DNA of 64,000 nt from Caldisericaceae bacterium (GCA_049967855.1 JBMFRX010000003.1:1-64000), one strand, 5' to 3'. Positions 1 to 64,000 are shown, numbered from the stretch's first letter. The notes: a model not told the origin generated them from the sequence alone. A program made the numbers and translations.

Positions 1-1
1 C

Positions 2-154
2 GAATACCTAAGAGACCACGATATAATAAAAATCTTCTGGGAGTTGTTCGCTACGCTCCCTTATGACACTCTGAAAATAAAGCACAGACGATTCCTGGTT
101 TACCTCATGGACGAAGAGGCTGGGACTCACACAGAACCGCATGAAGAAGAATGA
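2..154 (+). CDS. 3' end of an unidentified CDS entering from the left edge
   Basis: Frame +2 is open from the window edge: EYLRDHDIIKIFWELFATLPYDTLKIKHRRFLVYLMDEEAGTHTEPHEEE, TGA at 152-154. No family recognised. Confidence 0.5.
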   Translation, partial: EYLRDHDIIKIFWELFATLPYDTLKIKHRRFLVYLMDEEAGTHTEPHEEE

Positions 155-159
155 GAATA

Positions 160-190
160 GTTTTTCAGCTTGCCTATGAGGGATTGAAAC
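160..190 (+). repeat. Solitary CRISPR-like direct repeat
   Basis: GTTTTTCAGCTTGCCTATGAGGGATTGAAAC resembles the ~30 nt GTTT..AGCnTnCCTATGAGGGATTGAAAC repeats of type I-B/III systems. Only one copy was seen, so it is not called an array. Confidence 0.6.
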
Positions 191-334
191 GGAAGATATT
201 GGTGCTTTACGCAACACCTGGGAAAATAGGAATTACCGACCTTACTCATCGAGGTAACCGTTGCTTATGAAAGAGGTTTGTATACAACGAGAAGACTTTT
301 CTCTGGCATAGTTAAGGCAAGTTTTGTAAATTTC

Positions 335-409
335 TGGTGGAGATGAGGGGATTTGAACCCCTGGCCTCATGGATGCAAACCACGCGCTCTCCCGCTGAGC
401 TACATCCCC
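335..409 (-). tRNA. tRNA-Ala(TGC)
   Basis: Reverse complement GGGGATGTAGCTCAGCGGGAGAGCGCGTGGTTTGCATCCATGAGGCCAGGGGTTCAAATCCCCTCATCTCCACCA; cloverleaf, TGC anticodon, encoded CCA. Confidence 0.97.
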
Positions 410-415
410 ACAAGA

Positions 416-492
416 TGGTGGGCCTCTCTGGACTCGAACCAGAGACCTCGTCCTTATCAGGGACGCGCTCTAACCAACTGAGCTAGAAGCCC
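416..492 (-). tRNA. tRNA-Ile(GAT)
   Basis: Reverse complement GGGCTTCTAGCTCAGTTGGTTAGAGCGCGTCCCTGATAAGGGACGAGGTCTCTGGTTCGAGTCCAGAGAGGCCCACCA; GAT anticodon, encoded CCA. Confidence 0.97.
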
Positions 493-503
493 TTGCACGC
501 TAT

Positions 504-531
504 ATTCTATGAAAACTTCGTTTTTTGTCAA
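504..531 (-). promoter_or_regulatory. sigma70-type promoter for tRNA-Ile/tRNA-Ala
   Basis: TTGACA-16 nt-TAGAAT on the minus strand, ending 11 nt upstream of tRNA-Ile. Confidence 0.75.
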
Positions 532-576
532 GAGGAGGAGCTCAAGCTTCTCACAAGCTAAACCGTGCTAAACACC

Positions 577-2394
577 CTAAATATGCCCACTATTGACTTT
601 GGCATCAAACGCAGGACAGCCCAATTGAACGTTAATGCCACAGCCAGTGCATTCATTGACTCTGCAATCTTCTGTAATGCGTCCTTCGACGGCTTTTTTG
701 TACTCAAGTTTAAGATATGACGGCGATACGCCTGTAGAAATATGCCCCCAGGGAAGCTTCGAGTCAAACGGAATCCTATCGGCGTAAGCTCTGAAATCTA
801 TCTTGGCCTCTTCGAAAGCCTCTAACCAATGCTCAAATGAAAAATGCTCTCTCCATCCGTCCATTTTGCAGCCCTTTTTCCAGGCAATTTCAATTGCTTT
901 TGACAGTTTTCTGTCGCCTCGCCCCAGAATTGTTTCAATGAAGTTCATCCTGAAATCACCAAAATCAACTTTGTACTGCTTGCCATGAAGCTCGCTTCTT
1001 ATGATATCTCTTTTCCTATTCAGCTCGTCAATTCCTGCGTATGCTTCCCACTGAAAAGGCGTATGCGGCTGCGGCATAAAAGGATTCACACTCAAGTGCA
1101 CTGAGATGGGTTTTGAAGTGTTCTTATTCTTCACTGCAAGAGAATAAACTTCTTTTACAAGCGTGGGTATTGATTTGACATCGTCATCTGTTTCTGTTGG
1201 CAGGCCGATGATAAAGTAAAATTTCAAAGTGTGAAATCCAAGACTTGCAGCAATTTTCGCAGCCTCAAAAACATCGTTGTTGCTTATCGTTTTGTTGATA
1301 ACTGCCCTGAGCCTTTCGCTGCCAGCCTCAATAGCAAAAGTTACACTGTGAACTCTCTCTTCTGTTTCAAGCCTTAAAATGTCTGTTGGAACTTTGTCAA
1401 TTCTCAATGAAGGAAGAGCAATAGCAACTTTGTATTTCTCCATCAGCTCATAGGCAAGATTCCCTAAGGCGTCAATTTGAGAATAATCGCTCGAGCTCAG
1501 AGAAAGCAAAGTAATTTCTTCGTATCCTGTATTTTTAATGATTTCCTCAGCTTCTCTTCTGAGAGTTGGTATTGATTTTTCACGCACAGGCCGATATATC
1601 ATTCCAGCCTGGCAGAAACGGCATCCTCTTGTGCAGCCTCTGAACAGCTCTATATAGGCTTTGTCACTTACGACTTTTCCAAACGGAACAACTGGCTTCA
1701 ATGGAAAGTAAGAAGTATTAAGGTCGCTCACCACATCTTTGAGGACTACCTTGTCAGATTTTGCATATTGAAACCCGCAAGTTTTGTCTGTTTCAATGTC
1801 AAAAAGCGACGGAACATAAATTCCCCTTAAGGAAGAGACTTCTCGAAGGAAACTCTCCTTATCTTTCCTATCCCAGTTTCTAAATCTCTCAATTATCTCA
1901 GGAAGAACATTTTCTCCTTCGCCTACCGAGAAGAAATCAAAAAAATCTGCAATTGGCTCGGGGTTGTAAGCAACACTTCCTCCTAAGAACACGATAGGAT
2001 ATCTCCTTGACTTTGAATGAATATCAATGTGTGACAAATCAAGTAAGTTGAGAATATTTGTATAATCAAGAACAGTCTGGGCACTGAAAGCAACCAAGTC
2101 AAATTCGTTTACAGGCGTATGCGACTCGAGCGTGAAAAGAGGCAAACCAGTTGCACGAAGATGTTCTTCAAAATCGCCAAGGGGAGAAAAAGCTCTCTCG
2201 CAAACAACTTCAGGAATATCATTGAGAAGGTGATAAAGTATCTTAAAACCAAGCGATGACATTCCGATGTCGTACAAGTCTGGATAGACGAATGCAACTT
2301 TTATTTTGCCAAAATGGGATTTGTGAACGCTATTGAGCTCGTTTCCAAAGAGCGCATAAGGCTTCTGGAATTTGAAAAGGTCAAAATCCCTCAT
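577..2394 (-). CDS. B12-binding-domain radical SAM protein (TIGR03960-like)
   Basis: YPDLYDIGMSSLG N-terminus, RGCTRGCRFCQAG CxxxCxxC motif, C-terminal DCRxxxCxGCG; usual position after rodA. Confidence 0.88.
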   Translation of the reverse strand: MRDFDLFKFQKPYALFGNELNSVHKSHFGKIKVAFVYPDLYDIGMSSLGFKILYHLLNDIPEVVCERAFSPLGDFEEHLRATGLPLFTLESHTPVNEFDLVAFSAQTVLDYTNILNLLDLSHIDIHSKSRRYPIVFLGGSVAYNPEPIADFFDFFSVGEGENVLPEIIERFRNWDRKDKESFLREVSSLRGIYVPSLFDIETDKTCGFQYAKSDKVVLKDVVSDLNTSYFPLKPVVPFGKVVSDKAYIELFRGCTRGCRFCQAGMIYRPVREKSIPTLRREAEEIIKNTGYEEITLLSLSSSDYSQIDALGNLAYELMEKYKVAIALPSLRIDKVPTDILRLETEERVHSVTFAIEAGSERLRAVINKTISNNDVFEAAKIAASLGFHTLKFYFIIGLPTETDDDVKSIPTLVKEVYSLAVKNKNTSKPISVHLSVNPFMPQPHTPFQWEAYAGIDELNRKRDIIRSELHGKQYKVDFGDFRMNFIETILGRGDRKLSKAIEIAWKKGCKMDGWREHFSFEHWLEAFEEAKIDFRAYADRIPFDSKLPWGHISTGVSPSYLKLEYKKAVEGRITEDCRVNECTGCGINVQLGCPAFDAKVNSGHI

Positions 2395-3458
2395 AAGCCA
2401 ATATTTATCTCGTCTTTATAGATATAAACATTCAGGGCAAGCCCCAGCGCAATGTAATTGACAATTTCGGCACTGCCGCCATAACTTACAAAGGGAAGCG
2501 GAATCCCAGTGACGGGCATAATGCCCACCGCCATACCAATGTTAACCAGAATCTGAAAAATAAACATTGAGAAAACTCCAAGGGCGATGCCTTTTCCAAA
2601 CTTGTTATCAGTTGAGGAGTATGCTCGAATAATAAAAAGAAGGATAAGCCCCATCAAAAGAATAAGGATTGCAGAACCGACAAATCCATAGATTTCGCCG
2701 ATTGCAGAGAAAATAAAATCTGAGTACTGGACAGGCACAAACTTGAGTTTGGTCATCGTGCTGCCACTGATTCCCTTGCCGAATAGCCCTCCTGAACCAA
2801 CTGCAATTACTGACTGAATAACATTGTATCCGCTTCCAAGAGGGTCTCTCTGGGGATTGAGAAAAACCAAAAACCTTTCAATCTGATACGGTTTAAGCAA
2901 CTTGACACCAAACGGCAAGGCAACTCCAATTGCTGCAACCACTGAAGCAAAATACTTGAAAGGCAGAGAAAATAGAACCATCATAAGAAAAATAAAACCA
3001 ATTACAAGCGAGGAACCCATATCAGGCTGCATAAAAATAAAAAGGTCGACTCCGAAAGTTAGCAGTGCAACAATCAAAAACTTGTTGAAATTGTTTAGCC
3101 TGTCAAGTTGCAGAACAGTTGCTGCAACAAGTATAACAGCAATTTTGGCAAGCTCAGAGGGTTGAAAAGTGAACAGGCCTCCAAAGTCTATCCAGCGTTT
3201 GGAGCTGAATTTCGCCACACCCAGAGCAAACACAACAAGAAGCAAAAACAAAGCAACCCCATAGAAAAAATAGGAAAATGTTTTAAGTATGCGAAAGTCA
3301 AAGAACATCATAAAGTACATCAGAACAAATCCAGCAAGCGAGTACAAAAGCTGCCTTGACGATAAGGAAAAGTTGCCGTTAAGCACGTAAAGCGCAGTAA
3401 CGGAATAAGCAGTAAGCAAAATCAAAATAAGTATCAAAGAGAACGGGACTTTTTTCAC
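2391..3458 (-). CDS. rodA: Rod shape-determining SEDS protein RodA
   Basis: RWI..G..FQPSELAK, QPDMG, DPLGSGYNVIQS, TGIPLPFVSYGGS motifs; in the mre/min cluster. Confidence 0.93.
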   Translation of the reverse strand: MKKVPFSLILILILLTAYSVTALYVLNGNFSLSSRQLLYSLAGFVLMYFMMFFDFRILKTFSYFFYGVALFLLLVVFALGVAKFSSKRWIDFGGLFTFQPSELAKIAVILVAATVLQLDRLNNFNKFLIVALLTFGVDLFIFMQPDMGSSLVIGFIFLMMVLFSLPFKYFASVVAAIGVALPFGVKLLKPYQIERFLVFLNPQRDPLGSGYNVIQSVIAVGSGGLFGKGISGSTMTKLKFVPVQYSDFIFSAIGEIYGFVGSAILILLMGLILLFIIRAYSSTDNKFGKGIALGVFSMFIFQILVNIGMAVGIMPVTGIPLPFVSYGGSAEIVNYIALGLALNVYIYKDEINIGL

Positions 3459-3694
3459 GAAACTTTTCTCACAGATATAACAGGCACAACCGCTTCAAGA
3501 ATTGTTTTCTTATTTTCCCTGTCAATGGAAAGGTTTATTTCACTTTTGTTGATTTCAAAATACTTGCTCAAAATATCAATAATATCCTCCTTCATCTGCT
3601 CAAACTGCTTCGGAGACAAAAGAGAACGGTCCTGCACGAGTATAAGCTTCAACCTTTCCTCGGCTATTGTACTGGCGTTTCTTTTCCCAAACAC
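3455..3694 (-). CDS. minE: Cell division topological specificity factor MinE
   Basis: A..ERLKLILVQDR motif; follows minD. Confidence 0.93.
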   Translation of the reverse strand: MFGKRNASTIAEERLKLILVQDRSLLSPKQFEQMKEDIIDILSKYFEINKSEINLSIDRENKKTILEAVVPVISVRKVS

Positions 3695-3695
3695 T

Positions 3696-4484
3696 TTACT
3701 TATCCCTCCTCAAGAATCCAAACAAACCTGATTTTTTTGAAAAATCATCGAAAGGCACGCTTTCCCCTTCAATCCTCTTTGCCACATTTGCAAAAGCCTT
3801 CGCAGCAGGTGAGCCAGCGGCGTTATTTACAAGTATCTCTCCCCTGTTTGTGGAATCTATGATTGCTTTGTCTTCAGGAACAATGCCAATTAAATCAACG
3901 CCCAGGATTTCAACGATGCTTTCGTAATCAAGCATTTTCTTCTTGCCCACGAGAGCCAAATCGTATCTGTTTACAATTAATGAAACCGTATCGAGCCCTT
4001 TTGAATCAAGCAGCCCAATTACTCTGTCTGCATCACGCACCGAAGAAACATCTGGAGTAACAACAATCAACGCTTCCTTAGACGGAGCAGCAGCAGATTC
4101 AAAGCCCCTCTCGATGCCAGCGGGCGAATCAAGTAAAACGTAATCAACGCTTGCTTCAATTGTTGATACTATGTCCACAATTTTGTCTATGTCAATGTCA
4201 TCTTTTGTATGCACCTGCGAGGCAGGCAGGAGAAAAAGGTTGTTGAGATGCTTGTCACGAACGAGCGCTTGATTGATTTTGCATTTTCCTTCAGAGATAT
4301 CCATAATGTTATACACAACACGATTTTCAAGCCCCATAACAACATCAAGGTTTCTCAAGCCGATATCCATATCCAGGACAACGACACTTTTTCCGAGTTT
4401 AGCAAGAGATGCGCCAACATTTGCTGTAACAGTTGTTTTCCCGACGCCGCCTTTACCAGCTGTAACAACAATTGTCCGTCCCAT
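3696..4484 (-). CDS. minD: Septum site-determining ATPase MinD
   Basis: GKGGVGKTT, DIGLRNLD, DSPAGIE, SSVRDADR and a C-terminal amphipathic GLFGFLRR. Confidence 0.97.
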   Translation of the reverse strand: MGRTIVVTAGKGGVGKTTVTANVGASLAKLGKSVVVLDMDIGLRNLDVVMGLENRVVYNIMDISEGKCKINQALVRDKHLNNLFLLPASQVHTKDDIDIDKIVDIVSTIEASVDYVLLDSPAGIERGFESAAAPSKEALIVVTPDVSSVRDADRVIGLLDSKGLDTVSLIVNRYDLALVGKKKMLDYESIVEILGVDLIGIVPEDKAIIDSTNRGEILVNNAAGSPAAKAFANVAKRIEGESVPFDDFSKKSGLFGFLRRDK

Positions 4485-5107
4485 TATTTCTTACCTCTCA
4501 ACGATTTCACTTCTCCAATCATCTTGAAAACAATTTCTCCATCTTCAATCTCGGCAACACGCGGCTTCCTGTAGGATTTATCAGTAATAATGCCATCGAA
4601 AAGTTTCTTGCCAATTGTCATCCTCAGAGGCTGGAAACCAAGGGAAACAACTTTGTCTCCAGCAGAGACAATGCCTCTCACAATTCCAAAAACATACACC
4701 CCGCCCTGAGCTTCAATCTCTGCCCCTTCATTCACGTCGCCCAAAATAACAACGTCTCCGTCGAACTTAACTACCTGTCCTGAGCGCAAAGTGTTTGGGA
4801 TAACAAGCGCAACTTTTTCATTGAGGTTTTTAGAGATTTCCTCTTTTGCATAAACGTGTTCTTCACCTCTGAGTTTGAAACCGATGCCATACCTTTTGAA
4901 CACTTCCTCAAGAGCACTTATGCCATCACTTTCAAGATTTTTCCCATTTTTGTCAACAAGAAGTGATGCTCCTGAAAAGAAAATCTTCTGCTCTTTGAGA
5001 GTATTATCAAGGTATTCTAATATCTGCTGCAAATCTGAATCAGGATTCAAATAAAGGACAATGCCTTCTTTAGATCCTTTAAAAACTGCTGGCTTCTCAA
5101 TCTCCAT
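4484..5107 (-). CDS. minC: Septum site-determining protein MinC
   Basis: TLRSGQ..GDVVILGDVNEGAEI.A.G.VYVFG..RG...AG beta-helix. Confidence 0.93.
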   Translation of the reverse strand: MEIEKPAVFKGSKEGIVLYLNPDSDLQQILEYLDNTLKEQKIFFSGASLLVDKNGKNLESDGISALEEVFKRYGIGFKLRGEEHVYAKEEISKNLNEKVALVIPNTLRSGQVVKFDGDVVILGDVNEGAEIEAQGGVYVFGIVRGIVSAGDKVVSLGFQPLRMTIGKKLFDGIITDKSYRKPRVAEIEDGEIVFKMIGEVKSLRGKK

Positions 5108-5130
5108 AACATCCTCCTACTTATTTTTAC

Positions 5131-6855
5131 TCAAAAAAAGTTTTTAAGCAAGTCCCTCATCAGAGGCGCAAGTGCGTGACTCGACGAGAATGTTGAATTT
5201 TCAAAGAAAAGCAAGCCCACAACTCTCGGGTTGTTTTCCTCGCCAAAAGAAATGAGCCAGTGATGAACCTCGTTATTTCCAATCTCAGCAGTACCAGTTT
5301 TTGAAAATATCTGCGCATTGTTCACCCTTACAATCCTTATATCAGGTTTGTTCGTCAACCCTTCAAGCCCATCATAAACAGTTTTCCACGTTTGCTCGCT
5401 TTCATTATACTGTAATCTAACTTTTTTTTCATATTCCATTTCTATCTTTCCGTCAGGCGAAATAACTCTGAGCAAAAAATGAGGCACATACTCGGTCCCC
5501 TTGTTTGCAATGCTTGAATAGAAAACAGCCATTGAAAGAGGGCTAACCAGAAGATAGCCCTGCCCAATTGAAAGATTGGCAGTATCTCCAACATACCACT
5601 GCTCGCCAATTGCCGACTCTTTCCATTGCGGATCGGGTATGAGCCCTGCAGATTCAAAAGGTAAATCGACTCCTGTTGCCTGGTCAAGTTTTACCATCTT
5701 GGCAAATTTTGATATCTCATCTACTCCTGTCTTTATGCCAATTGTATAGAAAAAAACATCGCTTGAATTTGCAAGAGCCTGGCTCGCTGTTTGAGGACCA
5801 AAAGCCTGCGGGTAAATCCAATCTCTGAAAAGCCTTCCACCAAGGTTTATTGAATTTGCGCAGTTTATTACAGTCGTTGGAGTTATTATTTTTGATTGCA
5901 AAGCAGCCATAAGTGTTATCGGTTTGAAAGTGGACCCAGTTGGAAATATAGCCTGTGTTGCACGATTCAAAAAGGCATTCTCGCTTTCAAGAATCTTGTA
6001 TTGTGCATCTGATATGCCATTCACAAATATATTTGGGTCAAATGAAGGATGAGAAACCATAGCAAGAATCTCTCCCGTTGTTGGGTCAAGCGCAATGGCA
6101 ACCCCCGTTTTGCTTCCAATTATGTTTTCAAGATTCTTTTGAATATTTATATCAATGGAAATCTGAATGTCTGCTCCTGGAAGAGCATCTTGAGTAAAAA
6201 GAGTTTGTTTGACTCTTCCCATTGAATCAACCAGAACTTCTCTTTTCCCTTTCTGCCCACGAAGGTAATTTTCATATTGCAGTTCAAGCCCTTGCTTCCC
6301 TATGAGGTCGTTGTAGCTGTAAAAAGTGTCACTCTTCAAATCGCTATCAGTGACAGGCCCAACAAAACCAAGAAAATTTGCGCCTACCTCTCCAAACGGG
6401 TAGTACCTCTTACTGCTTATTATGACTTCAAAACCAGGCAGTTCATAAGCATGCTCTTCAAGAGAGGTAATCTCGTTCTTACTCAAGTTCGCTTTCACGA
6501 GAACCTCATTGTAAGAGGGTAAATTTGCCTTCTGGATGATTTTTTCAATGTTTCCCTTTTTGAATCCTATAACAGAGCTTACCGTGTCAAATTCAGTCGC
6601 CTCACGAACGTCTTCTGGGACAACAACAAGAGAATACGAAGGAATGCTATCAGCAAGAACTACGCCGTTTCTATCAAGAATTCTTCCTCTAATTGGGGCC
6701 TCCTCGACTATCCTGAGGCTCCTATACTCTGACAGCTCCCCATAATAACTCCCCTTGATTACCTGAAGATAAAATACTCGCGAGAGAAGCACAAGCATAA
6801 GCAAGAATGTTAGAATGTACAACAAAATTGTTTTAGGCTGCGTTTCTCTTTTCAA
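5131..6855 (-). CDS. mrdA: Penicillin-binding protein 2 (class B transpeptidase)
   Basis: RGRILDRNG, RYYP, GKQGLE, STFK (SxxK), SSD (SxD), KTGT motifs. Confidence 0.92.
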   Translation of the reverse strand: MKRETQPKTILLYILTFLLMLVLLSRVFYLQVIKGSYYGELSEYRSLRIVEEAPIRGRILDRNGVVLADSIPSYSLVVVPEDVREATEFDTVSSVIGFKKGNIEKIIQKANLPSYNEVLVKANLSKNEITSLEEHAYELPGFEVIISSKRYYPFGEVGANFLGFVGPVTDSDLKSDTFYSYNDLIGKQGLELQYENYLRGQKGKREVLVDSMGRVKQTLFTQDALPGADIQISIDINIQKNLENIIGSKTGVAIALDPTTGEILAMVSHPSFDPNIFVNGISDAQYKILESENAFLNRATQAIFPTGSTFKPITLMAALQSKIITPTTVINCANSINLGGRLFRDWIYPQAFGPQTASQALANSSDVFFYTIGIKTGVDEISKFAKMVKLDQATGVDLPFESAGLIPDPQWKESAIGEQWYVGDTANLSIGQGYLLVSPLSMAVFYSSIANKGTEYVPHFLLRVISPDGKIEMEYEKKVRLQYNESEQTWKTVYDGLEGLTNKPDIRIVRVNNAQIFSKTGTAEIGNNEVHHWLISFGEENNPRVVGLLFFENSTFSSSHALAPLMRDLLKNFF

Positions 6856-7276
6856 GCGGATGTACCTCTATCTTCCTCAACGCTACGTGCCACAATACGG
6901 TTAATAGGGCAGTATAAAAGAAGCCTTCAAACAAAATCGGATTTCTTGAAAAAGCAAACATAGCCACAAAAAACAGGAAAAGCAAAAGTTCTGAAAGGAT
7001 TAACCTGTTTATTGCATAATATGATTCTATCGTCTGCACGATAACCGTAAAGAGCACAGACGGAAAAATAAATTGCCCAATGAACCTCGAAAAGAAGACG
7101 TCAAATATAAACCCTGTAACAAGGGCCAAATAGACTGATTTTACATAATCAAGGTAAGGAAGAACCTCCGCAAGAAAGCTCAAAGAAAAATAGACTGAAA
7201 TCTTGCCAGAAATCGAGCAATCCACAACCACCAGAACAAAAAATATAACCGAAAGAAAAATGTTCTTTCTATCCAT
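6833..7276 (-). CDS. mreD: Probable rod shape-determining protein MreD (divergent)
   Basis: Hydrophobic multi-TM protein with GFIFD..G motif, between mreC and mrdA. Confidence 0.65.
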   Translation of the reverse strand: MDRKNIFLSVIFFVLVVVDCSISGKISVYFSLSFLAEVLPYLDYVKSVYLALVTGFIFDVFFSRFIGQFIFPSVLFTVIVQTIESYYAINRLILSELLLFLFFVAMFAFSRNPILFEGFFYTALLTVLWHVALRKIEVHPLEKRNAA

Positions 7277-8081
7277 TTCCTGTAATGACCATCACTCTGA
7301 GAAGTGTTGAAAAGTCGACCCCAGGTTTAAGAGTTATTACTCTCTTTACGCTGTTGCTGCTGCTTACAGAATCAACCTCTCCTACAACGATACCCGATGG
7401 GTAAATGTCACCGTAGCCTGAAGTAACATAAATGTCTTTCAGGTTGACAACTGCTTGCGGATTATATGATTCAATGACAAGCTCACCCCCGTTTCCCTGG
7501 GCTATTTCAAAACCACCTCTAATGGCGTTCTTGACAGTGACATTGAAAAGAACATTGCAGGCAAGCATCACAGTAGAGCTGTGGCTGCTAACCTCCGAAA
7601 CCACACCAACGAGTTCGATTATTGAACCATCAGGGGACACGACAACAGGCATATTCTTCTTCACTCCGTCAGCCTGCCCTTTGTCTAAAGTTATCGTGTT
7701 TGAAGAAGCACTGAACCACAGCACCTGGCTCTCTGTGAATTTTAAGTGGCTTTTGCTGACAATACCCAGCTCGTTAGTGAGATTCTGGTTATCGTAATAG
7801 TAACTTTGAAGCAACTTAATACGCTCGTTTAATGTATCTATTTGGTCTTTCAGAGTGGCGTTTTCTTCTAAAAGTTGTTTGTTCTGTCGAAACATTTCAA
7901 AAAAGGAGCTTACAGAGCCTGCGAAACCTTTCATAGAGAGCATCAAATTCCCAAGAGGCTTAACCACAACATAATTATAGACTACGCCTGGAGTAATGCC
8001 AACTCCCACAATACCTGCAATGAAAATCAAAAGAGTAACAACAACTATTACTGCCAAAACCTTTGATTGCGGAGTTTTCAC
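7269..8081 (-). CDS. mreC: Rod shape-determining protein MreC
   Basis: N-terminal TM, coiled coil (EENATLK), ITLDKG..DGV, VTSG.G.IYPSGI.VG. Confidence 0.92.
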   Translation of the reverse strand: MKTPQSKVLAVIVVVTLLIFIAGIVGVGITPGVVYNYVVVKPLGNLMLSMKGFAGSVSSFFEMFRQNKQLLEENATLKDQIDTLNERIKLLQSYYYDNQNLTNELGIVSKSHLKFTESQVLWFSASSNTITLDKGQADGVKKNMPVVVSPDGSIIELVGVVSEVSSHSSTVMLACNVLFNVTVKNAIRGGFEIAQGNGGELVIESYNPQAVVNLKDIYVTSGYGDIYPSGIVVGEVDSVSSSNSVKRVITLKPGVDFSTLLRVMVITGNG

Positions 8082-8084
8082 CTT

Positions 8085-9089
8085 TTAGAATGAAATAGTC
8101 TCCCTGTAAAAGGCAAGGTCTTCGAGTGCTTTGCCTGCACCAAGTGCAACGCAAGACAGAGGGTCCTCCGCAATTGTCACAAGAATACCTGTCCGCTGTG
8201 TAATAAACTTATCAATGTTACGAAGCAGTGCTCCACCGCCAGTTAGCATTATGCCTCTATCCATAATATCTGCAGAAAGCTCTGGCGGAGTAATCTCAAG
8301 AGTAGATTTTATTGTGTCAAGAATGTCTTCAAGAACAGACTGTAGAGCTTTTCTAATTTCCTCAGAGCCAATTGAAATGGATTTGGGAAGCCCATCAACA
8401 AGATCACGGCCCCTAATCTCCATTTTTTCTTCTTTTTCAAGAGGATAGGCATTACCAATCTTTATCTTTACTTGTTCTGCGGTAGTTTCACCAATCATCA
8501 AGCTATACTGACGCCTCATATATGTTATGATTGCTTCATTCATCTCGTCTCCTGCTGTCCTTATGGATTTTACAACAACGAGCCCCTTGAGCGAAATGAC
8601 TGCAACCTCTGTTGTTCCGCCTCCGATGTCAACAATAATAGACCCGCGAGCTTCGTCAATTGGAAGACCAGCTCCCACGGCTGCGGCAACAGGTTCATCA
8701 ATAACAAGAGCCTGTTTTGCTCCAGCATGGATAGCAGCATCAACAACGGCTTTCTTCTCAACCTGAGTAATACCACAGGGAACTCCTATCAAGACAACTG
8801 GCCTGAATATGCCACGCTTTCCACCAGCTTTGCTAATAAAATAATCGAGCATTTTTTCTGTAGTATCAAAATCGGCAATTACACCGTCACGTATTGGCCT
8901 CGAAACAGTAATCTCAAAAGGTGCCCTTCCTGCCATTGTTTTTGCGTCACTACCCACTGCAACAACTCTCTTAGAGGAATCAAGAGCAATTATTGTTGGC
9001 TCTCGCAGAACAATTCCTTTACCCTTCATATAAACAACAGTGTTAGCTGTTCCTAAATCAATTGCAAGTTCCTTAGTGAAAAATCCCAT
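8085..9089 (-). CDS. mreB: Actin-like rod shape-determining protein MreB
   Basis: IDLGTANT, DIGGGTTEVAVIS, TPPELSADI, LTGGGALL. Confidence 0.98.
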   Translation of the reverse strand: MGFFTKELAIDLGTANTVVYMKGKGIVLREPTIIALDSSKRVVAVGSDAKTMAGRAPFEITVSRPIRDGVIADFDTTEKMLDYFISKAGGKRGIFRPVVLIGVPCGITQVEKKAVVDAAIHAGAKQALVIDEPVAAAVGAGLPIDEARGSIIVDIGGGTTEVAVISLKGLVVVKSIRTAGDEMNEAIITYMRRQYSLMIGETTAEQVKIKIGNAYPLEKEEKMEIRGRDLVDGLPKSISIGSEEIRKALQSVLEDILDTIKSTLEITPPELSADIMDRGIMLTGGGALLRNIDKFITQRTGILVTIAEDPLSCVALGAGKALEDLAFYRETISF

Positions 9090-9106
9090 ACTTCACCTCT
9101 CAGTTA

Positions 9107-9670
9107 TTATATTTCCAACTTTAATATTTTATCAATTAGTTGCCTAATTGCAAGTACTGGCACGCCAATGACATTATCAAGGGGCCCTTCCACTGATTCA
9201 ACAAAAGATGACGCAAGCCCCTGAATTGCGTAGCCGCCAGCTTTATCCAATCCTTCTCCAGTTGCAACGTACTGTTCGATTTCACCTTTCGATATCTGCC
9301 TGAAGCTGACTGCAGTCTTCACAGAGTCAATGAGGAAGTGCCCTCCGTAAAGCACAGCAATCCCGCTGAAAACAAAGTGCGTATGCCCTGAAAGTGCTTC
9401 AATCATTTTTACGTTCTTGCTTTCGCTCAGTGGCTTTCCAAGAATTTCGTGAGCAAAGAAGACGACTGTATCAATCCCAAGAACAACGCTGCTTTCGCAA
9501 CCAATTGCACTAAATGCTTTTAGGTATGCATTTGTCATTACTGTCCTCAGTGGGTCTCCTACAAAGGAGACTTCTTCAATCGCAGGCTTAACAGGCTTAA
9601 ACTTAAATCCCCACTCCGCAAGGTACTTCAAACGTCTCGGAGAATTTGATGCAAGTGTTATTTCCATCAA
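9107..9670 (-). CDS. maf: Maf family nucleotide pyrophosphatase
   Basis: LASNSPRR, DTVV, LGKP, DKAGGYAIQG, NVIG.P. Confidence 0.93.
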   Translation of the reverse strand: MMEITLASNSPRRLKYLAEWGFKFKPVKPAIEEVSFVGDPLRTVMTNAYLKAFSAIGCESSVVLGIDTVVFFAHEILGKPLSESKNVKMIEALSGHTHFVFSGIAVLYGGHFLIDSVKTAVSFRQISKGEIEQYVATGEGLDKAGGYAIQGLASSFVESVEGPLDNVIGVPVLAIRQLIDKILKLEI

Positions 9671-9912
9671 ATCACCAGGAATAAATAGATGAAAATGAGC
9701 ACGCCCACAAAACTAAAAATATTCAAGTTGAAGTTAAGCCCAAAAGAAATATTCATAAATACGAGGTTAAAAGTGAAGGTATTGAAGCCAAACGAGAGCG
9801 ACAAATTAAGCGATGGAAAAATGCGTCCAAGCACAACACCTACAAGCGTACCAAATACCAGACCAAGGAAAATGAAGAGCACAAGCACTCCGTATCTTTT
9901 TTTGTCGTTCAT
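9667..9912 (-). CDS. DUF4321-like small membrane protein
   Basis: 81 aa, two TMs flanking a beta-rich F.FNL...ISFG...NLN segment; usual position upstream of maf. Confidence 0.7.
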   Translation of the reverse strand: MNDKKRYGVLVLFIFLGLVFGTLVGVVLGRIFPSLNLSLSFGFNTFTFNLVFMNISFGLNFNLNIFSFVGVLIFIYLFLVI

Positions 9913-10433
9913 ATTCTCCCTACCTTTTTCAATTCATTATAGGATAGATTTGTTATTATTCCAATTGCAAAACCACTAAGGCTTCCAAGTATTATCAGCG
10001 GAATAAAGTAACCCCAGAAAGCAACGTTCTTAGTGATAGCAAGAACAAAGAAGAACTGGGCAAGGTTATTGGATAGCCCTCCAATCACGCTTATGCCAAC
10101 AGTACTGAAATATTTTTTCAGGAATTTCAAGAAGAATGCCATCACTAAGGCTGCAAAAACACCCCCGAGAAAGCTCGTTCCAAACGAAATAGGATTGAGA
10201 GTACCTTTTAGTATCGAGCCAAGAGTTGTCCTGAACACAGCAACAATTACCCCATCAAACGGCGAGAAAATCAACATAGCAAGCAACGTGGAAAAGTTTG
10301 CAAGCCCAAGCTTGGCGCCAGGTATAAACGACATAATCGGAGCCTCGAAGAAGTTGAGCACTATCCCAAGGGCAATTAGAATAGAAAGGTACGTTAGATG
10401 CTTTAAATTAGTAGGTCGTTGAGTCAATTGCAC
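9909..10433 (-). CDS. Gx transporter family / 'heptaprenyl diphosphate synthase component I' membrane protein (EetB-like)
   Basis: PGAKLGLAN and GISVIGG..NNLAQ motifs. Confidence 0.85.
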   Translation of the reverse strand: MQLTQRPTNLKHLTYLSILIALGIVLNFFEAPIMSFIPGAKLGLANFSTLLAMLIFSPFDGVIVAVFRTTLGSILKGTLNPISFGTSFLGGVFAALVMAFFLKFLKKYFSTVGISVIGGLSNNLAQFFFVLAITKNVAFWGYFIPLIILGSLSGFAIGIITNLSYNELKKVGRI

Positions 10434-10770
10434 TTTGACCTCCTACGATTGACACAGATATTCTATTTGGAAGGCAGGTTATAGACTCGCCAACTCTATC
10501 AATCCAGCCTTGTTTTACACACAGATGGTCTTTGCAAGTTGATTCAGAAACGCGCACACGATTGCCTTCGACCTCTACAATCAAATGCCCTTCGGCACTC
10601 TGCACAGGAATTGTCATCGATTCACCGCTTAACGGAATTTCCTTGTAGATTCTCCCATCAACTCTTATCTGAACGCTTGTTGAAGTTCTGCCTTGCGCAA
10701 AAAAAGATACGGCAAATACTACAAGCAAAAAAACAATGACTAACGCAATTAACCTGTCACCCTTTTTCAA
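10408..10770 (-). CDS. NusG domain II-containing exported protein (DUF1312, EetA-like)
   Basis: MKKGD + TM, then STCKDHLCVKQGWI...GESITCLPNRI. Confidence 0.9.
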   Translation of the reverse strand: MKKGDRLIALVIVFLLVVFAVSFFAQGRTSTSVQIRVDGRIYKEIPLSGESMTIPVQSAEGHLIVEVEGNRVRVSESTCKDHLCVKQGWIDRVGESITCLPNRISVSIVGGQSAIDSTTY

Positions 10771-11785
10771 GAGAAAGAATCTCCTTCAAGTTTTCGCTGT
10801 AAAATGGAGCTAAATTACCTTCAAACCCCACAATTCCCACATTGAACTTGCCTGTAAGCGCAAGCGAGTCGTCCTTGCCGAGAACAAAAAAGGCAGTTGA
10901 AAGCACATCAGAAAGGTACCCTTTGTCTGCTACGACTGTAACCGATATCACTTTAGAAGCAGGCTTTCCAGTTTTTGGGTCAAAGATATGACAGTATCTA
11001 ACTCCTCCTTCTGTGAAGAACCTTTCGTAGTCGCCAGATGTTGCAATAAACTTTGTCTCTTTGATTGACAGAGTTCCAATGATGCCATTACTTCGCGGGT
11101 TTTTGATTCCGATTTTCCAGATCTTATTCGGATTCGTGCTGTATGTCAAAACATTTCCGCCCATATTTACAATGGCTTCGGTTACGTTATGTGATTTTAT
11201 AATTTCAAGAATCCTGTCAAGAGCATACCCTTTGGCTATTCCACCGACGTCGATGGCTTCACCTTTTTTGGCAAGTGAAACTGAATTTCCTTTAATATGC
11301 AGATCATTAATATTGACCAATTCAAGCGCCTTGTTTATTTCCTCCTGAGTTGGCACTCTGTATTTCCCGTCTTTGAAACCCCAAAGCCGCGAAACTGGAG
11401 CTATGCAGATATTAAAGCTCCCCCCTGTCTTGTTGTACATATCGATTGCCTCTTCAATTATTGCAACCGTATCCTGGGAAACCTCCACAGGTTTTATACC
11501 GGCATTCTCGTTGATATTTGAAATATCACTCCCCTGGGTGTAATCATCGAAAAAATTATTGAGAGTATTTATTTCTCTTGAAATATCTTGAACAGTCTGA
11601 GTTCGCTCCTTTCCCCACACTTTAACATCGATAATTGTGTTCATACTGTAAATCTGTGCTTCGTCTGGCGCATGCACGCCAAAGCTTGCATAAATTGTTG
11701 CTGCAAGCACCAAAATAACTGCAAGAGCCAAAATAATCCTCGCGTTTCTATTCAACGATTTCAAGGCTTTCTCCACAGAAATCAC
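10757..11785 (-). CDS. apbE: FAD:protein FMN transferase (ApbE family)
   Basis: MNT, SDIS.IN, IDVGGIAKGYA, ATSGDYERFF, HIFDPKTG, D.LSTA. Start codon uncertain. Confidence 0.93.
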   Translation of the reverse strand: MISVEKALKSLNRNARIILALAVILVLAATIYASFGVHAPDEAQIYSMNTIIDVKVWGKERTQTVQDISREINTLNNFFDDYTQGSDISNINENAGIKPVEVSQDTVAIIEEAIDMYNKTGGSFNICIAPVSRLWGFKDGKYRVPTQEEINKALELVNINDLHIKGNSVSLAKKGEAIDVGGIAKGYALDRILEIIKSHNVTEAIVNMGGNVLTYSTNPNKIWKIGIKNPRSNGIIGTLSIKETKFIATSGDYERFFTEGGVRYCHIFDPKTGKPASKVISVTVVADKGYLSDVLSTAFFVLGKDDSLALTGKFNVGIVGFEGNLAPFYSENLKEILSLEKG

Positions 11786-12770
11786 ATTTCCCGTTGTGGG
11801 TGTGATTCTCTACAATTTCAAAACCATTTCTTTTTATGACTCTTCGCTTGCACTTAGGACAGTAAGTATCTTCATAGGGATGCCCCATAATGTTGCCTAC
11901 GTAAACGAAATTTAGCCCTTCTTCAATTCCAATATCATGCAATTTTTCAAGCTCTTCAACAGGCGTTGGTGGAAAATTTGACAAATCAAGGTAAGGATAA
12001 AAGCGTGTCAAGTGCCAGGGAGTTTTCTTTCCAAGTGTTTCTCTTATCCATTTGGCAAGTCCTCTAAGCTCGGCAGGATTGTCGTTAATTCCTGGGATAA
12101 CGTTTGTTACAACTTCAATGTGCATATTCCACTTGGTTTTTGCGTAGGCAGTTGTTTCAAGAATTTTTCTCCAATCGAAAATCGGCGTAATTTTCCTGTA
12201 GCTATCCTCCGAAAAGGCTTTAATATCAACTCTAAAAGCGTCGAGGAATGGCCCGATGACGTCTAAGGCTTCCTCTGTGATGGAACCGTTCGTCACGTAT
12301 ACAGTGTAAAGGCCTTTCTCTTTTGCAAGTTTTGCTGTCTCAAGAGTATACTCGAACCAAATTGTTGGCTCGTTATATGTCCAGGCAATGCCGCTTGCTC
12401 CATAGGCCAAAGCCATTTCCACTGCTTCTTTTGGGGTAATATGCTTGCTGACCGATTCGAACTTATCAAGGCTTGGGACAAATCTCGAAATGTCATAATT
12501 CTGGCACCCTCTGCAACGAAAATTGCATCCCCATGTTCCAAACGACAGAACAAGGCTTCCAGGATGAAAATGGAAGAGAGGCTTCTTTTCAATCGGGTCA
12601 ACAGCCACAGAAGAAGCGAAAGAGTCAAGCAAGGTATACAAAACACCCCCTTTGTTCACTCTAACTTTACAGAAACCAGATTTACCCTCAGGGATAATGC
12701 ATCTAAAATTGCATAGATTGCACTGAACCCTGTTGTCCGAGAGTTTGTCATACATCAATGCTTCATCCAT
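11748..12770 (-). CDS. amrS: AmmeMemoRadiSam system radical SAM enzyme
   Basis: N-terminal CxxC..C..C, DPIEKKPLFHFHPG, GCNFRCRGCQN, TYNEPTIW, C-terminal CPKC/CDFC. Confidence 0.92.
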   Translation of the reverse strand: MDEALMYDKLSDNRVQCNLCNFRCIIPEGKSGFCKVRVNKGGVLYTLLDSFASSVAVDPIEKKPLFHFHPGSLVLSFGTWGCNFRCRGCQNYDISRFVPSLDKFESVSKHITPKEAVEMALAYGASGIAWTYNEPTIWFEYTLETAKLAKEKGLYTVYVTNGSITEEALDVIGPFLDAFRVDIKAFSEDSYRKITPIFDWRKILETTAYAKTKWNMHIEVVTNVIPGINDNPAELRGLAKWIRETLGKKTPWHLTRFYPYLDLSNFPPTPVEELEKLHDIGIEEGLNFVYVGNIMGHPYEDTYCPKCKRRVIKRNGFEIVENHTHNGKCDFCGESLEIVE

Positions 12771-15007
<2,237 letters not shown>

Positions 15008-15020
15008 TTTTCCTCCTTAC

Positions 15021-15776
15021 CTATTCATTTGATTTACTAAACAACAATTTAAAATTCTTGAAAACCTGCTCTTCTAATTGACTTGGGTCAATTCCGCGTA
15101 TTCTTGAAAACTCTTCATAAACATACTTAACATACTGGGGCTCGTTTGTTTTGCCTCTGAAAGGAACTGGCGAAAGAAAAGGAGAGTCTGTTTCAAACAA
15201 GACCTTTTCAAGAGGTACACTTTTGGCAGCCTCTTTGAGCTCCCCTTTATTTTTGAACGTAAGCATCCCAGAAAAAGAAATATAGCACCCAGCCTCGACT
15301 GCACTTAAGGCATCTTTCGAATCATAATCAAAGGAATGCATCACACACTTATTATAACCTGAGTCCTTTATCACATCAAGAGTGTCTGCAAATGCCTCCC
15401 TTGAATGGACTACGTATGGAAGGCCAAACCGTTGAGCAATCTCAATTTGCTTTCTAAAGAGCTCGAATTGGATTTGCTTTGGAGAAGAATCTCTGTAATA
15501 ATCAAGGCCTATTTCTCCGATTGATATAACTTTCGGCATTTGCGCCAGTCTCTCTATTTGAGCAATATCAAAGTTTCTGTATGCTTCGTTTGGATGAATC
15601 CCGCAGGATGCATAAAAATTTGGATAAACCTTTGCTAATTCAACGGCCTCTTGCGAACTGTCAATGTCAAATCCAACTATGTTAACGACTAAATCCTGGC
15701 AACGCCTGCAAACATTTAAAATATCATCAGAGTAAAATTGTTTGAGCAAGTGTGCATGGCTATCTACAATCATCAA
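15021..15776 (-). CDS. tatD: TatD family nuclease
   Basis: DSHAHL, GIHP, IGEIGLDYY, HSREA, ETDSPFLSP; follows metG. Confidence 0.93.
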   Translation of the reverse strand: MMIVDSHAHLLKQFYSDDILNVCRRCQDLVVNIVGFDIDSSQEAVELAKVYPNFYASCGIHPNEAYRNFDIAQIERLAQMPKVISIGEIGLDYYRDSSPKQIQFELFRKQIEIAQRFGLPYVVHSREAFADTLDVIKDSGYNKCVMHSFDYDSKDALSAVEAGCYISFSGMLTFKNKGELKEAAKSVPLEKVLFETDSPFLSPVPFRGKTNEPQYVKYVYEEFSRIRGIDPSQLEEQVFKNFKLLFSKSNE

Positions 15777-17680
15777 TGTATACTTGACCCTTCATTGATA
15801 TCTCTGTCGACAGTAAGTAGAGAAAGGTTCTCATCTGTTGAGGCGGCAAGAAGCATACCGTTCGATTCTATTCCCATAAGCTTTCTTGGCTCCAAATTGG
15901 CAATTATTACGATTTTCTTCCCAATGAGGTCCTCAGGCGAATAGTGTTTGCCAATTCCTGCAACTATTGTCCTCTCACCATTATCAACCTTGAGAGTAAG
16001 CTTAACGAGTTTTTCAGATTTTGCAACGCGCTCGGCATTGATTATCTTTGCGACACGCAGATCAAGCTTATCAAAATCATCATAAGAAACGTTTGGTTTG
16101 GCTTGAACCTTTTCTGGCTCCTGCCCGTTCTTGGCAAGTTCAATTTTATCCTTTTCTATCCTTGGGAATATTGGCTCAAATTTCTCAATACGCACTCCCG
16201 ACTCAGTCTTTCCAAGCACAAGAGCGTCAGAGTTAGATACACTGCATCCAAGGTGTTCAAGGACTTCCTTTGAGACATTTGGGAGAACAGGTGAAAGCAT
16301 GACCGTGGCAATTCTTATGCCGTCAATGAGGCTATAAAGAACACCATCAAGATCCTCTTTCTCTTTTTCAAGTTTCCACGGAGCCTGCACTTGAATGTAA
16401 TTGTTAAGATAATCAACGATACCCCAGGCGGCTTCAAGCCCCCCTGACAAATTATAATTATCCATTGAACTATAATACTCGGCAATTTTATTCTCTATGA
16501 AAGCCTTGAGTTCTTCATCAAAAGAGACAGGCTTCTGGGGAACAACTCCTTCACGATATTTGTGAAGCATCGAAACAGTCCTGTTCAAGAGGTTTCCAAA
16601 ATCATTTGCAAGGTCAGAATTGTACCTTCCGAAAAAAGTGTCAATTTTGAAGTCGCCATCAAAACCAAAATTAACTTCTCTTGTTAGATAATATCTCAAA
16701 GCATCTACAGCCTTTTCCTTGCTAATGGAAGCTACTTTCATAAACTTGTCGACAAACTCCTCTGGATTGACTACATTTCCCAAAGACTTCGACATTTTTG
16801 AGCCTTCGAAATTCCAGAAGCCATGAGCAAAAATCTGCTTTGGCAAAGGCAAACCGTAGCTTAGAAGCATTGCGGGCCAGATAATTCCATGGAAACGCGT
16901 TATGTCTTTACCAATCACGTGAAGGTCGGCTGGCCAATAATGACCAAACTTTTCGCTGTCAGTTAAAAACCCAACTGAAGTAACGTAATTGATGAGAGCG
17001 TCAAACCACACATAGATTACGTGGTCCTCATCAAAAGGAACTGGCACTCCAAATTTGAAAGATTTTCTCGTAACAGAAATATCCTGAAGGCCAGATTTAA
17101 TTACATTTACAATCTCGTTGTAGCGTGACTCAGGCATCAAAAAGTTTCTGTTCTCCTCATAAAATTTGAGCAATGTATCTTGATACTTGCTCAATCTAAA
17201 AAAGTAGTTATCCTCACTTACCTTTGAAACTTCGCCTCCGCAGTGAGGACATTTCCCGTCAACAAGCTCAGAATCTCTCAAGAATGTCTCATCTCTAACG
17301 CAATACCAGCCTTCATATTTTCCAAGATATATATCGCCATTGTCATACATCTTCTTGAAAAAATCCTGAACCACTCTTACGTGATCAAGATCACTTGTAC
17401 GGATGAATCTATCGTAGCTTATTTCAAATTCACTGAACACTTCTTTCCATTTTGTGCTTGCCTTATCAATGAAGTCCTTCGGGTCGATTCCCTCGTTTCG
17501 GGCACGGTTCTCGATTTTTTGAGAGTGTTCATCGGTACCCGTAGAGAAAAATACATCAAATTTCCTGAGTCTCTTGTAGCGCGCAATTACATCAGCAGCA
17601 ACTGCCTCAGAAATAGAACCAATATGTGGGTTGTCATTGACATAGTAAATAGCGGTAGTGATATAAAATTTTTCCATCAA
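15773..17680 (-). CDS. metG: Methionine--tRNA ligase with C-terminal tRNA-binding domain
   Basis: FYITTAIYYVN, PHIGS (HIGH variant), GTDEH, YVWFDAL, KMSKS, C-terminal OB fold. Confidence 0.97.
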   Translation of the reverse strand: MMEKFYITTAIYYVNDNPHIGSISEAVAADVIARYKRLRKFDVFFSTGTDEHSQKIENRARNEGIDPKDFIDKASTKWKEVFSEFEISYDRFIRTSDLDHVRVVQDFFKKMYDNGDIYLGKYEGWYCVRDETFLRDSELVDGKCPHCGGEVSKVSEDNYFFRLSKYQDTLLKFYEENRNFLMPESRYNEIVNVIKSGLQDISVTRKSFKFGVPVPFDEDHVIYVWFDALINYVTSVGFLTDSEKFGHYWPADLHVIGKDITRFHGIIWPAMLLSYGLPLPKQIFAHGFWNFEGSKMSKSLGNVVNPEEFVDKFMKVASISKEKAVDALRYYLTREVNFGFDGDFKIDTFFGRYNSDLANDFGNLLNRTVSMLHKYREGVVPQKPVSFDEELKAFIENKIAEYYSSMDNYNLSGGLEAAWGIVDYLNNYIQVQAPWKLEKEKEDLDGVLYSLIDGIRIATVMLSPVLPNVSKEVLEHLGCSVSNSDALVLGKTESGVRIEKFEPIFPRIEKDKIELAKNGQEPEKVQAKPNVSYDDFDKLDLRVAKIINAERVAKSEKLVKLTLKVDNGERTIVAGIGKHYSPEDLIGKKIVIIANLEPRKLMGIESNGMLLAASTDENLSLLTVDRDINEGSSIH

Positions 17681-17699
17681 CAGAACTCCTTATTATTGT

Positions 17700-18044
17700 T
17701 TAGATTAATTTATTTAATTCATCAATTGAATTGCTAATTGCAAACTTTACGAGTCCAAGGTTGCCGCTATTCGTCAAGAAAACGGCAAGCAAATCCCCAT
17801 TCTTTAGCTGGGAAATTACTACTCTTCCGATTGTCCCGTCAATAATCATATCGTAGAAGTCTCCCATTTTAACTTCTGAAAGCATTGAACCTACATAACC
17901 CTTAAGGGCGGCAACAAGCCCTGCAAGTGCTATTGGGGAAGAGTCAAGGCTTGAACTCCCGTAAAGCAAGTTACCATCGTTACCAACAAGGTAAACGCCA
18001 AGCACTCCTTTTTCTTCTTTGAGTTTCGCAAGTATGTTCTCCAT
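17700..18044 (-). CDS. Roadblock/LC7 (MglB-like) domain protein
   Basis: GV.GVYLVG.DG.LL and NLGLVK motifs; 114 aa. Confidence 0.8.
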   Translation of the reverse strand: MENILAKLKEEKGVLGVYLVGNDGNLLYGSSSLDSSPIALAGLVAALKGYVGSMLSEVKMGDFYDMIIDGTIGRVVISQLKNGDLLAVFLTNSGNLGLVKFAISNSIDELNKLI

Positions 18045-18403
18045 TATTTAATTAGCTCCTTAATTGCTGGCAAAACCTTTTTCACTTCCAGTCGCACTCT
18101 TCCAAAATTCACAGGAGTGTGCATAGCTACGGCAAGGAAGTACTCCTCGTTAACAGGGTAAACAACAATGCCCAATGTTTCAGTTGTGAGGAACAACTCA
18201 GTGAGCATACCTACTTCGAGAGCTTTTATACTCTTCACAATGCCATTAAAAATTGAAGCAAGCTCAGCGCTTGCCTCTGCACTGTCCATATCTCCCTTGT
18301 CAAGAACAGAAATAGGCAAACCGTCTCGCCCGACGATTCCAACAAATGAGACTCCTTCAATATTTTCATTAACATACTTAACAGCTTCTTCAAATTCTTC
18401 CAT
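18044..18403 (-). CDS. Roadblock/LC7 (MglB-like) domain protein
   Basis: IEGV..VGIVGRDGLPI, SAELA, NFGRVRLE. Start set at ATG 18403 after SD GAGGAGG. Confidence 0.85.
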   Translation of the reverse strand: MEEFEEAVKYVNENIEGVSFVGIVGRDGLPISVLDKGDMDSAEASAELASIFNGIVKSIKALEVGMLTELFLTTETLGIVVYPVNEEYFLAVAMHTPVNFGRVRLEVKKVLPAIKELIK

Positions 18404-18467
18404 TTGCGCCTCCTCTCCCAAATATTATAAACAATTTTAATAAATTAGATAATATGGTATAATTCAA

Positions 18468-18827
18468 ATGATGAAAGGAAAAACTCTCGCCAATTTTATT
18501 GCAAAAATTATTGAAGAAAAGAAGGGTGAAGATGTTGATATAATAGACGTAAAAAAGTTTACAACCCTTACAGATTACTTCGTCATAGCAACTTCAAACC
18601 TCGCCGAACACGGGGAAGCAATTGCATACGAAATCTCAAAAAGGCTCAAAGAAAGTGGCAACGAGGTTTTTGCGATAGACAAAGGCAGCACTGCTGATTG
18701 GATTGCACTTGACTGCGGAAGCGTAATTGTCAACATAATGACAAAAGAAAAGAGAGATTTATACAACCTCGAAAGCCTTTTCAGAAACCTGGACCTAATT
18801 AACAAGAAAATAAAGGCAAACTCTTGA
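18468..18827 (+). CDS. rsfS: Ribosome silencing factor RsfS
   Basis: EKKGEDV.IIDV, TDYFVIAT, WIALD.G.VIV.I, R..YNLE.L. Confidence 0.93.
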   Translation: MMKGKTLANFIAKIIEEKKGEDVDIIDVKKFTTLTDYFVIATSNLAEHGEAIAYEISKRLKESGNEVFAIDKGSTADWIALDCGSVIVNIMTKEKRDLYNLESLFRNLDLINKKIKANS

Positions 18828-18852
18828 CAAAAAAATCAAATCTGAATATAAT
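18824..18852 (+). promoter_or_regulatory. Consensus sigma70 promoter for trxB-PDO
   Basis: TTGACA (18824-18829), 17 nt, TATAAT (18847-18852); the -35 box overlaps the rsfS stop codon. Confidence 0.85.
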
Positions 18853-18883
18853 ACCTCTGCAGTAATATTTTTGGAGGATAAAT

Positions 18884-19855
18884 ATGGATGAATTAGCTGG
18901 TTTTAACGTTCAAGTAAATCAAGATGAGATAGACACGAAGTCTACCTTTGATGTTGTAATAATTGGGGCAGGTCCTGGTGGCCTTACTGCCGCTATCTAT
19001 TCAGGTAGAAGCAAGTTGAAAACACTGGTGCTTGAGAAACTTGCAGCTGGTGGACAGATTGCTGTTAGCGAGCTTGTCGAAAACTATCCTGGTTTTCCTG
19101 AAGGAATCTCTGGCACAGAGCTTACAAAGAATTTCGGAAAGCAGGCTTTGCGCTTCGGAGCTAAGATACTCACGGCAGATGTAAGAGCAATAACCAAGAA
19201 GGGTAACTTATTTTATACCTCAACAGAGTACGGTGATATAGCAAGCAAATCAGTTATTATTGCAACTGGAGCAGATCCTGTAAAATTGCCAGTGCAGGAA
19301 GAGGAAACTTTCAGGGGTAGAGGAATTTCCTATTGCGCAACGTGCGACGGCTCCTTTTTCAAAGGCAAGGTAGTTGCAGTTGTTGGAGGAGGAGATACGG
19401 CACTGTATGATGCAATTTATCTTACCAAGTTTGCAGAAAAGGTAATTCTTGTCCACAGAAGGCAAGAACTGAGGGCTTGCAAAAGCCTGCAGGATAGAGC
19501 AGCATCAAACAAGAAGATAGTGTATGAATTACAGGCAATACCAGTCTCCATTAAAGGTGAGGGCAAAGTTGAAGCACTGATAGTGGAAAATGTTACAACT
19601 CATGAGAGAAAAGAAATTCCGCTTAATGGAGTTTTTGTTGCAATCGGAACAACTCCTAACAGCAAATTGTTTGAAAACCTTGTAAAGCTGAACCCGCAGG
19701 GCTACATTATTACAAACCCGAGAATGGAAACATCAACAGCAGGATTGTATGCAGTTGGTGATGTAAGGGAAAGCCCATTAAAACAGGTTGTAACAGCATG
19801 TGGCGACGGAGCAATAGCCGCTTTCGAAGCCGAGAAATATCTTTCGCAAAAATAG
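18884..19855 (+). CDS. trxB: Thioredoxin-disulfide reductase
   Basis: GAGPGG, ENYPGF, GISYCATCDG, GGGD.A, HRR, YAVGDVR. Confidence 0.96.
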   Translation: MDELAGFNVQVNQDEIDTKSTFDVVIIGAGPGGLTAAIYSGRSKLKTLVLEKLAAGGQIAVSELVENYPGFPEGISGTELTKNFGKQALRFGAKILTADVRAITKKGNLFYTSTEYGDIASKSVIIATGADPVKLPVQEEETFRGRGISYCATCDGSFFKGKVVAVVGGGDTALYDAIYLTKFAEKVILVHRRQELRACKSLQDRAASNKKIVYELQAIPVSIKGEGKVEALIVENVTTHERKEIPLNGVFVAIGTTPNSKLFENLVKLNPQGYIITNPRMETSTAGLYAVGDVRESPLKQVVTACGDGAIAAFEAEKYLSQK

Positions 19856-19877
19856 AAAATTTAAATAGAGGTGAAGA

Positions 19878-20558
19878 ATGGAAAAATTATTGAAAGAGAA
19901 AGATGAAGAGTACATTAGAGACCTTTTCGCAAAGAACCTTGCAGAAGAGGTAACGCTCACACTTTTTTTACAGAGCCAGGGTGGATCTTTCGTAAACAAT
20001 TACAATGAGCAATATCTCGATTACACTGAAGAGATAGTGAAAGAGGTAGCAGCACTTTCCGCCAAGATTAAGGTGCAAACTTTCAAGGATAATCCCGAAA
20101 AAGAAAAAGAATACAAAGTGAAAGAAATTTCAGCACTTTTCATTGAGGGAAAGAACACCGATAAAAACGTCGTATACTACGGCATACCTTCTGGGCACGA
20201 GTTTTCCTCTTTGCTCGAAGATATCGTTGATGCTTCCAAAGGGACAACAGAACTGCCAGAATCAGTAAAAAACCAGGTTAAAAAGATTAGTTCACCAGTA
20301 GAGATACTCGTTTTTGTTACTCCTACTTGCCCATACTGCCCTAAGGCAGTAAGAACTGCGCACCAATTTGCAATGGAAAATCATCTTATCAATGGAGTGA
20401 TGATTGAGGCAAACGAATTTCCTGATTGGTCAAATGAGAAAAATGTGAGCGCAGTACCTAAGATTGTAATAAACAACAAAGTTGAGTTTGAGGGCGCCCT
20501 CCCTGAGGATGCTTTCCTGAGTTCAGTGTACGAAGCACTCGGGATTAAATTAGTATAG
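19878..20558 (+). CDS. Protein disulfide oxidoreductase (PDO / AhpF-NTD-like, double thioredoxin fold)
   Basis: YYGIPSGHEFSSL, VFVTPTCPYCPKAV, AVPKIVIN, FEGA.PE. Confidence 0.88.
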   Translation: MEKLLKEKDEEYIRDLFAKNLAEEVTLTLFLQSQGGSFVNNYNEQYLDYTEEIVKEVAALSAKIKVQTFKDNPEKEKEYKVKEISALFIEGKNTDKNVVYYGIPSGHEFSSLLEDIVDASKGTTELPESVKNQVKKISSPVEILVFVTPTCPYCPKAVRTAHQFAMENHLINGVMIEANEFPDWSNEKNVSAVPKIVINNKVEFEGALPEDAFLSSVYEALGIKLV

Positions 20559-20583
20559 TAAGCACTAATTCTCTTTTTTCCTA

Positions 20584-20620
20584 TACCCTCTATTTAGAAA
20601 TAGGGGGTATTTTGTTTTTT
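20584..20620 (+). terminator. Rho-independent terminator after trxB-PDO
   Basis: ATACCCTCTATT-loop-AATAGGGGGTAT hairpin followed by a T-rich tract. Confidence 0.8.
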
Positions 20621-20686
20621 ACAATTAGCTCTCAAATCTACGAATGCTTTGTTAATTTCTTACTATTAGATATAATCAAATTAATT

Positions 20687-21649
20687 ATGGGAAAGAATGT
20701 TTTGGGTATTGACATCGGGGGTACGAAGATTAACGGGACAATTCTTGATGAGAAAGGCACCTTGCTCAAAGAGTTAAAAGTTCCCACAGGGGATACTGAG
20801 CATGGGTCTTTAGTCCTTTCAAGAATAGTTTACGTAATCGAGAATCTTAAAAAGGGTTTTGATGTTGAGGCTCTGGGTTTTGGAGTAGCTGGATTCATTG
20901 ACAACAATACAGGAATTGTGAAATCATCTCCCAATATCAAGTGCTTCAATGATTTCAATATTGTAGAAACATTTGAGAAAAAGTTTAATGTTAAAACTTT
21001 TGTTGACAATGATGCAAAGAGCGCAGCAATTTACGAATTGTTTTTCGGTCAGGGCAAAGATGCGAACGACTTTGTTCTTGTTGCTCTCGGCACAGGCATT
21101 GGGAGCGCAATTGTCGTAAATAGGCACATTGTAAGGGGCAAGAACAATATGGCAGGCGAAATTGGACACCTCACTTTAGACGAACACGGCAGATTGTGCG
21201 GTTGTGGCAAAATCGGCTGTTTTGAAACAATATCATCTGGCCCTGCTATAAGACAATCGGTAATAGAATCAATAATGGCTGGACGGAAAACATCTCTAAT
21301 TGAACTTTCAAATAACGATACAAACGCAATCGACGTACCACTCATAACGAGAGCTGCATCTCTTGGCGACCAGCTTTCTCTGGAAATTCTCACAAATGCG
21401 GCTCACTATGTCGGGTTAGTGCTTTCTTATCTTGCAAACATTCTTAACCCTGAAAAAATAATCCTTACAGGAGGCTTGCTCAATGCCTTTACCCCAGTAA
21501 ACAATGTAATTACAGAGGCATTTGAGAAATTCACCCTTCCGATTCCGAGGCAGGCTGTCAAGATTATTTACTCTTCAATGAACGAAAATGCCGTAAGCAT
21601 CGGCGCAGCCATTAATGCACTGAAAAAGCTAACTGGCGAGACAATTTGA
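20687..21649 (+). CDS. ROK family sugar kinase (glucokinase-like)
   Basis: GIDIGGTKI, VDNDA, LGTGIG, AGEIGH, CGCGKIGCFE. Start moved to ATG 20687, where the fold begins. Confidence 0.9.
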   Translation: MGKNVLGIDIGGTKINGTILDEKGTLLKELKVPTGDTEHGSLVLSRIVYVIENLKKGFDVEALGFGVAGFIDNNTGIVKSSPNIKCFNDFNIVETFEKKFNVKTFVDNDAKSAAIYELFFGQGKDANDFVLVALGTGIGSAIVVNRHIVRGKNNMAGEIGHLTLDEHGRLCGCGKIGCFETISSGPAIRQSVIESIMAGRKTSLIELSNNDTNAIDVPLITRAASLGDQLSLEILTNAAHYVGLVLSYLANILNPEKIILTGGLLNAFTPVNNVITEAFEKFTLPIPRQAVKIIYSSMNENAVSIGAAINALKKLTGETI

Positions 21650-21660
21650 AAGAGCTGCTC

Positions 21661-21697
21661 CTCAAAGAGTAAACTCAAAGCAAAAACTCAAAGTAAA
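21661..21697 (+). repeat. Short tandem repeat, 3x CTCAAAG with 13 nt period
   Basis: CTCAAAG at 21661, 21674 and 21687. Confidence 0.5.
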
Positions 21698-21730
21698 CAA
21701 AATTAGAAACAAAAGCTTTCGGATTTACAG

Positions 21731-21765
21731 AATAAAAATAATGGGGAGTTTGCGCTCCCCATTAT
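21731..21765 (-). terminator. Rho-independent terminator after argF
   Basis: ATAATGGGGAG/CTCCCCATTAT 11 bp stem, T-tract on the minus strand. Confidence 0.85.
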
Positions 21766-21786
21766 CAAATTTGAACAATATTAACT

Positions 21787-22722
21787 CTATCTGACCAATA
21801 ATGAAAGTATTCCTTTCTGAGCATGCAGCCTATTTTCAGCCTGGTCGAAAACTACAGAATTTGGCCCATCAATAACCGAATCAGTAATTTCTTCTCCTCT
21901 GTGCGCTGGCAAACAGTGCATCACTATAACGTCATTTTTGGCAAATGCCAGGATGCGGTCGTTAATCTGGTAAGGCATCATTATCTTTACTCTCTTCTCG
22001 TGCTCTGCTTCCTGTCCCATAGAAGCCCACACGTCGGTATAAATAATATCAGCGTCCTTTACAGCCTCTTCAGGATTATTAGTGACAGAAATAGAACCGT
22101 GCGATTCTTCAGCAAATTTCTTTGCAGCATTTAGCACGTCTTCCTTCGGCTCAAAACCTTGAGGACTTGCTACTGAAACGTGCATTCCAAACTTAGCGCC
22201 ACCAAACAATATTGAGTTTGCAACATTATTGCCATCACCGAGGTATGCAAATTTCAATCCCTCAAGGCGACCTTTCTTCTCCTTCACGGTAAGAAGGTCT
22301 CCCATAATCTGGCAGGGATGCGAATAGTCAGACAGGGCATTAATCACTGGAACACCTGAATAGTCCCTCATATCTTCAAGCGTTTTCTGCGCAAAAACTC
22401 GAGCAACAATACCCTGGACGTATCTTCCCATAACTCTTGCAGTGTCAGGAACAGTTTCACCTCTGTTCAGTTGCATATTTGTAGTTTCAAGAATAAGCGG
22501 AAAAGCACCCAGCTCGTTGATTGCAGCAGCAAAAGAAACTCTTGTTCTTGTAGAGGGTTTTTCAAAAATGACAGCTATAGTGCGCCCTGAAAGAAGAGGT
22601 TCATTCTTGCCAGCCATATGGTCTATTTTTAACTTCTCTGACTGAAAAATGATTTGTTCAAGTTCCTCTCTTGAGAAATCTTTAAGAGAAAGAAACGATT
22701 TGCCTTTCAAATTAACAGCCAT
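21787..22722 (-). CDS. argF: Ornithine carbamoyltransferase
   Basis: FEKPSTRTR, HPCQ, GDGNNVA, YTDVWASMGQE, MHCLP, QAENRLHAQK. Confidence 0.96.
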   Translation of the reverse strand: MAVNLKGKSFLSLKDFSREELEQIIFQSEKLKIDHMAGKNEPLLSGRTIAVIFEKPSTRTRVSFAAAINELGAFPLILETTNMQLNRGETVPDTARVMGRYVQGIVARVFAQKTLEDMRDYSGVPVINALSDYSHPCQIMGDLLTVKEKKGRLEGLKFAYLGDGNNVANSILFGGAKFGMHVSVASPQGFEPKEDVLNAAKKFAEESHGSISVTNNPEEAVKDADIIYTDVWASMGQEAEHEKRVKIMMPYQINDRILAFAKNDVIVMHCLPAHRGEEITDSVIDGPNSVVFDQAENRLHAQKGILSLLVR

Positions 22723-22724
22723 TG

Positions 22725-24044
22725 CTATCCTCCAAATTTATCTGTTATAACCTGAGTCAGTGTTGGATTCCCAATCTCCTGCAGCTCATACCTAACCCTT
22801 ACGGCAGGCTTGTTCAGCTTGACAACTCTTCGAAGGTCAATAGGAGTTCCTATAACTACTACATCAGCTGGAATGCTATTGATGGTTTCTTCAAGTTCTT
22901 TTATCTGAAGGTCGCTATAGCCCATTGCTGGAAGAACATCTTTTGTCTGGTTATATTTCTCATAAGTAGATTTTATCGACCCAACAGCATATGGCAGAGG
23001 TGAGATAATTTCCTTTGCGCCCCATTTCTTTGCGGCAACATAACCTGCTCCATAGTTCATTCCTCCGTGAGTAAGAGTTGGCCCGTCCTCAACAACAATA
23101 ACTTTCTTGCCTCTGATTATCTCGCCACCTTCCACAAAAACAGGTGAAGCTGCATCAACCACAACGGCATTTGGATTTAACTCCTGTGCATGTCTTCTTA
23201 TTTCGTCAATCGCTTCTGGCTCTGCTGAATCTTCTTTGTTAATTACAATTACATCAGCCATTCTGAAATTGGTCTCGCCAGGATGATAAGACACTTCATG
23301 CCCAGCTCTCAATGGGTCAGCTACAACAATCTGTAAATCGGAATGATAGAATGGGAAGTCATTGTTGCCTCCATCCCAGATAATTACATCGGCTTCTTTC
23401 TCGGCTTCTCTGAGAATACGTTCATAATCAACGCCAGCATAAATAATGGCTCCTAAGTCAATGTGAGGTTCGTATTCCTCGCGTTCCTCGATTGTGCATT
23501 TATATTTATCAAGGTCTTCATAAGTTGCGTAGCGCTGCACAGCTTGCTCGGCAAGATTACCGTATGGCATAGGGTGCCTAATTGATACAACCTTCTTGCC
23601 CTGTTCTCTCAGAATCTTCACAACTTTTCTTGTAGTCTGGCTCTTTCCAGAACCAGTTCTAACTGCGCAAACAGAAATAAGAGGTTTAGTAGATTTGACC
23701 ATCGTGCTATCTGGTCCCATAAGCCAGAAATCGGCGCCATTTGCCATTACAAGTGAAGCTTTGTGCATCACGTATTCATGAGGGACATCGCTGTAAGCGA
23801 AAACAACTCTTTGGACTCCAAACTTCTTAATAAGCGCTGGAAGCTCACTTTCGGGGTAAATCGGGATACCGTTAGGGTAGAATTCTCCTGCTAAAACCTG
23901 AGGATAAACTCTGCCTTCAATGTTTGGGATTTGAGTGGCGGTAAACGCAACGACCTCATACTCTGGTCGTGTTCTGAAATAGGTGTTGAAGTTGTGAAAA
24001 TCTCTTCCTGCAGCACCCATAATGATAACTTTTACTTTTTCCAT
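22725..24044 (-). CDS. Putative arginine synthetase (ArcE family; usually annotated as cyclic 2,3-diphosphoglycerate synthase-like P-loop GTPase)
   Basis: MGAAGRDFHNFN, VVAFTATQIP, AVRTGSGKSQT, RHPMPYG, TIEEREEYEPH, WDGGNND, VEDGPTLTHG; 2 nt from the OTC gene. Start at ATG 24044 after SD AAGGAG. Confidence 0.8.
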   Translation of the reverse strand: MEKVKVIIMGAAGRDFHNFNTYFRTRPEYEVVAFTATQIPNIEGRVYPQVLAGEFYPNGIPIYPESELPALIKKFGVQRVVFAYSDVPHEYVMHKASLVMANGADFWLMGPDSTMVKSTKPLISVCAVRTGSGKSQTTRKVVKILREQGKKVVSIRHPMPYGNLAEQAVQRYATYEDLDKYKCTIEEREEYEPHIDLGAIIYAGVDYERILREAEKEADVIIWDGGNNDFPFYHSDLQIVVADPLRAGHEVSYHPGETNFRMADVIVINKEDSAEPEAIDEIRRHAQELNPNAVVVDAASPVFVEGGEIIRGKKVIVVEDGPTLTHGGMNYGAGYVAAKKWGAKEIISPLPYAVGSIKSTYEKYNQTKDVLPAMGYSDLQIKELEETINSIPADVVVIGTPIDLRRVVKLNKPAVRVRYELQEIGNPTLTQVITDKFGG

Positions 24045-24107
24045 TTTTTTCTCCTTTCCGTTAGTCTTATCCAATAACTTTGATTGGACTTATAGTGTTT
24101 CAGAGAT

Positions 24108-24135
24108 AATATAGCACTTTAAAAACTTATGTCAA
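24108..24135 (-). promoter_or_regulatory. sigma70 promoter for the ArcE-like/argF pair
   Basis: Minus strand TTGACA...TGC-TATATT (extended -10) at promoter spacing. Confidence 0.65.
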
Positions 24136-24142
24136 CACATTT

Positions 24143-24556
24143 CTAAACCTTCTCAAAAGCCTTCGCAAATTTTTCTCTAATTGAGTCGTAATCTTGCTTC
24201 GGGTTAACAAAAGCAATCAATAGCGACACGAATGGCCATAAGAATGACAACGCAGCCTCTACAAACATACTCTTGTAAATGTAGAACCCTCCAAAGGCTA
24301 TGAAGATAATCCATTTTACCTTATTCAACTGCCAGACGAAATCTGAGAGTTTGTAGTTAGTATATCTGTCTCTTATGAAAGCCCACACGACTTCCAAAAG
24401 AATAAGCCCAACCAGGATATAGTACCACTTTATAACAAGGAACAAGGGCGGCACTATTATTTGAGTTGAGACCACTGGAAAATGCACCCACTCGCTGGCT
24501 CTTCCATTTATGTAAGCTTCATTTTCAGACTTTTTGTGTTTCGATGGGTCCCACAT
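24143..24556 (-). CDS. Hypothetical membrane protein
   Basis: 137 aa, several hydrophobic segments, SD AAGGAG; 11 nt downstream of the protease gene. Confidence 0.7.
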   Translation of the reverse strand: MWDPSKHKKSENEAYINGRASEWVHFPVVSTQIIVPPLFLVIKWYYILVGLILLEVVWAFIRDRYTNYKLSDFVWQLNKVKWIIFIAFGGFYIYKSMFVEAALSFLWPFVSLLIAFVNPKQDYDSIREKFAKAFEKV

Positions 24557-24567
24557 TTTATTCTCCT

Positions 24568-26067
24568 TTAAAATTTTATGTTGTAAGCAAGCAAGAAAGA
24601 CAAGATTTGAAGAATGTATTTACTAACTACTTCTGGCGGCGTTCTGTCGATTTCAATTTCAATGGTTTCAGTGAGCTCTTTGACGGCTTCAACTATTCTT
24701 CCTGCAACTATCTCGGTTACTGGTTTAGAGAAAGCCTTCTCCTTCAAAATTCGATTATATACAACAGAATAAATAGCATTCTCATCTTTGAAGTTTCTGA
24801 TGAAAACATCTTCAAGCAGTTCTATGGCAATCTGCGCAATATCATTTTTCTCCGCTTCAGGCATTGGTGGCATAGATGCTATGCTCTGGCTCAGAGACTG
24901 GCGAATCAACAGGGAAATTTTCTGGGAATCAGTTACATTCTTTAGAGCCTCTCTCAATGGGAAAACAAGCGAATAAGCTTTGTAAACAATGAAAGTAATA
25001 TAACCGAGGTAAGAGTCAACATTAAGCAATCGCTTGAGCTGCTCCATTGATATAAGCCTGATAGCCTTGTTGGCACTGCCCTGGGAAAGTATGGTAAGCA
25101 TTTCCTTGGTGATAACATATATCATATTGAAGATATCGTAATTCTCGCCGTAGCCAACATAAAGATTGAGAAGCTTGGCGTCATCGCGGGCAATTACCTG
25201 GCCGTGATTTTGGAAATTCCACACAAGCATATGCGCAGTTTGAGCAGCAAGCATTGCACGTTCTCTCTCAGGTTTATCTTTCAGCATATATCTGTAAAGG
25301 AAATTGTAAGAGTAGGTTTCACCAGTGGCGAGCGCCCTGTAACACATATTTACTATCGTTGGATTTATCTGCGAGACAATTGGGTTAAGATATCCAATGG
25401 CAGTGTTCAGTGCAATGTCAACTGCGTCTTCTCTTTTAACAGCCACATTCATTGCAATTGTGTCGGCCATTTGCAATGCCATCGGGAAAAAATCGGTTAT
25501 GAACTTGCTGTAGAGCTGCATAAAAGGATAATATCCCTCAAGTGCCGAGATATGAAGATTTTGAATCAGAGGATGCTCCATCTGCATATCAATAGGGCCA
25601 ATTTCAGATTGAGGACCCATTACTATTTCATCTGCCGCCAATGTCATTAAAGTTGCAGCGCTTTTGGCATAGAGAGGTACAACCGCTTTTAGCTTCTTGC
25701 ATTTTGCCCTGATGATATTCATTATTTGATAGGCAGGATGTGGAAAGCCTCCGTTAGACAGGACAACCATATCAATTCTTGTGTTCTCAGGAGGAGTAGG
25801 TATTTTGTCAAGTTGCTCGATGACATCAAAAATGTCATTTTTGGAAATAGGAGTAGCCTCATTGTAAATCATAAAAAGCAGATAGCGTTCTTCCTTGCTT
25901 TCCTTTGAGGAGTCTGCAGGAATCGGAGTTTTGATTATATCTCCTTTTTGCGCCTCTTCTTCATCTTTGCTTGCGCCAGAAGATTCCTCCTGAGGGATAC
26001 CCTCGTCGGATTGCTGGTCAGACTTTGGAGAATTGTCTTCTAATGGCTTTTTTTCCTCTTCGTCCAT
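24568..26067 (-). CDS. SDH-family Clp-fold serine protease with acidic N-terminus and extra C-terminal domain
   Basis: SNGG...AYQI, VVPLYAKSAATLM.LAADEIVMG..SEIGPID.Q, NHG.VI; SD AAGGAGG. Confidence 0.8.
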   Translation of the reverse strand: MDEEEKKPLEDNSPKSDQQSDEGIPQEESSGASKDEEEAQKGDIIKTPIPADSSKESKEERYLLFMIYNEATPISKNDIFDVIEQLDKIPTPPENTRIDMVVLSNGGFPHPAYQIMNIIRAKCKKLKAVVPLYAKSAATLMTLAADEIVMGPQSEIGPIDMQMEHPLIQNLHISALEGYYPFMQLYSKFITDFFPMALQMADTIAMNVAVKREDAVDIALNTAIGYLNPIVSQINPTIVNMCYRALATGETYSYNFLYRYMLKDKPERERAMLAAQTAHMLVWNFQNHGQVIARDDAKLLNLYVGYGENYDIFNMIYVITKEMLTILSQGSANKAIRLISMEQLKRLLNVDSYLGYITFIVYKAYSLVFPLREALKNVTDSQKISLLIRQSLSQSIASMPPMPEAEKNDIAQIAIELLEDVFIRNFKDENAIYSVVYNRILKEKAFSKPVTEIVAGRIVEAVKELTETIEIEIDRTPPEVVSKYILQILSFLLAYNIKF

Positions 26068-26169
26068 TTTTTGCCTCCTTATCAGTTTTCACAACTAGAT
26101 TTTATCATTTTTCAGCCAATTTGTAAAGACTTCGAACTGAACCACCAAAAGTCTTTAATATTCTCACCC

Positions 26170-26490
26170 CCGCTCAAAAAACGTGAGTTAAAAAATAATA
26201 AATCTAAGGTGCTCTTCAGTAGATTCTTCAAAAATGGAAATGGATGTAAATTAATTTGGTTAAAGCTTATTCAGATGCAAATATATCTACTGCGTGTTGT
26301 GAGGAGCTGACAAAATGTTTTTGCTTGCATTTTATAAACGTGATTTGGAAATAACATTCTATGATGCAAATGAATTCAGGGGAAAGGCATGGAAAAAGAC
26401 AACCCATAATTTAGATTTTATAATCGAAAAGACGTTACTACATAGGGATGCAATGTAAAGAACACCTTCGGCTACATACGTCACGATTTA
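26170..26490 (+). pseudogene. Degraded PD-(D/E)xK nuclease-like gene
   Basis: Fragments in shifting frames: NLVKAYSDANISTAC / FYKRDLEITFYDANEFRGKAWKKTTHNLDFIIEK / DVTT*GCNVKNTFGYI (LDFI.E.D...G.xVKN core). Boundaries approximate. Confidence 0.55.
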
Positions 26491-26728
26491 TCAATAGTAA
26501 AATTAGAGTCTCGCCTTGATTTTACCATTTATTCCATAGACCGAAAATGCATCACCTTAAAGTTCCATAAACTTAAGCAGAACTTCCTGAAATTTCAACC
26601 GCAGAGATTTTATTAGAAGAAATCATTATACTCTCTGAGAAAACCTGCACGTCTGCTAGCACCCGTAGAAAAGTTTCTCATAGAGGGAAACAACATACAA
26701 ATCAAAATCAAATAAATAGCTTTCATTT

Positions 26729-27571
26729 TTAACGAGCAGTTTCTGTACCTTCCGAAAAAGAAGAATCCATCACCTTTAAAAAAGAACTAATCCACTCTTT
26801 TGTTCTTGAGAGCATATCTCTGGTAGCCTGTTCATCCATCAGCATTTGAATATCTTCATCAATGTACCTGCTCATTTCCTCTTGGAAATATTTTACAGAA
26901 TTGTCGCTGTCCAAGTTCTCGACTCTAAACTTGATTACTTTTAAAAAACTATCGTAACTAATCTTATAAGATAAAATTTTATTTTTTACAAGATCAGTAT
27001 CTATAGGTATTTGCATTTCCATAAGCCAAAAGATATCCCACACATCTCTTGCCTTAAATGGCGTTTTTTCTCGCAAAGGTCTATTTCCCATTGCAATAAT
27101 TTTATCAGCAAGAATTTCTCTTTTTTCTTCCACGTTAATAAGTACTGAAAGACTGTCGTATTTGCTCTTCGTGGAACTCACTACCCGTGTAAAAGCAGGA
27201 ATACCTTCTGCAATTTCAAGTTCCACATCTATTTTTTTTACATCTTTTTTATCTGGATACACAGAAACATCAAAGGTATGCATTATACTGTCTTCTCTAT
27301 GACGATATTTAACCTCTACTCTATTAGAAAATAGCTTTGCAATGCCTTTTTTAAGAGTATTGACAATTTCATCGGGATTAAACATTATCTTTTTTGACAC
27401 AAAATCCAGGTCATCAGAAAACCTATGCCCTCCGTAGCAAAACCTTAGCGCATTGCCGCCTTGAAAGGTGACGTAAGGAGCAAAAGAAGGAATCTTTGAT
27501 ACAATACTCAAAATTACAATTGCAAGCAGTTCTTTTTCCTCTTTTCTCCTATCAAAATTAACGCTTCTCAT
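26729..27571 (-). CDS. abiEii: AbiEii/AbiGii family nucleotidyltransferase toxin (type IV TA)
   Basis: FQGGNALRFCYG.HRFSDDLDF, EILADKI.A...R, KARDVWDI. Confidence 0.92.
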   Translation of the reverse strand: MRSVNFDRRKEEKELLAIVILSIVSKIPSFAPYVTFQGGNALRFCYGGHRFSDDLDFVSKKIMFNPDEIVNTLKKGIAKLFSNRVEVKYRHREDSIMHTFDVSVYPDKKDVKKIDVELEIAEGIPAFTRVVSSTKSKYDSLSVLINVEEKREILADKIIAMGNRPLREKTPFKARDVWDIFWLMEMQIPIDTDLVKNKILSYKISYDSFLKVIKFRVENLDSDNSVKYFQEEMSRYIDEDIQMLMDEQATRDMLSRTKEWISSFLKVMDSSFSEGTETAR

Positions 27572-28100
27572 ATAAACCCTCCTTCTCTTCTATAAGGTCA
27601 AGAAGATACTCCAATTTGTGGATTTTTGCATCGTAAAGCACCCTCTCTTTATCAGCCACATAAATACCTCTTTCTTTATCAAAATGGATGCCCTTCATAC
27701 TTTTCTTCTGTTTGACAAAAGAAACATTCATACCCAAAGTAGTAACATAAAATTTGCTCAATCCATTTGTTGTAACAAAAGTCATTACATTGGGGGTTTG
27801 CGAAATCAAGCCAAGCTCAAATGCCCTGTAATCAAGAGATAAATAGAAGAACTCCAATTGCCTTACTTTCTTTACAAATTCAATAAGAATTCTTTCTTTG
27901 CTCTCGTCCAAAAAAGGATTAATGTAGAAATTATAAGTAAGTTTCTTGACAACTCCGCTATTAACAAAACGAGACATCTCAGATATAATACTGTTTCTGT
28001 CTTCCTCAGCAAAACGTATGTGAATGTCGTTAAGCGAAAGAACGTAAATGTTCTCCTTTTGCAAGTACTTCATATAATCAAGAAGCTCTTTTAGAGTCAT
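27558..28100 (-). CDS. abiEi: AbiEi family antitoxin / transcriptional regulator
   Basis: N-terminal wHTH-like region, YLSL.....GLISQ.P...TFVTT, VA..ER.LYD; overlaps the toxin start. Confidence 0.82.
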   Translation of the reverse strand: MTLKELLDYMKYLQKENIYVLSLNDIHIRFAEEDRNSIISEMSRFVNSGVVKKLTYNFYINPFLDESKERILIEFVKKVRQLEFFYLSLDYRAFELGLISQTPNVMTFVTTNGLSKFYVTTLGMNVSFVKQKKSMKGIHFDKERGIYVADKERVLYDAKIHKLEYLLDLIEEKEGLYEKR

Positions 28101-28123
28101 TTTCTACTTTTGCCTCCTGTTTT

Positions 28124-28160
28124 ATTATATCACTTCTTATCATTTTTGTTAAGAAGTAAT
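28124..28160 (-). promoter_or_regulatory. abiE promoter with overlapping inverted-repeat operator
   Basis: Minus strand TTAACA-17 nt-TATAAT with TG extension; inverted repeat ATCACTTCTTATCA-TTTT-TGTTAAGAAGTAAT (12/14 paired) at 28129-28160. Confidence 0.75.
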
Positions 28161-28728
28161 CAATCAACTTTTTTACTTTCTATATCATTTCAGCAATTAT
28201 CCGTTATAATCTTCTCGTATCTCAATTAATATCTTTTTCTCATCGTCTTTTTTCAACAGATTTGTTTTCTCCCTTTTAGCAGAACAATCACCTGTCGAAT
28301 TTTGACAGCTAGATTTCTCAACTTGCCAGTAGAATACATTCCAAAATGTACAAAAGCCGCTTAAATTTCAACAAACAATTCCTCAAATATACAGAATATC
28401 TAAGGAAAAGTCGCATATCTACAAGCGCCAAAAAAACCTAATTGCAAGGTCCAAAAAATAAAACATTGACAAAGCTAATATTCTTTAGCAATTGCTTTCA
28501 AAAACAAATTCGCTCGGAACAATTTCGTATAGAGTCGTTTAAAAAAAGATTATAGATTACGGAAGGATAAATTTAAATGAGGCAACCAGATAATATTTCG
28601 TAGAAGTACAAAAACGGCAATTAGAAGAGATTAGAGAATTACGTGAGGCAACACGGACTCATAAAAAAGCACAAAAAATTTAAACACTTTGTGAAGAAAT
28701 GTAGTATAATATGAAAAGGAGGCGCACA

Positions 28729-29517
28729 ATGAAAATAAGGGAGCCTGCAGTAGAAGGAACATTCTACCCTTCTGACAGAGAAGAGCTGAGATTAATGTTA
28801 AGGCATTATATTGAGAATGCAAGCCTTGTTGAAATGCAGAACCTGAAAGGCCTTGTTGCTCCTCATGCGGGTTATGTCTATTCTGGCGCTATCGCGGGGG
28901 CAAGTTACAGGCAACTTATCAACCTTGACCTTGCAAAGTTGTACAAAGTAATTATACTCGGGCCATCTCATTACGAGTACTTCAACGGAGCTTCAGTTGG
29001 TATCTTCGATGCCTACAAAACACCTCTTGGGCTTGCAAATGTATCCAAAATTGCATCTTTGCTAATCAAAGAGGATAATTTTCACTTCCTCCTGGATGCA
29101 CATATTGAAGAGCATTCCATTGAAGTGCAGATACCATTCTTACAGTATGTTCTTCCGCATTTTGAGATTGTGCCGATTTTATTGGGCGAAGTCTCATATA
29201 CTCAAGTTGCAGACGTCCTCAAGAAGTATATTGACGAGACGACCATTGTCATTGCAAGCTCTGATTTGAGCCACTACTATCCCTATGAGAAGGCAACGAA
29301 AATCGACAAACACTGCACGAGTGGTATCGAAAAACTGAGCTTTGCGGAGTTCAACAAGTGTGAAGCATGCGGCAAAACTGGCATACAGACACTTCTCAAG
29401 TTGTCTCTCGATTTAGGTTGGAAAAGCAAGGTCATAATGTATGCTAATAGTGGAGACACTGCTGGTCCAAAGGACAGAGTCGTTGGATACGGCTCCTATG
29501 CATTTTACAAAGAATAG
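28729..29517 (+). CDS. amrB: AmmeMemoRadiSam system protein B (MEMO1 family)
   Basis: IREPAVEGTFYP, PHAGYVYSG, LGPSH, EHSIEVQIPFLQ, SSDLSHY, EACG, NSGD...VVGY. Start at ATG 28729 after SD AGGAGG. Confidence 0.95.
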   Translation: MKIREPAVEGTFYPSDREELRLMLRHYIENASLVEMQNLKGLVAPHAGYVYSGAIAGASYRQLINLDLAKLYKVIILGPSHYEYFNGASVGIFDAYKTPLGLANVSKIASLLIKEDNFHFLLDAHIEEHSIEVQIPFLQYVLPHFEIVPILLGEVSYTQVADVLKKYIDETTIVIASSDLSHYYPYEKATKIDKHCTSGIEKLSFAEFNKCEACGKTGIQTLLKLSLDLGWKSKVIMYANSGDTAGPKDRVVGYGSYAFYKE

Positions 29518-30096
29518 ATGGAAGCCAAACAAAAAGAGTTTTTGCTATCAGTTGCAAGGAGTGCTATAAAAGATTTCCTTACTTCAAGGAAAGTGCATCA
29601 CTTCAAAAGCGATGAACTCGAAGACAAAACACTGTTTGAAAGGCGAGCATGTTTTGTAACGCTTACAATTCACGGAGAGCTCAGAGGATGCATCGGCAGC
29701 CTGTTGCCAAGACAACCGCTAATTAACGACGTAGTTGACAATGCCATAAATGCCGCTTTCAGAGACCCACGTTTTTATCCGCTGACTCTTGCAGAACTGA
29801 ACCAGGCAAATATAGAAATATCTGTCTTGAGTATTCCTGAGAAATTGGATTATCAAAACAAGAAAGACCTGTTACAAAAGATTCGGCCAAACATTGACGG
29901 AGTGATTATCAGAAAAGGATTCTATGAAGCGACATTCCTTCCCCAGGTCTGGTCAGAACTTAGAGATAAGGAAAGCTTCTTTGAGAATTTGTGCTTAAAG
30001 GCAGGCTTGGACAGAAATTGTATCGACTCCTGCGACGTTACAGTGGAAACATATCAGGTAGAGGCATTCTCCGAAAACGAAACCGCTCAACCTTAG
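29518..30096 (+). CDS. amrA: AmmeMemoRadiSam system protein A (AMMECR1 family)
   Basis: ACFVTL...GELRGCIG, AAFRDPRF, IEISVLS, ATFLPQVW, LCLKAG. Confidence 0.95.
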   Translation: MEAKQKEFLLSVARSAIKDFLTSRKVHHFKSDELEDKTLFERRACFVTLTIHGELRGCIGSLLPRQPLINDVVDNAINAAFRDPRFYPLTLAELNQANIEISVLSIPEKLDYQNKKDLLQKIRPNIDGVIIRKGFYEATFLPQVWSELRDKESFFENLCLKAGLDRNCIDSCDVTVETYQVEAFSENETAQP

Positions 30097-30112
30097 AGAA
30101 CGCCCCTAAAAG

Positions 30113-31306
30113 TCATTCTCTTTCCCGGTAGGTGTCTGGGTCTGTAAAAAATATTGCGGTCACAGAAATCAGCAACATTGGCACAATGCCAAAAACCACT
30201 AAAGACGACCATAAGCTGTGAGTGAGAACACCCAATTGTGGCAGCAAAAATCCTCCAAGGTTTGCGAATATCAAGATGATGCCACTGCCAATGCCAGCAT
30301 ACTCAATTCCTATTTTTGTGTAAGCACTAGGCAGGTGCACTCCAATTGGATATACTGGGAAGAGTGTCAAACCAAGCACAAGGCTGTCAAGCAGCAAGAC
30401 ATAGTAATTGTTTACGAATGGCACCAAAAAGAACATAAGCGCACTTATGATTGGGAGTATAATGAAGAAAATCTTAACCTGCTTTAATTTATGAGAAAGC
30501 ACAGGCACAGTGAGGGCGCCAATCAAACAACCAATTAGCTTCATAGAGGTCACAAGGCTTGCCTGCTCTGGACCAATTCCTTTGAAAGAAGTAAAAAGTT
30601 TCGGATACCAGGTTGCAATCCATGCAAAGACTCCAATATCAAGGAAGGCAATTACAAAAAGATAAGCCATAGCCTTCTCTTTCAATATCAATTTAAAGCC
30701 CTTAACAATCGAAGGTCGCGGGCGTGGTTGAACAGAGTAAGCAAAACTATTCTTAGAGATTACATAGATATAAAAGGCAGAAACGATTGCAGAAACTATA
30801 CCGTAAAACAGTAAGGTGGAAAACAGTCCAATCTTCTGTACCGCACCAAAAGTTAACAGATACCCAAGAAATTCGCCAGTCGTAAGGGCTGCAGTGAAGA
30901 GAGCAATTCTCTGCGCAGCAAAATCCTTTTCGAACAGCCTGTATGTTAATGGCGACCATGAAGTGAAGCAATATACAGCGCTCAAAGCAAAAATAAGATG
31001 CACAATTAGCAGGGCATCAAAATTAAAGAGGACAAAAGGTTTTGCAAGGGAAGTAATCCCCAAAAGCAAAGCTGCAATGATTGTGGTCCTCTTAGGATCC
31101 CTGTCAGCAAGGTTGCCAGAAAAGTAAGAAAAGATAACCAGCATTAATGGTATGGCAGATATAAAAATGGTTAACAAAAACACAGGTGCATTATACCTTG
31201 GTTCGACCACTGAATGGATGATTGGTCCCCACATAAACCAGTCAAAACCAATCATTGCAGTAATCAACGCAAAAGAATAGAAAATCAAATTCGATTTCTT
31301 TTCCAT
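30113..31306 (-). CDS. MFS transporter
   Basis: About 12 TMs, GNLADR motif A. Start at ATG 31306 after SD GAGGA; directly downstream of glnA. Confidence 0.85.
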   Translation of the reverse strand: MEKKSNLIFYSFALITAMIGFDWFMWGPIIHSVVEPRYNAPVFLLTIFISAIPLMLVIFSYFSGNLADRDPKRTTIIAALLLGITSLAKPFVLFNFDALLIVHLIFALSAVYCFTSWSPLTYRLFEKDFAAQRIALFTAALTTGEFLGYLLTFGAVQKIGLFSTLLFYGIVSAIVSAFYIYVISKNSFAYSVQPRPRPSIVKGFKLILKEKAMAYLFVIAFLDIGVFAWIATWYPKLFTSFKGIGPEQASLVTSMKLIGCLIGALTVPVLSHKLKQVKIFFIILPIISALMFFLVPFVNNYYVLLLDSLVLGLTLFPVYPIGVHLPSAYTKIGIEYAGIGSGIILIFANLGGFLLPQLGVLTHSLWSSLVVFGIVPMLLISVTAIFFTDPDTYRERE

Positions 31307-31331
31307 AGTATCCTCTCTTTTATTGGATTTA

Positions 31332-32735
31332 TTAGCAATCATAATAGAGTTCAATTTCATAGGGACTAACCCTTAAATTGACGGCTCTATCTTCGCCCTG
31401 CTTTGTTTTTATCCAGGAATCCAGTAGTTGTTCAGAAAATACCCCGTCTCTAATAAGGAATTTATTATCATTCTTGAGGCTATCAAGCGCTTCAATCAAA
31501 GACCCAGGAAGCAACATTGCGCTTTCTTCACTGTCCCACTTGAGGGCAACAGGGTCAACTGCATTCTCGATTCCATCAATTCCTGCAAGAAGCATCGCAG
31601 ACATCGAAAGATAAATGTTCCCTGTAGCATCAGGAGGCCTAAATTCCATTCTTTTTTCATTAGGTAGTGTAGCATAAGCTGGAATTCTGATAGCCGCTTT
31701 CCTGTTTGACAAAGAAAAAAAAGCTTTTATTGGGGCTTCAAAACCTGGAGTAAGTCTCTTATAGGAATTTGTTGAAGGGTTGGTTAAACCCATTATGGCA
31801 CGCGAATGCTGCAAAATACCAGCAATATATGAAAGTGCAACAGCAGAAAGCTCACCGTAAGGTGCATCCTTTTCAAAAAATACTGGTGAATCCACGTTGA
31901 GTAGCAGTTGATGAAAATGCATTCCAGACCCTGCTTCACTAAAAAGAGGTTTCGGCATAAAGGTCACTGTGAGATTGTTGTTAAAGGCAGCCATTTTTGC
32001 AAAATACTTGACAAGTTGCCCTGTATCTCCTGCTTCCAGCAAGTCAGTCATCTGAACCTCAATCTCTACCTGACCAGCGCCTCCACCTTCGTGGTGATGA
32101 TATTTGACGTCAACTCCTGCATTTTCAAGCAGTATTGAAAGGTCAGACCTGAAATTGAAGAGATGGTCCTTTGGCGGTATGGCGTGATACCCTCTGCCTT
32201 TTGCAATTGGGTACCCAAGATTATCCTCATCCGCCCTTGTGGAGTTCCAATGAGCCTCATCAGAATCAACTTCATAGTAAGATATGTTCTCAGAATTCTT
32301 GAAGTTAACGCTATTAAAAACATAGAATTCATATTCAGGTCCCCAGAGACTTCTCGTTGCATATTTCTTACCAGCAAGAAGTTTTTGCGCATTGGTTGCC
32401 ACACCTCGAGAATCCAGAGCAAATGGCTCTTTTGATGATATATTATGGACACTGCCAAAAAAAGAGAGAGTTTTAACCTTAAAGAAAGGGTCGACAAATC
32501 CTGCTTTCATATCAGGAATAAGGACCATATCGCTCTTTTCTATCGAAGCGAACCCAGGTATAGAAGAACCATCAATTCCAATCCCTTCAGAGATTGTTGC
32601 TTCAGAAAACCTTGATGCAGGAATAGTTATGTGGTGCAATCCACCAAACAGATTTGTAAATTTTACATCCACCTGGTCGATGCCATTCTGCAGGATAAAA
32701 TTCTGCGCCTCTTTTAAGTTTTCAAACTTCAACAT
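31332..32735 (-). CDS. glnA: Type I glutamine synthetase
   Basis: DGSSIPGF, GPEYEFY, HHHE, TFMPKP, GSGMHFH, NSYKRL.PGFEAP, NR.AAIRIP, EFRPPD, ELYYD. Confidence 0.95.
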   Translation of the reverse strand: MLKFENLKEAQNFILQNGIDQVDVKFTNLFGGLHHITIPASRFSEATISEGIGIDGSSIPGFASIEKSDMVLIPDMKAGFVDPFFKVKTLSFFGSVHNISSKEPFALDSRGVATNAQKLLAGKKYATRSLWGPEYEFYVFNSVNFKNSENISYYEVDSDEAHWNSTRADEDNLGYPIAKGRGYHAIPPKDHLFNFRSDLSILLENAGVDVKYHHHEGGGAGQVEIEVQMTDLLEAGDTGQLVKYFAKMAAFNNNLTVTFMPKPLFSEAGSGMHFHQLLLNVDSPVFFEKDAPYGELSAVALSYIAGILQHSRAIMGLTNPSTNSYKRLTPGFEAPIKAFFSLSNRKAAIRIPAYATLPNEKRMEFRPPDATGNIYLSMSAMLLAGIDGIENAVDPVALKWDSEESAMLLPGSLIEALDSLKNDNKFLIRDGVFSEQLLDSWIKTKQGEDRAVNLRVSPYEIELYYDC

Positions 32736-32830
32736 CTTAGCCTCCTAAAGTTCTGTAGGTAGTTTATTGTACTAAATTTCTAACTTTATGCAACTTGTAA
32801 AACTTTTTAAAAAATTCTCCCGTTTTCCTC

Positions 32831-32858
32831 TTGACACAAAACTTTTTTTCATTATACT
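32831..32858 (+). promoter_or_regulatory. sigma70 promoter with no downstream ORF (drives the sRNA candidate)
   Basis: TTGACA (32831-32836), 16 nt, TATACT (32853-32858). Confidence 0.75.
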
Positions 32859-32864
32859 ACTCAA

Positions 32865-32960
32865 CATAGTAAGTGCAGGCTTTCACCACCGAACAGCCTG
32901 ATACCTACCTCCTTTCTTATTCATGCCAGGGAGGGTGTCCCCATCACCTTCCCTTCTTTT
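32865..32960 (+). ncRNA. Candidate small regulatory RNA with exposed anti-SD motif
   Basis: Promoter, CAGGCT/AGCCTG hairpin, single-stranded ACCTCCTTTCT, then terminator AGGGAGGGTG/CACCTTCCCT + TCTTTT; no ORF. Confidence 0.6.
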
Positions 32961-34686
32961 ATTTATAATTCTTGAATTGTGTAGTGTAAAGCTCATAGTA
33001 CAAACCCTTTCGCCTCATAAGCTCTGAATGTTTCCCTTGCTCTACTATTCTGCCTTTGTTTATAACGTAAATTTTGTTTGCATCGCGAATGGTTGACAAT
33101 CTGTGGGCAATAACAACAGAAGTTCTCCCTTCCATAATTGTCTTAATCCCCTTCTCAATAAGTTCTTCCGTATTAGTGTCTATCGAAGCAGTTGCTTCAT
33201 CGAGGATAAGTATTTTAGGATTGTATATTAGAGCTCTCACAAACGAAATGAGCTGCCTCTCTCCAAAAGAAATGTTCTTGCCCTCGCTTATAAGCTCAGT
33301 ATCATAGCCCTTCTCAAGCTTCATTATCAAATCGTGGACGCCAAGCTTCTTGCAGGCATCTATAATAGATTCATCGGAGAAATCTTCTCTTCCTAAGGTG
33401 ATATTTTCTCTTACGGTTCCTCTAAAAATGAATATGCTTTGCTGGACAATCGCCATATTCTGTCTCAGTTTTGTCTTGTTAATCTCCTTAATATCAATAC
33501 CATCAAACTCGACATTCCCGCTGTTCACACTGTAGAAGCCAAGTATTAGATTTGCTATGGTGGATTTGCCAGCACCAGTAAAGCCAACTATCGCCGCTTT
33601 TTCGCCACGTTTAATCTCCATTGAAACATCGTTTAAGACATTCTCTGTTCCATTGTAGGAAAACGCAACACTTCTGAGCATAATATCGCCTTTTATTTCA
33701 AGGTCTGTTATCCCTTCTTTGTCTTCAACTTTGTTTTCGTTTACGAAGTCACCAATCTTGCTCATAGATGCAAAAGCGTTCTGAAGGATGGAGAATTTGT
33801 CTGATAGGTCTCCCAACGGGCCGTACAATTGGTTTAGATATGACAAAAAAGCAAGCAAAGTTCCAATTGTGGTTTTGCCATTTATGACAAGCAAACCTCC
33901 AAAAATAATCAGAAGAAAATTTGAAATGTAAGAAACAAGATTTATAAACTGCCTCAAAACAGTATTAAGCATCTGTGACTGATAGAATCGCACTTTAAAC
34001 TCATCGGCGTGTTTTGCAAAAACATTCCTGTGATGTTCTTCATCATTAAAGCTCTGAAGTATTGTTAGTCCGCTCAGGCTCTCCTGCATATGAATATTAA
34101 TTTTAGTAAGAGCATCTCTGACTTGCTCAAACACGTGTTCAATTTTATCACCAAGAACCAGTGACACTACTACTGCAACAGGCAGCGGAGAAGTTGCTAT
34201 AAGGGCAAGTCTTGGATTCAAATAGAACAAAAATCCGATTGCAAAAACAACAAACAGCACATCACCCAACAGAGAAATAAGGCCAGAATTTAAAAGGTCG
34301 TTCATATTCTCAACATCGTTGGTTATTCTTGTTATTATTTTCCCTGACGGTTCCTTTGTAAAGACATCCACCTCGAAATTCTCCATAGTCTTAAAGAGGT
34401 CTTTTCGCAAGTCCTTCATTATGTTTTGCCCGGCAAGGTTGCCAACGTAGATTTGAAGAAGCCTTGCAAGGTAAAGCAAAACAATCGTGGCCACCAAAAT
34501 CTCTGAGTAGTAAAACAGTTTTTGGAGACTTTTGGTTGTTGTAATATCATCAATTGCCTTTTTTGAAAGCAACGGGATGAAAGAGGAAAGAGCAGAAGCA
34601 ATAATAAGAGCAACAAATGCAATTATTATCTGCCACTTGTATTTCTTAAAGTAGGGAACAAACTTTTCCAAATACTTGCCTCTCAT
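32959..34686 (-). CDS. ABC exporter, fused TMD-NBD (heterodimer subunit)
   Basis: GFTGAGKST, ISFGERQ (degenerate signature), ILDEATA, IAHRLSTI. Confidence 0.93.
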   Translation of the reverse strand: MRGKYLEKFVPYFKKYKWQIIIAFVALIIASALSSFIPLLSKKAIDDITTTKSLQKLFYYSEILVATIVLLYLARLLQIYVGNLAGQNIMKDLRKDLFKTMENFEVDVFTKEPSGKIITRITNDVENMNDLLNSGLISLLGDVLFVVFAIGFLFYLNPRLALIATSPLPVAVVVSLVLGDKIEHVFEQVRDALTKINIHMQESLSGLTILQSFNDEEHHRNVFAKHADEFKVRFYQSQMLNTVLRQFINLVSYISNFLLIIFGGLLVINGKTTIGTLLAFLSYLNQLYGPLGDLSDKFSILQNAFASMSKIGDFVNENKVEDKEGITDLEIKGDIMLRSVAFSYNGTENVLNDVSMEIKRGEKAAIVGFTGAGKSTIANLILGFYSVNSGNVEFDGIDIKEINKTKLRQNMAIVQQSIFIFRGTVRENITLGREDFSDESIIDACKKLGVHDLIMKLEKGYDTELISEGKNISFGERQLISFVRALIYNPKILILDEATASIDTNTEELIEKGIKTIMEGRTSVVIAHRLSTIRDANKIYVINKGRIVEQGKHSELMRRKGLYYELYTTQFKNYK

Positions 34687-36410
34687 GATTCCACTCCTTC
34701 AAGAAGCTGCTTCCTGTATAAGTGATAATAGTATCCCTTCTTTAATAAGAGGTCGTCTGGGTGGCCGTGCTCGATTACTTTTCCACCGACAATAACGCTG
34801 ATATTGTCAACAATCGACAGAGCACTTATCCTCTGAGAAATGATAATAGTGAGCAGTTTCCTCTCTGAAAGATAATCTTTAAGGTTCGTTATGATTTTCT
34901 TCTCTGTATTAGTATCTACCGCAGACAGCGAATCATCTAAAATAAGAATAGGCCTTTTTGAAATAACCGCCCTTGCGATAGAAACTCTCTGGCGTTGACC
35001 ACCTGACAGAGTTACTCCTTGCTCACCCACCAGAGTCTCAAAACCGTTTGGAAATGTTAAAATTTCATCGTAAATCCCTGCAACTTTTGCGGCTTCAAGC
35101 ACATCGTCATAGCTTGCTTTCCTATCACCAACAAGGATATTATTAGCTATAGTATCGCTGAACAAAAATGGATCCTGCGGAACATAAGCAAAAAAGCTCC
35201 GCAATTCGGATAAACCCATTTCGAGTACGTCCACCCCGTTAATGAAAATAGAGCCTTTTGGTGGATTGTATATTCTCATTATAAGCTCAATGAGAGTTGA
35301 TTTGCCGCTTCCAGGGGGACCTGTTATGCCAAGAATTTCTTCTGGGAAAAGCGACATAGATATTGACGCCAAAGCTTTGTTGGTATCAGAGCCATATGAA
35401 AATGTAAGGTTTCTTATCTCGAGCTGAGTTTTGAGCTCTGCTTTCCTGGGCAGTTTATCATCAACTTTGACTGTACTAACCTGAAGCATTTCATTTATTC
35501 TATCAAGAGACGCATGTGCCCGCTGATAAAGTGCCACCGAAAAGCCAATTGCCATTATGGGCCAGGATAATGTCTGAATGTATTGAAAAAAAGCAACTAC
35601 AGTTCCTATATCCACTGTATTTCTTATAACAAAAATTCCTCCAAACAAGATAAGCAAAAATAAGGAAATATTCGTGAACAGAGTGATTGTAGGGTCAAGG
35701 AAACCATCAAGCTTGACAAGCTTCATATTTTGCCGAACGTAATCCTCGTTCACAGATGAAAATATCTTGAGATAATAATCTTCTCGAGTAAAAGCTTTTA
35801 TAACTCTTATGCCATTTATCACTTCTCTGATTCTTACGGTCATATCTGCAAAGATGATTTGCACTTTCTTATAGAATTTATGAATCTTTGTACCAAAGTT
35901 AAGAGTAAGAGGGATAAGAAAAAATAGAGGAACAACAACTATCAAAGTTAGTTTCTTGTTCATTAGAAACATCGATACAAAAGTAGTTGCTCCAAGGAAA
36001 AAAACATCCAGCAAGCCAAGAAAACCCATCGTGAGAAACATCCTGACCGAGGTAGTGTCACTTGTAACACGCGACATCAGGTCACCTATCTCTCTCTCTT
36101 CAAAGTCCTTCTTGGTAAACGTAATATATTTATAGTAGAGCTTGGTTTTTATGTCAAAGTCGAGCCCAAGCACAAGGCGCCTCATCATAAAATTGTAGCC
36201 CACTCTTATTACAATGATCGCCAATGAAACTCCCATTATGTATAAGCTGTTTGCGATGAGTAAGTGACTCTGGCTTTTTGTAATTGCATCGACTGCTCGC
36301 TTTGTAAAAAGAGGAATGACGACTTGGAGCAAATCGACAATCAAAAGTAGGAATATGATAAAAGAGTATTCCTTGGCTCTTTTCTTAAAAAAATCAAATA
36401 GAATTTTCAT
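34683..36410 (-). CDS. ABC exporter, fused TMD-NBD (heterodimer subunit with degenerate site)
   Basis: GPPGSGKST, LSGGQRQR, ILDDSLSAVD (E to D), ISQR (H to Q): TM287/288-type asymmetry. Confidence 0.93.
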   Translation of the reverse strand: MKILFDFFKKRAKEYSFIIFLLLIVDLLQVVIPLFTKRAVDAITKSQSHLLIANSLYIMGVSLAIIVIRVGYNFMMRRLVLGLDFDIKTKLYYKYITFTKKDFEEREIGDLMSRVTSDTTSVRMFLTMGFLGLLDVFFLGATTFVSMFLMNKKLTLIVVVPLFFLIPLTLNFGTKIHKFYKKVQIIFADMTVRIREVINGIRVIKAFTREDYYLKIFSSVNEDYVRQNMKLVKLDGFLDPTITLFTNISLFLLILFGGIFVIRNTVDIGTVVAFFQYIQTLSWPIMAIGFSVALYQRAHASLDRINEMLQVSTVKVDDKLPRKAELKTQLEIRNLTFSYGSDTNKALASISMSLFPEEILGITGPPGSGKSTLIELIMRIYNPPKGSIFINGVDVLEMGLSELRSFFAYVPQDPFLFSDTIANNILVGDRKASYDDVLEAAKVAGIYDEILTFPNGFETLVGEQGVTLSGGQRQRVSIARAVISKRPILILDDSLSAVDTNTEKKIITNLKDYLSERKLLTIIISQRISALSIVDNISVIVGGKVIEHGHPDDLLLKKGYYYHLYRKQLLEGVES

Positions 36411-36454
36411 CTTTTCAATACATTATAGTACTTTAGCAGTTTTACCCAAAATAA

Positions 36455-36492
36455 ATTTTTAGAGCCCCCTGTGAGGAGGCTCTAATCTTTTT
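36455..36492. terminator. Hairpin, probable terminator after hsp20
   Basis: TAGAGCCCCCT/AGGAGGCTCTA imperfect stem just past the hsp20 stop. Confidence 0.5.
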
Positions 36493-36958
36493 ACAGAGAA
36501 ATTTCTTTTGACTTTTTGGCTGTTTCAGCCTTTGGTACTGTAATTTCAAGCACACCATTTTCGAATTTTGCCTGAGCTTTGTCAGGCTCAACCTTCGCAG
36601 GCAGTGGAAGAACTCTTGAGAAAGACCCGTAATACCTCTCTTCAAGGACATAGCTCTCGGTATTCTCCTTCTTTTCCTTCTTCATTTCGCCAGAAACACT
36701 CACAGTGTCCTCTGTAACTTTTATCTTAACGTCTTTTTTGTCAACACCTGGTAGGTTGATTTTCACAACGACATCATTGTCGTGCTCTACAATATCAGCA
36801 TCTGGCCTCATAAGCAAGACAGAAGGAGAAAGTTCCTTAAGAGAGCTTCTTCCAGGAAGAGCTCTACCTGCTCTTGTTCCTCCCCAGAACTTTGCAAAAA
36901 TCTCGTCGAGTTCTTCTTCAAGCCTGCGTACTTCATCAAACGGATCCCAATTTGCCAT
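36491..36958 (-). CDS. Hsp20/alpha-crystallin small heat shock protein
   Basis: WDPF, LPGVDKKDV, ERYYGSFSR..PLP, A.FENGVLEITVPK. Start at ATG 36958 after SD GGAGGTGA. Confidence 0.95.
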   Translation of the reverse strand: MANWDPFDEVRRLEEELDEIFAKFWGGTRAGRALPGRSSLKELSPSVLLMRPDADIVEHDNDVVVKINLPGVDKKDVKIKVTEDTVSVSGEMKKEKKENTESYVLEERYYGSFSRVLPLPAKVEPDKAQAKFENGVLEITVPKAETAKKSKEISL

Positions 36959-37067
36959 ATCTATCACCTCCAGCAATTATTATAATAAAATCTCAAAAAA
37001 TTTCAAGTATTTTCCAAAAAAACACAACTTTGAAGAAACAATGAGATTCTCTGATTATTTAAAGTCT

Positions 37068-37832
37068 CTAACTGGAATCTCCGCAAACAGAACAATGAGG
37101 GTTTCTCTCTATGTTAATTATAGAAAACTCGTCGTTAAGCAAATCGTAAATAAGGAGTTTGTCAAAAAGATTCGAGCCAATTCCAAGAGTAAACTTGATA
37201 AATTCAGAGGCAACAATTGTGCCAATAGTGCCAACAAGAGTCCCGATGATACCCTCTGAAAGGTTTTTCTCTGTCATAAGATTTACGATTTCTTTTTCCT
37301 TTTCTGGGAAAATACAATTAAAGCATGCGCTCTTGTGTGGCATTACGTCGGTAACCTGCCCAGAAAAACGCCCGACTGCACCAATAAATAAAGGCTTGTT
37401 CAGAGCAACACATACCTTATTTACAAGATATCTTGTTTCAAAATTGTCCGTTGCATCTATCACCGCATCATACTTAATGAAAATGTTCTCTGCAACTTCA
37501 AGGTCACTTAACCACAAAGGATACGCCTCGTACGACAAGTTTGGATTAAGCTTTTTCAGTTTTTCAGTCGCAACCTGTGTTTTCTTTTTCCCAACATCAT
37601 ATGAATCATATAGTACTTGTCTGTTGAGATTGCTAATCGAAACCTCGTCTCCGTCAATAAAACCAATTCTTCCCACACCTGCGGCAGCCAGATACATCAG
37701 GATTGGGCTCCCGAGGCCGCCTGCCCCAACTACGACTACAGAGGCACTCTTCAACTTGAGCTGCCCATCTTTTCCTATTTTGTCTATCCTGATTTGCCTG
37801 TTGTATCTGCCGAGCTCTTCTTTAGAAAGCAT
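37068..37832 (-). CDS. MoeB/ThiF family adenylyltransferase
   Basis: RYNRQI, VGAGGLGSP, SNLNRQ, DATDNF.TRY, CFNC and C-terminal CSVC. Confidence 0.93.
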   Translation of the reverse strand: MLSKEELGRYNRQIRIDKIGKDGQLKLKSASVVVVGAGGLGSPILMYLAAAGVGRIGFIDGDEVSISNLNRQVLYDSYDVGKKKTQVATEKLKKLNPNLSYEAYPLWLSDLEVAENIFIKYDAVIDATDNFETRYLVNKVCVALNKPLFIGAVGRFSGQVTDVMPHKSACFNCIFPEKEKEIVNLMTEKNLSEGIIGTLVGTIGTIVASEFIKFTLGIGSNLFDKLLIYDLLNDEFSIINIERNPHCSVCGDSS

Positions 37833-37833
37833 T

Positions 37834-37899
37834 TTAACATCCTGAGTTCTCTGGTCGTTTTCTTAAAAAGTCTCCGTACAACTTCACTTTAACCCTCAT
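37834..37899 (-). pseudogene. MoaD/ThiS sulfur-carrier remnant (internal deletion)
   Basis: 21 aa ORF MRVKVKLYGDFLRKRPENSGC*: MoaD-like N-terminus joined to an SGG-like end; its stop is 1 nt before the moeB ATG. Confidence 0.6.
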
Positions 37900-37946
37900 T
37901 TCAGGCTTCACCCTTGTCTATTTTATAGAAACATAAAAAAATTCTG

Positions 37947-38252
37947 TTAGGTATAACCAAGCTCCTTTTTTGCTTCCTCGCTCATCATATCAGGAGACCA
38001 TGGCGGGTCATAGGTTAATTCTATTTTCACATCCTTTACGCCATCAACAGACTTTAAGACAACTTCCGCATCACTCAGTATATAATTGCCCATCGGGCAA
38101 CCAGGGGCAGTTAAAGTCATAAGAACATTAACAGTGCCACTCTCTTCGTCAATATCCAGTTTGTAAATCAACCCAAGGTCAACGATGTTCACGGGTATCT
38201 CGGGGTCGTAAACATTTTTTAGTGCACTAAGCACTTCTTCTTTGCTAACCAT
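37947..38252 (-). CDS. Metal-sulfur cluster assembly factor (DUF59/SufT family)
   Basis: VYDPEIPVNIVDLGLIY, MTLTAPGCP, PPWSPDMMSEEAK. Confidence 0.93.
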   Translation of the reverse strand: MVSKEEVLSALKNVYDPEIPVNIVDLGLIYKLDIDEESGTVNVLMTLTAPGCPMGNYILSDAEVVLKSVDGVKDVKIELTYDPPWSPDMMSEEAKKELGYT

Positions 38253-38260
38253 TTTTCCTC

Positions 38261-38418
38261 CTATTCTTCAGAATAAATTCTCTTTTCTCCTTCAATTTTT
38301 TTCATTTCGGTAATATCTTGAGTAAACTCAAGCGTTCCAATGTACGCACCGCCTTATCCCTTGCACCAAGAATCAATGCATTCTTTCCTGCAGCTTTACC
38401 ATTCAAATATTCTCTCAT
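38261..38418 (-). pseudogene. DUF438/PAS-domain protein remnant (large deletion and frameshift)
   Basis: SD GAGGT + MREYLNGK...ARDK, frameshift, then GAYIGTLEFTQDITEMKKIEGEKRIYSEE*, resembling the C-terminus of DUF438-PAS proteins; 158 nt is not a multiple of 3. Confidence 0.65.
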
Positions 38419-38564
38419 ATATACCTCAACTTAATTATAACTGAACAAGTTATAATTGTCAAATGCTTTTATGCTACACACCTTAATCTATTCCAGACAT
38501 TCCTTGCCTACAAAATACAAGCTTCCAAACATATTATAAAGAAACAAATCTTAATCTTAAAAGC

Positions 38565-39590
38565 TCATTTAGATATTATCATCTCCGCCCATTGCTTAAT
38601 CCATTCTTCGCTTTTCACCTGAATTTCGGTAGGAGGTATGCTTATGAATTTTTCTGCTTTTGCACCATACTGAAAGCATTCGGGAAGCTGAATACTCTTA
38701 TCTATTGGATAAGTCCACTGGTGCAGTGGAATTTCCTTCTGAAAATCGGGGCTCAGCATAAAATCAATGTATTTCTTTGCAAGTGATTCATTCTTTGTTC
38801 CTTTTACTATTCCTGCAAATTCAAGCTGCAGCCAACCACCTTCGCTTGGAATAATTGATTTGTAACGAGTCGATTTGTCCGCATAGTAAAAATAAGCAGG
38901 GTCCATATCATAACTAATCATCATTGGCGCCTCACCATTTTCAAGAGCCTGAAAGGCAGGGTCCCATTCAGGATAAACCTGAAAAATAGTTCCCTTTATG
39001 CTTTTCCAGTAGTCCAGGTAATTGCTCTCCCCAAACGCTGCAACAGTCCAGAGCAAAAAACCCAGTCCAGGCGAAGAAGTCCTTGGGTCTTCTATTATCA
39101 ATTTTCCCTTGTACTCCTCCTTTGATAAATCTTTAAGACTCTTCGGAGGGTTAGTGATTTTACTTGAATCATAAAGAATTGCTATTGAATTTGGACCGTC
39201 AAATGGAATCAACTTCCAGGAACTGTCAAGTCGGTATTCCTGAGGAATCACTGAAAAGTCGGCTGGTTTGTATGATAAAAACAAGTCCTTATCAAGAGCT
39301 TTTTGAAACTCGTTCATATTGAGCCCAACAAAAACGTCCGCCTGAGGATTTGCTTGCTCGAGTATGAGCCTGTTAAGGGTTGCGTCTACTCCACCAAACG
39401 ACTTATATTCGATTTTGCAATTGTTTTTCTCCTCGAAAATTTTGTTCGTCGCATCTGGCAAACCATAAGATATGAAGCTGTCGTAGGTATAAATAGTGAG
39501 TGTTTGAGGCTGTTTGGGTGCTGTTTTGCAGCCAACAAAAACCGCTGCAAGCAACACAAAAATAATTGCTGACACAAAGATTTTTTTCAT
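38565..39590 (-). CDS. thiB: Thiamine ABC transporter substrate-binding lipoprotein
   Basis: Lipobox FVGC, LTIYTYDSF, DPRTSSPGLGFL.WT, LSPDFQ..IP..W.YP; downstream of a TPP riboswitch. Confidence 0.9.
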   Translation of the reverse strand: MKKIFVSAIIFVLLAAVFVGCKTAPKQPQTLTIYTYDSFISYGLPDATNKIFEEKNNCKIEYKSFGGVDATLNRLILEQANPQADVFVGLNMNEFQKALDKDLFLSYKPADFSVIPQEYRLDSSWKLIPFDGPNSIAILYDSSKITNPPKSLKDLSKEEYKGKLIIEDPRTSSPGLGFLLWTVAAFGESNYLDYWKSIKGTIFQVYPEWDPAFQALENGEAPMMISYDMDPAYFYYADKSTRYKSIIPSEGGWLQLEFAGIVKGTKNESLAKKYIDFMLSPDFQKEIPLHQWTYPIDKSIQLPECFQYGAKAEKFISIPPTEIQVKSEEWIKQWAEMIISK

Positions 39591-39880
39591 TTCTTCTCCT
39601 TCCTAAATTTCTTCACTTTCTCTTCAATCGTGATACCACCTAATTTATCATCGATTTTTATTATTGTATAGACTCTTCCTGAACCTTCGTCTCTTGCAAC
39701 AGAGTGAGCTTTCTTAACAACTTCAAAAACCCTTTCAAGGTCACCTTCAATAGTCGTGCCGTTGGCACCTACCTCATAATTAAGTCCTGACTCCTCCACA
39801 ACCTTAATTGCCCTGTCAACAATCTCATTTACGAGAGACTCCTTGACAATGGGAATCACTGTAAACTCTACAATTGCCAT
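39587..39880 (-). CDS. MTH1187/YkoF family thiamine-binding protein
   Basis: MAIVEFTVIP, SGLNYEVG..GTTIEG, RVYT.IKID. Start at ATG 39880 after SD AGGAGG. Confidence 0.9.
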   Translation of the reverse strand: MAIVEFTVIPIVKESLVNEIVDRAIKVVEESGLNYEVGANGTTIEGDLERVFEVVKKAHSVARDEGSGRVYTIIKIDDKLGGITIEEKVKKFRKEKK

Positions 39881-39898
39881 CTTTTGCCTCCTTGACAA

Positions 39899-40834
39899 TT
39901 ACGACTTCTTTCTTATATTAAAATAAACTACCTGTCCAGGTTTGAGTTCTTCGACATTTCTGTACAGCTCTTGCACAGTTACCTTTCCAAAAGCTGTTTC
40001 CATTATTATTTCTGCGGTACCACCAAGAAAAGCAATCTCATCTATTCTTCCGCTATATTCTCCTTCTCTTGTTATCACCAAATCTTCAGGCCTCACGAAG
40101 ATATTTTCTCCATCAATCCTGAGCAAGTTTCCTTTGCCTATAAAAGTTTTGGCAAAAGGTGTATCAGGATTTGAATACAACTCATAAGGGGTACCTATCT
40201 GCTCTATTTTACCGCTGTTAAAGAGGATAATCCTGTCTGAAAGGTACATTGCTTCTCTCTGGTCGTGAGTCACATATATGATGGTCAGCCCATAGTTCTC
40301 TTTTATTGATTTTACCTCTTGAATGAGTTTCTCGCGAATCTTCGCATCAAGTGAAGACATCGGCTCGTCCATAAGCAAGATGTCAGGTTTAACCACAAGT
40401 GCTCTTGCAATAGCTGCTCTTTGAGCTTCTCCTCCTGAAATTTTGTCAGGTGATTTATGTAATACGTGGCTTATTTCGAGTTTCTCTGCCATATCTTCCA
40501 CAAGCTCTCTTACCTTGCCCTCTTCGATGTGTTTTACCCTTAAGCCAAAAGCAATGTTTGAGAAGACATCAAGAAACGGAAAAAGCGCATAATCTTGAAA
40601 AACAATACCGATGTTTCTTTTCTCTGGTGGAAAATTAGAAATCTCAACTCCATCTTTCACAATCATGCCTTTATCCTCACGAATGAAGCCTGCTATAATG
40701 TGCAGAATTGTCGTCTTTCCAGAACCAGATGGGCCTAAAATAGAAACCAGTTCTCCATCTTTTACAGAGAAGTCGACCTTAAGATGAAAATCGCCATAGT
40801 CCTTTACAATGTCAACAAGTTCAAGTTTATTCAT
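39899..40834 (-). CDS. thiQ: Thiamine ABC transporter ATP-binding protein
   Basis: GPSGSGKTT, VFQDYALFP, ISGGEAQR, LLMDEP, VTHDQ; operon context. Confidence 0.85.
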   Translation of the reverse strand: MNKLELVDIVKDYGDFHLKVDFSVKDGELVSILGPSGSGKTTILHIIAGFIREDKGMIVKDGVEISNFPPEKRNIGIVFQDYALFPFLDVFSNIAFGLRVKHIEEGKVRELVEDMAEKLEISHVLHKSPDKISGGEAQRAAIARALVVKPDILLMDEPMSSLDAKIREKLIQEVKSIKENYGLTIIYVTHDQREAMYLSDRIILFNSGKIEQIGTPYELYSNPDTPFAKTFIGKGNLLRIDGENIFVRPEDLVITREGEYSGRIDEIAFLGGTAEIIMETAFGKVTVQELYRNVEELKPGQVVYFNIRKKS

Positions 40835-42492
40835 AGATAGTCCTTTCTGCTATTCAGAGAATCTATTAGCAAAAAAGCTAATAAACTCATTATTAGCAGT
40901 ATTGTGCCGAATGCCTGCGCTGCTCCAAAATGCCTTCCCGACATTAGTCGGTACAATGCAATAGGTATTGTTGTATTTTCACTCCGGAACAGCATCAACG
41001 TTGCGCCAAACTCACCCATCGAAATCGCAAATGCAAAAGTTGCAGCTGAGACCAACGGCTTTTTTATGAGGTCTATGTCAACCGTGAAAAACGTTTTAAA
41101 TTTGCTAAGCCCAAGACTCCTTGCAACAAGTGAAAAATCAGTCGAGGTTGATTCTACAACTGGCATAATAGACCTCAAGACAAATGGAAACGCAATCAAC
41201 GTATGGGAAATTGCAATAAATATCCAGTTAAAGGGAGAGCTGTTTATGAAAGGCTGAAATGTGACAATGTAAGAGAGAGCTATTGTTAATGGTGATAACA
41301 CAATTGAAAACATCAAAAATGGCAACACATACTTCTTCAGGTTTGTATGCAATTTAAGGTAATAAGCAGATGGAATGGCAAGCCCTATAGATAAACAAAC
41401 CGTAATAAGACCAAAATAAACACTATTCAAAATCACCCTGCCCGACGAAACTCCAGTAATATAATTATAAGTTCCTTCAAAAATCTGTTTAAAATTTGAA
41501 AGGCTGAGTCCTGGGGAACCACTGGCTACAAAAGAGCTCAACACAATTACAATCATTGGAGCAACTATCAAGAGAAAAACGAAAATCAAATAGCTGAAGG
41601 AAAGAGAAAAAGAGAGTCTGCTCCATTTTTGTTTAGTGTAAGAAAACGTCCTTTTTACAATCCCGACGCCCGACAAACCTTCGGCTCGAAGGTAAATCAA
41701 TACGAAAATCACAAGAATAAGCGCCTGAATAATAGCAAGAACGCTTCCTGTTCTGAAATCTGAAAAAGTGTTGTAGTACATATAAATGGCAACTTCCGTA
41801 GTGGCAAAACCTGCTCCACCGATAGTCATAATTATTACGAAGCTCAGGAAACAGAAGATGAAGACAAGCGAAAAACTTGATAAAACAGAAGGCAAAAGAA
41901 GCGGAAGTGTTACCGCAAAAAAAGTTCTTACCTTAGATGCCCCAAGACTTTTGGCAACATAGGAATATTCCTCAGAGATACCATCCCAGGACGAGCCAAC
42001 AATCCTTAGAGCAATTGGAAAGTTGTAAAAAGAATGAACAAGAATAATTCCAGTAAAAGAGTAAAGAAGATGTATATCAACGTTTCTTCCAAATATATAT
42101 GATAAAGCGTTATTTAAGATACCGTTTCTGCCGAATAAGACAATGAACCCCAGTCCAACTAGTACGGATGGAAGAACAAACGGCACGGTCGAAAGCGACA
42201 TTAAGAAGCTCTTGAACCTGAAATTGTAATGAGAAACAATGTACGCCCCAGGCAATCCTATAAGCACCGTAACAAATGCGCTTACAAAAGCTTCTTTAAA
42301 GGTAAAATAGAGCACGCGAAGAGTATAAGAATCAGTAACGATGCTAAGAAACGAAGAAAAATTAAAGCGACCCCCTGTGCTAAAAGCAACTTTTACAAGA
42401 GTAAGAATCGGAAAAAAAAGAAAAAAACAAATGAACAACACTGGCACAAAAATCAGAGCAAAGCCGTCAAAAAATTTCTTTATCTTATCCAA
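40831..42492 (-). CDS. thiP: Thiamine ABC transporter permease (duplicated TMD)
   Basis: Two EAA-like loops (AKSLGAS, ARSLGLS), SMGEFGAT; TTG start directly after the TPP riboswitch. Confidence 0.87.
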   Translation of the reverse strand: MDKIKKFFDGFALIFVPVLFICFFLFFPILTLVKVAFSTGGRFNFSSFLSIVTDSYTLRVLYFTFKEAFVSAFVTVLIGLPGAYIVSHYNFRFKSFLMSLSTVPFVLPSVLVGLGFIVLFGRNGILNNALSYIFGRNVDIHLLYSFTGIILVHSFYNFPIALRIVGSSWDGISEEYSYVAKSLGASKVRTFFAVTLPLLLPSVLSSFSLVFIFCFLSFVIIMTIGGAGFATTEVAIYMYYNTFSDFRTGSVLAIIQALILVIFVLIYLRAEGLSGVGIVKRTFSYTKQKWSRLSFSLSFSYLIFVFLLIVAPMIVIVLSSFVASGSPGLSLSNFKQIFEGTYNYITGVSSGRVILNSVYFGLITVCLSIGLAIPSAYYLKLHTNLKKYVLPFLMFSIVLSPLTIALSYIVTFQPFINSSPFNWIFIAISHTLIAFPFVLRSIMPVVESTSTDFSLVARSLGLSKFKTFFTVDIDLIKKPLVSAATFAFAISMGEFGATLMLFRSENTTIPIALYRLMSGRHFGAAQAFGTILLIMSLLAFLLIDSLNSRKDYL

Positions 42493-42497
42493 ATTAT

Positions 42498-42593
42498 TCC
42501 TCCCTTCGGTAGGATTACCTACATCAGGTTCAATGGGTTGAAGTTTCAGACTTCTCTCAGCCTACTTACGAACAGCTTTCAGCACCCCTGAAC
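42498..42593 (-). ncRNA. TPP riboswitch
   Basis: Reverse complement AGGGGTGC...GGCTGAGA...ACCC.TTGAACCTGAT GTAGG TAAT CCTAC CGAAGGGA matches the THI-box consensus; extended -10 TGCTATAAT at about 42600-42608. Confidence 0.93.
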
Positions 42594-42627
42594 AAACATA
42601 TTATAGCATAAGCAACAATTTTTAAAA

Positions 42628-42718
42628 TGGCGGAGAGAGTGGGATTTGAACCCACGGCAGGCGATTAACCCGCACACGCTCTCCAGGCGTGCACCTTAAA
42701 CCACTCGGTCACCTCTCC
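42628..42718 (-). tRNA. tRNA-Ser(GGA)
   Basis: Reverse complement GGAGAGGTGACCGAGTGGTTTAAGGTGCACGCCTGGAGAGCGTG...long variable arm...GGTTCAAATCCCACTCTCTCCGCCA. Confidence 0.97.
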
Positions 42719-42866
42719 ATCCAGATGAAATGATACCAAAATTCATAAAAAAATCAACGGCAAAACGCAAGAACAATTATTAATGAGTCAAGCTCGTTTT
42801 GAAAGAGCAAAGCTAAATAGGGTTGGCTCAATTGCTACGTTTACTAATCAGGAAGAACTCTGCAAC

Positions 42867-44099
42867 CTAGAAGTGAACTTTGAAGAACGATAAAAAAATA
42901 ACCCAGGCAACTCCTACAAGGATTACAAATATAACATTTCTGTATAGAAGCTTGTACGTTAGACCGAGCTTCGCCTTAAAGAAATCAACGCTCAGTGAAA
43001 GGCAAAGATGGGTCGGAGTTATAGCAAGAGCAGTCCATACACCCATATACGCTATGAAAACATGAGCAGGGTTAACAGACCCACTCGCATTTTGCATAAT
43101 GGGAAGAAGAAGAGAATAAGAAAGTCCTATTGCAGCAGAGGAAATACCAGTCATAAGGCCCACAACAAACGGAATAAAGAACAGTGGTATTTCATAGGGG
43201 ATTTTATAGTAAACAAATGCATCATAAATTCCTTTTATCAAATTGCTCTCTATTGAAATATATTTCAGAAAGAAAATTGCAACCATCAGGAAAGCATAGT
43301 TTATTAGCGTAAGTATTCTTATAGACTTCTTTATTTTAGAAAAGTCAAGTCTTCTTACAACAATCACATAAATAATACCGATAAGAATGGCCGCCGCAAC
43401 TGAAAGACTCCTGAAAATAAATACAATTGCAATAACAAGAACAATTGGAAAAATGCTCATAGCAATGTGGACATAATCTGAGACATAAGAACTCGACCTT
43501 GCAAAACCATTTTCTTTTACCATCGGCAAAATGAATATTACTCCCGACAGGAACATTGCAAGAGAGATTGGCCACTGGGTTTTAACTATAAACGAAAGGG
43601 GCACGTTTAGCAAAGAAGCGCTTAGAAGTATTTCTGGGAAAAGAGGAGAAATAGGCTCCCAAATGTGCCTGAACCAAAAATTGATAACTACTTTTTCATG
43701 CGAGAGCAAAGTTGTGTTCTTTGAACCCTCCTCAACAAGGGGAGCTGACACGAGAGCTCCGCCTGGCATAGCAAGAGCTCCTATTATCAAAGAAAAGGCT
43801 GGGATGAAAATTTTAGGCCTGAAGACTTTCGAAAAACTGTCAACAATCTCAGTCAAGAAACCAGACTCTTTGAGAATATCTGCAAAAATTGTTGCCGCCA
43901 CAACCACCAGAACCATATTAACAGTTTCACTCGATACAGCAGAATTGTAAAACGACACTAAAATATGCACAAAACCGAAATGCTCTAAGAGAGCAAGGAG
44001 AATGGCTGATAATGCAATAGATATGCCAATATTAATTCTAAATCGAATCAAGACTCCGAGGAACACCATCACAACTGTCAAAATTATCAAATAGTTCAC
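42867..44099 (-). CDS. DUF401 family membrane protein
   Basis: IGAL.MPGGALVSAPLV, NFWFRHIWE...PL.P, TPTHLCL.LS..FFK. Confidence 0.85.
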   Translation of the reverse strand: MNYLIILTVVMVFLGVLIRFRINIGISIALSAILLALLEHFGFVHILVSFYNSAVSSETVNMVLVVVAATIFADILKESGFLTEIVDSFSKVFRPKIFIPAFSLIIGALAMPGGALVSAPLVEEGSKNTTLLSHEKVVINFWFRHIWEPISPLFPEILLSASLLNVPLSFIVKTQWPISLAMFLSGVIFILPMVKENGFARSSSYVSDYVHIAMSIFPIVLVIAIVFIFRSLSVAAAILIGIIYVIVVRRLDFSKIKKSIRILTLINYAFLMVAIFFLKYISIESNLIKGIYDAFVYYKIPYEIPLFFIPFVVGLMTGISSAAIGLSYSLLLPIMQNASGSVNPAHVFIAYMGVWTALAITPTHLCLSLSVDFFKAKLGLTYKLLYRNVIFVILVGVAWVIFLSFFKVHF

Positions 44100-44153
44100 G
44101 ATGTCTAATTATATTTCATTTGCTGCTTTTGCAAAATTACTCTATAATAAATT

Positions 44154-45320
44154 ATGTTTAAACTAGAATCCCTTATAGGAGAACTTGATAGAATTATTCA
44201 GGAAAAAGAGGCTGAAGCTCAAAAGAAATCTGATTTGATTGACAACCTCCTGGAAATTCTTTTCCAGATTGACCCAGATTTGATAAGAAACAGCAGCAGT
44301 AAGGATGTTCCGTATTCTTTCGCCACCCCCTGCACTCAAGTCTCGAAAGGCATTAAGCCTGAAAAGCCACCAAGAGAGTATTCAGTTGCAGCCTGCGATG
44401 GCTCCCTTATTCCGATAGATGAAGATTTTTATTTTCCTTATTTCGTCATCAATACAGGCTTTGTCTACATAAAGTACGGCAGAGATAACGTTTTTGTTGC
44501 AGATTCAATCCCTCAAATCTTCTATAGAGATGAGGAGATCTATGAGCAACTGTATGGCAATTTCAAGCAATTGATAAAAGGTGAATCGTTAAGTTCAAAA
44601 ATGCTTCTCAAAGAAAGCGTTAAGCTCGAAGAACTCATAAGAAAATACAGCTCTCGCAGTGCTCCTTTTGTTGCATTGATTGACGGGACTCTGATACAGT
44701 GGGAGGTCAAAAACAAACCGGATGAATTCATCAGGACTTTTGTTAGCAACTTTGAGCAGCTGTTCAAAACAGCTCAGGAAGAAAATGTCCCTGTTGCAGG
44801 TTATATAAGCGGAACAAGGTCAAGGGATGTTTTAGGAACAATAAACCTGTATTGCGAGAAGAAAGGCATAAAAATCAACGGTCTCAGCAATAATTCTAAC
44901 TCTTCAGAACAAACTGGTAAAATATTTTCGATGATTCTCGATAGAGAACTTTTCTCAAGAATATTAAGAAACGGCGAGCGCTCAACTTTGTTTCAAAGTA
45001 ATGAGCCAATATTAAACTTTTATAGCACTCCTGTATACTTTTTCTTTCTCAACGCTTCTGAAGAAATAGTACGAGTAGAGGTGCCTGAGTTCGTTGCAAA
45101 AGATGAAACCAAACTGGCAATGGTCCATTCAACTCTTGTAAGCCAGATTGAGAAGGGGCCAAATTACCCTGTCGCATTGAGAGAAGCTCACGAACAGGCT
45201 GTAATCCATAATATAGAAAAGACAGCACTTGAAAAGATAATTACCGAGCTTCTATCGAAAAGTAGCATTCAATTCACAGAAAATTCAAAACTTGTCTCAA
45301 AACATTCAAGGCAGTTTTAA
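44154..45320 (+). CDS. nurA: NurA family nuclease
   Basis: VAACDGS, ALIDGTL, VAGYIS, EIVRVEVP, YP.ALREAHEQAVI. Confidence 0.85.
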   Translation: MFKLESLIGELDRIIQEKEAEAQKKSDLIDNLLEILFQIDPDLIRNSSSKDVPYSFATPCTQVSKGIKPEKPPREYSVAACDGSLIPIDEDFYFPYFVINTGFVYIKYGRDNVFVADSIPQIFYRDEEIYEQLYGNFKQLIKGESLSSKMLLKESVKLEELIRKYSSRSAPFVALIDGTLIQWEVKNKPDEFIRTFVSNFEQLFKTAQEENVPVAGYISGTRSRDVLGTINLYCEKKGIKINGLSNNSNSSEQTGKIFSMILDRELFSRILRNGERSTLFQSNEPILNFYSTPVYFFFLNASEEIVRVEVPEFVAKDETKLAMVHSTLVSQIEKGPNYPVALREAHEQAVIHNIEKTALEKIITELLSKSSIQFTENSKLVSKHSRQF

Positions 45321-46360
45321 CTTTCCTTAATGTATTTGTCTATCTCGTCTTTCAACGCTTCAAATAGTTTGTTTCCCTCAACAACCTTGACTATTTTTCC
45401 TTTTCTGAAAATAACTCCGCTATTCTTTCCGCCAGCAATCCCAATATCGGCATCCATAGCCTCCCCTGGACCATTAACAACGCAACCCATAACGGCTATT
45501 TTCAATGGCAACTTGACATCGCCATAAACTTTTTTCACTTTTGCCACAATGTCAAGGACATCAATCTCTGTTCTGCCACACGTGGGGCAGGAAATTACAT
45601 CAATTCCTTTTTCCCTCAGTCCGAGACTCTTCAAAAGTGTGAAGCCTGCCTCAATTTCAGCTCCAGAATCCCCTGTGATAGAAACTCTCAAAGTATCTCC
45701 AATTCCCGCAAGGAGAAGTGCTCCTATCCCAACACTGCTCTTTACGAGCGATTCGTCAGCAGGTCCAGCTTCTGTGACTCCAAGATGAATAGGATAATTA
45801 CTCAGTGTAGCTACTTTCTCATTAGCTTTTATTGTTGTAAGGACATCAGAAGTTTTTATCGAAATGACTATGTCGGAGAAGTCTTCATCCTCGAGAATCT
45901 TAACCTCGTTCATCGCACTCTGAATCAAAGCTTCGACTACATCTTTCGGTCTTTCCCTGAAAGAGCCTAAATTTGCTCCAATTCTTATGGCAACACCATA
46001 GCTTTTCGCAAGCAAAGTTATCTTCCTTATGTAATCTCTGTCCTTGATATTTGAAGGATTCAGGCGTACCTTGTCAACTCCATTTTTTATAGATTCGATG
46101 GCAAGCCTTGGGTCAAAATGAATGTCTGCAACAAGCGGTATATGAATTTTGTCTTTTATGCCTTTTATTGCATAGGCTGCCTCAAGGTCTGGCACGGCAA
46201 CCCTTATGATTTCGCAGCCTTTATCTTCAAGCTTTAGGATTTCATCTACTGTCGAACTTACATCCCTTGTGTCGGTTTTTGTCATTGACTGTACTGCTAT
46301 CGGATTGTTTCCTCCAATAAGTACACTGCCAACTCTTACAACTCTTGAATCGCGTCTCAT
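45317..46360 (-). CDS. ispG: HMBPP synthase IspG
   Basis: IAVQSMT.T, LVADIHFD, HLGVTEAG, GIGDT.RVS, SCPTCGRT, AVMGCVVNGPGE. Confidence 0.97.
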   Translation of the reverse strand: MRRDSRVVRVGSVLIGGNNPIAVQSMTKTDTRDVSSTVDEILKLEDKGCEIIRVAVPDLEAAYAIKGIKDKIHIPLVADIHFDPRLAIESIKNGVDKVRLNPSNIKDRDYIRKITLLAKSYGVAIRIGANLGSFRERPKDVVEALIQSAMNEVKILEDEDFSDIVISIKTSDVLTTIKANEKVATLSNYPIHLGVTEAGPADESLVKSSVGIGALLLAGIGDTLRVSITGDSGAEIEAGFTLLKSLGLREKGIDVISCPTCGRTEIDVLDIVAKVKKVYGDVKLPLKIAVMGCVVNGPGEAMDADIGIAGGKNSGVIFRKGKIVKVVEGNKLFEALKDEIDKYIKES

Positions 46361-47382
46361 TTTGCAAAGAGCTTTATTATATCGTTAATGCTTATAAGAA
46401 ACATCAAAGCAAGTACAAAGATAAAACCTGCTCCCTGGACTGCAGCCTGTTTTTCTGCTGGGACTGGCTTGCGAGTTATCGCCTCCCACAAAATAAGCAC
46501 AATCCAGCTTCCATCAAGCGCTGGGATAGGCAGCAAATTTGTAAATCCAAGTGCAATGCTTATGAAAGCAGCAAACCACAATAGATTTGCAAAGCCGTAT
46601 GAGGCAGCCTGTCCAGTCATTGCGACAATTCCGATAGGCCCAGTTAAAGAGCTCAAACCTTTCCTCGTAAAAAGTGACGGAAGCAGCGTAAAACTCTGAT
46701 AGAGCACCTTGCCAGTCCACTTTATTGCTTCCCACAGAGAGACAAAAACGTTATATTTTTCGCCTCTTGGAGAAACTCCAATCATCCACTGGCCAGTTGA
46801 AACGTCTTTTTTGGGCTGTACTGCAATTGTTACCACATTCCCATTGCGAACTAAACTGATACTTAAAGTGCCGCCATTGCTTGAGTGAACAATACTGGTT
46901 AAATCATCCCAGGTTGATATTTCATTACCATTAATCTCAGTTATCCTATCGTTGGGAAGAATCCCTGCAGTTTGTGCAGGACTGTCTGAACTTACACTAG
47001 ATATAACAGTTGAGGGAACAAGAGGATTTCCAAAAGCAGAGAAAACAACAGCAAAAATAACAACTGCAGCAACAAAATTCATAAATGGTCCCATAAAAAG
47101 TGTGATGAATCTTTGAAAGAGCCCTTTTTTGAAGAAACCATCAGGTGCGTCAAAGTCGCCTTCCATTCCTTTTATCTTCACATAACCGAGAATTGGTAAC
47201 AAGCCAACTTTATAAAGAGTGCCTCCTCTCTTTTTCTGCAGGACGGTTGGTCCAAATCCGATACTGAATTCCTCAACGGGAATGCCCGAAGCCTTTGCGG
47301 CTAAGAAGTGCCCCGTTTCGTGCACAAGAGCAAGTACTCCTATTATTACCACGCCATAAATTATCGTCAAAATTATGTTCAT
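46357..47382 (-). CDS. rseP: RIP metalloprotease RseP (M50, PDZ)
   Basis: HETGH, FSIGFGP, GP.MN, PDZ domain, NLLPIPALDG. Confidence 0.93.
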   Translation of the reverse strand: MNIILTIIYGVVIIGVLALVHETGHFLAAKASGIPVEEFSIGFGPTVLQKKRGGTLYKVGLLPILGYVKIKGMEGDFDAPDGFFKKGLFQRFITLFMGPFMNFVAAVVIFAVVFSAFGNPLVPSTVISSVSSDSPAQTAGILPNDRITEINGNEISTWDDLTSIVHSSNGGTLSISLVRNGNVVTIAVQPKKDVSTGQWMIGVSPRGEKYNVFVSLWEAIKWTGKVLYQSFTLLPSLFTRKGLSSLTGPIGIVAMTGQAASYGFANLLWFAAFISIALGFTNLLPIPALDGSWIVLILWEAITRKPVPAEKQAAVQGAGFIFVLALMFLISINDIIKLFAK

Positions 47383-48524
47383 ATGTTATGCCTCCGTAAA
47401 ATTCTCTCTGTTTGAGATATGCCTTGGTCAAAAAAATATTTAATCTCTTCGTAAGAATGAATATCTTTGTGCTCAAAGGTTTCCATAATCTCTTCAAAAT
47501 AATTGTTAATATCATTGTATCCTATGTTGCCCTCAATAAATTGCGTTGCAAGGACCTCGTCGACAGCAACAATTATCGGAAGGAAATTGCCCCCCTCTGT
47601 ACCAAATTTCAGGACAGTCGAAAAAGCCTTGAACTTATTCACATCCAGTGATTCAAAAGAAAGTTTTCCTAATTCCTCGAGCCTCAATTTAGGGAAGTTG
47701 CTTTTCACTCTGCTTGGGTAGGTCAACGCGTACTGGAGAGAATAGTACATTTTAGGAACGCTAAGGATGGCCTTCTCAAAACCATCAACAAACTCAACTA
47801 TTGAGTGTACCACGCTTTCTCTGTGGACTATTGGGCTAATCTTTGTATACGGTAAACCAAAGAGAAAATGAGCTTCCATAACCTCAAAAGCCTTATTAAC
47901 CATAGTTGCAGAGTCGATTGTAATTTTTCTGCCCATCCTCCAGTTGGGGTGCTTCAATGCCATAGCGGCATTTACCGAGGAAATTGAAGATTCATCATAA
48001 TCCAAAAAAGGACCCCCTGAAGCTGTTATTATGAGCCTCTCAATAGATTCAAAAGGCTCTCCTAATAGAATTTGGAAAATTGCCGATGCTTCGCTATCCA
48101 CAGGAAGAATATATTTCCTTGAGGATTCATTAAAGATAACGTCTCCTCCTGCAATAATTGATTCCTTATTGGCAATTGCAACTCTTTTCTTTTCCGACAA
48201 GAGCTCAATAATTGCAGGCAAAGCAGTTATTTCAGATGACAAGAAGAGCGTAATGTCAGGCGAGGCATCCCCCAAAACCGATGTGAGTTCTTTCTCTACA
48301 TCAAAAACATACGTGTCGCTTAAATCAAATTTTATTTTTTGGGCTATGGCTTCTGATGCACCAACGTATTTCACTCTATTGAAAGAAGCCTGTTCGAGGA
48401 GCAGATTGCCATTTGAGAAACCGGTTATCCCAACTACTTTATAATCATCCCCTAAATTGTGGACAACCTCAAGAGCCTCTTTCCCAAGAGAGCCAGTCGA
48501 ACCTACTATAAAAACAGATTTCAT
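47379..48524 (-). CDS. dxr: 1-deoxy-D-xylulose 5-phosphate reductoisomerase
   Basis: GSTGSLG, ANKES, PVDSE, TASGGPF, HPNW.MG.KITIDSATM.NK..E. Confidence 0.95.
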   Translation of the reverse strand: MKSVFIVGSTGSLGKEALEVVHNLGDDYKVVGITGFSNGNLLLEQASFNRVKYVGASEAIAQKIKFDLSDTYVFDVEKELTSVLGDASPDITLFLSSEITALPAIIELLSEKKRVAIANKESIIAGGDVIFNESSRKYILPVDSEASAIFQILLGEPFESIERLIITASGGPFLDYDESSISSVNAAMALKHPNWRMGRKITIDSATMVNKAFEVMEAHFLFGLPYTKISPIVHRESVVHSIVEFVDGFEKAILSVPKMYYSLQYALTYPSRVKSNFPKLRLEELGKLSFESLDVNKFKAFSTVLKFGTEGGNFLPIIVAVDEVLATQFIEGNIGYNDINNYFEEIMETFEHKDIHSYEEIKYFFDQGISQTERILRRHNI

Positions 48525-49217
48525 CTAAATCCCGCCAAATTTTCTCTCTCTATTTTTGTATTGCTTTAATAAGCCCACAAATTCCTGTTCTGTAAAATCT
48601 GGCCAGAGAGTTCTAGTAAAAAAAAGTTCTGAATAAGCCGATTGGTAAATCAGAAAATTACTCAGCCTCATTTCACCGCTTGTCCTTATAATCATATCAG
48701 GGTCAGGAATTCCTGCAGTGTAAAGAAAAGAAGGAAAATTATCTTCACTCAGTTCAACGTTAGCTGCAGCAGCCTTTTTAACAGCATCAACAATTTCCTT
48801 GCGTCCTCCGTAGTTAATGGCAATATTCAACTGCATCTTCTTTCCATTCTGAGTTTCTCTCCTTGCAGTTTCAAGGGAACTCTTCAAGAAAAGAGGAAGA
48901 GCTTCCAGGTACCCAATGAAATTTAGCCTTATTGACTGCTCTTGCAGCTCGGGAATGTACGACCTAACAGCTTCCACAAATAGATTAAATAGGAAATTGA
49001 CCTCGTATTCTCCACGTTTCCAGTTCTCCGTAGAAAAGGCAAAAAGCGTTAAGTGCTTTAAACCATTGAGTGCAGCTGCCCGAGTAATGGTTCTAACAAC
49101 CTCAACGCCTTGCCTGTGCCCTTCTGTGCGAGGTAGGCCTCTCTGCTCTGCCCATCTTCCATTCCCGTCCATAATTATGGCAACATGAACTGGAACAGAA
49201 GAGTTAGAAAAAGTCAA
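48525..49217 (-). CDS. uppS: Undecaprenyl diphosphate synthase
   Basis: HVAIIMDGNGRWA, AFSTENWKR, NYGGR, IRTSGE.RLSNFL, R.RKFGG. Confidence 0.96.
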   Translation of the reverse strand: MTFSNSSVPVHVAIIMDGNGRWAEQRGLPRTEGHRQGVEVVRTITRAAALNGLKHLTLFAFSTENWKRGEYEVNFLFNLFVEAVRSYIPELQEQSIRLNFIGYLEALPLFLKSSLETARRETQNGKKMQLNIAINYGGRKEIVDAVKKAAAANVELSEDNFPSFLYTAGIPDPDMIIRTSGEMRLSNFLIYQSAYSELFFTRTLWPDFTEQEFVGLLKQYKNRERKFGGI

Positions 49218-49777
49218 ACCTCTAAGATCTCCTTTTCCTTTTTCTCAGTATGAGAGTCTACCAATTTTATGTATTTATCTGTAAGCTTTTGCACCTGTTC
49301 CATCATTCTGAATTTGTCGTCCTCAGAGATTTCTTTATTCTTCTCCATTTCCTTGAGCTTCTCGACATTATTCCTTCGTATAGCTCTAATTTCCTCTCTA
49401 AACTCTTCTGCCATTTTTTTAACCTGACCAACAATCCTCTTACGTTCTTCTTCATCCAATCGAGGAAAAGGCAAAGTAATTACAGAACCGTCGTTTTGCG
49501 GAGTAACACCAAGATTCGCCTTGAGTATTGCTCTCTCTACCTCTTTCAGCAAAGATTTGTCCCACGGTTCAACCACAAGAACCCTTGGTTTAGGTGCGAT
49601 AATGGAAGCAACTTGTTTGAGAGGCACCGAAGTACCGTATGCATCAACATGAACAGGATCTAACAACTCTGGAGTAACACGTGAAGCCATAATCTTAGCA
49701 AAGTCTCGTTCAAGAGCCTCTATTGAACGGTTCATTAAGTCTTCCACTTCCTTGTAAAGATTCTTTTCAATTTCCAT
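49214..49777 (-). CDS. frr: Ribosome recycling factor
   Basis: V.AYG..VPL.QVA, LGVTPQNDG, IRAIRR, ISEDD, KEKEILEV. Start at ATG 49777 after SD GAGGAGG. Confidence 0.95.
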   Translation of the reverse strand: MEIEKNLYKEVEDLMNRSIEALERDFAKIMASRVTPELLDPVHVDAYGTSVPLKQVASIIAPKPRVLVVEPWDKSLLKEVERAILKANLGVTPQNDGSVITLPFPRLDEEERKRIVGQVKKMAEEFREEIRAIRRNNVEKLKEMEKNKEISEDDKFRMMEQVQKLTDKYIKLVDSHTEKKEKEILEV

Positions 49778-49793
49778 TTTAACCCTCCTCTTT

Positions 49794-50528
49794 CTATTCT
49801 TCAAGTCCGGAAGAAGTAATAATTGTGCCTACTTCTCCCTCGAGAACTGCCTTAATAAGATTATCTTTACCCTTCATGTTAAACAGAATAATTGGCATTT
49901 CGTAATCCCTGCACAGAGAAACAGCAGTAGCGTCCATCGCTTTAAGATTCTTTGCAAGAAATTCTGTATAGTTTATCTTAATATACTTCTTGGCATTCTT
50001 GAACTTGCTTGGGTCAGCTGAATAAATTGCATCAACCTTCGTGGCTTTGAACAGAGCATTTGCTTTAATTTCAAGCGCCCTAAGAGCTGCTGTAGTATCA
50101 GTTGTAAAGAAAGGAAGCCCTGTACCGCCAGCAAATATCACGAGCCTTCCCTTCTCAAAATGTGATAATGCTTTTGTCAAAATATACGGCTCGGCAACCT
50201 GATTCAGAGAAAGTGAGGACATTACACGTGCATCAACTCCACGCGAAATAATGAAATTCTGCAGTGCAAGAGCGTTGATAACCGTAGCAAGCATTCCCAT
50301 ATAGTCAGCAGTAGCTCTATCAATGCCAAGAGTTTCTCCCTCAGCTCCACGAAGAATGTTGCCACCGCCAATTACAATCCCAATCTGCACACCTTTGTCT
50401 TTTATAAAGATAAGTTGGTCGACAAGGTCATTCATTAAGTCAATATCAAGACCATACTCTTTTGTTCCCAAAAGAGCTTCGCCACTCAACTTTAAAATAA
50501 TCCTCTTAAATTGAGGCAACCTATTCAC
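49794..50528 (-). CDS. pyrH: UMP kinase
   Basis: LKLSGEAL, GGGNI.RG, ADYMGMLAT, PFFTTDT.A.LRA, MDATA. Confidence 0.97.
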   Translation of the reverse strand: MNRLPQFKRIILKLSGEALLGTKEYGLDIDLMNDLVDQLIFIKDKGVQIGIVIGGGNILRGAEGETLGIDRATADYMGMLATVINALALQNFIISRGVDARVMSSLSLNQVAEPYILTKALSHFEKGRLVIFAGGTGLPFFTTDTTAALRALEIKANALFKATKVDAIYSADPSKFKNAKKYIKINYTEFLAKNLKAMDATAVSLCRDYEMPIILFNMKGKDNLIKAVLEGEVGTIITSSGLEE

Positions 50529-51108
50529 CCACCTTGAATCTCGAGAACCTTCTCACTGTAATATTTTCGCCGAATTTCGCAATATACTCCTTGATTAACT
50601 CCTCAATAGTATGGCTCTCATCCTTAATGTAGGGCATTTCCAACAAACAGTGTTCTTTAAAGAATGTTTCAATCTTTCCCTGAACTATTTTTTCAATAAC
50701 ATTTGCAGGTTTCTTCTCTTCTTCAAGCTGTTTTGTGTAGATTTCCTTTTCTTTAGCAAGAGTTTCTTCGTCGACATCTTCTCGCGAAACATACTCAGGG
50801 CTGGACGCAGCTATCTGCAAAGCAATGTCGCTTGCCAATGCCTTAAACTCTGGCGTCCTGGCAACAAAGTCAGTCTCACAATTAACTTCAACAAGAACTC
50901 CAAGCTGGTCGCCAGGATGGATGTAGGCAGTAACAACTCCTTGATTCGTTTCTCTTCCAGATTTCTTAACTGCCTTCGCTATTCCTTTCTCACGCAAGAT
51001 TTCAATGGCCTTCTCTATGTCTCCATTGGAATCGGCAAGAGCTTTATTACAATCAGAAATACCAGCACCAGTTCTTGCTCTTAATTCTTTTACACGTTCT
51101 AAATCCAT
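50521..51108 (-). CDS. tsf: Elongation factor Ts (short form)
   Basis: VKELR.RTGAG..DC.KAL, EVNCETDFVA, KFGENI.VRRF.RF..GE. Confidence 0.97.
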   Translation of the reverse strand: MDLERVKELRARTGAGISDCNKALADSNGDIEKAIEILREKGIAKAVKKSGRETNQGVVTAYIHPGDQLGVLVEVNCETDFVARTPEFKALASDIALQIAASSPEYVSREDVDEETLAKEKEIYTKQLEEEKKPANVIEKIVQGKIETFFKEHCLLEMPYIKDESHTIEELIKEYIAKFGENITVRRFSRFKVGE

Positions 51109-51122
51109 TATTCACCTCTTAA

Positions 51123-51914
51123 TTATTCTTTTTCTAAATGTTCAAAATCTTCGAAATTCAGTTCCTCTTTAAGAAGACTCTCTGCTTCCTCTGACGAAAC
51201 TTCATCGTTAGTTGCGGCTTCTTCGCCAGTTTTGCCTTCTCTACCTTCTATAACTGCGTTTGCGATAAGAGAAGTAAACATTCTTATGGAACGAATGGCA
51301 TCGTCATTTCCTGGAATCGGCAGATCAATCTCATCAGGATTTGAATTCGAATCAACAATTGCTATAATTGGTATGTTAAGTTTTCTTGCCTCGAGAATTG
51401 CGCTTCTCTCTTTGTGAGTGTCTGTTACGAAAATTGCTGCAGGAAGCGTAACAAGATTCTTTAGTCCTCCAAAAAGCTTTCTCAGTTTTGCCAGCTCTCG
51501 CTGAAGGTCAACTCTCTCTTTTACAGTGATTGTATCAAAATAGCCTTCGCTTTCGAGCTTCTCCAGCTCTTTGAGCCTGTTAATGCTTTTCTTCACGGTA
51601 GAGAAATTCGTCAAAAGGCCTCCAACCCACCTTTCGTTAACATAAAACATCCCGCTTCTTTCGGCTTCTTCTCTAACAATGTCCTGCGCAGCCTTCTTAG
51701 TGCCGACAAAAATTAACTTACCGCCTTCCTTTGATGTGTTTACAACAAAATTGTAAGCTTCTTCAATTTTCTGAGTTGTAAGCCTCAGGTCAAAGATATG
51801 GATTCCATTTCTCTCGGTAAATATGTACTCCTTCATTCTTGGATCCCATCTCTTCGATTGATGCCCAAAATGTACGCCTGCTTCAAGCAGTTCTTTCATT
51901 GATACTACAGCCAT
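51123..51914 (-). CDS. rpsB: 30S ribosomal protein S2
   Basis: MKELLEAGVHFGHQ, FVGTKK, RW.GG.LTNF, IPGNDDAIRS. Start at ATG 51914 after SD AGGAGG. Confidence 0.98.
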   Translation of the reverse strand: MAVVSMKELLEAGVHFGHQSKRWDPRMKEYIFTERNGIHIFDLRLTTQKIEEAYNFVVNTSKEGGKLIFVGTKKAAQDIVREEAERSGMFYVNERWVGGLLTNFSTVKKSINRLKELEKLESEGYFDTITVKERVDLQRELAKLRKLFGGLKNLVTLPAAIFVTDTHKERSAILEARKLNIPIIAIVDSNSNPDEIDLPIPGNDDAIRSIRMFTSLIANAVIEGREGKTGEEAATNDEVSSEEAESLLKEELNFEDFEHLEKE

Positions 51915-51934
51915 TATAAAACCTCCTAAAGTTT

Positions 51935-52000
51935 TTATCCTCCCCTCTTTCATCTTTTGCTGGGCACAGTGTGCACTTTCACAAAATCCAGAGGGTGTGA
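51935..52000 (-). ncRNA. Probable rpsB (S2) autoregulatory leader
   Basis: Reverse complement CACACCCTCT...GTGC...GC...GATGAA-AGAGGG-GAGG; CCCTCT/AGAGGG closing stem and CACAC/GTGC elements as in S2 leaders. Confidence 0.6.
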
Positions 52001-52345
52001 ATTTTCAATATATTTTAAAGATTTATCATAAAAAATCAAGAGGAAGAATTGCCTCATCAAGAATCTCTGATTAGGCGCAGTCCACATAGGCAAGAAACAA
52101 GTTTCTAAATTAGCCACGCTTCCTAATACAATTACTCCACCGAAACTCTCTTCTAATGATTTTTTTCTGAGCCATTATCAGTAGACTCAAAAAAGCGAAG
52201 AGAGAAATGAACGAAGAGCAAATTGAATAATACCCAAAGTGGAAAGTCTAAATTCAACTAAGCTGAATATTTTTTATGCAATTTCAGTTATCCTGCAAAG
52301 GAACATCGGGAAGCAAGTACGCACGTTTCCTTTAAAAAGCCCAAC

Positions 52346-53515
52346 TTACTTAAAGAGATTTAGAGCTAACCTCGTATGCAACTCAACCCCAATCGCAAGG
52401 ACATCTTCATCAAAATCAAAAAATGCAGAGTGATGAGGCTTATCAAGACCTTTCTCTTTGTTGGAGCTCCCCAGCCAGAAGTAAGCTCCTTTGACTTTTT
52501 GAAGGAAATAGGCCATATCCTCTCCACCCATTGAAATTGGTGCCTCAACCACATTATCGCCGCCAACAACAGTTGCAGCAATTTTTCTCACATAATTTGC
52601 AGATTCTTCATCATTTACTAAAGGCGGATATCCAAAGGAATAGCTTAGTTCAGCATCTCCTCCGAGTGCTTTTGCAATATTCTTGGCGATTCTTTCAATT
52701 CTTCCAGGCATTGACTTGGCTACAGACTCTTCAATAGTTCTAACAGTTCCTTCGAGTATAGCTGTTTCTGGTATTACGTTGAAAGCATCTCCTGAGGAAA
52801 TCTTGCCCACAGTGACAACAACTGAATCTATGGGATCAATTTCACGGGAAACGATAGATTGCAGAGAAACAACAATCTGTGAAGCTATTAGAATTGGGTC
52901 AACGGACTTGTGAGGATATGCTCCGTGGCCTCCTTTGCCTTTAATTTTGATAACAAAGCTATCAGGTTCGGCCATAAAAGGACCATTCTTAATATAAACT
53001 GTCCCTGCAGGGAAAAAATTGCCAAGATGTAATCCAAATGCCCTGTCAACACTTGGGTTTTCAAGTATCCCCTCTTCAATCATTTTTATAGCTCCGCCAG
53101 GGTCTTTTTCTTCGGAGGGTTGGAAGGCAAATTTTACATTCACGTTTAATTCGTCTCTGTGTTTAGAAATGATTTTCGAAGCCACAAGTAACATCGCAGT
53201 ATGGGCATCATGTCCACACGCATGCATTATGCCTGCATTTTTTGATTTGTAGGGCACATCATTCAGCTCTTGAATAGGGAGGGCGTCCATATCTGCTCTC
53301 AGGAGCAAAGTCTTGGTTTTCCCTGCATCAAGATAACCCAGAACCCCCGTGCCAGCAACAGTAGAAACATCTATTCCAACATTTCTGAGATACTCCTGAA
53401 CGATTCGAGAAGTTCTTCTTTCCTCAAAACCAATCTCTGGATACATATGAAAATCTCTTCTCAAGCTTACAACTTCATCCTTCAATGCGAAGACTTCTTC
53501 ACTCACTTTGTCCAT
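52346..53515 (-). CDS. M20D family amidohydrolase
   Basis: RRDFH.YPE.GFEE, LRADMDALP, MHACGHD.H, FQPSEE, GGEDMAY, HH...FD.DE. Confidence 0.93.
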   Translation of the reverse strand: MDKVSEEVFALKDEVVSLRRDFHMYPEIGFEERRTSRIVQEYLRNVGIDVSTVAGTGVLGYLDAGKTKTLLLRADMDALPIQELNDVPYKSKNAGIMHACGHDAHTAMLLVASKIISKHRDELNVNVKFAFQPSEEKDPGGAIKMIEEGILENPSVDRAFGLHLGNFFPAGTVYIKNGPFMAEPDSFVIKIKGKGGHGAYPHKSVDPILIASQIVVSLQSIVSREIDPIDSVVVTVGKISSGDAFNVIPETAILEGTVRTIEESVAKSMPGRIERIAKNIAKALGGDAELSYSFGYPPLVNDEESANYVRKIAATVVGGDNVVEAPISMGGEDMAYFLQKVKGAYFWLGSSNKEKGLDKPHHSAFFDFDEDVLAIGVELHTRLALNLFK

Positions 53516-53533
53516 TGTTCCTCCCCGTTTAAA

Positions 53534-54985
53534 TTACTCATTTTCATCTTCTCCGTTCTGCATATTGTACTGCCTTAGTTTATTGAAAAGTGATTTTCTA
53601 GAAATGCCAAGGAGTTTTGCAGCTTTTGTTTTGTTGCCTTCGCACTCTGTAAGCGCTTTTGAAATTGCTTCTTTTTCAACAGAGGCAATTAGCTCTGGCA
53701 GAGGTATTATGCTGCTTACAGCATTTTCCACTTGCTTTTCAGTCTCCTTCGCATTGTATATTCTCCTTTTTGCACCATCAACGATCTCTTTGGGTAAATT
53801 ATCAATCATTATCATCGTGGAAGATGTTACAATGACTCCCCTTGCGATTGTGTTCTCGAGTTCTCTAACATTGCCAGGCCAATCATAACTTAAAAAGAGG
53901 TCAATAACCTCAGGAGAAACTGCTTTGACTTCTTTACCATATTTATTCGCAAACTTTTCCACAAAATATGATGTAAGCAAAGGTATATCTTCTTTTCTAT
54001 CTCGTAACGTAGGAAGTGCTATCGTCACAATGTTGAGCCTGTAAAAAAGGTCTTCCCTGAAATTTCCTGAAGCAACCAGCTCTTCAAGGTTTCTGTTTGT
54101 AGCCGCAATAATCCGAGCACCTGTCACTATGGGCTCATTACCGCCAACTCGAGTAAATGTTTTGTCTTGAAGGACTCTCAGGAGTTTTGCCTGCAAGTTA
54201 AGAGTCATATCCCCAATCTCATCAAGGAATATTGTTCCATCAGTTGCTTGCTCAAATTTACCGATGTGCCTTGATACAGCGTCAGTAAAAGAACCCTTTT
54301 CGTGACCGAATAGTTCTGACTCGAGAAGAGTCTCAGGAATTGCTGCGCAATTAACCACCACAAAAGGCCTATCTTTCTTTTCGCTATGGTTGTGAAGAGC
54401 TTTGGCAACGAGCTCCTTGCCTGTTCCACTCTCTCCTCTTATAAGAACTGTCGCATCAGAATCCGCAACTCTTCCTATCTGCTTGTAAACTTCCTGCATA
54501 GGCAATGAATCGCCTATTATCTCATCTGAAGTGTACTGAAAATGATTCTTCGTTTTGAGTGTATTTTGAGTTATTTCCCTGAGGTCTATTGCTTTCTTTA
54601 TCTTTATCTTTAATTCTTCTATATCAAACGGCTTAGTAAGATAATCGTAGGCTCCCTGCTTCATTGCTTTAATTGCCACGTCAGAGCTTCCATAAGCAGT
54701 AAGGAATATCACAGGAAGATGAGGATCAATCTCCTTAATCTTAAGAAAAGCCTCCATACCATCAAGCTTTGGCATTCTAACGTCAAGCAAAGCGCAATCA
54801 AAATCGTGGTCCTTGGATTCAAAAGCCTTAACCGCTTCAGCTCCATTGTCATATATGAAGGGGAGGTATCCCTCGCTCTCAAGGACTTCCTTGAGAAGTA
54901 CTCTCACGTTCTCCTCGTCGTCTGCAACAAGGATTCTATATTTGTAAGTTTTCAATTCATTCACCTCGCGGGAGATAAATCGCAA
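53534..54985 (-). CDS. NtrC/AtoC family response regulator (REC-AAA+-Fis HTH)
   Basis: ADDE/LLDVRMP/KPF receiver, GESGTGKE, ESELFGHEKGSFTDA, FLDEIG, WPGNVREL, C-terminal HTH. True start probably about 30 nt downstream. Confidence 0.93.
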   Translation of the reverse strand: MRFISREVNELKTYKYRILVADDEENVRVLLKEVLESEGYLPFIYDNGAEAVKAFESKDHDFDCALLDVRMPKLDGMEAFLKIKEIDPHLPVIFLTAYGSSDVAIKAMKQGAYDYLTKPFDIEELKIKIKKAIDLREITQNTLKTKNHFQYTSDEIIGDSLPMQEVYKQIGRVADSDATVLIRGESGTGKELVAKALHNHSEKKDRPFVVVNCAAIPETLLESELFGHEKGSFTDAVSRHIGKFEQATDGTIFLDEIGDMTLNLQAKLLRVLQDKTFTRVGGNEPIVTGARIIAATNRNLEELVASGNFREDLFYRLNIVTIALPTLRDRKEDIPLLTSYFVEKFANKYGKEVKAVSPEVIDLFLSYDWPGNVRELENTIARGVIVTSSTMIMIDNLPKEIVDGAKRRIYNAKETEKQVENAVSSIIPLPELIASVEKEAISKALTECEGNKTKAAKLLGISRKSLFNKLRQYNMQNGEDENE

Positions 54986-56336
54986 AGGTTGTACCTTCTC
55001 CTTTGTGGCTCGAAACTTCTATTCTGCCCCCGTGCTCGCTCACTACCCTGTCCACAATAGCAAGTCCAAGTCCAGTTCCCTCGGCCTTGGTCGTATAGAA
55101 CGGCACAAATATATTCTTCATTTCATCGTCACTCAAACCAACACCCGTATCGCTAACTTTTATAAGTACCATATCACCAGATTGCTCACAACGCAAAGAG
55201 AGAGTGCCCTCTTCCCCCATTGCCTGAATTCCATTAATGAATAGATTTAGGAAAAGCTCTTCAAGCTTCTTTTCGTCGGCACTAATTTGAAAGTCGCCAC
55301 AAATTATGTCAAATTGAATCTTTCTTTGAGAAGCATATTGCTTCGCCATTTCAACAATGTGGTCAAAAAAAGGCCTCAGGTTTATGTGAGTCTTCTGAAG
55401 TTCCGCAGGCTTTCCGTACTTTAATAGGTCGTTAACAATGTTCTCAAGCCTCTCTGATTCGGTCAATATTGGCTTTACGTAGCGCTCTTCTTCTTTGCCT
55501 TGCAGTTTCTTCATAAGAATCTGCGAGAAACCCTTAATCGAAGTCAAAGGATTTCTCACTTCGTGAACAACTCCTGCGGTAAACATACCCAGGTTTCTCA
55601 ACGATTCTGTCCGTTTCATTTCATTTATGCTTTTTTCCAGGCTCTCTGCCATGCTGTTCACGGATAGAGCTATATCGCCAATTTCTCCTCCGTAGTTTGG
55701 AAATCTGAAATCAAGGTTGCTCTCAAGTTTCTTAAGGCCTCTTCTTATAAGAATTATCTTATAAGTGAAGAACGATATGATAAGGAAAACTGCCAATGCC
55801 AGCGCTATAATACTGTAAAGGGTTACACGATTAATATCTTCCTGCATCTGTTTGACAGGCTTTAGCACAGTCGTATATGGCTCGTCCACAAAAACATATC
55901 CAGTTCTATCATCAAGAGTTTTGATGGAACTTACCACGGTTATTTTGTTATCAAGAGTGTAGGTTGCATTACCGTTATACGATGCCTTGGAATCAAGAAA
56001 AGGTATATAATAGCCAAACTCAAGATCTGGGAAACTGCTTGTGAAAGAAGCAAAATAATCCTGGAATACTGGCTTCAAGAACAATGTAATGTAAAGATTC
56101 TGCTCGCTCTCTTTCATTGAGGCAAAGTTTCTCGAAACGTATTCTGAAGAGTACATTTTATTGAACCTGTCGGCAATCTGAGATGATATAACAGAAAGTC
56201 TTTTTGTCTCTATTTCTACAGTATTTGTTGCAACGCTCTTCATAACAATCGAAGTTATGAAAGTTACATTGAAAATCACAAACAAAAGAAGAACAATCGT
56301 AAGCTGGAACCTCATTGATTGGAAGAATCTCTTCAT
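54957..56336 (-). CDS. Sensor histidine kinase (2 TM, HAMP-like, HisKA, HATPase)
   Basis: HEVRNPLTSI, NL..N, D.GVG, F.PFYTTK, GTGLGL. Confidence 0.93.
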   Translation of the reverse strand: MKRFFQSMRFQLTIVLLLFVIFNVTFITSIVMKSVATNTVEIETKRLSVISSQIADRFNKMYSSEYVSRNFASMKESEQNLYITLFLKPVFQDYFASFTSSFPDLEFGYYIPFLDSKASYNGNATYTLDNKITVVSSIKTLDDRTGYVFVDEPYTTVLKPVKQMQEDINRVTLYSIIALALAVFLIISFFTYKIILIRRGLKKLESNLDFRFPNYGGEIGDIALSVNSMAESLEKSINEMKRTESLRNLGMFTAGVVHEVRNPLTSIKGFSQILMKKLQGKEEERYVKPILTESERLENIVNDLLKYGKPAELQKTHINLRPFFDHIVEMAKQYASQRKIQFDIICGDFQISADEKKLEELFLNLFINGIQAMGEEGTLSLRCEQSGDMVLIKVSDTGVGLSDDEMKNIFVPFYTTKAEGTGLGLAIVDRVVSEHGGRIEVSSHKGEGTTFAIYLPRGE

Positions 56337-57299
56337 CTAAACCGACACTTCCTCTATAGTTCTGTATAAATCATAGTTAATTCTCTTCTCTTTCTTTACT
56401 GCATCTTCAAGCGGAATTAAGGTTATTTTATTGTCTCTGATACCCACAAGCTTTCCGCTTTCTCCCATAAGCAGTTGATTGACGGCTTCTTCTGCAAAAA
56501 GAGTCGCAATAATTCTGTCAAACCTTGTAGGAGAACCGCCCCGCTGTATGTATCCCAAAACCGAAATTCTTATATCTACATCCTGTATGTGCGATTTTAT
56601 AAGCTTCTCAAGGTCTTGAGCGTGGATAGCTCCTTCAGCGCAGACAATCATATGGTGCATTTTATTTTTTGCGATACCGTTTTTTATATTTTCAATTATT
56701 TTTTGAATATCAAACTTAACTTCAGGAACAAGCACAATATCAGCCCCTGAAGCAAGTCCTGCATCAAGAGCTATAAAACCCTTGTCTCTCCCCATTACCT
56801 CAATTACAAATGAGCGAGCATGAGAAGTTGCAGTGTCTCTTATCTTATCAATCGCCTGAATAGCAGTATTCACGGCAGTATCAAAGCCTATAGTATAATC
56901 TGTCCCCCAAAGGTCATTATCAATAGTTGAAGCAACGCCCATAGTACGAAATCCCTTTTCAGCAATTGACAGATTGCCAGTCTGAGAACCGTTGCCACCT
57001 ATAACCACAAGCCCTTCAATACCTTCGCTTTTCAAATTATCGATTGCTTTATACTGGTATTCAGCACTCTTGAAATCTTCGTCTCTGCTTGTCATAAGAG
57101 CTGTCCCGCCCTTTTCAAGCAGACCGCTTACATCACGAGGCTTCATCAGGTGAAAATCTTTTTCCACAAGGCCTTTGTAACCATAATGCACTCCAACAAC
57201 TTCAAGACCTCTTGCGTTGCCAATTCTTACAACGCTCCTGATTGCTGCATTCATACCAGGAGCATCTCCTCCTGAAGTAAGAACAGCTATCCGTTTCAT
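56337..57299 (-). CDS. pfkA: ATP-dependent 6-phosphofructokinase
   Basis: LTSGGDAPGMNAAIR, GGNGS, STIDND, EVMGR, LGYIQRGG. Confidence 0.93.
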   Translation of the reverse strand: MKRIAVLTSGGDAPGMNAAIRSVVRIGNARGLEVVGVHYGYKGLVEKDFHLMKPRDVSGLLEKGGTALMTSRDEDFKSAEYQYKAIDNLKSEGIEGLVVIGGNGSQTGNLSIAEKGFRTMGVASTIDNDLWGTDYTIGFDTAVNTAIQAIDKIRDTATSHARSFVIEVMGRDKGFIALDAGLASGADIVLVPEVKFDIQKIIENIKNGIAKNKMHHMIVCAEGAIHAQDLEKLIKSHIQDVDIRISVLGYIQRGGSPTRFDRIIATLFAEEAVNQLLMGESGKLVGIRDNKITLIPLEDAVKKEKRINYDLYRTIEEVSV

Positions 57300-58315
57300 C
57301 TCCTTAAGACCTCGGCAAGCTCAATCCACTCATTTGAAACCGTTTTGAGGTGTCCACAGGCATCTTCTAATGGTATAGAAATTATATTTTCTCCAGAGAG
57401 TGCTGCCATTTTACCAAATTCACCGTTGTGTATCATTTCTACAGCCTTTACTCCCGTTCGTGTTGCAAGAATTCTATCAAAAACAGTAGGCGGCCCCCCA
57501 CGTTGAATGTGACCGATGACGGCACTCCTTACTGAAACGCCCGTATTTTTCTCAATCAAGTCTGCAACAAACTGACACACGCCTTTTCTCTGGAGGAGCG
57601 CATGCCCAAACTGGTCAATCTCGGTGCTTTCACCATCTCCAATGTCAATACCTTCTGAAACTACAACAAGAGCGTATCCTTTCTTCTCATATGCGTTCCT
57701 GAGGTGAGAATACATTTTCTCAAAGTCAGGCTTCTCCTCAGGGATAAGTATCCAATCAGCTCCACCGGCAATTCCAGTGTACAATGCAACCCACCCTGCT
57801 TCTCTTCCCATAACTTCGAGCACAATAATCCGCTTGTGAGATTTAGCAGTATCTCTCAATCTTGATAGAGCATCAACAGATACTTCAACCGAAGTATTAA
57901 AACCGAAAGTGGAATCGGTTCCCGAGAGGTCGTTATCCATTGTTTTCGGGACACCAACCACAGGCAGTTTTAGAAGTTTGTGCACCTTCAATGCAACCCC
58001 AAGAGTGTCGTCTCCTCCAATTGCAACCAATGCATCCAAGCCAAACTTAGTGAATGTCTCAACAATCTTTGCGTCTCCGCCTTCAATTTTGAAAGGATTT
58101 GTGCGCGACGTAAAAAGTATGGTGCCACCTTCATCTATAATATCATCAACATCATCTATAGAAAGCTCTCTTGACTTCCCTTCAATGATTCCTTTCCAGC
58201 CTTCTTCAAAACCAATCACTTCATCTCCTAATGATGAAGCTTTGAAAACAATGCCTCTGATTGCGGGATTAAGTCCTGGACAATCTCCGCCACCTGTAAG
58301 AACTCCTATCTTCAT
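57296..58315 (-). CDS. pfp: Phosphofructokinase, probably PPi-dependent (group III-like)
   Basis: LTGGGDCPGLN, TSRTNP, GGDDT, PKTMDND (Asp/Lys PPi determinants), EVMGR. Confidence 0.8.
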   Translation of the reverse strand: MKIGVLTGGGDCPGLNPAIRGIVFKASSLGDEVIGFEEGWKGIIEGKSRELSIDDVDDIIDEGGTILFTSRTNPFKIEGGDAKIVETFTKFGLDALVAIGGDDTLGVALKVHKLLKLPVVGVPKTMDNDLSGTDSTFGFNTSVEVSVDALSRLRDTAKSHKRIIVLEVMGREAGWVALYTGIAGGADWILIPEEKPDFEKMYSHLRNAYEKKGYALVVVSEGIDIGDGESTEIDQFGHALLQRKGVCQFVADLIEKNTGVSVRSAVIGHIQRGGPPTVFDRILATRTGVKAVEMIHNGEFGKMAALSGENIISIPLEDACGHLKTVSNEWIELAEVLRR

Positions 58316-58794
58316 AGTTTACCTCCATTGTTTAGTATGTCTATTGTTTTGTTCAATGCAATCTCAACAGTTTTTAAACGTATTTGTTCCCTTGAACCTG
58401 CAAGGTGTTCTTCAAATGTGAATGTTTTTTCTTTTGTAGCAACGCCTACATAAACAAGCCCAACAGGCTTTCCTTCAACTGCTGCTGGCCCAGCAATCCC
58501 TGTAGTTGAAATAGCAAGGTCTGACATAAAAATCGCTCGCACTCGTCTCGCAAGCTCGTAAGCTACTTCAGCACTTACAGTTCCAAAATTGTCAACAATT
58601 TGCACTGGTACTTTCACAATTTGCTCTTTAGCAAACACGCTATAAACAACGATGCCGCCCAAATAATATTCGGAGCTGCCGCTCACGTCAGTGATGACTT
58701 TGCTGAGCAATCCCCCTGTGAGAGATTCCGCAACACTCAGAGTAAGCCTTCTCTTGAGGAGCAATTTGCTTAATTCAATCTCATAACCTTCCAT
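58312..58794 (-). CDS. pncC: CinA C-terminal domain / NMN deamidase PncC
   Basis: VAESLTGG, GSS.Y..GG.VVYS..AK, VSAEVA, STTGIAGP, KPVGLVY. Start at ATG 58794 (probably leaderless). Confidence 0.88.
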   Translation of the reverse strand: MEGYEIELSKLLLKRRLTLSVAESLTGGLLSKVITDVSGSSEYYLGGIVVYSVFAKEQIVKVPVQIVDNFGTVSAEVAYELARRVRAIFMSDLAISTTGIAGPAAVEGKPVGLVYVGVATKEKTFTFEEHLAGSREQIRLKTVEIALNKTIDILNNGGKL

Positions 58795-58972
58795 TGAGTA
58801 AATTTTACACAATTTATGAAATTATGCAACAGCCCAAGAAAAACAGACTTAACACGACCGTTTCTTTTCATTTTTAAATCCTCCCAGGACAATTAATAAA
58901 ATCAATCATCTCTGCTATAATATACCAAATAAACTTGCAGGAAAATAAATATAAAAACAAAAGGAGTTTAAA

Positions 58973-60697
58973 ATGAGACTAACTAATTTCTTTTTGCCGA
59001 CTCTCAGGGAAGAGCCGCAAGATGCAGAAATTGAAAGCCATAAATTGATGCTTAAGGCTTCACTGATAAGAAAGGTTGCCGCAGGAGTGTATTCATATTT
59101 GCCCCTTGGTTTGATGGCTCTCAAGAAGGTTGAAGATATCATCAGGGATGAAATGAACAAAGCAGGAGCAATAGAACTTCTATTTCCCGCAATAATGCCA
59201 AGAGAGCTCTGGGAAGAAACTGGAAGATGGGCAATTTACGGAGATGAAATGTTCAGACTGAAAGACCGCAAATCCAGAGAGTTCTGCCTTGGTCCAACTC
59301 ATGAGGAGGCAGTTGTAGACCTTGCAAGAAACGAGATGCGCTCTTACAAGGAACTTCCAAAAACCTTTTATCAAATACAGACAAAATACAGAGACGAGAT
59401 AAGGCCAAGATTCGGGCTAATCAGAGCAAGAGAGTTTGTAATGAAAGATGCATACTCTTTTGATGAATCAGAGGAAGCACTTGAAAAAAGTTACTCCAAA
59501 ATGTACGAAGCCTACACGAATATCTTTAGGAGGTGCGGACTTACAACCACCCCGATAGAGGCTGATTCAGGAGCTATCGGAGGAAAGGTTTCACATGAAT
59601 TTGTTGTAGAGTCGGAAATGGGAGGAGAAAGTGCCTATGTTTTCTGTCCTAAGTGCCACTATGCTTCAAATGTTGAAGCTGCAAAGTCTTCCACAGCAGA
59701 TAGCGTTGATACTGAAGATGAAAAGGAAATGAGTAAAGTTGAAACTTTTGACAATAAGACAATAGAGCAAGTCTCGACATTTCTCAAAATAAGCAAAAAC
59801 AAAACAGTCAAGTCCTTAGTATATAAGGCTGATGAGGAATTTGTGCTTGCATTGGTTAGAGGTGACGACGACTTAAACGAGATAAAACTCAAGAACCTGT
59901 TGGGGGTCAAATTCATTGAACCAGCAAGTGAGAAAGAAATCTACGAGAAATTGAATACAAACATAGGCTCAATAGGTCCTGTAAACTGTGATTTGAGAAT
60001 AATCGTTGACCTTAGAGTAACCAAAATGAAGAACTTCGTGACTGGAGCAAACATTGACGGGTTTCATTATGTCAACGTTAACATAGGAAGAGACTTCAAG
60101 CCAAGCCTCGTTGCTGATTTAAGAAACGTCAGAGAAGGTGATTTGTGCCCTAAATGTGGTACCCCCTTGCAGATGAAGGAAGGAATCGAACTTGGTCACA
60201 CATTCAAACTTGGTACCAAATACTCAGAAAAAATGAAAGCAACATTCCTCGACAGAGAAGGCAAGGAGCAGCTCTACGTTATGGGATGCTATGGCATTGG
60301 AGTGGGAAGGACACTACAATCGGTCGTTGAACAGCATCATGATGATAAAGGCATTAAGTGGCCAGTATCAATTTCTCCTTTCGACATCGAAATTCTCCCA
60401 CTTAACTACTCCGACGTTGAAACCAGAGATTTCGCAGACTTACTTTATACAAAACTAACAAAAGATGGCTACGAGACACTCCTTGATGACAGAACTGAAG
60501 CAACTGCAGGTGTAAAATTCAATGATGCTGACTTAATTGGCTGTCCAATTCAGATTGTTATCGGAAGGACATTCAAGACTGATAACAAAATCGAAATGAA
60601 AATAAGGCAGACCGGAGAAAAACTTAGGTTATCGCAAGATGAACTTGGAAATTTTCTTAAGAACTATTTTGAGGCAGCCTACAAAAGCCTATCATAA
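58973..60697 (+). CDS. proS: Proline--tRNA ligase (bacterial type with editing insertion)
   Basis: LGPTHEE, YRDEIRPRFGL.RAREF.MKDAYSF, GIELGH.F.LGTKYS, MGCYGIG. Confidence 0.98.
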   Translation: MRLTNFFLPTLREEPQDAEIESHKLMLKASLIRKVAAGVYSYLPLGLMALKKVEDIIRDEMNKAGAIELLFPAIMPRELWEETGRWAIYGDEMFRLKDRKSREFCLGPTHEEAVVDLARNEMRSYKELPKTFYQIQTKYRDEIRPRFGLIRAREFVMKDAYSFDESEEALEKSYSKMYEAYTNIFRRCGLTTTPIEADSGAIGGKVSHEFVVESEMGGESAYVFCPKCHYASNVEAAKSSTADSVDTEDEKEMSKVETFDNKTIEQVSTFLKISKNKTVKSLVYKADEEFVLALVRGDDDLNEIKLKNLLGVKFIEPASEKEIYEKLNTNIGSIGPVNCDLRIIVDLRVTKMKNFVTGANIDGFHYVNVNIGRDFKPSLVADLRNVREGDLCPKCGTPLQMKEGIELGHTFKLGTKYSEKMKATFLDREGKEQLYVMGCYGIGVGRTLQSVVEQHHDDKGIKWPVSISPFDIEILPLNYSDVETRDFADLLYTKLTKDGYETLLDDRTEATAGVKFNDADLIGCPIQIVIGRTFKTDNKIEMKIRQTGEKLRLSQDELGNFLKNYFEAAYKSLS

Positions 60698-60727
60698 AAA
60701 ACGGGGGCCTTTGCCCCCTCCTTTTTT
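60696..60727. terminator. Bidirectional Rho-independent terminator between proS and fabF
   Basis: A6 tract, GGGGGC-CTTT-GCCCCC hairpin, T6 tract, between convergent genes. Confidence 0.8.
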
Positions 60728-60747
60728 AGTACCCAGCAGTAATAAAC

Positions 60748-61986
60748 TTAATCAGAAAACTTTTTGTAAACGAGTACTGTGTTATGTCCTCCAAACCCAA
60801 AAGCATTCTTAATTGCAACTCTAACTTCCTTTTCTCTTGGCTTATTAGGAACATAGTCAAGGTCACAATCAGGGTCTTTCTCCTCGTAATTCACAGTGGG
60901 GAAAATGACACCCTTGTCAAGTGTAAGAACTGTTGCCACCGACTCGATACCAGAAGCAGCACCCATAAGATGTCCTGTCATAGACTTAGTTGAGGAGACT
61001 GGGATACTGTAAGCCCGCTCTCCAAAAAACTCCTTAATTGCAAAAGTCTCATTCTTATCGTTCAGTGGGGTCGATGTCCCGTGGGCATTTATGTAATCGA
61101 CATCTTCCTTATTGACGCCTGCGTGAGACAGAGCAAGTGACATCGCCCTTACTATCTGTTTTGCCGAAGGATCTGGAGCTGTAACATGATAAGCATCGTT
61201 TGTGGTGCCGTAACCTGCAAGCTCAGCATAAATTTTTGCTCCTCTTGCCTTAGCATGACTGAGCGACTCAAGGATAAGCACTCCTGCTCCTTCACCCATT
61301 ACAAAACCATCGCGACCTTTGTCAAAAGGTCTTGAGGCGTGTTCAGGGTCATCATTCCTGCGAGATAAAGCTCTCATAGAGGCAAACGCAGCTACCGCCA
61401 GGGGAGTTATTCCAGCATCAGCTCCGCCTGCGACAATAACGTCAAGATCGCCTCTCTGTATCGCATAAAGTGCCTCTCCGATAGTCTTGGACGTCGAAGC
61501 ACAGGCGCCAACTGCTGCAAAAGTTTCACCCTTGAACCCATACTTTAAAGCAATATAAGAAGGTATCGCATCAATAATCATCTGAGTCACAAGATAAGGG
61601 CTAACTCTATCAGGACCCCTATCTCTGTATTGGTTGACCTGGTCTTCTACAGAGCGGAGTCCACCAACTCCTGAGGTAACATAAACACCAATTCTCTCAA
61701 GATCCTCTCTTGAGCTATCAAGGCCTGAATTCTTGATTGCTTCGCTTGCAGCAGCAAAGGCAAATTGCTGTACCTTATCAAGTCTACTTGCTTCTCGTTT
61801 GTCAACAAACTCCTCAGGGTTAAAACCTTTTACTTCGCCTGCTATCTGAACAGAGTGCTTTGAAGCATCAAATTGTGTGATTTTTGATATTCCAGACACA
61901 CCGTTCATCAGGCTTTCATAAAACGCATTCACCCCAATCCCAACGGGGGAAACTACTCCAAGTCCAGTAATAACTACCCTTTCCAT
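60748..61986 (-). CDS. fabF: Beta-ketoacyl-ACP synthase II
   Basis: RVVITGLG, ACAS, SRPFD..RDGFVMGEG, NAHGTST, STKSMTGH, N.FGFGGHN. Confidence 0.96.
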   Translation of the reverse strand: MERVVITGLGVVSPVGIGVNAFYESLMNGVSGISKITQFDASKHSVQIAGEVKGFNPEEFVDKREASRLDKVQQFAFAAASEAIKNSGLDSSREDLERIGVYVTSGVGGLRSVEDQVNQYRDRGPDRVSPYLVTQMIIDAIPSYIALKYGFKGETFAAVGACASTSKTIGEALYAIQRGDLDVIVAGGADAGITPLAVAAFASMRALSRRNDDPEHASRPFDKGRDGFVMGEGAGVLILESLSHAKARGAKIYAELAGYGTTNDAYHVTAPDPSAKQIVRAMSLALSHAGVNKEDVDYINAHGTSTPLNDKNETFAIKEFFGERAYSIPVSSTKSMTGHLMGAASGIESVATVLTLDKGVIFPTVNYEEKDPDCDLDYVPNKPREKEVRVAIKNAFGFGGHNTVLVYKKFSD

Positions 61987-61987
61987 T

Positions 61988-62230
61988 CTACTTTAGGTGT
62001 TCCTGAATGTAGGCAACTGTACTTCCAACGGTAGTAATTTTCTCAATATCCTCATCGGGAATCTTCATACCAAACTCATCCTCAAGTGCCATTGCAATGT
62101 CAACGAGAGTGAGTGAGTCAGCCCCGAGGTCGTCAACATACTTAGCAGAATCGACAATTTTGTCGTCTTCTACTCCCAACTTGTCTTTTACTACCTTTGC
62201 AACTTTCTCTCTAATTTCTTTTTCTTCCAT
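61988..62230 (-). CDS. acpP: Acyl carrier protein
   Basis: DDLGADSL, LEDEFG..IPDE, ITTVG. Confidence 0.96.
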   Translation of the reverse strand: MEEKEIREKVAKVVKDKLGVEDDKIVDSAKYVDDLGADSLTLVDIAMALEDEFGMKIPDEDIEKITTVGSTVAYIQEHLK

Positions 62231-62248
62231 TGTTAACCTCCTAAATTT

Positions 62249-63004
62249 TTATCCTAAAGATAGCCCTCCATCGACAACAATAACCTGACCAGTTATGTAT
62301 GATGCCAATGGAGAAACTAAGAAAGATACAACATTTGCAACATCTTCTGGACTGCCTGCTCTTTTTATTGATACTCTGTTTATGAAAGCCTCTTTTATTC
62401 TATCAATGAGGTTTTTTGTCATATCAGTTTCTATGAAACCAGGTGCAACGAGGTTGGCTGTGATATTTCTCGAGCCGTATTCAATAGCAATAGCCTTTGT
62501 AAGCCCAATTAAGCCTGCTTTTGAAGAAACATAGTTTGCCTGTCCCGCGTTTCCACCGATTCCCACAACAGAGCCAATGTTTACAATCCTTCCAGACTTG
62601 TCTTTTATCATATACTTCAGTGCATGCTTTGTCATAAGAAATGCACCTTTCAAATTTGCATCCAGGACTGCATCCCAATCTTCTACACTCATCCTCATCA
62701 AAAGCCCGTCTTTGGTAACTCCTGCGTTGTTGATGAGAATATCAATCTTGCCAAACTCGCCATATATCTTTGAAACAGTCGCCTCCACCTCTGGCTCATT
62801 TGAAATATCACACTTGAAGTATTGGGCTTTAGTGCCAAGTTTTGCAATTTGCGATACAGTATCTTTTGCTTTATCCTCATTGTGTGCAAAGACTATTGCT
62901 ACATCAGCACCTGCATTCGCAAGGCTCAGAGCAATCGAGCGACCTATACCCCTTGATCCACCAGTGACGACTGCCTTTTTGCCGCTAAGATCTATGTTAA
63001 GCAT
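62249..63004 (-). CDS. fabG: 3-oxoacyl-ACP reductase
   Basis: TGGSRGIG, NNAG, GNAGQANYVSSK, YITGQV..VDGG. Confidence 0.96.
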   Translation of the reverse strand: MLNIDLSGKKAVVTGGSRGIGRSIALSLANAGADVAIVFAHNEDKAKDTVSQIAKLGTKAQYFKCDISNEPEVEATVSKIYGEFGKIDILINNAGVTKDGLLMRMSVEDWDAVLDANLKGAFLMTKHALKYMIKDKSGRIVNIGSVVGIGGNAGQANYVSSKAGLIGLTKAIAIEYGSRNITANLVAPGFIETDMTKNLIDRIKEAFINRVSIKRAGSPEDVANVVSFLVSPLASYITGQVIVVDGGLSLG

Positions 63005-63896
63005 TCACCAAAACCTCCACTGGGTCAACTTTCATCTGATTGAGTGTTTTCTCCACAAGGCCTTTCAAAACGTTCTTTGGGCCAACCTCTATAAAGTAAT
63101 CAACCCCCATTTGCTCCATTGCCATCATTGAGTCAACCCATCTGACAGGCCCTGTAAGCTGGAGCCTTAGATTTGTCTTTATTTCATCAATGCTGTACTC
63201 AGGTCTCGCTGATATGTTTTGAACTATCGGAACAATAGGCTCACTAAATGTCAGGGTCTCAATGAAGTTGCTCATTTCTTCAACGACTGGTTCCATCAAA
63301 GGGGAATGAAAAGCAGCTGAAACATCAAGAGTCTTTGCAAGTCTTGCACCAAGTTGTTTCGCGATAATTGCTGCATCTTCGATTGCTTTTGAATCACCTG
63401 AGAGAACTACCTGGTCAAAAGTATTAAAGTTGGCTGCCACTATCACGCCGCTCTCACTTGATTTGCTAAGCAATTCACCTATTTTTTCGCCATCAAGCCC
63501 AACAACAGCAAGCATTTTCCCTGGAGATTTTGTAGAAGCATTCTTCATAAGCTCTCCTCTCTTGCTCGTCAGTTTCACTCCATCTTCAAAAGAAAAAACC
63601 CCTGCAGAAAAAAGAGCTGAGTATTCTCCAAGGCTATGTCCTGCTACAACATCTGGCTTAACATTGTTATCTTTCAAAAAAGCGTCATACAAAGAAGAAA
63701 CTACAAAAAGCGCTGGCTGAGCAATATCTGTAGACGTTAACTGCTCTTGAGGTCCTTTCTCGCAAAGCTCAAGTAGATCTTTCCCAATAATCGAAGATGC
63801 TCTATCAAAATAATCCTTCTTTAAGCTCGAATCCGGGATTTTTGAGCTCATTCCGACGTACTGCGACCCTTGACCTGGAAAAACAAAAGCCCTCAT
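62997..63896 (-). CDS. fabD: Malonyl CoA-ACP transacylase
   Basis: FVFPGQGSQ, AQPAL, GHSLGEY, VSAAFHS, PVRW, EVGP. Confidence 0.96.
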   Translation of the reverse strand: MRAFVFPGQGSQYVGMSSKIPDSSLKKDYFDRASSIIGKDLLELCEKGPQEQLTSTDIAQPALFVVSSLYDAFLKDNNVKPDVVAGHSLGEYSALFSAGVFSFEDGVKLTSKRGELMKNASTKSPGKMLAVVGLDGEKIGELLSKSSESGVIVAANFNTFDQVVLSGDSKAIEDAAIIAKQLGARLAKTLDVSAAFHSPLMEPVVEEMSNFIETLTFSEPIVPIVQNISARPEYSIDEIKTNLRLQLTGPVRWVDSMMAMEQMGVDYFIEVGPKNVLKGLVEKTLNQMKVDPVEVLVNA

Positions 63897-63897
63897 C

Positions 63898-64000
63898 TCA
63901 CCACTCCATTAAAATTGCACCGGAAGTCATTCCTGCTCCAAAGGAAACCATAAGCACTTTATCACCTTTTTTAAGATTACCGCTCTGCTTAAGATTATCC
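63898..64000 (-). CDS. fabH: C-terminus of beta-ketoacyl-ACP synthase III (partial, runs off the window)
   Basis: ...GNLKKGDKVLMVSFGAGMTSGAILMEW*; directly upstream of fabD. Confidence 0.85.
   Translation of the reverse strand, partial: DNLKQSGNLKKGDKVLMVSFGAGMTSGAILMEW

Follow-up and report, generated by a model that had tools for sequence, protein, structure and literature searches.

The gap between a glutamine synthetase gene and an ABC exporter gene in a Caldisericaceae genome very probably holds a real RNA gene, whose product would be a stand-alone small RNA. The near-invariant core of this RNA carries an anti-Shine-Dalgarno (anti-SD) stretch and is complementary, above chance, to the leaders of unlinked mRNAs, namely those of an aminotransferase, a dehydrogenase operon and tdh, and the RNA probably represses such amino-acid catabolic leaders in trans by base pairing. 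On our best reading it would be an Hfq-independent trans-acting repressor, like RsaE and AbcR in action, that forms a new family. Coordinates are listed in Table 1, where the window is the whole 64-kb stretch of DNA that was analyzed.

Table 1. Features of the predicted RNA gene, its neighbors and the rest of the 64-kb window.
Feature	Position	Strand	Remarks
Sigma70-type promoter TTGACA-16-TATACT	32831..32858	+	TTGACA 32831-32836, TATACT 32853-32858
Predicted small RNA, ~97 nt	32864..32961	+	Ends inferred from promoter and terminator
5' hairpin	32869..32908	+	Upper stem 32876-32900, CAGGCT-TTC/GAA-C-AGCCTG, loop ACCACC
Near-invariant 28-nt core	32901..32928	+	Predicted target-pairing region
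Intrinsic terminator	32928..32960	+	10-pair stem 32928-32954, then U-tract on + strand only
glnA, type I glutamine synthetase, divergent neighbor	31332..32735	-	TIGR00653 over cut-off
ABC exporter subunit, convergent neighbor, one of an ABC exporter pair	32959..34686	-	
AmmeMemoRadiSam proteins B and A	28711-30096	+	
SDH-family Clp-fold serine proteinase-like ORF, 499 aa	24568-26067	-	Below cut-off
TPP riboswitch	42483-42599	-	
Three tRNA genes	42631-42718, 338-409, 419-492	-	

A preliminary description of this DNA had pointed to a promoter, a hairpin, an anti-SD stretch and a terminator, and each of these elements was found where it had been placed. Among 10 promoter-like sites in 32000-34000, TTGACA-16-TATACT scores best (11 of 12 matches), and its spacer is unremarkable here, as near-consensus promoters of the source genome have a 16-nt spacer at 23 sites and a 17-nt spacer at 11. 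A promoter this close to consensus suggests that the RNA would be strongly expressed. Folding adds a weaker lower stem (32869-32875/32902-32908) to the 5' hairpin and predicts core positions 32909-32927 to be unpaired at both 37 and 65 °C; 11 core nucleotides (32907-32917) are identical to the 16S 3' tail of the same genome. Folding of the + strand reaches -31.8 kcal/mol (z -4.68), a value equaled by none of 200 shuffles, and the - strand has a z of -2.19 that 6 of 200 shuffles equal. The gap had been described as free of ORFs, which stands insofar as only short chance ORFs of 25-41 aa were found in it, with the correction that the stop codon of the ABC exporter gene (32959-32961, - strand) falls within the U-tract of the RNA, so that the 3' end of the ABC mRNA may overlap the RNA in antisense. 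As a separate observation, the promoter region (32804-32849) shares 85% identity over ~45 nt with G000:C1:29779-29822 of the same genome, which is a promoter located ~1.7 kb before the 16S 3' end.

Conservation and covariation support the ~95-nt + strand RNA proposed earlier, now predicted at ~97 nt. A BLAST search with the element matched 22 of 61 genomes at E <= 0.01, of which 17, the source genome included, matched at full strength (E < 1e-16) and five matched only in promoter, terminator or chance pieces. A covariance model (R1) was built from the 17 full-strength sequences and places one copy in each of 17 of the 26 family genomes, spread over 8 of 10 genera; the 17 are the training sequences and match by construction, as does the source-genome RNA with its E of 2.9e-20. 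All 17 homologs have a TTGAC(N)-16/17-TATA(A/C)T promoter 36-43 nt upstream of the core (spacer 16 nt in 15, 17 nt in 2), and promoter, hairpin, core and terminator are present in 13 of 13 metagenome matches. The 5' leader has a column identity of 0.63, the hairpin 0.86, the core 0.996 and the terminator 0.91. Among the 17 sequences, 26 of the 28 core columns are invariant, and the two variants are each C-to-U changes that retain pairing through G-U. The hairpins and the anti-SD core are thus kept throughout the 17 genomes, and 6 of 19 stem pairs show two-sided changes (5 of 10 in the upper stem), a number reached by none of 500 shuffles and by slid controls only up to 3, in a kind of test that relatedness inflates. 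The terminator stem is paired in 98.5% of alignment cells, and its G-U variants are compatible with the + strand only, which, with the one-sided U-tract, bears out the earlier view that the terminator suits a + strand transcript. The homologs differ by 1-2-nt indels and vary in the sequence of the hairpin loop, and a peptide-coding reading was rejected because such indels would shift the frame. By eye, no conserved operator was evident upstream of the promoter.

An exact-core scan of a species-genome collection returned 15 stretches, 14 of them in Caldisericum, Caldisericaceae, Caldisericales or Caldiserica, and the family label Caldisericaceae rests on these taxon names. The sole match outside Caldiserica (L092) was rejected, as it stands without a hairpin-terminator context. 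Among 67 genomes of the phylum outside the family, R1 gave five weak matches (E 5e-4 to 0.024), all of which were viewed and taken as chance. One of these (L136) lies inside a pheS-like ORF. Another, L134:1501-1586 in G087, from another class of the phylum (E 5e-4), is a core-like stretch immediately followed by a strong terminator; the final part of a small membrane ORF overlaps it, a search with it in five related genomes gave a best E of 0.015, and it is treated as chance, being either that or a 3'-UTR relic.

No Rfam 15 covariance model, those of RsaE, GcvB and alpha-r15/AbcR among them, reached its gathering threshold on the element (best 12.1 bits against a threshold of 58.6, E 3.5), in line with the earlier remark that it was not recognized as SRP RNA, 6S RNA, tmRNA or a riboswitch, and none matched the RNA at five metagenome homolog loci. 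Its sequence signals are those of a trans-encoded sRNA: it has a promoter and an intrinsic terminator to itself, lacks a conserved ORF, and has a covarying structure that exposes a conserved unpaired seed. A role as a type I antitoxin found no support: the neighbors across loci are ABC, MFS, glnA or lipoprotein-like genes, and the best-paired leaders, in scans of ORFs of 70 aa or more, precede metabolic enzymes. Elsewhere in the window, an AbiEi-family antitoxin-like ORF (26729-28100, - strand; NF047376, below cut-off) lies beside a 280-aa ORF that has no NCBIfam match and that we take to resemble an AbiEii-type nucleotidyltransferase; the two are a probable type IV toxin-antitoxin pair.

The single copy and changing neighbors of the RNA support its reading as a stand-alone gene. 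In 14 of 17 genomes an ABC homolog falls inside the ~3-kb locus, and an MFS gene lies in the locus in 5 of 17 and also beyond glnA in the source genome. It is very unlikely that the element serves this ABC(-MFS) locus in cis, as an antisense RNA or as a transcription block against read-through from the convergent ABC gene. Such a role would agree with the frequency of ABC in the locus, with the gene order of genus g8 (ABC, RNA in antisense, MFS), with the direct adjacency of ABC and MFS in G002, and with the - strand at the ABC end, where no terminator-like site was found. However, a + strand gene separates the RNA from ABC in five genomes (G003, G005, G006, G013, and G018), an arrangement that also assigns the terminator to the + strand transcript; ABC is not in view in three others (G009, G011, where the contig is short, and G017); and a cis-antisense RNA needs no invariant core.

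The divergent glnA had been proposed as the target of the RNA, an idea that now seems extremely improbable. glnA does flank the RNA in two of 17 loci (the source genome, G000, and G001, both of genus g1), lies ~4 kb away in G009 and G016, where we noted a close glnA, and has a precedent in the glnA antisense RNA of Clostridium saccharobutylicum P262, which the portion of the literature consulted describes as transcribed downstream of glnA and regulating it (PMC3025663). As far as that portion goes, the two cases share a small RNA encoded beside glnA; the Caldisericaceae RNA, in contrast, is upstream and divergent, adjoins glnA in just those two loci, and shows no predicted glnA pairing beyond the SD. 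When the core was scanned with RNAduplex against positions -45..+10 of 1301 crudely called genes of the source genome, the glnA leader ranked 715 at -13.0 kcal/mol, near the mean of -13.8, and its net energy with opening costs is -3.5 to -4.1. Six glnA orthologues from RNA-bearing genomes pair no further than the SD (55 of 300 shuffles as good), and a search of the 26 family genomes recovered a close orthologue in only 7. The close glnA type is patchy in the family, most genomes of which carry a distant glutamine-synthetase-like paralogue of 35-40% identity.

The leaders that do pair with the core lie elsewhere in the genome. A search for homologs of the element led to a PLP aminotransferase gene; in G008, G015, and G020, a run of 21-22 nt in its leader, downstream of the -10 box and ahead of the start codon, complements the core perfectly. 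The closest solved relatives of the enzyme are Thermococcales-type multiple-substrate and alpha-aminoadipate aminotransferases, and we take it to be of the LysN/MsAT type. An orthologue was found in 24 of 26 family genomes, and its leaders, taken from 16 genomes that carry the RNA, are short and predicted to pair at -18 to -39 kcal/mol (-38.7 in G008). A strict search for the promoter-plus-leader pattern returned only aminotransferase leaders and one other gene, in G002. The second target is the first gene (alpha) of a sarcosine-oxidase/proline-dehydrogenase-type operon with ferredoxin and small subunits; PH1363 is presumably a proline dehydrogenase. The third is tdh.

To compare these leaders with chance, the first 17 nt of the core, with the anti-SD, were kept and the last 14 shuffled, and the genus-averaged energy against orthologue leaders was scored. 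The resulting counts are not probabilities, because related genomes are not independent; the targets were also chosen from the same genomes as tested. For the aminotransferase, the real core gave -28.0 against -21.7+-1.1 kcal/mol (0 of 1000 shuffles as good; 16 genomes, 8 genera), for the dehydrogenase alpha gene -26.6 against -19.8+-1.2 (0 of 500; 16 genomes, 8 genera), and for tdh -27.5 against -23.4+-1.2 (0 of 300; 13 genomes, 6 genera, the source-genome copy being dropped as its start is cut by the contig end). In a calibration on the 679 of 1015 reciprocal orthologue pairs with agreeing starts, z averaged 0.08 (sd 1.01) and 15 pairs stood at 0 of 45 shuffles; a mean so near zero indicates that the real core does not generally outperform shuffled ones. 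The aminotransferase excess (-24.0) beats all 679 pairs, and the next largest are those of the dehydrogenase (-15.8) and gdhA (-13.3). Pairing beyond the SD of this kind supports the earlier proposal of a trans-acting, anti-SD translational repressor.

Genome-wide ranks, which depend on gene starts from a crude caller with some wrong calls, are consistent with such targets. Of 1301 source-genome leaders, the aminotransferase ranks 1, a gabT-like gene 3, the dehydrogenase 5, gdhA 8 and hutU 16; of 1499 in G008, the dehydrogenase ranks 1, a beta-aspartyl-peptidase/asparaginase 2, iorA 3, gdhA 4, tdh 7 and hutU 9, the aminotransferase being missing because its gene spans a piece edge. Ranks 5, 6 and 8 in G008 go to ligA, a surface protein and formate dehydrogenase alpha, the first two named from sequence and not by family assignment. 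When the cost of opening the sites is included, those of G008 stay strong (aminotransferase -31.2, asparaginase -30.3, gdhA -23.0). The source genome gives a more moderate result: gabT leads at -22.9, and neither the aminotransferase (-11.5 to -15.7) nor the dehydrogenase (-14.8 to -16.5) is among the best 15 of the 120 sites rescored.

The high rank of strong-SD genes unrelated to amino acids, such as ligA and surface proteins in G008, would also be expected of a general mimic of the 16S tail, one that competes for strong SDs throughout the genome or that associates with a protein handling that tail, with the extra leader matches secondary. The 11-nt identity with the 16S 3' tail points the same way, as does a 28-nt invariant core that exceeds what a few targets may need. 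Yet the invariance extends 11 nt past the 16S match, the added part pairs with catabolic leaders above shuffles, and ordinary genes show no excess, and we regard a general mimic as unlikely.

Support for other leaders is graded. gdhA and hutU are weaker candidate targets: for gdhA, 5 of 300 shuffles are as good across 12 genomes, the signal being driven by genera g8 and g1, and a second GDH clade gives 0 of 300 in six genomes with less certain starts; single-genome shuffles for hutU, a class V aminotransferase and gcvT (13, 17, and 11 of 60) are not significant. gabT (43 of 500 shuffles; 15 genomes, after a distant match in G010 and a cut leader in G001 were dropped), iorA (276 of 300; 4 genomes of 5 searched) and asparaginase (204 of 300; 3 of 5) were rejected as family-wide targets and are at most lineage-specific candidates. 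An apparent excess at a pstB-like gene was set aside, as it is due to an extended -10 box inside the scanned leader segment. Within the window itself, a sulfide/dihydroorotate-dehydrogenase-like FAD/NAD-binding gene (14174-15007, - strand) shows excess pairing in the source genome and G008 (0 of 45 shuffles; ranks 32 and 12, respectively) and is a further candidate.

The position of the complementary motif within target leaders bears on how the RNA would act. In three gdhA leaders (L345 in G022, L348 in G018, and L351 in G012), a TGGCATG-like or TTGG motif directly follows the -10 box and precedes the SD by 30-45 nt, where a scan starting at -45 partly misses it; these leaders suggest a two-part pairing, at the 5' end and at the SD. 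A more specific proposal is that the RNA is a 5'-end-anchored guide, whose core reads a TGGCATGAA-type motif at +1 plus the SD, so as to catch mRNAs as they emerge at the promoter, possibly aided by a protein, and that whole leaders evolved into near-perfect complements; we put this forward tentatively, as rather unlikely. It is quite unlikely that the same targets are regulated with opposite or mixed sign, by 5'-end pairing that shields the mRNAs from 5'-end-dependent decay and so stabilizes or stores them. In numerous leaders of the aminotransferase and the dehydrogenase, the complementary motif starts within ~4-6 nt of the -10 box, and in the gdhA leader of G022 it occupies the 5' end, ~40 nt away from the SD, as shielding would have it. 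Most predicted duplexes, however, include the SD and would block initiation, RNase III is present, and the 5' ends are themselves read from sequence.

Several family genomes contain no recognizable RNA. The RNA was found in none of the six genomes of genus g7 (G007, G014, G019, G021, G023, and G025; completeness 75-99%), and their aminotransferase leaders pair at just -12 to -18 kcal/mol with no extra pairing (980 of 1000 shuffles as good). Some extra pairing does persist in the dehydrogenase leaders of g7 despite the absence of the RNA (11 of 500). With the queries used, close gdhA and tdh were not found in any of the six. A laxer model search for a diverged RNA in g7, G002, and G010 gave a best E of 0.16; the ABC gene is directly followed by another gene in G007 and G014, and the G010 contig ends there. 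A search in g7 for an RNA complementary to its own aminotransferase leader found only that leader, another leader and a coding stretch. G002 (99% complete, with 572 bases withheld) has a near-perfect aminotransferase leader (-37.5 kcal/mol), and no RNA was found in it by BLAST, pattern or model, with nothing lying between its ABC and MFS genes. G012 (77% complete) resembles it in having a target-like leader and no RNA found. For G002, loss of the RNA, its relocation to a withheld or unassembled stretch, or a protein-based reading of the motif may be the explanation.

The last of these touches on a wider alternative, in which the motif is a DNA operator or protein-binding site common to catabolic promoters and the RNA locus, with no RNA-RNA pairing. 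Its persistence in G002 and its place just downstream of -10 boxes, a position used by repressors, fit an operator. We nevertheless consider this highly improbable: the motif is non-palindromic and runs on into the SD, it always lies in antisense orientation inside a promoter-hairpin-terminator unit, and leader variants often retain pairing via G-U. Compensatory change between RNA and target cannot be shown because the core hardly varies.

Known regulators offer partial parallels to the proposed repressor. GcvB of enterobacteria is a single conserved sRNA that governs an amino-acid regulon; it is Hfq-dependent, ~200 nt long and has a G/U-rich seed, in contrast to the C/U-rich anti-SD core of the Caldisericaceae RNA, which has no Rfam match. 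In the part of the literature drawn on here, RsaE/RoxS of Staphylococcaceae and Bacillaceae is described as down-regulating amino-acid catabolism (rocF, gcvT, ald2), with a reported RNase III association, and as carrying its C-rich 10-nt motif in duplicate, in a loop and again between stems (PMC6158497). On that partial account, both are short stand-alone RNAs with a C-rich unpaired motif between stems and pairing to the SD, but the Caldisericaceae RNA has one 28-nt core in place of two motifs, again with no Rfam match. Its predicted duplexes, of up to 22 perfect pairs, also reach the inferred mRNA 5' end, and the phylum and enzymes are different. For AbcR1/AbcR2 and NfeR1 of alpha-rhizobia, the sections consulted describe single-stranded anti-SD motifs with 8-nt seeds that repress many metabolic mRNAs at the RBS, the confirmed targets being mostly ABC uptake proteins (PMC8844928). 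By contrast with these, as so described, the Caldisericaceae RNA has enzymes of catabolism as its top predicted targets, shows no sequence match to them, and comes from a family in which none of 5 genomes searched yielded Hfq.

Together, these observations lead us to hypothesize the following sequence of events for a trans-acting repressor. The RNA would be transcribed from its own promoter, and the 3' half of its core would pair with the first nucleotides of the target mRNA, at a TGG(C/T)ATG-like motif 4-6 nt past the target -10 box, with the 5' half pairing with the SD. Pairing would block 30S loading, and the unaided 15-25-bp duplex, from the presumed mRNA 5' end through the SD, may be turned over by RNase III without Hfq. 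A search for Hfq (PF17209) found it in 0 of 5 family genomes and in 5 of 14 control genomes, and RNase III was found in all five family genomes searched. From family labels and general knowledge, we take the supported targets to act in transamination, proline/sarcosine and threonine oxidation, and glutamate deamination. Since enzymes of this kind channel amino acids toward breakdown, damping of amino-acid catabolism is the likely effect of the RNA, one that strong expression would bring about.

In a search of the literature on Caldisericum or Caldiserica together with small or noncoding RNA, no such description was found, and subscription journals or the supplements of RNA-motif screens could hold one. 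If the proposed role is correct, a little-studied phylum gains a regulatory RNA with a named regulon, and the idea embodied by RsaE and GcvB, one RNA damping amino-acid catabolism, would have arisen independently in a lineage whose searched genomes yielded no Hfq. The predicted duplexes are unusually long for pairing in trans, which makes the claim directly testable and bears on how Hfq-less bacteria gain specificity with an anti-SD seed. Were the 5'-anchored form of pairing to hold as well, a regulon would be controlled in trans by antisense-length pairing that needs no chaperone, an arrangement that suits a lineage of thermophiles.
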